DNA of 40,000 nt from Lachnospiraceae bacterium oral taxon 500 (GTDB taxonomy: Bacteria; Bacillota; Clostridia; Lachnospirales; Vallitaleaceae), in assembly GCA_002999035.1 (NCBI GenBank), contig CP027241.1, positions 2,392,195-2,432,194 on the forward strand. Direction: 5' to 3'. This document shows, piece by piece, positions 1 to 40,000 of the stretch. The notes under the pieces were generated by a model. It saw nothing but the letters and a program-made list of their open reading frames with translations, was not told where the DNA came from and ran no database searches. Both the position numbers and the translations under genes were made by a program. Every line of letters starts with the position of its first letter. Position 1 is the stretch's first letter.

Positions 1-1277
1 TGCTCATTCAGATCCGCATATTTTACCTTATATTCGTCTTTAGAAATTATCCCCTCCAAATATATCTCTGTTAGCTTTTCTTTCTTCTGTAAAGCTTTTT
101 GGAGATCTAAAGAGGCAGTTTTCCTTTTAGTATCATCTGTAAGAGCATTCTTGGTTTCTTCTAGCCAAGTTATAATACTCTCTTTAACTACTTCTCTATT
201 GACTACAAGCCCCTCACTTAACTTAGCATAAATTTTTTTAAGCTTAATCCCACTCATAGGATTAGACCCATTACATATTATACTCCCCTTAGAATAAGCC
301 TTTGAACAGTACCAGCTAATATATCCCTTAGAAAATCGTCTCCAATACACTGATCCGCATTTGCCGCAAAATATTTTACCACTAAGTGGATCTGCTCCCA
401 TGTATTTTCCTCTTTTTCCAATTTTTTTACTCTTAAGCCGGTCATTTACCTTTTGCCATCTTTCTTCTGATACATATGCCAATTCTGGCATTGTTATTCT
501 TGTCCAATTTTCCTCTGCGGTTTTAATAACCCGCTTTTTATCAAAATCATGTTTATACCGCCCCATTACTAAGATGCCCTTAGCTTTCTCATTTTTTAGC
601 ACCCTTGAAATGCTTTCTAAGGAAAAAGGTTTACCTACGGAATTGCGATAGCCCATATTATTTAGTATATCCCTTACCTTACGAATACTATCATATTTTT
701 CATATAAATCCCATATAAAAAGTGCCAGTTCTATTTCTTGCGGCACCTTTACCCATCGCTTATTTTCTATTTTATACCCTAAAGCTTTTCCATTACCAAG
801 AGCTGATACCTCAAATCCTTGCTTAGCCATTTCAATTCTGCGTTTATTAGTGTTATTCAATTTTTTACTAAGATTTCTGCTATATTCTTCCGCTATAATT
901 GCCTTAATTCCAGTAATAAGTGCATCTTCATTAGAGCTAAAATACTTATTATCTAAGTACATAAACAGCTTAATATCGTTAGTTACGATTTGATTAACAA
1001 ATAAATACCAATCTAAAGTATTTCTTTGGAGCCTGTCTTGATCTTTGCATACTACAATATCAAATTTATCCTCTGATAAATCTTTTAAAAGCCTTTTATA
1101 TTCATTTCTCCTCTTAGTAGAGGTACCGCTTTTTCCCTCGTCTATGTATTCATCTACAAGTTTCCAGCCATTAGAGGCTATAACATCCTTGTTTTCCTGT
1201 ATCTGCTTTTCGAGGGCGTTAAGTTGCTTTTCTTCATCCGTTGATACTCTTGCGTAATAAACCGCCCGCTGTTTCAT
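1..1277 (-). CDS. Large serine recombinase (phage integrase); C-terminus runs off the left window edge
   Basis: Absent from the ORF track because there is no stop inside the window. Manual minus-strand translation from ATG 1277..1275 gives MKQRAVYYARVSTDEEKQLNALEKQ...GKSGTSTKRRNEYKRLL...VVCKDQDRLQRN, a resolvase-type catalytic domain with the YARVST serine. A recombinase domain, a Cys-rich zinc ribbon (CGKCGSVYWRR..WYCSKAY..CN) and a coiled-coil tail follow. The frame stays open to nt 1. Confidence 0.9.
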   Translation of the reverse strand, partial: MKQRAVYYARVSTDEEKQLNALEKQIQENKDVIASNGWKLVDEYIDEGKSGTSTKRRNEYKRLLKDLSEDKFDIVVCKDQDRLQRNTLDWYLFVNQIVTNDIKLFMYLDNKYFSSNEDALITGIKAIIAEEYSRNLSKKLNNTNKRRIEMAKQGFEVSALGNGKALGYKIENKRWVKVPQEIELALFIWDLYEKYDSIRKVRDILNNMGYRNSVGKPFSLESISRVLKNEKAKGILVMGRYKHDFDKKRVIKTAEENWTRITMPELAYVSEERWQKVNDRLKSKKIGKRGKYMGADPLSGKIFCGKCGSVYWRRFSKGYISWYCSKAYSKGSIICNGSNPMSGIKLKKIYAKLSEGLVVNREVVKESIITWLEETKNALTDDTKRKTASLDLQKALQKKEKLTEIYLEGIISKDEYKVKYADLNE

Positions 1278-1339
1278 ACGTTACGCTCCTTTATTATCCT
1301 GTTTATTATTTTTTACCATAATCTTACATTACTCTGTTT

Positions 1340-1368
1340 ATTATATACTAGTTATATAATATTTACAA
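1340..1368 (-). promoter_or_regulatory. Candidate SigA-type promoter of the integrase gene, containing a 7-5-7 dyad box
   Basis: The minus strand reads TTGTAA-17 nt-TATAAT (-35 at 1368..1363, -10 at 1345..1340). The spacer and -10 contain TTATATA-ACTAG-TATATAA (1341..1359). Confidence 0.45.
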
Positions 1369-1370
1369 CT

Positions 1371-1419
1371 AAAAAAATGAGGGATACTAGCCTATGCCAA
1401 TATCCCCCTCGATTTTTTA
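1371..1419. terminator. Candidate bidirectional intrinsic terminator between the lysis cassette and int
   Basis: AAAAAAA-tGAGGGATA-loop-TATCCCCCTC-gATTTTTT. This is an imperfect GC-containing hairpin flanked by an A-run on one side and a T-run on the other. Confidence 0.5.
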
Positions 1420-1524
1420 TGATAATTTAACTGTTTTCCCCTCGCGGATAAGGTTTTTTTATAATATTATTGGGTATTACACATTCATGCCGCATTGTAG
1501 CAATTTTAGAGAATAGGTTTGCTA

Positions 1525-1890
1525 CTACGAACAAATCTTACCTGTCCCGTCTGTTTTTCCCGCAATATCTTCCTCGTTTACCCATCCATAAACAGTGGAG
1601 CCTTTTCCGACTATAGCTTGCAACTGATATGGATGCGGGTTATTTAGAGAGAAACTTGTTACTTTTGCAAGTCCTGCTTTACATGCTTTAGCTACTCCAC
1701 TTGCATAGGAGTTAGTATACTGGAGGCAACCCATAAACTGGACTACATCTCCTATTTTAAAAGTTTCTCTTGCATTTTTGCCCGGATTAACTGAAATTTC
1801 CGATGTTTCTCCTTCATTAAAATTAATCGCTTTTTCTGTTTTAGCTTTCGTTGTAATTACGCCTTTTTCTCTTAACTGCCTTCCAGTCAT
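1525..1890 (-). CDS. Small lysis-cassette protein, putative SH3-like cell-wall-binding module
   Basis: 121 aa with ATG and an AAGGAGG RBS. The C-terminal half (FKIGDVVQFMG..YTNSYASG..ACKAGLAKVTS..HPYQL..GSTVYGWVNEEDI) resembles wall-binding modules seen at the C-termini of clostridial phage lysins. It is the last gene after the endolysin. Confidence 0.45.
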   Translation of the reverse strand: MTGRQLREKGVITTKAKTEKAINFNEGETSEISVNPGKNARETFKIGDVVQFMGCLQYTNSYASGVAKACKAGLAKVTSFSLNNPHPYQLQAIVGKGSTVYGWVNEEDIAGKTDGTGKICS

Positions 1891-1929
1891 TGTAAACCTC
1901 CTTATTTTTAAGTGCTAATAGCCTTATTC

Positions 1930-2649
1930 CTACTTGTCCATAATAACCACCACCTTATTCTTGCTGTCCCATTCAACAATCTTACCAAATACCTTCTCGG
2001 CCATTTCCCGGATCCCAACGTAATTCTTGTTGTCGATCACCTGTCCGGCCAACTCGTACATCTGGCCATTGTAATTGACTTTGACGACATTCTTTTTAGC
2101 GTCCTCAACCAGCTTGACAATCCCCGCCGTAAACTCCTGCCAGCCATTCGGCCGGGCTAAAATCCTGCGCGGGCAGAATTTACCGCTCCAATCTTGGTGT
2201 TTGTAAATCTTTAGATTAGGATAGGTAAGTAGCAAAGCAGCGTTCAGTTTCTGCGCGTTTGATTCTGCTTTCGCATAATTACCATTTTCGCAAATCTCAA
2301 CGGAGATGGTTTTCCGGTTACCGTCGCCGTTGCCGTCCCCGGCATGATAACAGAACTCGTCAATCGGGACACATTGAATAATGCGGTCGGCGTCAACAAA
2401 AAAATGCACTGACTTGTACTCTTTATCTGCATTTTCCAAACCTTGTAGATACCGGGCATGCGCCTCACTTCCTGCCGTCGGCGCGGTGTTCGCGGTATTA
2501 TGGTTGGTAATACCGATAACCTCTGTCATCTTAACCAGCGTCCGCACGTTCCGCTTGCCCCTTGGCTGCACAATCGCAATATTAACCCGTATGCCGTCAA
2601 TCTCCTTGTCCTGAATGATTCCGTCAATGACGGTTAATGGCTTCAGCAT
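1930..2649 (-). CDS. Endolysin: N-acetylmuramoyl-L-alanine amidase (Amidase_2/PGRP fold) with a copper-amine-oxidase-N-like C-terminal domain
   Basis: Motifs seen: HNTANTA..AHARYL..SVHFFVD..CYHAGDG..GNRKTISVEICEN..YKHQDWSGKFCPRRIL. The C-terminus is VKVNYNGQMYEL..VIDNKNYVGIREMAEKVFGKIVEWD. The likely start is MLKPLTV at 2649, which has an AAGGGGGAGA RBS. The track start at 2694 overlaps the holin. Confidence 0.9.
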   Translation of the reverse strand: MLKPLTVIDGIIQDKEIDGIRVNIAIVQPRGKRNVRTLVKMTEVIGITNHNTANTAPTAGSEAHARYLQGLENADKEYKSVHFFVDADRIIQCVPIDEFCYHAGDGNGDGNRKTISVEICENGNYAKAESNAQKLNAALLLTYPNLKIYKHQDWSGKFCPRRILARPNGWQEFTAGIVKLVEDAKKNVVKVNYNGQMYELAGQVIDNKNYVGIREMAEKVFGKIVEWDSKNKVVVIMDK

Positions 2650-3004
2650 TTTTTGTCTCCCCCTTTGGTTTGCTTGACTGGTTAATTCGGCCATCGTCCA
2701 GCAGGTCTTTTACCAAGTCAAACCACGCCTGAACAACCACCTTTAGTAATTTTACGGAAATAAACGCATTAAACGGTGCCGGAATATTTTCCCTCGCCAA
2801 GGCAACAACATACTCAAACTTCCTTTCGTTGTCGCCGTGTTTAAACCTGTTTTCTGCCGTGATAAATCCTTGATAAACGATTTTTCGGATCCTCTCCAGC
2901 CCCAGCCTTTGCATTTCTTTTACAAAAAGATAGGCTGCAAAGACCAGAACAATGCCTAAAAACGCATACGCAATCATCGGATAATTGGTAAATAATTGAT
3001 TCAT
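2624..3004 (-). CDS. Holin (LL-H-like, single N-terminal TM)
   Basis: 126 aa. It has an N-terminal TM helix (IAYAFLGIVLVFAAYLFV) followed by a charged helical tail. It sits directly upstream of the endolysin start and overlaps it. The RBS is AAGGAGG. Confidence 0.65.
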   Translation of the reverse strand: MNQLFTNYPMIAYAFLGIVLVFAAYLFVKEMQRLGLERIRKIVYQGFITAENRFKHGDNERKFEYVVALARENIPAPFNAFISVKLLKVVVQAWFDLVKDLLDDGRINQSSKPKGETKNAEAINRH

Positions 3005-3015
3005 AAGTAACCTCC

Positions 3016-4266
3016 TTATTCTTTGTACCCTAATGACCTGCTTACCAGCGCCATAACCTCTCCTCTGGTAATCGAATCATTAAAGCGTTTTTCGTGAATA
3101 ACAACTCCTAATTTCTTTAATTCCTCAAAGTACGCCTCCGCCCAGTGCTCACCCTTGGACGGCAATACATCGGTTGTGTCATTCTTATTCAGCACCCGAT
3201 ACAGCAAGGTCATAAACTCGCCGCGCGTAACTTTGTTATCGTAATTCTTTTCAAATACCTTGCAGCCGTGGCTGTTAAGATATTTGAAATACTTGTCAGC
3301 CCAATGTTCAGCGTTTATCACAGGGAACACATTCTTATCTCCGCCCGCCAGCACTCTGGCCAAAATAGCCATTGTTTCACCCCGGCTGATGTTCTGGTCA
3401 AAGTTCCGCTCATGCAGCGTCACACCCTTCTTCCAAAGGAAGTAAAAATATTTGTCCGCCCAATGAAGTAAGCTGTCATCGGCAATCGCGACATATTCCT
3501 TGATCGGGTAATCTTTCCGAATGGTGAAAAAGCCGTTCTTTCCCCAACCTCGGCCGTAAGAATTATGGCCGTACCAAACGGCCTTACTATCGTCCCAGCC
3601 ATAAATTAGCATGGTATGAAAGCCCTTTAAGCTTTCACCGTCTTGCGGGTTGGGAATAATCCCATTGCTCTGGACAAAGCTAAACGATGGATACAAGGGA
3701 ATGCAGATACAGACACACCCAAGCTTTTTAATCGCCTGCTTGATTTCCGCTTCCGTTTCCGGAAAAAGGTATTTGTCAGCTTTGTACCCAGCCGCTGAAC
3801 TTAGCAGCGCTGGACGTACTTCCCCGTAAAACTTATCTTTATTGTCCTTGTAAGAAACCCTGTCGCTTGTCTGCCTTGGGTTTAAGTCATATTGCGATAA
3901 AAAACACACGCCATCCTCGACCAGCTTTTCGGCCTGATCTTTTAGTGATGTTCCTTCCGTGTCCAGCAAGTAGCTAATATTCTTTGGCCGGTTCATCCAT
4001 AAAAACCAGCCGCTGAATAAAAAGACATTGTCCGGGTTCTGAATATACTCCAGCAAAGATTTTGCCTTTGCCAGCGCTTGACCGACGCAGCTGCCGGAAA
4101 GCAGCTGATTATACATAACCATGTTTAATATGGTTTCAATGTTCTCCGGCTTGTAAACCGGTCCCAGTTCTACGCCGCTTTCTGCCAAAACCGGAAAGTC
4201 TTTCGGACTTCGGTTAGACGGAATTGCACCAAATATTTGATTATTTGTGCTGAATGCTTCTTCCAT
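3016..4266 (-). CDS. Papain-like (C1 family) cysteine peptidase fused to three SLH (S-layer homology) repeats
   Basis: The N-terminal domain has the Cys/His/Asn triad in papain order: LSGSCVGQAL, GFHTMLIYGWDD, HNSYGRGWGKNGFFTI. The C-terminus has 3 tandem repeats of about 55 aa of the form HWA(D/E)xYFxxL...G(V/C)xxxE(R/K)xF(D/N)xx(I/V)(S/T)RGExMxLLxRxL, which is SLH-like. Confidence 0.8.
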   Translation of the reverse strand: MEEAFSTNNQIFGAIPSNRSPKDFPVLAESGVELGPVYKPENIETILNMVMYNQLLSGSCVGQALAKAKSLLEYIQNPDNVFLFSGWFLWMNRPKNISYLLDTEGTSLKDQAEKLVEDGVCFLSQYDLNPRQTSDRVSYKDNKDKFYGEVRPALLSSAAGYKADKYLFPETEAEIKQAIKKLGCVCICIPLYPSFSFVQSNGIIPNPQDGESLKGFHTMLIYGWDDSKAVWYGHNSYGRGWGKNGFFTIRKDYPIKEYVAIADDSLLHWADKYFYFLWKKGVTLHERNFDQNISRGETMAILARVLAGGDKNVFPVINAEHWADKYFKYLNSHGCKVFEKNYDNKVTRGEFMTLLYRVLNKNDTTDVLPSKGEHWAEAYFEELKKLGVVIHEKRFNDSITRGEVMALVSRSLGYKE

Positions 4267-4269
4267 GTA

Positions 4270-4698
4270 TCAATCCTCCCTTACTTCCGCCTTATTAATT
4301 TCTGGTTCGTACACCTTGTCCACTAATCCGTTACCGCCATATTCCTTGCGGTAAACATCAAGATTCGCGTGAAAGTTTTCAAGCTGTCGCCGCGTAATGT
4401 ACCCTTGTTTCTTTACCGCGTTGTAACAAACAAATAATTTGTCTCGAAGACTCCCCAGCTTATATTCCCGGTCACGCCGGATATGATCGTCAATCTTTTC
4501 CGCCAGCTTGTCAATACTGGCTTGATTTTCCTTTATCATGGCAAATAGCTCCTCTTTTTCCTGCTGCTTGTCATGATAGTCCGTGACTGCCTTATACACT
4601 CGTTCTATGACCTTATACAGGCCGTAGAACGCACAGCATAGGCCAATTACTTGCTCTATACTAAAACGCCCAAAAATACCAATAATATCTTTCACCAT
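4270..4698 (-). CDS. Membrane-anchored coiled-coil protein, function unknown (possible lysis accessory)
   Basis: 142 aa with an N-terminal hydrophobic helix (VIGLCCAFYGLYKVI) followed by a charged coiled coil. RBS AAAGGTGGTG. It lies between the fibre-associated genes and the peptidase. Confidence 0.5.
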   Translation of the reverse strand: MVKDIIGIFGRFSIEQVIGLCCAFYGLYKVIERVYKAVTDYHDKQQEKEELFAMIKENQASIDKLAEKIDDHIRRDREYKLGSLRDKLFVCYNAVKKQGYITRRQLENFHANLDVYRKEYGGNGLVDKVYEPEINKAEVRED

Positions 4699-4746
4699 TC
4701 ACCACCTTTGATTGGGGCAGCTCTCGCCGCCCCATGTCCTTTGCCC

Positions 4747-4902
4747 TTAGTCGATAGTTTCCGGGATTACTTCCCGAAGAGCCTGTTTCTCAGTCTCCGT
4801 CAACCGAGGATAACTCGCCAGAATTTCTTCTCTGGTGGCCTGCTCGGCTTCCATACGGGCCAGAATCGCACGTTTGAAAATCCTTAATTTGTAGTCTTTC
4901 AT
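4747..4902 (-). CDS. Small ORF (51 aa), unknown; in the XkdX-like position after the tail fibre
   Basis: Not in the track because it is under 60 aa. Manual translation: MKDYKLRIFKRAILARMEAEQATREEILASYPRLTETEKQALREVIPETID. Its start overlaps the upstream stop as ATGA, which suggests translational coupling. Confidence 0.5.
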   Translation of the reverse strand: MKDYKLRIFKRAILARMEAEQATREEILASYPRLTETEKQALREVIPETID

Positions 4903-5168
4903 CTCTGTTCACCTCCTGCTATCAGGTCAGCTAATAATTGGTTGATATCATTAATCGATTGCGCTGTTTTCTCGCTTTCGGTTAACGGTCGTGCTACTTC
5001 TCTCAAAACAATTTTCTTTTCCACATCGTCCCAATACTCAACATAATCTATGCCAGGCTTGGGGTGGTGCGGCGGTATTGGCCGCTCCACTTCGGCCTTG
5101 ATTAGCTCGACCGTGGTCGGCTGATAGCCGATAATTTGCTTGTTGTCGTCAATTAAAAATGCGTACAT
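4899..5168 (-). CDS. Hypothetical protein in the fibre-associated position (XkdW-like position)
   Basis: 89 aa, RBS AGGAGG, immediately downstream of the tail fibre gene. No recognisable motif. Confidence 0.5.
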   Translation of the reverse strand: MYAFLIDDNKQIIGYQPTTVELIKAEVERPIPPHHPKPGIDYVEYWDDVEKKIVLREVARPLTESEKTAQSINDINQLLADLIAGGEQR

Positions 5169-5186
5169 AGTTACCTCCTGTAATTT

Positions 5187-6899
5187 TTACCATGCAATTA
5201 AAGTTCCCCAACCAATATCATATTCTCCCAAATAAGAAAGCATTTTTATACTTCTTACATCTGCAAGATTAAGCATAATCCTATCTGGATTAGATATAAA
5301 ATAAGAGCCATTGTCTCTAAGTAAAGATCGAAAAACCATATGTTTCGATAATTGCTGAAAATTAGTATCGCTAAAAAACCACAGCTGAAATGCGTACCCT
5401 TCATCGGAAGGTCCACCTGATTCTTGGCTATATCTTAATTCCCAAATAAAATTGTTATATTTCTTAGATAACGCTTTTTTAAATTCATATAGTCTATTCC
5501 CATATTGGTCTCGCGTTTCCACAGGGTACACTCCTTCAAAAACGCTATTTAATACATCCGCTTTTTTTATCTTCCCAATATTCCCCGCCATCTCCTGCCA
5601 ACTCGCCGTAGTGCTGGTCGGCACTCCTTTGCCAGTAATGGCGTTGGCAATCGTTGTTTTTCCATTACTGGCTGATTGAAAAAGTTCTTGTAATGTATGA
5701 TCTGATCCATCACTTGCCTTGAAGTAAACTGGCTTTCTGTTATGGTAGTTGAGGAATAATGTACCATCTTGCCCTGGAACATCACCTTCAATGTGACGAG
5801 AGTGAACTTTCTTATCCAAGCCTTTCATGTGAATTCCGTTCCCGTCAACCGAAAATGCATGGTTATCACTCGTTAAAATTTCTTTCCACGGTGCAAAATC
5901 AGTATTTTTAATTGACCGCATGGCGACCTTGTTGTCCCACCACGAATATGCAATCTGAACCCCGAATGTTACTGCATAATTATCCTTATTATACGCATGC
6001 ATAGTGACGATACCATCACCCGTACCTCCTGGACGATTTAGTGTATTTGAATTAAAATAATAACTCATACCATCCTCAATACAGGTATTTAAGTCCAGTA
6101 CCGGTCTATCCCACTTTTCTTTAGAAGTAATTACATTTTCCCATGGTAGCCATGCTGTTCCATTACTCGTTCTAATTTTCATTGACCATGCTTTGTCAAC
6201 TTTATTTTCAAGCCCAGATGGACTACCATCTAATTTATAGGCTACTTGCGTACCATACCCGTCATTATTCTCATGACGAAAATACTGGATATACGCCCAC
6301 GATGTAGGGAGTCCGATTTCTTTGCCTTTATCCGTACTGCATACATAAGGCTCTGGGTAATTGGGATTGTTCAATTCCGCTGCCGTTAATGTCCGTTTAT
6401 TGTTGGTCAGCTTGTTCTCATTGAGCCATTTCCCTTGCGCTGCCGATATTGGCTTGTCCGTGCTGCCGTCTGACAGGCTATTGATAACTTCTACTGGAGA
6501 GGTCATCGCCCGAATAGCTATTTTTTTAACGTCCAAAAAAGTAGCCAGATAATACGCCGGCTCTTTAAAGTGGCTGCCCAGTAAGCCCTCATTTTCCCCG
6601 CTTAGGTTTACAATATTGATGGTGTACCCATTGCTTACACAGTTCTGCAATGCCTGATAAAGCCCGGCGCCGTTCTTATCCCCCTTAGAGCCGAATAGAT
6701 AGTCCTGTCCGACCTTGCCAGTGTTGCCGGTTAAAGTATTGATAAAAGCCTCGTCCGTTGTCGAAATACGAACAGCACTATTATTTTTAAGGTTATTTAA
6801 TTCCTGATCCAGTACATCTGCATTGTAGTTCAAATCCTCAACATTGATAAAGTCTGCCTCATCCGGCTTTCTTAACTTATAAAAATTCGTTTCCTGCAC
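5187..6899 (-). CDS. Tail fibre / receptor-binding protein
   Basis: 570 aa with a GTG start and a GAGGTG RBS. The N-terminus (NFYKLRKPDEADFINVEDLNYNADVLDQELNNLK) is the conserved fibre-attachment motif of PBSX-like and clostridial phages. The gene follows the baseplate genes. Confidence 0.75.
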   Translation of the reverse strand: MQETNFYKLRKPDEADFINVEDLNYNADVLDQELNNLKNNSAVRISTTDEAFINTLTGNTGKVGQDYLFGSKGDKNGAGLYQALQNCVSNGYTINIVNLSGENEGLLGSHFKEPAYYLATFLDVKKIAIRAMTSPVEVINSLSDGSTDKPISAAQGKWLNENKLTNNKRTLTAAELNNPNYPEPYVCSTDKGKEIGLPTSWAYIQYFRHENNDGYGTQVAYKLDGSPSGLENKVDKAWSMKIRTSNGTAWLPWENVITSKEKWDRPVLDLNTCIEDGMSYYFNSNTLNRPGGTGDGIVTMHAYNKDNYAVTFGVQIAYSWWDNKVAMRSIKNTDFAPWKEILTSDNHAFSVDGNGIHMKGLDKKVHSRHIEGDVPGQDGTLFLNYHNRKPVYFKASDGSDHTLQELFQSASNGKTTIANAITGKGVPTSTTASWQEMAGNIGKIKKADVLNSVFEGVYPVETRDQYGNRLYEFKKALSKKYNNFIWELRYSQESGGPSDEGYAFQLWFFSDTNFQQLSKHMVFRSLLRDNGSYFISNPDRIMLNLADVRSIKMLSYLGEYDIGWGTLIAW

Positions 6900-7430
6900 T
6901 TATAACACCTCATTTCTTAACTGTCCCCAAGTTTTGCCTTTAACCTCTCCCCATTTCAAAAGCTTGATATTCCCCCACTGGTTATAAAGCAGCGATACCG
7001 TAAACATCATAATGGCCGGGAGCATCCGCTCTAAAAGCTGCCTTACTTCATTCACTTTATTTTTTTCTGTTAATGCTACTTTAACAGTCAAGGATAATCC
7101 CTGTAATTCGGTCTTAACCCCGTCTACACCTAATAGAGCTGTCAAACTTTCATTAAGTGTGTTTTTTCTAATATTCCAGCGTAAATACACTCTAAATCTT
7201 CTGTTCTCTAAAGTATCATTTTCCTCTGGAAATATGCCTAATAAAGATTCAAAATAAGCTACCCCATCTTCGTCTGCTGTTTCGATGAACATGTTTCTTA
7301 AGAATTTATCAATCGCCTCAAGAATAAGTTTGATCTCCGGAGTTTCTGCCTTTGCAATTTCCTTGAATTCTTTGATTTCTCTGATATGAAAAGGTAAATA
7401 GCTTAATAGCTCCACTTCTTTAGCCGACAT
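6900..7430 (-). CDS. Baseplate protein, XkdU/YmfQ-like (DUF2313)
   Basis: 176 aa. YLPFHIREIKEFKEIAKAETPEI...FIETADEDGVAYFESLLGI is typical of this family. Position is between baseplate J and the fibre. Confidence 0.75.
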   Translation of the reverse strand: MSAKEVELLSYLPFHIREIKEFKEIAKAETPEIKLILEAIDKFLRNMFIETADEDGVAYFESLLGIFPEENDTLENRRFRVYLRWNIRKNTLNESLTALLGVDGVKTELQGLSLTVKVALTEKNKVNEVRQLLERMLPAIMMFTVSLLYNQWGNIKLLKWGEVKGKTWGQLRNEVL

Positions 7431-8490
7431 TTTCTATACCTCCTAAAATTGGGAGTTGATTATTCTGTACAGTGTAATTATCCGGTACTGAGTTTATTGT
7501 AGTATTCGCTACATCCAGCACTCCCTCAACATTGAGGATACGATTTTCAATTTGAGATATCCTCACTATTAAGGTATCATTTTCCCAATTTTTCCTCATT
7601 TCTAAAAAATAATCCTGCAAAGCCTTATTAATTAACGCTTTTTTACTGTTCCAGTCATGCCCGTCTTGAAAAGTAATCCTAACTCTAATCTGGAGAGTTA
7701 CTGTATCTGGTGTAACTACTGTTACAGTATGCCCTATTGGAACAAGTCCGTTTCCTTGCCCTTTTGGATCTGGGTCTAATATATTCTCAACCCTTTCTGT
7801 AAGAACGGGGGTAGCCTTGTTGTACTCACTATCAATAATAAGTAATTTAACTGTTCCAGCACCATTCCACACCGATTTTACGATACACCCTCCAACGCCC
7901 CCAAGTGCCTTAGTTTTTTCCTTGTAGTCCTGCTTATTCCAGTTGTACGCCTCACTCTTAAATGAGTTATCATACCGTTGTTTTAGGCTTACATCGCTCT
8001 CCTCGTCCTCTGCTGGGATAAGTAGCTCCATAAGCTCTCCCTCCAGATCCTTGTGGAAAAAGTCAATAGGATTAAGCTCTCCAAAACTCTTATTACCGAT
8101 TTCTCCGAATGTTTCACATTTTATTTGGTAGTAGAAAAATTTTTCCTTTTCTTCAATGAATTTTACGACAATGTAGTTGAGTTCATCGTGGCTAAACCTT
8201 GAGCCTACAGGGATTTTCATATTGAATTTACCCTTGAGTATCGCCTGTGTAGCCTCAAAAGGAATTATCCCACGCTGTCTACATCCAAGCTCAATAAACT
8301 CTCTAATATCCGCTGTAGCCACATAGCCATTTTTAATAGCGCTATCCAGTAAGATATAGATATTAGCGTGCTCCGCCGATGTAGGAGCTACAGCGTTCAT
8401 TACTAAAGAGCCCTCTCGCTTATCCACATCAGTAGAAACTCTTGCCAGCGTTCTGTCTAATATCGCCTCGTATGTTTGATCCTCATACAT
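7420..8490 (-). CDS. Baseplate J-like protein (XkdT-like)
   Basis: 356 aa. N-terminus is YEDQTYEAILDRTLARV..DKREGSLVMNAVAPTSAE. Gene order matches xkdS-T-U. Confidence 0.85.
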   Translation of the reverse strand: MYEDQTYEAILDRTLARVSTDVDKREGSLVMNAVAPTSAEHANIYILLDSAIKNGYVATADIREFIELGCRQRGIIPFEATQAILKGKFNMKIPVGSRFSHDELNYIVVKFIEEKEKFFYYQIKCETFGEIGNKSFGELNPIDFFHKDLEGELMELLIPAEDEESDVSLKQRYDNSFKSEAYNWNKQDYKEKTKALGGVGGCIVKSVWNGAGTVKLLIIDSEYNKATPVLTERVENILDPDPKGQGNGLVPIGHTVTVVTPDTVTLQIRVRITFQDGHDWNSKKALINKALQDYFLEMRKNWENDTLIVRISQIENRILNVEGVLDVANTTINSVPDNYTVQNNQLPILGGIENVG

Positions 8491-8899
8491 TCATTTCCAC
8501 CTCCTTACTTCCCAAGTCTGTAACAAGTCGAAACTTGATATACAGCGTATCCTTTTCTTGAGTTACATCCAAATCTTCAATTCCTGTTATGTGCTCATTT
8601 TCCAATAAGCACTCCTCCATATACCGCCTACACTCGCTCTGTATAAATTCCTCGCTGTAAGAGCCTCCGATGAGCTCATACACTTCATTACCGTACCCCC
8701 AGCTATAAATAAGCCAGCGGTATCTTTTTGCCTTAAGAGCTAAGTAAGCCCATACACAGAGAGCATCTACCCCCTCTACTATTTTCCCTGTGAGCCGATT
8801 ATTCTTAAAATCAATCTCATACTCTCTAATAGAGGAGGCTGTTACCTCTGGCGTAATGAGCTCAAGCTCCGCATCTGTTGCGAATGGGAATAAACTCAT
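8483..8899 (-). CDS. Baseplate protein, XkdS-like (DUF2634)
   Basis: 138 aa. Motifs: EYEIDFKNNRLTGKIVEGVDALCVWAYLALKAKRYRWLIYSWGYGNE. Confidence 0.7.
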   Translation of the reverse strand: MSLFPFATDAELELITPEVTASSIREYEIDFKNNRLTGKIVEGVDALCVWAYLALKAKRYRWLIYSWGYGNEVYELIGGSYSEEFIQSECRRYMEECLLENEHITGIEDLDVTQEKDTLYIKFRLVTDLGSKEVEMNV

Positions 8900-8900
8900 A

Positions 8901-9308
8901 TCACACCTCCACCACTCTCGCCAAAATTACAAATTTATTAGTATTCTCCAGCTTTTGTACCGCTACCAGATCCCCCTTTTTAAGTCCGTCTGAAAAAACT
9001 ATCTGGCTCTGAGTACTTACCTGCGTATCTGGATCCGAATATACCCCCTCCGGGCTTACCGTTCCGAATGGATCGCTTTGAGTGGTATCTACCGTTACTC
9101 CAGATACATAAGGCACTTTAATTTTTCTCGTATAGCCTGCCACCAGATGATCCGCTATATATAAATCCTCCGCATTAAGCACCAAATCATCCACTTTTAC
9201 GCTATTAGCACTCTGCATAATGCCAAGCTGGAGAGTTACTGGATTATCTTTAGCCCCCTGCGATCTCATCATTCCAAGCATTTCAGCAAAATAATGATCG
9301 CTTTCCAT
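8901..9308 (-). CDS. Baseplate spike/hub-associated protein, XkdR-like (DUF2577)
   Basis: Assigned by position and size. The track start at 9365 overlaps the upstream gene by 43 nt. The internal ATG at 9308 (MESDHYFAEMLGMMR) lies downstream of the upstream stop, so it is preferred. The exact start remains uncertain. Confidence 0.55.
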   Translation of the reverse strand: MESDHYFAEMLGMMRSQGAKDNPVTLQLGIMQSANSVKVDDLVLNAEDLYIADHLVAGYTRKIKVPYVSGVTVDTTQSDPFGTVSPEGVYSDPDTQVSTQSQIVFSDGLKKGDLVAVQKLENTNKFVILARVVEV

Positions 9309-9322
9309 TCCGCTTTTATCCA

Positions 9323-10540
9323 CTAAGCCAGTATCTCCTTTCTGCTTGCATCTAATATCTTCCACCCGTTAGCTTTACCGTTATGAGATGAGTAGTAAGA
9401 GAGAGCCTGTGCGTAAGTCATAAAGCCCTCCATCTCCGTCCTCCAGTATTTATTGACTACCTCAAAAGGCGGATTAGTCTTAGATCCTACAGTAGGTGTA
9501 TAAGGCTTAGTAGGATCGTTTGCTTTTTCTCCTTTTTTCGTACTCTTAGAGGATTTTTCCTCTTTTTTCTGCTCTTTCGGAGGCTCTTGAGTCTTTTTCT
9601 CATCCATTAGAGCCTTAAGCGTTACGGTAAGTGTCATCGTGGCTACCCCGTCCGTCCAAGTATGCACATCACTATCAATCCACACTAACCCCTTAAGCCC
9701 TGTGGTACTGTCTTTTACGATAGCCCCTACTCCCGTTACCGCCTCATTGATATTTACACAGGTAAGGGTAAAAGTCTTTTCCACGCCCTTAAACATACTC
9801 TTAGCGGTAGTAGTAGGATCTTTTCCCTCCTCTTTCGTGTAAACCTGCTGAAAAATACCATACCTTTTAACCTCCGCATCGTTTTGTACCACGCTTGAAA
9901 GATTTCCTTTTCCATCGTATATTTTTACCTTATTTACCATATTGGTAAGTGTTTCCTTGTAGTTGGAGCTAAGGATATTACTATCCTCCGCTATCTCAAT
10001 CTCGCAAACCACCTTACCAACTTCCTCTACATTGAGTTTCCCCTTTTTAGCGGTTACTCTGTACTTTTTACCGTTCTTTTGAGATGCCTGCGTGTACGCC
10101 TGCATTATAATCTCGTAAATGCTTACATTTTGTACTATGAGCTTTTGATTAAGCCCTGTTACTGCAAGCTCTCCTGTCGGGATCTTTACATCCTCGCACA
10201 CCAGCTTAGCTATCGTTTCTGCCGATTTATCGGAAAAATTGTAGGTAGCCTTGCTTTTAAGTGTATAGAAAAGGAGGTCATACGCTACATAGGTTACTGC
10301 CCCTGCTACGCTGTTTGCCTCCCTGTCTACCACAAACCCCCTAAACCGTTCTGTTACCCCATCATCCTCATATAAGTAGATAGGATCGGCTAAGTCGATG
10401 ATTAAAGGCGTAATATTTTTATCCAGAGGAGCGTTGATTACTTTAATCCCCAGCTTTCTGGCTACCTCTGTTCTGGAGCCTCCCCAGCTAATGGAGCTTA
10501 CATAATCTGTAATATCCCTGTCTTTGTGTATTACAATCAC
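9323..10540 (-). CDS. Baseplate hub / late-control-D-like protein (XkdQ-like) with an extra C-terminal domain
   Basis: 405 aa with a GTG start and a GGAGG RBS. N-terminus is IVIHKDRDITDYVSSISWGGSRTEVARKL. The C-terminal ~95 aa are a Lys/Glu-rich linker plus a small domain, which are not expected in XkdQ. Confidence 0.7.
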   Translation of the reverse strand: MIVIHKDRDITDYVSSISWGGSRTEVARKLGIKVINAPLDKNITPLIIDLADPIYLYEDDGVTERFRGFVVDREANSVAGAVTYVAYDLLFYTLKSKATYNFSDKSAETIAKLVCEDVKIPTGELAVTGLNQKLIVQNVSIYEIIMQAYTQASQKNGKKYRVTAKKGKLNVEEVGKVVCEIEIAEDSNILSSNYKETLTNMVNKVKIYDGKGNLSSVVQNDAEVKRYGIFQQVYTKEEGKDPTTTAKSMFKGVEKTFTLTCVNINEAVTGVGAIVKDSTTGLKGLVWIDSDVHTWTDGVATMTLTVTLKALMDEKKTQEPPKEQKKEEKSSKSTKKGEKANDPTKPYTPTVGSKTNPPFEVVNKYWRTEMEGFMTYAQALSYYSSHNGKANGWKILDASRKEILA

Positions 10541-10553
10541 TCTAGCCGCCTCC

Positions 10554-11198
10554 TTAAGGGATAGTTAATACCTGCCCTGCAAATATTAGATTAGGATTTT
10601 TAATTTTGTCCTTATTGGCGTTCGCTATCTTAGGGTACTGTGATCCATTCCCGTAAAACTTCTTAGCAATCGCCCATAAACAATCCCCTCTCTGTACTGT
10701 ATATGTCCTTTTTGTAGTTCCTCCCTCCGCTTTTGGTGTAGGAGGTTTTACTGCCCTCGTTGTAGGTTTTACTGTAGAGGTTTTTTTAGCAATTTTTCTT
10801 ACCTTAACCTTTTTGTACTCCTTAAGATTGAGGGTATAGTATATATCCCCTGTACCGTCTTTCTGCCCCCAAGTGAAACTCTCGATCGTTGCCTCCATAT
10901 TGAGTAGTCCTGTGATGATTACTCTTATAGGCTTACCAGATCTCCTCCAGTACTCGATCCTGTTCACTAAGAGGATAGGAGCAATCTTAGAGCGGTTAAA
11001 ACTAAAATTATATGCCTTAGCTGGAAAAAAGGAGCTAAGAGATACCTCCCTCAGCCCCGTATTTCCTATTAGGTTAATATCCCCAACCTTAACCACATTT
11101 ACTACAGTATTCCTATGAGCTACAGTAACATTAAATTCTGAGGGCTTTACGGGGAGTTGAAACGCTCCCCATCTTCCCTGTTTTAGCCAAAATTCCAT
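10554..11198 (-). CDS. LysM-domain tail protein (XkdP-like)
   Basis: The C-terminal LysM is YTVQRGDCLWAIAKKFYGNGSQYPKIANANKDKIKNPNLIFAGQVLTIP. The preferred start is ATG 11198 (MEFWLK), 11 nt after AAGGAGG. The track GTG at 11210 sits inside the RBS. Confidence 0.85.
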   Translation of the reverse strand: MEFWLKQGRWGAFQLPVKPSEFNVTVAHRNTVVNVVKVGDINLIGNTGLREVSLSSFFPAKAYNFSFNRSKIAPILLVNRIEYWRRSGKPIRVIITGLLNMEATIESFTWGQKDGTGDIYYTLNLKEYKKVKVRKIAKKTSTVKPTTRAVKPPTPKAEGGTTKRTYTVQRGDCLWAIAKKFYGNGSQYPKIANANKDKIKNPNLIFAGQVLTIP

Positions 11199-11217
11199 AC
11201 TATAACCCACCTCCTTA

Positions 11218-13893
11218 CTAAGCTATGTTAGGTACCAGCTTACGGAATTTCTTAACCATATCCTCTACCACTTTATCCACATCCGCCTCTTTTTCGATTA
11301 CTACTGTATCCGCCAGCTTTTCGATATGGATATTATTCCCTGCTTTACTTACTTCCTTTACTTCCTCAGATTGTCCTGCACTTCCTAATCCTCCTGCATC
11401 CTTTACATTGAGCTTTTCCACAGGCTGTAACTCGTTGTTGAGTTTTACGCCTCTTGTACTTACGCTCCTATCGTATTGATCTGCTTGATTTCTTGTAAGG
11501 ACTTTCTCACCCTCGTGGAGTACTGCTGGGTAGTTATCATAAGGTACTCTATCTTTACCGTAGGCAAATCCGAAAAAATCCCCTACAGCTCCGATACCAT
11601 CGCCTATCCAACCCCCTACGGTACTAATACCATCTCCTACCGCTCCGACTACTCCTCCTACTGCGTTAACCGCATCTCCGATAAGTCCTAAGCCATCTGC
11701 TATCGCCCCAAATATAGGCTCTAATACTGCCCATACCGCCTCAACGGTAGCCTGTATAGCTGGGAATACTGCCTCTACCACTTTCCATAAGGCATCAAAT
11801 ACCGCCATAGCTAAGTCAACGATCGGAGAGATGATCTCCCACGATGCACTGAATATCTCAGCCATAATAGAAACCGCATCCTGTACGATCGGAGAAACAG
11901 TTTCAAATACCTGCTGGAGTAAATTCATCACAGGTACGATTACTACCTCGATTACCTCTGCCACCTTAGCTCCTACTGCCTCAAATACTGAGGAAATAGT
12001 AGGCATTACCGCCTCGATGATACCGGCTACAGTACTGATTACCTGCTCAACAATCGGCATCGCTGTTTGTACCACCGTTGCCAGAGCGTTAATAATCGGC
12101 ATCACTGCATTAAGAGCGGTAGAGATTACACTCGCTATAATCGGGAACACTGTAGATACAATGTTTCCAAAGATAGCTATGATATTCTGAATTACTGGGA
12201 AAAGTGTCTGTATTAAAGTTCCTAAAGTGGTAAGGATAGGCTGTATAGCGGGTACTGCTGTCTTAAAGACTTGAGATAAGCTAAGAATAATCTGCTTAAC
12301 TACTGGGATTGCACCCTTTACGATGTCGGCAAACCCTTTAACAAAGCCTCCTCCATCTCTAAACGCATCGCCTAAAGCATCCTGTACTACTGGGAATACT
12401 TCCTCAAACATTTCTCCTAACATCGCCACTACTGGTGCTATTGTCTTGATTACATTTGTGATAACAGGGATAAGCCCTTTCATCACACTTTTAGTCATTG
12501 AGATAGCGGATGTTATCGCTGTACCTAGCCCGTCAAAAGCCGGATCTACAAGCTCCGCAAGTTCAGCGGGTAGCATTGTCTTAAGTCCGTTTTTCAGAGC
12601 TGTTACACTTTTACCCCCCAGCTCTTTCATCTTAGGAGCACCCTTTTCAATCGCTACCCCTATCGCTGTCGGTAAGCTCTCAAAGATCCTACCAAGCATC
12701 GGAATAGCATTATCGAATAAGAATGTACTCGCACTGTCAATTACTGCCTCCATTGAGGCTGTTATATCTCCACCTAAAGCCAAGTTGCCTAAGAGGTTTT
12801 TTACGCTTGCTTTCATCATCGCAAAAGATCCAGAGAATGTAGAGCTCGCCTCTTTCGCTGTAGCTCCAGCTACTCCCAGATTGTCCTGTATTGCGTGAAT
12901 AGCACTATACACATCGGCTAAGTTACTAATATCGTACTTTACCCCTGTGAGCTTTTGAGCATCCTTGAGGAGCCTATCCATCTCCTCCTTAGTTCCTCCA
13001 TAACCCAGCTTGAGGTTATCCAGCATTGTATAATTTTGTTTCGCAAACCCTTGATATGCGGTCTGGATACTACTCATATCCGTACCGAATTTATTAGCAT
13101 TATCCGCCATATCAATAAGAGCCATATCTGCTATCTGAGCTGACTTAGCGGTATCCCCTCCTAAGCTCTGTAAAAGAGACGCACTAAAGCTCGTTACGGT
13201 TTCCATATACTCATTAGCGGAGAGCCCTGCGGTCATAAATGCTTTATCTGCATTTGCCATTACCAGCCCTGCATCCGCCTTAAAGAGAGTTTCTACACCG
13301 CCTATACTTTGCTCTAAGCTGGCTCCCTGTGTAAGAGCTCCTCCCGCAAGGGCTGTAAGTCCTGCCCCTGCAAGTCCGATCCCGATCGTTATCCCCTTTG
13401 CTAAGCTGGATAATATTCCAGAGATTTTAGACAACCCTGCGGTAGCTCCGTCCTTTATTGCCACCGTTGCCTTTGCTGTCATAGAACCTATGCTTTTTAA
13501 CCCGCCCTTTATGTGGTTAATCATCGCTGTAGCTCCGTCCCTAATGACTACAAACGGTTTAGCTACGGTCTTTCCTACCGTTTTCAGTGTATCCTTAACC
13601 CTTCGTAATATCGGGCTCGCTCTGTCTTTAATAGCCACAAAAGGCTTAGATACTGTATTTCCCACAGTTCTAAGCCTTTCCTTGACTTTCATTATTTTTC
13701 TGGTAGCTAAGTCTTTTAACTTCACATAAGGATATACCACCGTTTTACCAACGGACTTTAACCCTTTGATGCTGGAGTTAGTCCTATCCACCTGCTCCGA
13801 AAACTCCCGCTGTAGCTTGAGGTTTCGTTGTAGAGTGGCAAACATATTGTCTTTAAGGCTCAGCTTAGCACCAAACTCCATCATTTCTGCCAC
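11218..13893 (-). CDS. Tail tape measure protein
   Basis: 891 aa, the largest ORF. It is helical and low-complexity with internal repeats, and it lies downstream of the chaperone pair. No lysozyme or peptidase domain was recognised. Confidence 0.9.
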   Translation of the reverse strand: MAEMMEFGAKLSLKDNMFATLQRNLKLQREFSEQVDRTNSSIKGLKSVGKTVVYPYVKLKDLATRKIMKVKERLRTVGNTVSKPFVAIKDRASPILRRVKDTLKTVGKTVAKPFVVIRDGATAMINHIKGGLKSIGSMTAKATVAIKDGATAGLSKISGILSSLAKGITIGIGLAGAGLTALAGGALTQGASLEQSIGGVETLFKADAGLVMANADKAFMTAGLSANEYMETVTSFSASLLQSLGGDTAKSAQIADMALIDMADNANKFGTDMSSIQTAYQGFAKQNYTMLDNLKLGYGGTKEEMDRLLKDAQKLTGVKYDISNLADVYSAIHAIQDNLGVAGATAKEASSTFSGSFAMMKASVKNLLGNLALGGDITASMEAVIDSASTFLFDNAIPMLGRIFESLPTAIGVAIEKGAPKMKELGGKSVTALKNGLKTMLPAELAELVDPAFDGLGTAITSAISMTKSVMKGLIPVITNVIKTIAPVVAMLGEMFEEVFPVVQDALGDAFRDGGGFVKGFADIVKGAIPVVKQIILSLSQVFKTAVPAIQPILTTLGTLIQTLFPVIQNIIAIFGNIVSTVFPIIASVISTALNAVMPIINALATVVQTAMPIVEQVISTVAGIIEAVMPTISSVFEAVGAKVAEVIEVVIVPVMNLLQQVFETVSPIVQDAVSIMAEIFSASWEIISPIVDLAMAVFDALWKVVEAVFPAIQATVEAVWAVLEPIFGAIADGLGLIGDAVNAVGGVVGAVGDGISTVGGWIGDGIGAVGDFFGFAYGKDRVPYDNYPAVLHEGEKVLTRNQADQYDRSVSTRGVKLNNELQPVEKLNVKDAGGLGSAGQSEEVKEVSKAGNNIHIEKLADTVVIEKEADVDKVVEDMVKKFRKLVPNIA

Positions 13894-13897
13894 CTCC

Positions 13898-14601
13898 TTA
13901 GATAATAGCTACTGGAGTTACTCCTTTATTTTCCGTCTTTTTAATAAGTTCGTTATGCTCTTCAATCTCTTTTTCAAAAAAGGCTTGAATTACTGTGAGC
14001 TCTCCCTTTTGCATACTGTAAAAAACGGACGGGCGTACTCTACCATTTTTCCAGTAGTAGTACATCATCTGAGCCAGCCCGTCCGTTTCGATTAGTTTTT
14101 TACAGATTTTACCGCATTATCCCCAAATCCAGAGAGATCAGAGATTACCTTGTAGATGTTAGTCATCTCCCCAGAGAGGAGCAACTTTCTTACCAGCTCT
14201 TTCGGAGTAGGTACCTTGAATTTTGCCATCAAGTCCTTATTCTTAAAGAGTGGCTTTCCGTCATCATCCAGAGCACTCTCAAGAACAGCAAGCGTCTGTA
14301 AGAGTGAGAGCTCAATGTCTGCATCCTTACCCTTAATAGATACCGCCATATCCTGTACCGCCTCAAATTTATCTGGAGATAAGGCTGAGAGCGTAATCAC
14401 GAATGGGGATCCATATATCTCACTAAGACGGATTACCTCTACCTTAGTGGTAGGGAGCTTGATTTCTCCTACATCAGAGCCCAGCAAAAGATCCAGAATG
14501 TTTACCGCCTGCTTTTGCTCTGCTACCCCCTCTATTGCTACTGCTGCCTCCCTGTCTACCTCAATTTCCTTAACTTCATTTGTGATAATGTTATTTTCCA
14601 T
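13898..14601 (-). CDS. Tail assembly chaperone, predicted -1 frameshift fusion product (about 234 aa)
   Basis: The zero frame ends GTA AAA AAC TAA. The -1 frame continues CTA ATC GAA ACG ... ATG ATG TAC TAC TAC TGG ... for 65 codons, to TAA at 13900..13898, just before the tape measure ATG. The extension reads ...LIETDGLAQMMYYYWKNGRVRPSVFYSMQKGELTVIQAFFEKEIEEHNELIKKTENKGVTPVAII. Confidence 0.6.
14092..14601 (-). CDS. Tail assembly chaperone (XkdN-like), zero-frame product
   Basis: 169 aa, acidic, between the tube and tape measure genes. RBS AGGAGG. Confidence 0.75.
   Translation of the reverse strand: MENNIITNEVKEIEVDREAAVAIEGVAEQKQAVNILDLLLGSDVGEIKLPTTKVEVIRLSEIYGSPFVITLSALSPDKFEAVQDMAVSIKGKDADIELSLLQTLAVLESALDDDGKPLFKNKDLMAKFKVPTPKELVRKLLLSGEMTNIYKVISDLSGFGDNAVKSVKN
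14095..14101 (-). promoter_or_regulatory. Slippery heptamer A_AAA_AAC (programmed -1 ribosomal frameshift site)
   Basis: This is an X_XXY_YYZ heptamer in the correct zero-frame phase. It occupies the last two sense codons of the chaperone ORF. Confidence 0.6.
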
Positions 14602-14630
14602 TGTTATATCCTCCTAATTTTTTTTTCAGA

Positions 14631-14665
14631 ATAAAAAAGACGGAGAGTTTTTACGCTCCCCGTCC
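14631..14665 (-). terminator. Intrinsic terminator/attenuator between the tube and chaperone genes
   Basis: The minus strand reads GACGGGGAG-CGTAAAAA-CTCTCCGTC followed by TTTTTTATT. The stem is 9 bp with one G-U pair. Confidence 0.6.
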
Positions 14666-14692
14666 TCTACTTAATCTCTTTGTATGCTCGGC

Positions 14693-15127
14693 TTAGCGGG
14701 GAGCGATCTCGTCTAAATACTCATAGTCCGTAAATGTAAACGGAGCCTCAGTTTCCAGAGGTTTCTGAGCCTCCCAGTCAAACAGAGTAAGATCGTCAAA
14801 CTGTACTCCAGTTACAGCCACTCTCTCCGTACCGTAAGCATCTGGATCCGCTACCTTACTAATGAGGGTAAAGCGAACATCCTTTTTATCCTTTACCATT
14901 CCAGAGATCTTTTTAGCCATTCTGGAGTTGACTTTATACATCGTAAGAGATCCCGTACCCTTGCCCCCTACGATCTTGTTATCGGTCATAAAGATACCGC
15001 ACTGTTTGATCTCCTCTTTGATAAACTCAATCTTTGCCTGTGCCTTACGGCACTCAGCTACATAATCTCCGTCCAGCCAAAGTTCTCCGAATGTACCGTT
15101 TAATATTCTTTTGGTTTCTACAGCCAT
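14693..15127 (-). CDS. Tail tube protein (XkdM-like)
   Basis: 144 aa. Sequence: ETKRILNGTFGELWLDGDYVAECRKAQAKIEF...GGKGTGSLTMYKVNSRM. It lies directly after the sheath gene. Confidence 0.8.
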   Translation of the reverse strand: MAVETKRILNGTFGELWLDGDYVAECRKAQAKIEFIKEEIKQCGIFMTDNKIVGGKGTGSLTMYKVNSRMAKKISGMVKDKKDVRFTLISKVADPDAYGTERVAVTGVQFDDLTLFDWEAQKPLETEAPFTFTDYEYLDEIAPR

Positions 15128-15141
15128 CTGTTATCCCTCCT

Positions 15142-16242
15142 TTATTCCTTGTTAATGAAAATGTCAACATCTTCAATGGCATCAAGGATACTGATCTTAC
15201 CTTTGAGGAATACTCTTGAGCCTGTGTTAGCCTCTTTGATAGCCTGCTCATCCATCTCTGAGGTGTCTACCCCGATACTCTCCAGATACAGCTTTTGTTT
15301 AGCTACATTGATCTCTACTGTAGAGCTATCTGCCTTGAGATACCCCCTACCTCCCTCTGTTGCCTCTAAGCCCTTGAGGTAGCCTTTAATAGCTGTAATC
15401 AGCAAGCACTTATTATCGTAACTGTTAGAATAGTTGCCGATATAGTACCTATTGATCGTGCTGTAGATGTCGGTTTCAATGAGATCTTGAATAGCAAGGA
15501 TCTTAATCTTCTTAAGATCTTCCGTATCCATTTCCGCTACTGAGGTAAGGGAGTTTACTCCTCTTGCAATAACAATACGCTCTCCATCATTATAGAGAGT
15601 GAGATGTCCTGCATCAATAGCGGTATCTACTTCCTCCTCGTCTGCTACTGGTATTCCAGTAACCTCATCCAAAGGCTTGAATGTACTGGATAATCTAAGG
15701 TCTAATCCTGCGATCAAGCCTGCGATCCTGCTACAGTACTCGCCCTCAGTAAACTTTTTCTCCCCTACTTCAATCTTATCGCTTGAGGTAGCATTTACTA
15801 CCTTAAAGCTGATAACGCCTTTTTCGTTAGCCACCGTGTTGGGGAGTACTGCTACAGGTCTTCGGGCTGTCTTTTTCCTCGTGTCCTTAATCCAAGTAGT
15901 AAACGCTGTAACATCCTGCGTGGAAATGTCTGGAGCACCACAGAGATAATTTACTTTTACTGTACCAAAGTACTTAAAAGCCTCTTGATAGTTCTCCGCA
16001 CTTGCCGGCAAGGTATATACAATTACCTTACTCGGAGCCCCTAAGAATACCCTTTCCAGAAAAGCGGTATTGGTTGCATTAAAGGCACTGCTACCAGTCG
16101 GAATATCCTCCACCCCTCTAAGCACCATAGCTCCTCTGTTTTTAGCATCCTTGAGGATAATGCCTACAACCCCCAGAGTACCACTCTGAATGGCTACAAC
16201 GGCTTTCTTTGAAAACTCAATTACAATATCTGGTAAGCCCAT
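15142..16242 (-). CDS. Contractile tail sheath protein (XkdK-like)
   Basis: 366 aa. The N-terminus MGLPDIVIEFSKKAVVAIQSGTLGVVGIILKD is typical of sheath proteins from clostridial and PBSX-like myophages. Confidence 0.8.
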   Translation of the reverse strand: MGLPDIVIEFSKKAVVAIQSGTLGVVGIILKDAKNRGAMVLRGVEDIPTGSSAFNATNTAFLERVFLGAPSKVIVYTLPASAENYQEAFKYFGTVKVNYLCGAPDISTQDVTAFTTWIKDTRKKTARRPVAVLPNTVANEKGVISFKVVNATSSDKIEVGEKKFTEGEYCSRIAGLIAGLDLRLSSTFKPLDEVTGIPVADEEEVDTAIDAGHLTLYNDGERIVIARGVNSLTSVAEMDTEDLKKIKILAIQDLIETDIYSTINRYYIGNYSNSYDNKCLLITAIKGYLKGLEATEGGRGYLKADSSTVEINVAKQKLYLESIGVDTSEMDEQAIKEANTGSRVFLKGKISILDAIEDVDIFINKE

Positions 16243-16256
16243 AATTGTATCCTCCT

Positions 16257-16727
16257 TTACTTCGTTTTAATTGTTTCTAAATCAACCTCTCCCACAGGGT
16301 CGCTGTTATCCACATTAGGAACGCTCTCCGTAAAGCTGAGAGTTAGCTTAGTGTATAAAGCCCCCTCGCTCAGCCTTACCTCATCGGAATAGGTCTGTAT
16401 CTTCGCATACCGATCTTTTTCCTTTACTCCCTCCAGAGGTACTACTGGGATAGCCAACCGCAATAAAAAAAGAGCCTTTAGCTCTCCTCTCATCTTGTAT
16501 AGGTTTTCCGCAAGTACTTGATGTACCTCGTTCAACTTACCAAAGTAAACAATCTGGAATATCGGACTTTCTTCGTATATGTTACGGTTTTTTATACTAC
16601 TACCGTCTGTAGCCAGCGTGACTAAGAAACTATCACGCTCAAAATTTTTCGGCATCTCCTGTATATGGACTGGCACGCCAGCATAATTATCGGAGAGTAC
16701 CTTACATACACTATCTAATAGTCGCAT
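16257..16727 (-). CDS. Tail completion / tail terminator-position protein (XkdJ-like position)
   Basis: 156 aa. The assignment rests on position only, between the gp10-like gene and the sheath. Confidence 0.4.
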   Translation of the reverse strand: MRLLDSVCKVLSDNYAGVPVHIQEMPKNFERDSFLVTLATDGSSIKNRNIYEESPIFQIVYFGKLNEVHQVLAENLYKMRGELKALFLLRLAIPVVPLEGVKEKDRYAKIQTYSDEVRLSEGALYTKLTLSFTESVPNVDNSDPVGEVDLETIKTK

Positions 16728-16728
16728 C

Positions 16729-17208
16729 CTATAAGTTACCTCCCTCTACCTCTCTGGCAATTTGTACCATAAAGCTGTTAATTAGCCTCTCAAGGCGTGG
16801 CTTAGCACTCTGCATACCTTTCTCCATAAAAAAGGCTCCCTCAATGTACTTCTCTTTAAGCATAATTCCCTTTTGGTTATTATTCTTTAAGTACTTTGTC
16901 TTTCCGCCAACTGTGAGCCTATTTGCAGGTAAAAATCTTTTGCGCTGGACATGTCCGTCATTTACATACAAACCGTACTCTACGTTAGTACCTACCTCTA
17001 TATAATCTTGAGGTATTCCTTCTCCAAACACAAAAATATTATCTACCAGCCTTGATGTATCTACAGGTACATTAGGGATTATTTCGCTATGATAGATATT
17101 ACCCATTCTTTCAAGTAGTACTCTCTTTTTATCTGCCCACTTATCAACTAATCCTGAAAATTTCTTCACAAAATCTGCCCAGCCCTCAATCGTAAATCCA
17201 TCTTCCAC
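16729..17208 (-). CDS. HK97 gp10-family neck/tail-completion protein
   Basis: 159 aa, GTG start, RBS GGAGGTG. Position and the N-terminal pattern (FTIEGWADFVKKFSGL..) fit the family. Confidence 0.6.
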   Translation of the reverse strand: MEDGFTIEGWADFVKKFSGLVDKWADKKRVLLERMGNIYHSEIIPNVPVDTSRLVDNIFVFGEGIPQDYIEVGTNVEYGLYVNDGHVQRKRFLPANRLTVGGKTKYLKNNNQKGIMLKEKYIEGAFFMEKGMQSAKPRLERLINSFMVQIAREVEGGNL

Positions 17209-17210
17209 TA

Positions 17211-17558
17211 TTACACCTCCTCAGTGTTGAGGAGAGGTACTATAAGTTGGGTACGCTTTTGGTAAGGCTTTCCCGCTGCCGTTTTGTACTCACTCTCCAT
17301 AATTGGATTACCATATTCGTCCAAAGTATAGATATAAAGCACATCACCAATTTCAATATTTGCCTCTGGATAAGTATAAAGGTTTATTTCTTCTGCGTTT
17401 ACTTTCTGAGGCTGTCTTTGAGCTACTACGGAGCTCGTTTTGGCTATATGGCACTCGTACCTCGCCACATCCTCTAAAGAGTTCTGCGGTCTATTATACT
17501 TTCCAAGTGTAGAGAAGTAGCGTTTTACGATTACCAGCCTATCATATATAAACTGCAT
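17211..17558 (-). CDS. Head closure / head-tail adaptor protein
   Basis: The preferred start is ATG 17558 (MQFIYDRL), 9 nt after AGGAGG. The track GTG at 17576 includes the RBS. Position follows the gp6-like connector. Confidence 0.55.
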   Translation of the reverse strand: MQFIYDRLVIVKRYFSTLGKYNRPQNSLEDVARYECHIAKTSSVVAQRQPQKVNAEEINLYTYPEANIEIGDVLYIYTLDEYGNPIMESEYKTAAGKPYQKRTQLIVPLLNTEEV

Positions 17559-17572
17559 CTCCACCGCCCTCC

Positions 17573-25056: not shown

Positions 25057-26538
25057 CTATACATAATAATCATCTCTGTTATGCACGATTACCTCAGCGT
25101 TAGCATCTGCCATCGCACAAGCAAAATCCAGTCCGTCAAATAAGTCATCGTGCTCTACCTCTGGGAATAGGAGTAAGCACTCCTCCAAATCATCCATCCC
25201 CTCTCTAAACCATACTTTACCGTTTTCAAAGTTCGCCGATCGCCTCATCGCTCTGGTTACTTTGTCTTTGCTGGTATTGATATTGATAATAGGGAGGAGA
25301 GATAGCCTCCTAAGCTCCTGTGCTAAGGATTTCTGATAAGCTACCGTTTCTACGCCTATACGCTCCACCATCGGGTATTTATCCCTACCATAACTTATTA
25401 CAGCGTTCAGTTGAGCATTAAAACTTAGCCTCTCTTTAATGTACTCAAGTACATATACATTCCTATCCGCATCTACCCCGACTGCCATAAGCACAAAGTA
25501 GTCATTTTTATCCGTTTCCTTTTCCGATATTGCAAGGTCGCAACCAAAGTATACTCTAACAGGTATCCAGTTTTCGATCCCGTCAGCGTTCTTAACTTTA
25601 ACCTTAGCTTTTTGAAAATCGTAATCTATCTTATATTCTTCATAATACTTAAAGTACTTAGCCTTGAATATCTTACCTTTTGCAAGCTCTGTATCGTTCT
25701 GATACTGCATATTAAAGATAATTTTTCCACTCTCCGCCATTATGTCCTTAAGTTTCTGTACGCTCCACTTTTCCTCCCAGAGTGATACCTCTTTCCCGTC
25801 CTTAATTGAGAGGGCTTTTTGAACATTTACCACATACTTTTTACTCTTGATTAAGTCCTCATACAGATCCAGAGGATTATAACGGGTACCAAGTATATGG
25901 ATCTCTCCATCTGGCTCTAAGGTAGGGAATAGAGAGGAGTAAAACCACTCTTTTAGATTAACCCTCTGCCTCTCCGTTCTGGCATTCTCTAAGCCTACAA
26001 GGTCATCACCAATAATAATATCAAAGTGCTTGGAAATAACCGCTCCTGAAGCTCCCAGAGCTGTTACAGTAGCCTCCTTTTTAATTACCGTCCTTTTATT
26101 TACGGTAAATTCTCTATCATTCCAAACATTATCCTTACTCTTTTTCCAATCCCCAAAGATGCGGATAAGGTCAGTATTCTGCTCAAAGTGGGTACGGACT
26201 TCCTTTAGAAACGCCTCCGCCTGTGTTTGTGTCTTACTACCTATCATAATCCTTATATTAGGATCCCTTAAAATCTTAGTGATACAATAATCCACATCGC
26301 CTACGGTACTCTTACCAAATCCTCTCGGAGCTAAGTCCAGAGTGCTCTTATGAGATGAGATATTAGAAATAATGCTTTTATGCAAATCCTGTACGCTCCT
26401 TTTAGTAACATACTTACATACTAAATAGTACGCTACCTCAAAGCCTGCGTATTGAATTAAATGCTTTATCATAGCATCTCGATTATCTGCCTCGTTCAGC
26501 ATTTCCTCTACTACCGCTACTTTTTCATAATCCAACAC
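25057..26538 (-). CDS. Terminase large subunit
   Basis: 493 aa, GTG start, RBS AGGAGG. It has a Walker-A-like LAPRGFGKST, a Walker-B-like FDIIIGDDLV and a C-terminal nuclease-like half (YFGCDLAIS.., DDLFDGLDFA). Confidence 0.85.
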   Translation of the reverse strand: MLDYEKVAVVEEMLNEADNRDAMIKHLIQYAGFEVAYYLVCKYVTKRSVQDLHKSIISNISSHKSTLDLAPRGFGKSTVGDVDYCITKILRDPNIRIMIGSKTQTQAEAFLKEVRTHFEQNTDLIRIFGDWKKSKDNVWNDREFTVNKRTVIKKEATVTALGASGAVISKHFDIIIGDDLVGLENARTERQRVNLKEWFYSSLFPTLEPDGEIHILGTRYNPLDLYEDLIKSKKYVVNVQKALSIKDGKEVSLWEEKWSVQKLKDIMAESGKIIFNMQYQNDTELAKGKIFKAKYFKYYEEYKIDYDFQKAKVKVKNADGIENWIPVRVYFGCDLAISEKETDKNDYFVLMAVGVDADRNVYVLEYIKERLSFNAQLNAVISYGRDKYPMVERIGVETVAYQKSLAQELRRLSLLPIININTSKDKVTRAMRRSANFENGKVWFREGMDDLEECLLLFPEVEHDDLFDGLDFACAMADANAEVIVHNRDDYYV

Positions 26539-26563
26539 ACCCGCTTAACCTCCTTTCCGCCAA

Positions 26564-26589
26564 ATTAAAAGGGAGCCTCTTAAGCTCCC
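26564..26589 (-). terminator. Candidate terminator immediately upstream of terL
   Basis: The minus strand reads GGGAGC-TTAAGAG-GCTCCC followed by TTTTAATTT. Confidence 0.45.
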
Positions 26590-26591
26590 CC

Positions 26592-26789
26592 TCACATTAC
26601 TACCAGTTTTACTATTAAGAATACCGCCATAGTGAACATCATTAAAATATTCCACGCCAGTACCGACTTTTTCGGATCAAACTTTTCCAGCTCTGTAAAA
26701 TAAGCAAAAGTCTTACCTATCAATACTACTAAAACTCCTAACAATAAGATTGCCAGTAGTTTAGTAGCCATTACCATTAAATTAGCCAT
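26592..26789 (-). CDS. Small two-TM membrane protein, unknown
   Basis: About 65 aa with two hydrophobic helices (LLAILLLGVLVVLIG; ILMMFTMAVFLIVKLVV). The start is ATG 26789 or GTG 26792. Confidence 0.55.
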   Translation of the reverse strand: MANLMVMATKLLAILLLGVLVVLIGKTFAYFTELEKFDPKKSVLAWNILMMFTMAVFLIVKLVVM

Positions 26790-27294
26790 CACATCCCGCC
26801 TCCTTAAATGCTTTATGGAGTTTAGGCTCCTGTATCGCTATCCAGTCTACCATCTCCTCATTTAGTGCCCAGTGAGTACTGTTTTCACTACTTCCCCAGA
26901 GCCCGCTCTCATATAAAAAGGCGTGGATAATCTCGTGCCTCAATACTTCTTTTTGATAAGCTACCAAATCCTTTACGCTCTGGATGTCCTGCTTAAAATT
27001 ATAGATTAAAAGCTCTTTAGCGTGAGGATCGCACCATCCATCCGCCCCGTTTCCTTTTCTATAATCTTCCTCCTCAACTATGAGGATTTTATAAATAGTG
27101 CCCAGAATGTTTACCGTCTTACCGCTTTCTCTCTGTGGCTGGTTACTTCCTGTTTCTGATAAATCTCCTATCTCCGCAATTACCTTTAACCCGCTTTCCG
27201 TGAGCCTCAGCGTTACTCTGTCCATATCGTCTATGGCTAATACCTCTCCCAATAGGTTAATTCTCTTTATATTTACGATTTCTCCTATATGCAC
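26782..27294 (-). CDS. Putative zinc metallopeptidase (HExxH)
   Basis: 170 aa, GTG start, RBS AGGAGG. It has an HEIIH motif within VLRHEIIHAFLYESGLWG. The family was not identified. Confidence 0.5.
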   Translation of the reverse strand: MHIGEIVNIKRINLLGEVLAIDDMDRVTLRLTESGLKVIAEIGDLSETGSNQPQRESGKTVNILGTIYKILIVEEEDYRKGNGADGWCDPHAKELLIYNFKQDIQSVKDLVAYQKEVLRHEIIHAFLYESGLWGSSENSTHWALNEEMVDWIAIQEPKLHKAFKEAGCDG

Positions 27295-27298
27295 CGCT

Positions 27299-27409
27299 TT
27301 ATTTCCTCCTTTTTCTGGTGTTAGTAGCGATAAGGAGTACTGAAACTCCCAGTACTCCTACCACAAACCCTATCATTATGCCTATTCCTACGCCGATGAT
27401 AAAGCCCAT
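27299..27409 (-). CDS. 36-aa glycine-zipper membrane peptide
   Basis: Not in the track. Sequence: MGFIIGVGIGIMIGFVVGVLGVSVLLIATNTRKRRK. Its ATG overlaps the thyX stop as TAATG. Confidence 0.45.
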   Translation of the reverse strand: MGFIIGVGIGIMIGFVVGVLGVSVLLIATNTRKRRK

Positions 27410-28065
27410 TAGATTACCTCCATAGGCTCCAGATCGTCAAATACTACTGGTATCATACCTTTTAACTCTTTGAGGAGTGGTACTGCTACCTCTAACATCT
27501 GTGGATGAGGTTTCCCTGTTTCTCCGCAAGCTCTAAGGCTGAAAAAGTGCCTCCACTCTCTTAAGTTAGCTGTCATTACTACCTCAGTTTTAAGGCTATT
27601 AGGTAGTACCGCTCTTGCCTCTTGCGGAGATGCTCCATAACTAAGTAGCTCAAGGTACCTATTCTCTGCCTTAGCCACGCCCTCTACCCATATATCGTGT
27701 AGAGAGTTCCTTACCATATCGTTAGGAACATAATCCCAGTAGCGAGGCTCAATTACCGTAATTTCCCCGCCCTTATTTCCATAGTTACAGTATCTTGTAC
27801 TCTCTTGAGCAAAGGATGCTACTCTATGCCTTACGATCTCGTGAGATATTCCCCTATCTACGATAAACTTAACGGAAAAGCTAAAATGCTCCAGCATCGC
27901 AAGGTGTTTACTCTTTATAAGGGCTCTTATAATTTTCTCCGCTGAGCCCTCTGCGATTTTATCCTCGCTTTTGTAGCATACTCTCGCTACCTTTTCTATC
28001 TTCCTAAGAATTTCCTCCCCGCTGAGCTCATCTAAGATCTCATAACCTGCCTTAATTATCTTCAT
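27409..28065 (-). CDS. thyX: FAD-dependent thymidylate synthase ThyX
   Basis: 218 aa. The ThyX signature RHRxxSxxxxSxR is present as EIVRHRVASFAQESTRYC. Also seen: REWRHFFSLR. Confidence 0.9.
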   Translation of the reverse strand: MKIIKAGYEILDELSGEEILRKIEKVARVCYKSEDKIAEGSAEKIIRALIKSKHLAMLEHFSFSVKFIVDRGISHEIVRHRVASFAQESTRYCNYGNKGGEITVIEPRYWDYVPNDMVRNSLHDIWVEGVAKAENRYLELLSYGASPQEARAVLPNSLKTEVVMTANLREWRHFFSLRACGETGKPHPQMLEVAVPLLKELKGMIPVVFDDLEPMEVI

Positions 28066-28567
28066 CCCTCATACCTGCCCTTTTTTTAAGTGATTTACGG
28101 ATACGGTCGGCAATATTAGAGACTACCTCATCAATGCACTTAGTAGGAATATATCCACCCTCTACAGAGATTTTTATCTCTACTGGCTCAGAGTGTTTAG
28201 ATGGCTTAAACATATCTCCAAAGATATTGTCCGTCGCCTCTCTAAACTGTTTATAATCCTTATCTTCCTCCTCGTTTGACTCTCTATGGCATCCGCACTC
28301 TCCACAGCCACAGCAATTATCCTCATAAAAGTCTTTTGCTGGCTCTGGAGCCTTTTCCTGCTCGCCCTCGATTGCCTCAATCTCAAACTGGATATACTCA
28401 ATAGCTTTCTTAAGATCAACTACCACATTATCCTTACGCCCTGCTCTGGAGATATACTTAACCGCATTTCCCAGATTAAAGTTAAGATCCCAGTCCTTAA
28501 TTACCTTATAAGGCTCGTACTTTCTTCCCTCCGCATAATGTGAGGGATGTTTAATTTTTTCCATCAT
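28052..28567 (-). CDS. DUF3310-family phage protein with a Cys-rich C-terminal extension
   Basis: The N-terminus HPSHYAEGRKYEPYKVIKDWDLNFNLGNAVKYISRAGRKD..DLKKAIEYI matches the DUF3310 pattern. It is followed by a CCGCGECGCH cluster. Confidence 0.7.
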   Translation of the reverse strand: MMEKIKHPSHYAEGRKYEPYKVIKDWDLNFNLGNAVKYISRAGRKDNVVVDLKKAIEYIQFEIEAIEGEQEKAPEPAKDFYEDNCCGCGECGCHRESNEEEDKDYKQFREATDNIFGDMFKPSKHSEPVEIKISVEGGYIPTKCIDEVVSNIADRIRKSLKKRAGMRDEDN

Positions 28568-28576
28568 TTTCTCCTC

Positions 28577-28714
28577 CTATCCAATAATTTCTACTTTCCC
28601 ATCGCCTCGCTCTATCTTGTAGTAGGCGTTACCGCTTGAGTAGTCCACCACTACTACAACCTCAGCATTAGGATCCATTGTTTTTAATTCTTCCATCAAT
28701 TCCTGTACGGTCAT
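28577..28714 (-). CDS. Small ORF (45 aa), unknown
   Basis: Not in the track. Sequence: MTVQELMEELKTMDPNAEVVVVVDYSSGNAYYKIERGDGKVEIIG. RBS GAGGAGG. It is the first gene after early-type motif copy 3. Confidence 0.5.
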   Translation of the reverse strand: MTVQELMEELKTMDPNAEVVVVVDYSSGNAYYKIERGDGKVEIIG

Positions 28715-28736
28715 ATCCAAACAACCTCCTCTCTGT

Positions 28737-28774
28737 GATAACTAACATAATCACTAAAAGATAAATTATTTAGA
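28737..28774 (-). promoter_or_regulatory. Early-type conserved 38-bp element, copy 3
   Basis: The minus strand reads TCTAAATAATTTATCTTTTAGTGATTATGTTAGTTATC. It has the same architecture as 32343..32380 and 34292..34329. Confidence 0.5.
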
Positions 28775-28863
28775 TAATGTCAGTACCGTTTGCCTATTTC
28801 CCCGTGTTTTTTCTCCATTTCTCCTCAAAAGTTACTGTTAAACTTACATTATTGAGGTATAAA

Positions 28864-29340
28864 CTACTTAAATCCCTCTAAAAGTGTAGCTATCTCGTCT
28901 AACCTCGCCTTATCGGCTGGAGATAATTCCACATCTTTACCGCCCGCTATCTCGGCACGATCGGTAGGCTCTCCCATTAAAAGTAAATCCAGTTTTACTA
29001 ATCGCTCAAAATCCTGTATATTCCTTACTTTTATCTCGCCTTTCATTACCCTTTTAGAGAGGTCTGCCATAAAATTATTGATAATAACTCTATATCTCGC
29101 CCTAACATCTGTAAGCTGAGTATTAAGAGCCTCCTCCCGTTTATTCTGAGAGTTTTCAATGTTTCGCTGTGTTACTCGTGCTACCCAGTTAAACGCTCTG
29201 CTCCAGCCTGCTACCGTTCGCTCCGTTCTGCCTATGGTTTCTGCCACAGCTCTAAGGGAACGCTTATCTCCTAAGCCATAATACATCTCAAACGCCCTGC
29301 TCTGGAGCTCGTTCTCTTTTGTTAGCTTGTCCGCCACCAT
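28864..29340 (-). CDS. Putative terminase small subunit (HTH)
   Basis: 158 aa. The N-terminal HTH-like segment is SRAFEMYYGLGDKRSLRAVAETIGRTERTVAGWSRAFNWVARV, followed by a helical oligomerisation-like tail. It is the first gene after a 357-bp leader. Note that it is not adjacent to terL. Confidence 0.5.
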   Translation of the reverse strand: MVADKLTKENELQSRAFEMYYGLGDKRSLRAVAETIGRTERTVAGWSRAFNWVARVTQRNIENSQNKREEALNTQLTDVRARYRVIINNFMADLSKRVMKGEIKVRNIQDFERLVKLDLLLMGEPTDRAEIAGGKDVELSPADKARLDEIATLLEGFK

Positions 29341-29697
29341 TTCTACCTCCTTTCCCTTGATTTTCCGCCCTTTTCCCTCTATCTCTGTATTTTGCGGTAT
29401 TTTCTACAGTTTTTCTTACTTACCGTACTCCTGTTATGATAAATACCTTTATTTTGAGGAGTATTTTTACTATTTACCTCTATACAATATTTTCCTTAAG
29501 GAATTAGAAACTATAATTATCTTTTCAGTACTCTTTTTCATTAGGTATCTTTACTATTTCTTTGTTTATTAGATAGAGTATTATTCTATCTTTTTGCCCG
29601 TTTTTCTCTTTTCCGCCGTTTCATTGTTTTTTCATTGTAATGAAATAAATAAAAAAGAGGCTCTATTTCCCGCCCCTTTTCGTTTTTTTTTATTTTA

Positions 29698-30291
29698 TTA
29701 GAGCCCTCTCTTTAGTAGCCACGATATAAAGCCCTCCTCTGGAGTAAGCTCTACATACTCGTTATATCTATTGCTAAGGAGTATGAGGTCATCCTCTGTT
29801 ATTCTTACGCTATTACTTCCAAATCTTAGCATAGGTAGAGTAGTCTTTTCCTCTTTCGGCGTTTTTTCCTTTTCTTCCTCAATTTCTTTCTCCTCAAAGA
29901 TACCTTGTAGGTCTATCTCCGTAAAGCCCATTACTTCTAAAGGAAAGTCTACCGCTTGTAGTTCAAATAACTCAGCCTTTAAGAGATCCTCATCCCAGTT
30001 AGAGAGTTCTGCCAGCTTGTTATCTGCTATCCTATATGCCTTTATCTGCTCTGGCGTCAGATCTTTTAATATAATATAAGGAACGCTCTCCATCCCCGCC
30101 AGTATGCTCGCCTCTCTCCTTGTATGCCCTGCTATGATTACCATATCCTCATCTACAAGGATAGGATTTCTAAAGCCAAACTCCTTAATGCTCTCCAACA
30201 CCTTTTTTACCGCATAATCATTTATTCTCGGATTTTTCTCATACGGTATTAGGTCTATCGGATCCCCATATAATATCTCCATACTCTCCAT
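29698..30291 (-). CDS. ParB-like nuclease domain protein
   Basis: ParB N-terminal domain motifs: DLIPYEKNPRINDYAVKKVLESIKEFGFRNPILVDEDMVIIAGHTRREA. The preferred start is ATG 30291 (MESMEIL), 8 nt after GGAGG. The track start at 30306 has no RBS. Confidence 0.75.
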   Translation of the reverse strand: MESMEILYGDPIDLIPYEKNPRINDYAVKKVLESIKEFGFRNPILVDEDMVIIAGHTRREASILAGMESVPYIILKDLTPEQIKAYRIADNKLAELSNWDEDLLKAELFELQAVDFPLEVMGFTEIDLQGIFEEKEIEEEKEKTPKEEKTTLPMLRFGSNSVRITEDDLILLSNRYNEYVELTPEEGFISWLLKRGL

Positions 30292-30336
30292 CTTAAATAC
30301 CTCCATTTCTTATCATTTCATTAAAGATGTAATTTT

Positions 30337-30380
30337 CTTTCATAAGTAAAGCAAGTAACAAGTAAAAAATATGTATTTAC
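30337..30380 (-). promoter_or_regulatory. Late-type conserved element, copy B
   Basis: The minus strand reads GTAAATACATATTTTTTACTTGTTACTTGCTTTACTTATGAAAG. It lies 45 nt upstream of the ParB-like ATG. Confidence 0.55.
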
Positions 30381-30392
30381 GGAGCTAAAATC

Positions 30393-30635
30393 TTATAGGC
30401 TAAACTCTCCATCCTCATCAAACACCCCTAACACCCCTTTTAACTGTATCATATCTCTTTTACTTAACTGGCTAAACGGTATTTCTACTCTTGATATACT
30501 CTCCTCCTGTCTGGGAGTAATATAAGCGTTATTTTTTCCTTTTCTTTTGTGCCCGTTTTTACTTGTATAATACGGATCGTGTTCTCTTAGCCACTTATCC
30601 GCCTCGTCCTCCACTCTCCTAAATCTTTTCCCCAT
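30393..30635 (-). CDS. Hypothetical basic protein
   Basis: 80 aa. Its ATG overlaps the upstream stop as TAATG. RBS GAGGAGG. Confidence 0.5.
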   Translation of the reverse strand: MGKRFRRVEDEADKWLREHDPYYTSKNGHKRKGKNNAYITPRQEESISRVEIPFSQLSKRDMIQLKGVLGVFDEDGEFSL

Positions 30636-31033
30636 TAGTCCTCCTCAAAAGCCCCTAACTCTTTTTGTATCGCCTTTATCCCGCTATTGATATTCCTGCT
30701 GATTACAGACTGATCTACTCCCATTACAAAGGCTAACTCCTCTTGAGAGTATCCAAGTACTAAACAGTACGCTACTGCCATATACTGATATTGACTGAGC
30801 TTTCCTCTCTTATACCCCTCATTAAACTTTTTCCTACTCTTATTGTTATACTCATCTAAATCTATCCCGGTTACTTTCTTAAGATCTAACAAAATACAGA
30901 TGGCTACGGTATCTCCCTTGTAACAAAGGCTTTCCAACGCTCCCCAGCCTCTTAAAAAGTATTTTATTGTACGCTTTTCTTTATAGCTCATTCTGAGAAG
31001 AGGGTAGTTAGTTATTTCCCTTATTACTCCCAC
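30635..31033 (-). CDS. Late-gene transcriptional regulator (ArpU / sigma-70 region-4-like HTH)
   Basis: 132 aa, GTG start, RBS GGAGG. The C-terminus LSQYQYMAVAYCLVLGYSQEELAFVMGVDQSVISRNINSGIKAIQKEL is a region-4-type HTH. The position upstream of the packaging genes is typical. Confidence 0.65.
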   Translation of the reverse strand: MGVIREITNYPLLRMSYKEKRTIKYFLRGWGALESLCYKGDTVAICILLDLKKVTGIDLDEYNNKSRKKFNEGYKRGKLSQYQYMAVAYCLVLGYSQEELAFVMGVDQSVISRNINSGIKAIQKELGAFEED

Positions 31034-31232
31034 GCTTGATACCTCCTATTACTTTTTGTATGTATTTAAGGTGTACTACCTCTGTAACTTTGCTGTATAA
31101 CCCGATACCTTTTACAGTAGCCATAAACCCTTAATATCTACAATTTCCCCATAGCTGTAGTCATTATCTAAAGGGCTCATCCACCTTACTATGTCCGATA
31201 CCTTGAGCATCTCATAAACAACCTCCTTACAA

Positions 31233-31265
31233 GCAAATAAAGATATTAGAGATTTTCTAATATCC
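31233..31265 (-). terminator. Intrinsic terminator after the lytic transglycosylase gene
   Basis: The minus strand reads GATATTAGA-AAATC-TCTAATATC (perfect 9 bp) followed by TTTATTTG. Confidence 0.55.
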
Positions 31266-31275
31266 TTTACGCCCT

Positions 31276-32031
31276 TTATTTATCCTGTAATTCCTGCTTT
31301 ATTTCCTCTGCTCGCTCAAGTATTTTCCTGCTATACTCTGTACTAAATATTTCTTGATCCCAAAGACTTTTAGCTCCAGATACCCCCATATTGTAAACCA
31401 TCAAAACACAGTGAGCTCCGCTACTCTCAAGGTATCTATCCTGTATTTCCTTGATAACATCTATCCCTACTCTCATATTTTCATACGGATTATAGAGATC
31501 CCTTACCCCCAAGCGTTCCATACGATCCTTATGGAATTTCTCATATATCTGCATAAGTCCTTTAGAGTTCCCACTATCGCCTGTGGCATCGTATCTATAC
31601 CCGCTCTCTGTTTCTATGAGAGCAAGTGCCATATAATAATCCACCCCAGCCTCTTTACATAAGCTCCAGAGATATACCTGAGCTACCTCTGGGAAAAGCC
31701 CTCCGTTTAGCTTGTATCCGTTAGGAATGGTGTAGTATGAGTACCCCTCGTTATAAGGCTCTGATCCCCAGTCTGCACTCATAATCGAGTAAGGATAAGT
31801 ATTATTATCTGGATCCCCGTGAGCTACCTCTGGGCTTTCCTTTTTACTCTCTGGAGTAGTTACCTGTTTCTCCTCCGCAATCGGTGTAACGGTTATGTCT
31901 GGAGCCCCCTCCTTATTTTTCGATCCTCCAACCGATTTCCCCCAGAAAAACGCTCCCACTATGAGCACTACTGCTACTGCGGTAGCTATCGCCCTTTTAA
32001 TCATCGCCTGCCGTTTCTTAGTTCTCCTCAT
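31276..32031 (-). CDS. Membrane-anchored lytic transglycosylase (SLT domain)
   Basis: 251 aa with an N-terminal TM (AIATAVAVVLIVGAFFWG). SLT motifs: ALALIETESGYRYDA..SKGLMQIYEKFH..Y. Confidence 0.8.
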   Translation of the reverse strand: MRRTKKRQAMIKRAIATAVAVVLIVGAFFWGKSVGGSKNKEGAPDITVTPIAEEKQVTTPESKKESPEVAHGDPDNNTYPYSIMSADWGSEPYNEGYSYYTIPNGYKLNGGLFPEVAQVYLWSLCKEAGVDYYMALALIETESGYRYDATGDSGNSKGLMQIYEKFHKDRMERLGVRDLYNPYENMRVGIDVIKEIQDRYLESSGAHCVLMVYNMGVSGAKSLWDQEIFSTEYSRKILERAEEIKQELQDK

Positions 32032-32323
32032 TTCCTGTACCTCCCAATGCTTTCCTTAGTCCTGTAATAGAGATGTTCATATTTCTAACCTGTGCATCCA
32101 GCCTATGGATAGTTTTTTCAATATCTGCTGGATCATCGCTATACCAGTAGCCATGAGATGAGCTACAAACTGGTTCCCCATCCTGTCTAAGCTGAGTAAC
32201 GATGTTTCTTACCTGCTTATCTGTAAGATTAAAGAGTGTCCGTAAATCTCGGCTCTTTAATGCCTTACTTTCTGTGGTATAATATTCTTTAAGATATTCC
32301 AGCATTTCTACGCCTACGCTCAT
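32018..32323 (-). CDS. Winged-helix DNA-binding protein, unknown role
   Basis: The preferred start is ATG 32323, 7 nt after AAGGAGG. The segment LKSRDLRTLFNLTDKQVRNIVTQLRQDGEPVCSSSHGYWY is wHTH-like. Confidence 0.5.
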   Translation of the reverse strand: MSVGVEMLEYLKEYYTTESKALKSRDLRTLFNLTDKQVRNIVTQLRQDGEPVCSSSHGYWYSDDPADIEKTIHRLDAQVRNMNISITGLRKALGGTGNEEN

Positions 32324-32342
32324 ACTCAAACCTCCTTAACTT

Positions 32343-32380
32343 CGATACTTAACCTAATCACGGAGAAGATAATTTTTTAG
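32343..32380 (-). promoter_or_regulatory. Early-type conserved 38-bp element, copy 1
   Basis: The minus strand reads TCTAAAAAATTATCTTCTCCGTGATTAGGTTAAGTATC. It ends about 10 nt before the RBS of the wHTH gene. Confidence 0.5.
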
Positions 32381-32387
32381 AGAAAAA

Positions 32388-32424
32388 TTTAAAAAAAATA
32401 GTGCATATTTTTATCTATGCACTA
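32388..32424 (-). terminator. Intrinsic terminator after the resolvase gene
   Basis: The minus strand reads TAGTGCATA-GATAAAAA-TATGCACTA (perfect 9 bp) followed by TTTTTTTTT. Confidence 0.75.
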
Positions 32425-32450
32425 CCATTAATCTAAAATTTTTTGATAGT

Positions 32451-32879
32451 TTACTCTAAATACCTCTTTATCAGCTTTCTGATACCGCTGGCTGTAAGGT
32501 TATCCAAATCTCCTACTAAAAGATCCTCTAAGCCTCCCAGCGTATCTACGATAGCTCTAAGAGCCTCTCTACTCTTAAATAAATCCTCCATAAGACTATC
32601 CTCGATAAGATAATACTCTTTAGCATCTCCGAACGATACCGCTATTGCATAATCTTCTTTTCGGGTAGCTAAGCTCTGTTCCCTTGCCTTGTCTATCCAG
32701 TCCTTTTTTATCGTTATCTGCTTACTCGGTGTCATCTTCGTCTTTGCCTCTATAAAGAGCTTTCCCGCTACTACATCCCCCTTTAGAAAAGGAGTAGATC
32801 CAGATCCTATTATCTGCTTTCCTCCCATAGCCTTAGCTATTCTTTTTTCCTGCTGGCTACTCTTTTTCCTCGTGTTCAC
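32451..32879 (-). CDS. Holliday-junction resolvase-like PD-(D/E)xK nuclease (Hjc-like)
   Basis: 142 aa, GTG start. Motifs: EKRIAKAMGGKQIIGSGSTPFLKGDVVAGKLFIEAKTK (GSG..KGDV..IEAK). Confidence 0.6.
   Translation of the reverse strand: MNTRKKSSQQEKRIAKAMGGKQIIGSGSTPFLKGDVVAGKLFIEAKTKMTPSKQITIKKDWIDKAREQSLATRKEDYAIAVSFGDAKEYYLIEDSLMEDLFKSREALRAIVDTLGGLEDLLVGDLDNLTASGIRKLIKRYLE

Positions 32880-40000: not shown

Follow-up and report, generated by a model that had tools for sequence, protein, structure and literature searches.

Why would a phage lysis cassette that already contains an ordinary endolysin also encode a papain-like cysteine peptidase carrying SLH repeats? The question is raised by a prophage gene at 3016..4266 in the window, by which we mean the whole 40,000-nt stretch of the Lachnospiraceae bacterium oral taxon 500 genome that was analysed (contig CP027241.1, positions 2,392,195 to 2,432,194). 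The gene lies on the minus strand, as do all the features located below, and runs from an ATG start to a stop codon at 3016..3018, encoding a protein of 416 aa and 47.5 kDa, referred to here as the C1-SLH protein. An initial annotation proposed that this protein might degrade the S-layer or other wall proteins, clear the S-layer before the amidase acts, or serve as a second endolysin. The last of these three readings is the best supported, through the fusion of related C1 domains to other lysin modules, through the fusion of the same short-loop SLH repeats to Amidase_2, Amidase_3 and GH25, and through two cassettes (both on partial contigs) in which a C1 protein is the only candidate lysin next to the holin. 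Our preference, which is tentative, is to regard the C1-SLH protein as a second, modular phage lysin, in which a C1 peptidase module is joined to a wall-binding module formed by a pseudo-trimer of three SLH repeats, and which probably contributes to breaching the host envelope as infection ends.

Catalytic and repeat modules of the C1-SLH protein

The Peptidase_C1 catalytic domain occupies residues 1-262 (3481..4266), as judged from Pfam PF00112, alignment with 3OIS and Foldseek. The Pfam match reaches 36.7 bits, above the cutoff of 20.7 (E=6.4e-9), its aligned part being restricted to residues 163-253, and the best solved structure for the protein is that of xylellain (3OIS), matched by phmmer over residues 12-263 (E=1e-8). 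The motifs originally read as a C1-type triad are located at residues 57-63 (SGSCVGQ), 216-224 (FHTMLIYGW) and 234-247 (HNSYGRGWGKNGFF), and the Gln, Cys, His and Asn stand in the canonical C1 order and motifs (GSC; NSYGxxWG). The predicted nucleophile is Cys60 of the SGSC motif (codon 4087..4089), which aligns with the catalytic Cys region of 3OIS. Six residues N-terminal of it is Gln54 (4105..4107), the oxyanion-hole Gln, and the predicted catalytic His217 and Asn235 are found in GFHTM (3616..3618) and HNSYGxxWG (3562..3564) respectively. All four residues are retained without exception in nine close homologues (alignment A1), as well as across two divergent sets of 11 (A4 and A5). Hence the presence of C1-type catalytic motifs at 3016-4266 is upheld by a Pfam score above cutoff, by the 3OIS match, and by the invariance of these four positions. 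The full-length structural model has a mean pLDDT of 63.7, falling below 50 across residues 80-141, and Foldseek searches with this low-confidence model matched xylellain and cathepsin B over only about 90 columns.

Neither a signal peptide nor a transmembrane segment was detected in the C1-SLH protein, as the highest hydropathy value (1.44, within the domain core) was below the criterion of KD >= 1.6 in a 19-residue window. This absence is a trait of canonical holin-dependent endolysins. An I29-type propeptide, a typical though not universal feature of C1A zymogens, is also absent from the N-terminus, the protein starting 13 residues N-terminal of an IPSxxxxxD motif that, on our reading, marks where mature papain-like enzymes begin. 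Length and architecture are unchanged in homologues at 58-95% identity, and NCBIfam provided no curated name for either the C1-SLH protein or its small neighbours.

The C-terminal region comprises three 53-aa repeats, in which the HWA motif begins at residues 268, 321 and 374, with pairwise identities of 40-48%. Delimited by sequence and predicted fold, they cover residues 263-312 (3331..3480; HWADKYF...ISRGETMAILARVL), 313-365 (3172..3330; HWADKYF...VTRGEFMTLLYRVL) and 366-416 (3019..3171; HWAEAYF...ITRGEVMALVSRSL). The best 42-residue self-match of this region was 20, against a peak of 11 in shuffled sequences (n=300). The Pfam SLH profile (PF00395) scored 13.6 bits, short of its cutoff of 20.8 (E=0.065), and gave no separate domain call. 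Among PDB sequences, a profile of the repeat region matched SLH trimers only (SpaA, E~3e-3; 8BZ2; SbsB), and Pfam SLH was found on 66 of the 104 best library matches scanned, from a total of 1429. The model of the repeat region has a pLDDT of 87.2 and a pTM of 0.84, and its top 15 Foldseek matches are the SLH trimers of Sap and SpaA (TMq 0.63-0.71), with noise below. These repeats represent a divergent form of SLH with a short loop, lying under the Pfam threshold, and are predicted by this model to fold as an SLH pseudo-trimer, in keeping with the three SLH-like repeats originally reported. As the SLH fold of the region is established, sub-threshold Pfam matches to DUF6471 and the pseudomurein-binding repeat PMBR were dropped.

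The SLH ligand motifs of Sap, SpaA and LysBT1 are a conserved Trp, GIIxG and TRAE (PMC12285257). The Trp is present in all three repeats of the C1-SLH protein, and the counterparts of TRAE in repeats 1, 2 and 3 are SRGE, TRGE and TRGE, with Arg and Glu invariant; the literal TRAE is found in homologues P0005 and P0007. In the GIIxG region, four residues fewer are present and the second Gly is missing. Given the loss of this motif, the wall ligand of the repeats is uncertain. The same short-loop repeats are also fused to Amidase_2, Amidase_3 and GH25 proteins, with one Amidase_2 protein (P0009) ending in a single copy.

The lysis cassette in the window and in relatives

The C1-SLH gene is tightly packed between its neighbours, and the Shine-Dalgarno sequences of the cassette coincide with the stop-codon regions of adjacent genes. 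Its own, GGGAGGA (4274..4280), sits in the last codons of the upstream p142 gene, the TGA stop of which (4272..4270) is followed by a 3-nt spacer before the ATG. The p142 gene (4270..4698) encodes a protein of 142 aa, the N-terminus of which is weakly hydrophobic (phrog_4257, function unknown), consistent with the transmembrane and coiled-coil protein that had been described in this position, although the coiled-coil character depends on our reading of the sequence. The possibility that p142 is an i-spanin-like protein of a diderm Firmicute was unsupported, its hydrophobic segment being weak (KD 1.55). Homologues of p142 at 43-63% identity precede the C1-SLH gene in loci L002-L005 and L006, and a 140-aa gene fills the same position in L020; p142 is missing from several cassettes, among them L008-L010. 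Beyond p142 are p89 and p51 (4747..5168), two small genes that follow the tail fibre and are syntenic with the cassette in relatives, with tblastn identities of 69-98% to L002-L005 and L010.

The tail-fibre accessory genes, the C1-SLH gene, a putative holin and an Amidase_2 endolysin are all in the same orientation, and the last two follow the C1-SLH gene in the order given by the initial annotation. The putative holin (2624..3004) has 126 aa and a single strong transmembrane segment at its N-terminus, covering residues 10-28 (KD19 = 2.50); it belongs to phrog_15303, of unknown function. As it matched no holin family, this label follows from its position and topology. The canonical endolysin (1930..2694) combines Amidase_2 (Pfam E=7e-16) with a C-terminal binding domain of Cu_amine_oxidN1 type, and 12 of its 13 PHROG matches are labelled endolysin or amidase. 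The similarity of p121, the final gene of the operon (1525..1890), to an endolysin PHROG (phrog_20388) is confined to the C-terminal end of the latter (profile 437-524 of 527, E=7e-12). The late/lysis operon is closed by an intrinsic terminator-like hairpin at 1379..1408, identified by sequence scan, with a 13-bp stem and a T-run; it is the sole strong site of this kind within 1200-7000. The C1-SLH gene shows no convincing promoter or terminator specific to it, and around it promoter-like and terminator-like sites occur at chance level. A role as a virion-associated depolymerase was rejected, as the protein has no structural domain, and its gene comes after the tail-fibre accessory genes, within the holin/endolysin block.

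The nearest cultured phages, which infect Clostridium, share only 31% portal identity with the window. All the C1 relatives examined lie in or beside a lysis module, even though the partner genes vary. Four types of holin (Dp-1, r1t, phrog_297 and Phage_holin_1) occur near C1 homologues, and the endolysin partners are Amidase_2, Amidase_3, GH25, M15 or an unclassified endolysin. The C1 relative is found with an r1t holin and Amidase_2 in L006 and L019-L023, with DUF6275, Amidase_3 and a holin in L008-L010, with an endolysin PHROG in L011, and with M15_3 in L017, while the gene order in the cultured phage THSA-485A is GH25, C1, holin. A separate, complete peptidoglycan hydrolase is encoded beside the C1 gene in approximately nine of 11 cassette types. 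In two independent cassettes, both on incomplete contigs, the C1 protein is the sole hydrolase near the holin: L002-L005, in which the C1-SLH gene is followed by a Dp-1 holin and a methylase gene reduced to its C-terminal end, and L024, in which C1 joined to Cu_amine_oxidN1 is followed by Phage_holin_1. L002 may represent a prophage in decay, and an endolysin could lie in another part of the 98.7-kb L024 phage.

Further out in the clade, C1 is combined in a single polypeptide with Amidase_2, with glucosaminidase and SLH, or with M23, and C1 domains of this clade are also joined to SPOR, Cu_amine_oxidN1 or SLH wall-binding modules. The four catalytic positions are kept throughout the fused members. 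Stand-alone members also exist, the source names of which are Chitinophagales, Acidobacteriota and Saccharibacteria bins. One search recovered at least 188 sequence clusters of related phage C1 peptidases, which carry labels such as "hypothetical protein" and "C1 family peptidase" or, in PHROGs, "other: peptidase". Searches of species-representative genomes, with either the C1-SLH alignment or the tail sheath, found no relative, and scans of viral contigs using P0035, P0013 and P0238 produced no matches. The viral-contig scan with P0249 was left out, as it recovered mostly SPOR domains rather than C1, and the one locus from the metagenome scan (L018), which was noisy and frameshifted, was set aside.

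A proposed second lysin and its alternatives

The interchangeable partners in these cassettes, the two cassettes with no other hydrolase nearby, and the fusions within the C1 clade make a modular, holin-dependent lysin the best reading of the C1-SLH protein. The shuffling of both C1 domains and short-loop SLH repeats between proteins is typical of lysins. The protein would build up in the cytoplasm late in infection, gaining access to the wall only through the holin-opened membrane. Its SLH trimer would then dock it on a wall polymer, most likely pyruvylated secondary cell-wall polysaccharide, allowing the C1 peptidase to cut wall peptide bonds, most likely those of peptidoglycan stem or cross-bridge peptides. 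Such an activity would complement the amidase in the same manner as CHAP or NlpC/P60 in two-activity endolysins. C1 peptidases usually act on proteins made of L-amino acids, and we know of no enzyme of the family that cuts peptidoglycan. Peptidoglycan peptides are the favoured substrate, with S-layer or wall proteins possible, and the hydrolase beside C1 in about nine of 11 cassette types would fit a different, non-redundant substrate equally well.

The leading alternative is that the C1-SLH protein is a dedicated protease of envelope proteins, responsible for a third step in lysis, which we consider possible though rather unlikely. In this case, the enzyme would be released with the amidase, and its SLH trimer would dock on the polymer that anchors SLH-held S-layer and surface proteins. 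There it would clip a lattice that has pores too small for virions and would otherwise hold the lysed cell together, a functional parallel with spanins or mycobacteriophage LysB. The complete peptidoglycan hydrolase of variable class that adjoins C1 in most cassettes suggests the two have complementary substrates, the two enzymes in the window differ in their binding modules (three SLH repeats versus Cu_amine_oxidN1), and THSA-485A infects a Thermoanaerobacterium, members of which genus have SLH-anchored S-layers. There is also an analogous enzyme in Clostridioides difficile, Cwp84, a C1A peptidase with CWB2 repeats that cleaves the S-layer precursor SlpA (PMC5842191). However, Cwp84 is not among the best 60 PDB sequence matches or the best 50 fold matches listed for the C1-SLH protein, and the two cassettes on partial contigs (L002-L005 and L024) contain no other lysin nearby. 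Furthermore, C1 domains of the clade are joined to SPOR, Cu_amine_oxidN1, Amidase_2 and M23, and the clade has stand-alone members named as Chitinophagales, Acidobacteriota and Saccharibacteria bins, hence an S-layer-specific role cannot be general. We regard it as unlikely that the protein is not a peptidoglycan hydrolase at all, but a phage "S-layer breaker" that proteolytically frees the SLH-anchored lattice. The S-layer-degrading factor first suggested for this locus has its support in the analogy with Cwp84, and is weakened by the taxonomic spread of the stand-alone members. The related suggestion that the S-layer is cleared before the amidase acts has no evident route: lacking a signal peptide, the C1-SLH protein should arrive at the wall together with the amidase. 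The literature indicates that S-layers, from outside, bar access to both SLH ligands and peptidoglycan, which would favour a protease able to remove them, but would also occlude the SLH ligands from an enzyme acting on neighbouring cells after its release.

The latter activity, as a free depolymerase that eases the next round of infection, belongs with the very improbable scenario of a lysogenic-conversion or "moron" protease that helps the oral host, such as in acquiring nutrients, or degrading host tissue or competitors. It draws on the source being a human oral bacterium with three copies in its genome, on the list of candidate lytic or biofilm enzymes given by the authors of the XacN1 study, which includes a C1 peptidase, and on the capacity of an SLH anchor to keep an enzyme on cell surfaces. 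Yet this is difficult to reconcile with a protein that has no signal peptide, encoded by a gene without convincing regulatory sites of its own (their counts being at chance level), within a late operon in which synteny with holins is conserved. It is also very improbable that the C1-SLH protein cuts phage or host proteins rather than the wall, with its repeats serving only in oligomerisation or localisation. Such an enzyme might process p142, the holin or the amidase, or degrade proteins of the cytoplasm or membrane in the final phase of infection. C1 peptidases are indeed protein-cutting enzymes, the missing propeptide means this one may be active in the cytoplasm, and its gene is often paired with the conserved p142. 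However, fusions to four kinds of wall-binding module and to peptidoglycan hydrolases point to the wall, several cassettes are without p142, and the partner holins and endolysins swap across families, such that there is no fixed processing substrate.

Comparison with known lysins and implications

The C1-SLH protein as a second lysin would have precedents for each of its modules. Papain-superfamily cysteine peptidases are already established as phage lysin domains, in the form of CHAP, LysA N4/N5 and PeiW/PeiP. Endolysins with CHAP/C51, NlpC/P60 or LysA N4/N5 domains resemble the C1-SLH protein in being encoded next to holins, in lacking a signal peptide, and in their layout of a catalytic and a binding domain. 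They also share the Cys/His chemistry of the papain superfamily, and likewise occur singly, next to an amidase, or within the same protein as one. The difference is that the catalytic domain in the window belongs to family C1 (PF00112), for which peptidoglycan activity is only predicted. The SLH domain has likewise been demonstrated experimentally as an endolysin binding domain in LysBT1, from a Brevibacillus thermoruber prophage (PMC12285257), and the endolysins of Paenibacillus thiaminolyticus similarly use a C-terminal SLH as a wall anchor. The repeats of the C1-SLH protein, like those lysins, keep the Trp, and the Arg and Glu of TRAE. However, in those lysins a single canonical SLH, with presumed homotrimerisation, accompanies amidase-type domains, whereas the window protein has three tandem short-loop repeats in one chain, has lost GIIxG, and relies on C1 catalysis.

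Other enzymes share the overall design to differing extents. Cwp84 and Cwp13 of C. difficile also couple a C1A peptidase to wall-binding repeats that dock on wall polysaccharide, but Cwp84 is secreted by the bacterium as an enzyme of its own, and has both a propeptide and CWB2 repeats, whereas the C1-SLH protein is phage-encoded, has neither leader nor propeptide, uses SLH repeats, and is not close to Cwp84 by sequence or fold among the matches listed. The lytic enzymes PeiW and PeiP, from prophages of methanogens, similarly join a cysteine-protease domain to tandem wall-binding repeats, but differ in protease family, in the N-terminal position of their PMB repeats, and in acting on archaeal pseudomurein. 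The closest protein in a cultured phage is the "peptidase C1A papain" of THSA-485A (Tsac_2838; phrog_16701), at 26% identity, the PHROGs category of which is "other: peptidase"; neither this protein nor the xylellain of Xylella fastidiosa (3OIS) has a wall-binding module or an assigned lysis role.

As the initial annotation stated, C1 falls outside the standard catalytic domains of endolysins: term searches of a review of cell-wall hydrolases (PMC6403190) and of the PhaLP paper returned no C1 or papain domain, and literature searches found no paper on a C1 endolysin. Endolysin catalogues, and the enzybiotic pipelines based on them, work from a set list of catalytic domains, on which family C1 was not found in those checked. 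The relatives of the C1-SLH protein indicate that phage C1 peptidases are a sizeable, modular and almost unannotated group occupying the endolysin slot, and swapping wall-binding modules. The short-loop SLH variant, sub-threshold in Pfam, also widens the set of SLH-anchored lysins, the first reports of which date from 2025. The oral Lachnospiraceae source, with its three prophage copies, represents a tractable test system. If phage C1 peptidases cleave peptidoglycan, they would be a new catalytic class of lysin, possibly with a new bond specificity; if they cut envelope proteins, they would reveal an unrecognised extra step in the lysis of Gram-positive bacteria by phage. Were the C1-SLH protein to act as an S-layer breaker, this would be a third lysis step in S-layered Firmicutes, analogous to that of spanins in Gram-negatives and LysB in mycobacteria.

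Organisation of the lysis operon

The window is a temperate myovirus, with genes for the terminase, portal, sheath, tape measure and baseplate, and every gene on the minus strand. The order of transcription is tail fibre (5187-6899), the small genes p89 and p51, p142, the C1-SLH gene, a 126-aa transmembrane (TM) protein, an Amidase_2 endolysin, p121, a terminator and the integrase promoter. The C1-SLH open reading frame (ORF) spans 4266 to 3016 and encodes 416 aa, according to both the ORF list and translation. It had been recognised in the initial annotation along with three catalytic motifs, all of which were recovered at residues 57-63, 216-224 and 234-247. A GGGAGGA site (4280..4274, minus strand) lies 5' of the ATG within the final codons of the upstream gene, the TGA stop of which is 3 nt before the ATG, and the TAA stop of C1-SLH overlaps the AAGGAGG that serves the next gene. 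Promoter-like and terminator-like counts between 1200 and 7000 were at chance level, and no convincing independent promoter or terminator isolating the gene was seen in this interval.

The architecture, neighbours and position originally described were likewise confirmed, with C1-SLH lying between p142 and the TM protein, followed by the endolysin. The p142 gene (4270-4698, minus strand) encodes a weakly hydrophobic N-terminus and matches phrog_4257, a PHROG without assigned function. It is a conserved upstream partner of C1-SLH in several cassettes (L002 7434-7862; L006 2278-2739), is absent from the L008-L010 loci, and has a 67-aa gene in its place in L021/L022; p142 may regulate lysis. The 126-aa protein (2624-3004, minus strand) has one strong N-terminal TM segment and matched no holin family; we infer from this segment and its position that it is the holin. 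Family matches identified the endolysin (1930-2694, minus strand) as Amidase_2 with Cu_amine_oxidN1. From its first ATG, this ORF overlaps that of the putative holin by 71 nt; since its cluster mates are 239-241 aa, translation probably begins 13-15 codons further downstream. At the end of the operon, p121 (1525-1890, minus strand) matches the endolysin profile phrog_20388 at its C-terminal end only (positions 437-524 of 527), and may encode a stand-alone wall-binding-domain protein. A strong terminator hairpin (1408..1379, minus strand) parts the operon from a large serine recombinase gene (N-terminus MKQRAVYYARVST...), which extends on the minus strand from 1278 past the left edge of the window, and has its own promoter-like site (1368..1340, 10/12 matches).

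A 90%-cluster mate of the C1-SLH protein is annotated as hypothetical protein C3V36_14575 / C3V36_07315 of Lachnospiraceae bacterium oral taxon 500, and L008 and L009, IMG/VR prophages of one genome, carry 92%-identical copies. Hence this oral bacterium most likely harbours the window as a third prophage, and the L008/L009 genome is probably that of the window's host, giving three C1-SLH copies. In L008 (6349-7347) and L009 (UViG_2802429442), a 332-aa ORF, which looks to us like a tyrosine recombinase, and two small genes precede C1-SLH, replacing tail-fibre accessory genes. Within the window's head module (20018-23470, minus strand), the C-terminal part of a 706-aa minor head or head-morphogenesis protein resembles ADP-ribosyltransferase toxins (phrog_16625 and phrog_3895, residues ~428-688), and the next large ORF, of 347 aa, matches the ADP-ribosylglycohydrolase phrog_6572; the two could form a pair of toxin and reversal enzyme.

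The catalytic domain and its divergent SLH module

Pfam Peptidase_C1 scored 36.7 bits against a threshold of 20.7 (E=6.4e-9), and the PHROG match, phrog_16701, is labelled 'peptidase'. By sequence, xylellain (3OIS, E=1e-8, residues 12-263) was the nearest solved structure, and cathepsins B, L, K and S ranked next. Gln54, Cys60, His217 and Asn235 were unchanged across nine homologs (58-95% identity), and invariant in two eleven-sequence sets with identity down to 21-30%. The whole-protein AlphaFold model was mediocre (pLDDT 63.7, falling below 50 at residues 80-141), and Foldseek aligned only ~90 of its columns to xylellain and cathepsin B. At the sequence level, C1 membership is strongly supported; the predicted fold supports part of the domain only. 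The protein begins just 13 residues ahead of an IPSxxxxxD motif, which we read as the mature N-terminus of papain-like enzymes, and therefore appears to have no inhibitory propeptide. Neither a signal peptide nor a TM segment was found by hydropathy over all 19-residue windows.

The three repeats, each starting with HWA (residues 268, 321 and 374), are 40-48% identical to each other, with a best self-match of 20 over 42 residues, compared with at most 11 in 300 shuffles. Pfam SLH fell below threshold in this region (13.6 vs 20.8 bits). The only PDB sequences retrieved by a repeat profile of nine homologs were SLH trimers: SpaA of Paenibacillus alvei (E~3e-3) ahead of 8BZ2 and SbsB. When 1.84 billion representatives were searched exhaustively, 1429 matches reached E<=1e-3, with Pfam SLH present in 66 of the best 104, which were those scanned. 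Modelled alone, residues 263-416 gave a confident structure (pLDDT 87.2, pTM 0.84), with 15 significant PDB matches, all Sap or SpaA SLH trimers (TM 0.63-0.71), and noise beyond them. Relative to the canonical motifs listed in the LysBT1 paper, the Trp and the Arg and Glu of TRAE are kept (SRGE/TRGE/TRGE in the window protein; literally TRAE in the homologs P0005 and P0007), whereas the GIIxG region is four residues shorter and lacks the second Gly. Hence the profile matches, the predicted fold, and the motifs kept and lost identify residues 263-416 as an SLH pseudo-trimer belonging to a divergent subtype with short loops, substantiating the SLH-like repeats first proposed. Its ligand is presumed to be a pyruvylated wall polymer.

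Exchange of partners and modules

Close homologs form only eight clusters, all metagenomic, and contigs with related genes have names resembling human-microbiome studies. Each homolog examined sits in a lysis cassette, with interchangeable partner genes. An r1t-type holin and Amidase_2 accompany C1 domains 58-80% identical to that of the window (L006, L019/L020, L021/L022, L023). Those 88-92% identical (L008-L010) are accompanied by DUF6275, Amidase_3 with Cu_amine_oxidN1, and a phrog_297 holin, without p142; in L010 (9194-9445) and L008 (9264-9515), the 83-aa DUF6275 (phrog_918) protein, in which no TM segment was found, lies between C1-SLH and the endolysin, with the holin after the latter in L008/L010. 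In L002-L005 (73%), a Dp-1 holin, methylase fragment, Res-type helicase and relaxase follow, and no amidase was found in the cassette; only the last 41 methylase profile positions matched, and this truncation suggests the prophage ends just after the holin. In L002 (9480-14656), an N6/N4 DNA methylase of which the C-terminal 175 aa alone remain directly follows the holin, preceding the helicase and relaxase, which suggests that the prophage has inserted into a restriction-modification locus of a mobile element or lies next to one.

More distantly, the small phage L017 (UViG_3300033146_003254, a 15.5-kb contig) encodes a 42%-identical C1 peptidase that carries one SLH-like repeat, immediately followed 3' by a Peptidase_M15_3 without a binding domain; we read the DNA polymerase of this phage as a protein-primed family-B type. 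At 26% identity, L011 has small proteins with hydrophobic segments and then an endolysin PHROG, and the cultured phage THSA-485A has a GH25 and PG_binding_1 endolysin, a C1 peptidase without a binding module, and a holin. The 98.7-kb viral contig L024 encodes C1 with Cu_amine_oxidN1 (37% identical to P0226, not aligned to the window), then Phage_holin_1, and no other hydrolase was found within ~3.5 kb of the C1 gene; the long unannotated ORFs preceding it are, in our reading, tail fibres.

The modules themselves are also shuffled. The short-loop repeat ends an Amidase_2 protein adjoining XhlA (P0009, one repeat), Amidase_3 proteins assigned by Pfam (P0010) or by eye (P0012), and P0022, GH25-like by eye. 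Among the 104 scanned repeat-profile matches, the fused domains were Amidase_3 (14), Amidase_2 (10), C1 (5), glucosaminidase (4), Peptidase_S8 (4), GH25 (2) and M15/VanY (2+2). A word-limited search with the THSA-485A peptidase returned 188 clusters at E<=1e-8, mostly stand-alone proteins of ~265-300 aa, some with source names pointing to Chitinophagales, Acidobacteriota and Saccharibacteria bins. Its fusions joined C1 to Cu_amine_oxidN1 (7), SPOR (4), SLH (3), Amidase_2 (2), M23 (1), and glucosaminidase plus SLH (1); domain order was verified on representatives, across which the catalytic residues were invariant. The Amidase_2 and M23 fusions (P0226, P0238, P0264) share an extra segment in the C-terminal ~80 aa (YGGxDxxAAxxLA ... 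SGxDR[FY]AT), reminiscent of the wall-binding CWB2 repeat in Cwp proteins of C. difficile, although Pfam did not detect CWB2 there at E<0.001.

A proposed role in lysis

Two readings of the initial annotation are to be weighed: a second endolysin, which we tentatively favour, and an S-layer-degrading factor, which fared less well. As a lysin, C1-SLH would depend on the holin for release, be anchored to the wall, and cut peptide bonds there alongside the amidase. The C1 domain argues for this in being found by the holin, leaderless, exchanging wall-binding modules, and fused to other peptidoglycan hydrolases, as well as twice being the sole candidate lysin beside a holin. Peptidoglycan peptides would be the most economical substrate for hosts this varied. 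The main rival, that C1-SLH is a protease of envelope proteins such as the S-layer, forming a third lysis step, seems to us less likely. Yet it has the analogy of Cwp84, the C1A peptidase of C. difficile, and a physical rationale, as S-layers sieve and occlude the wall. Furthermore, a separate complete hydrolase is nearly constant in the cassettes, and the two window enzymes carry different binding modules.

The use of SLH as an endolysin binding domain was confirmed in a 2026 preprint on Paenibacillus lysins, and PhaLP counted SLH in only 2 entries. Known cysteine-peptidase lysin domains include CHAP, LysA N4/N5 and PeiW/PeiP, and no description of a C1-family lysin was found in the literature searched; for phage XacN1, a C1 peptidase is mentioned once in passing among 'potential lytic enzymes'. 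In databases, such entries are annotated as 'hypothetical protein', as 'C1 family peptidase' or, in PHROG, as 'other: peptidase'. On the favoured reading, C1-SLH would be a modular lysin combining a catalytic family absent from those listed with a divergent SLH anchor.
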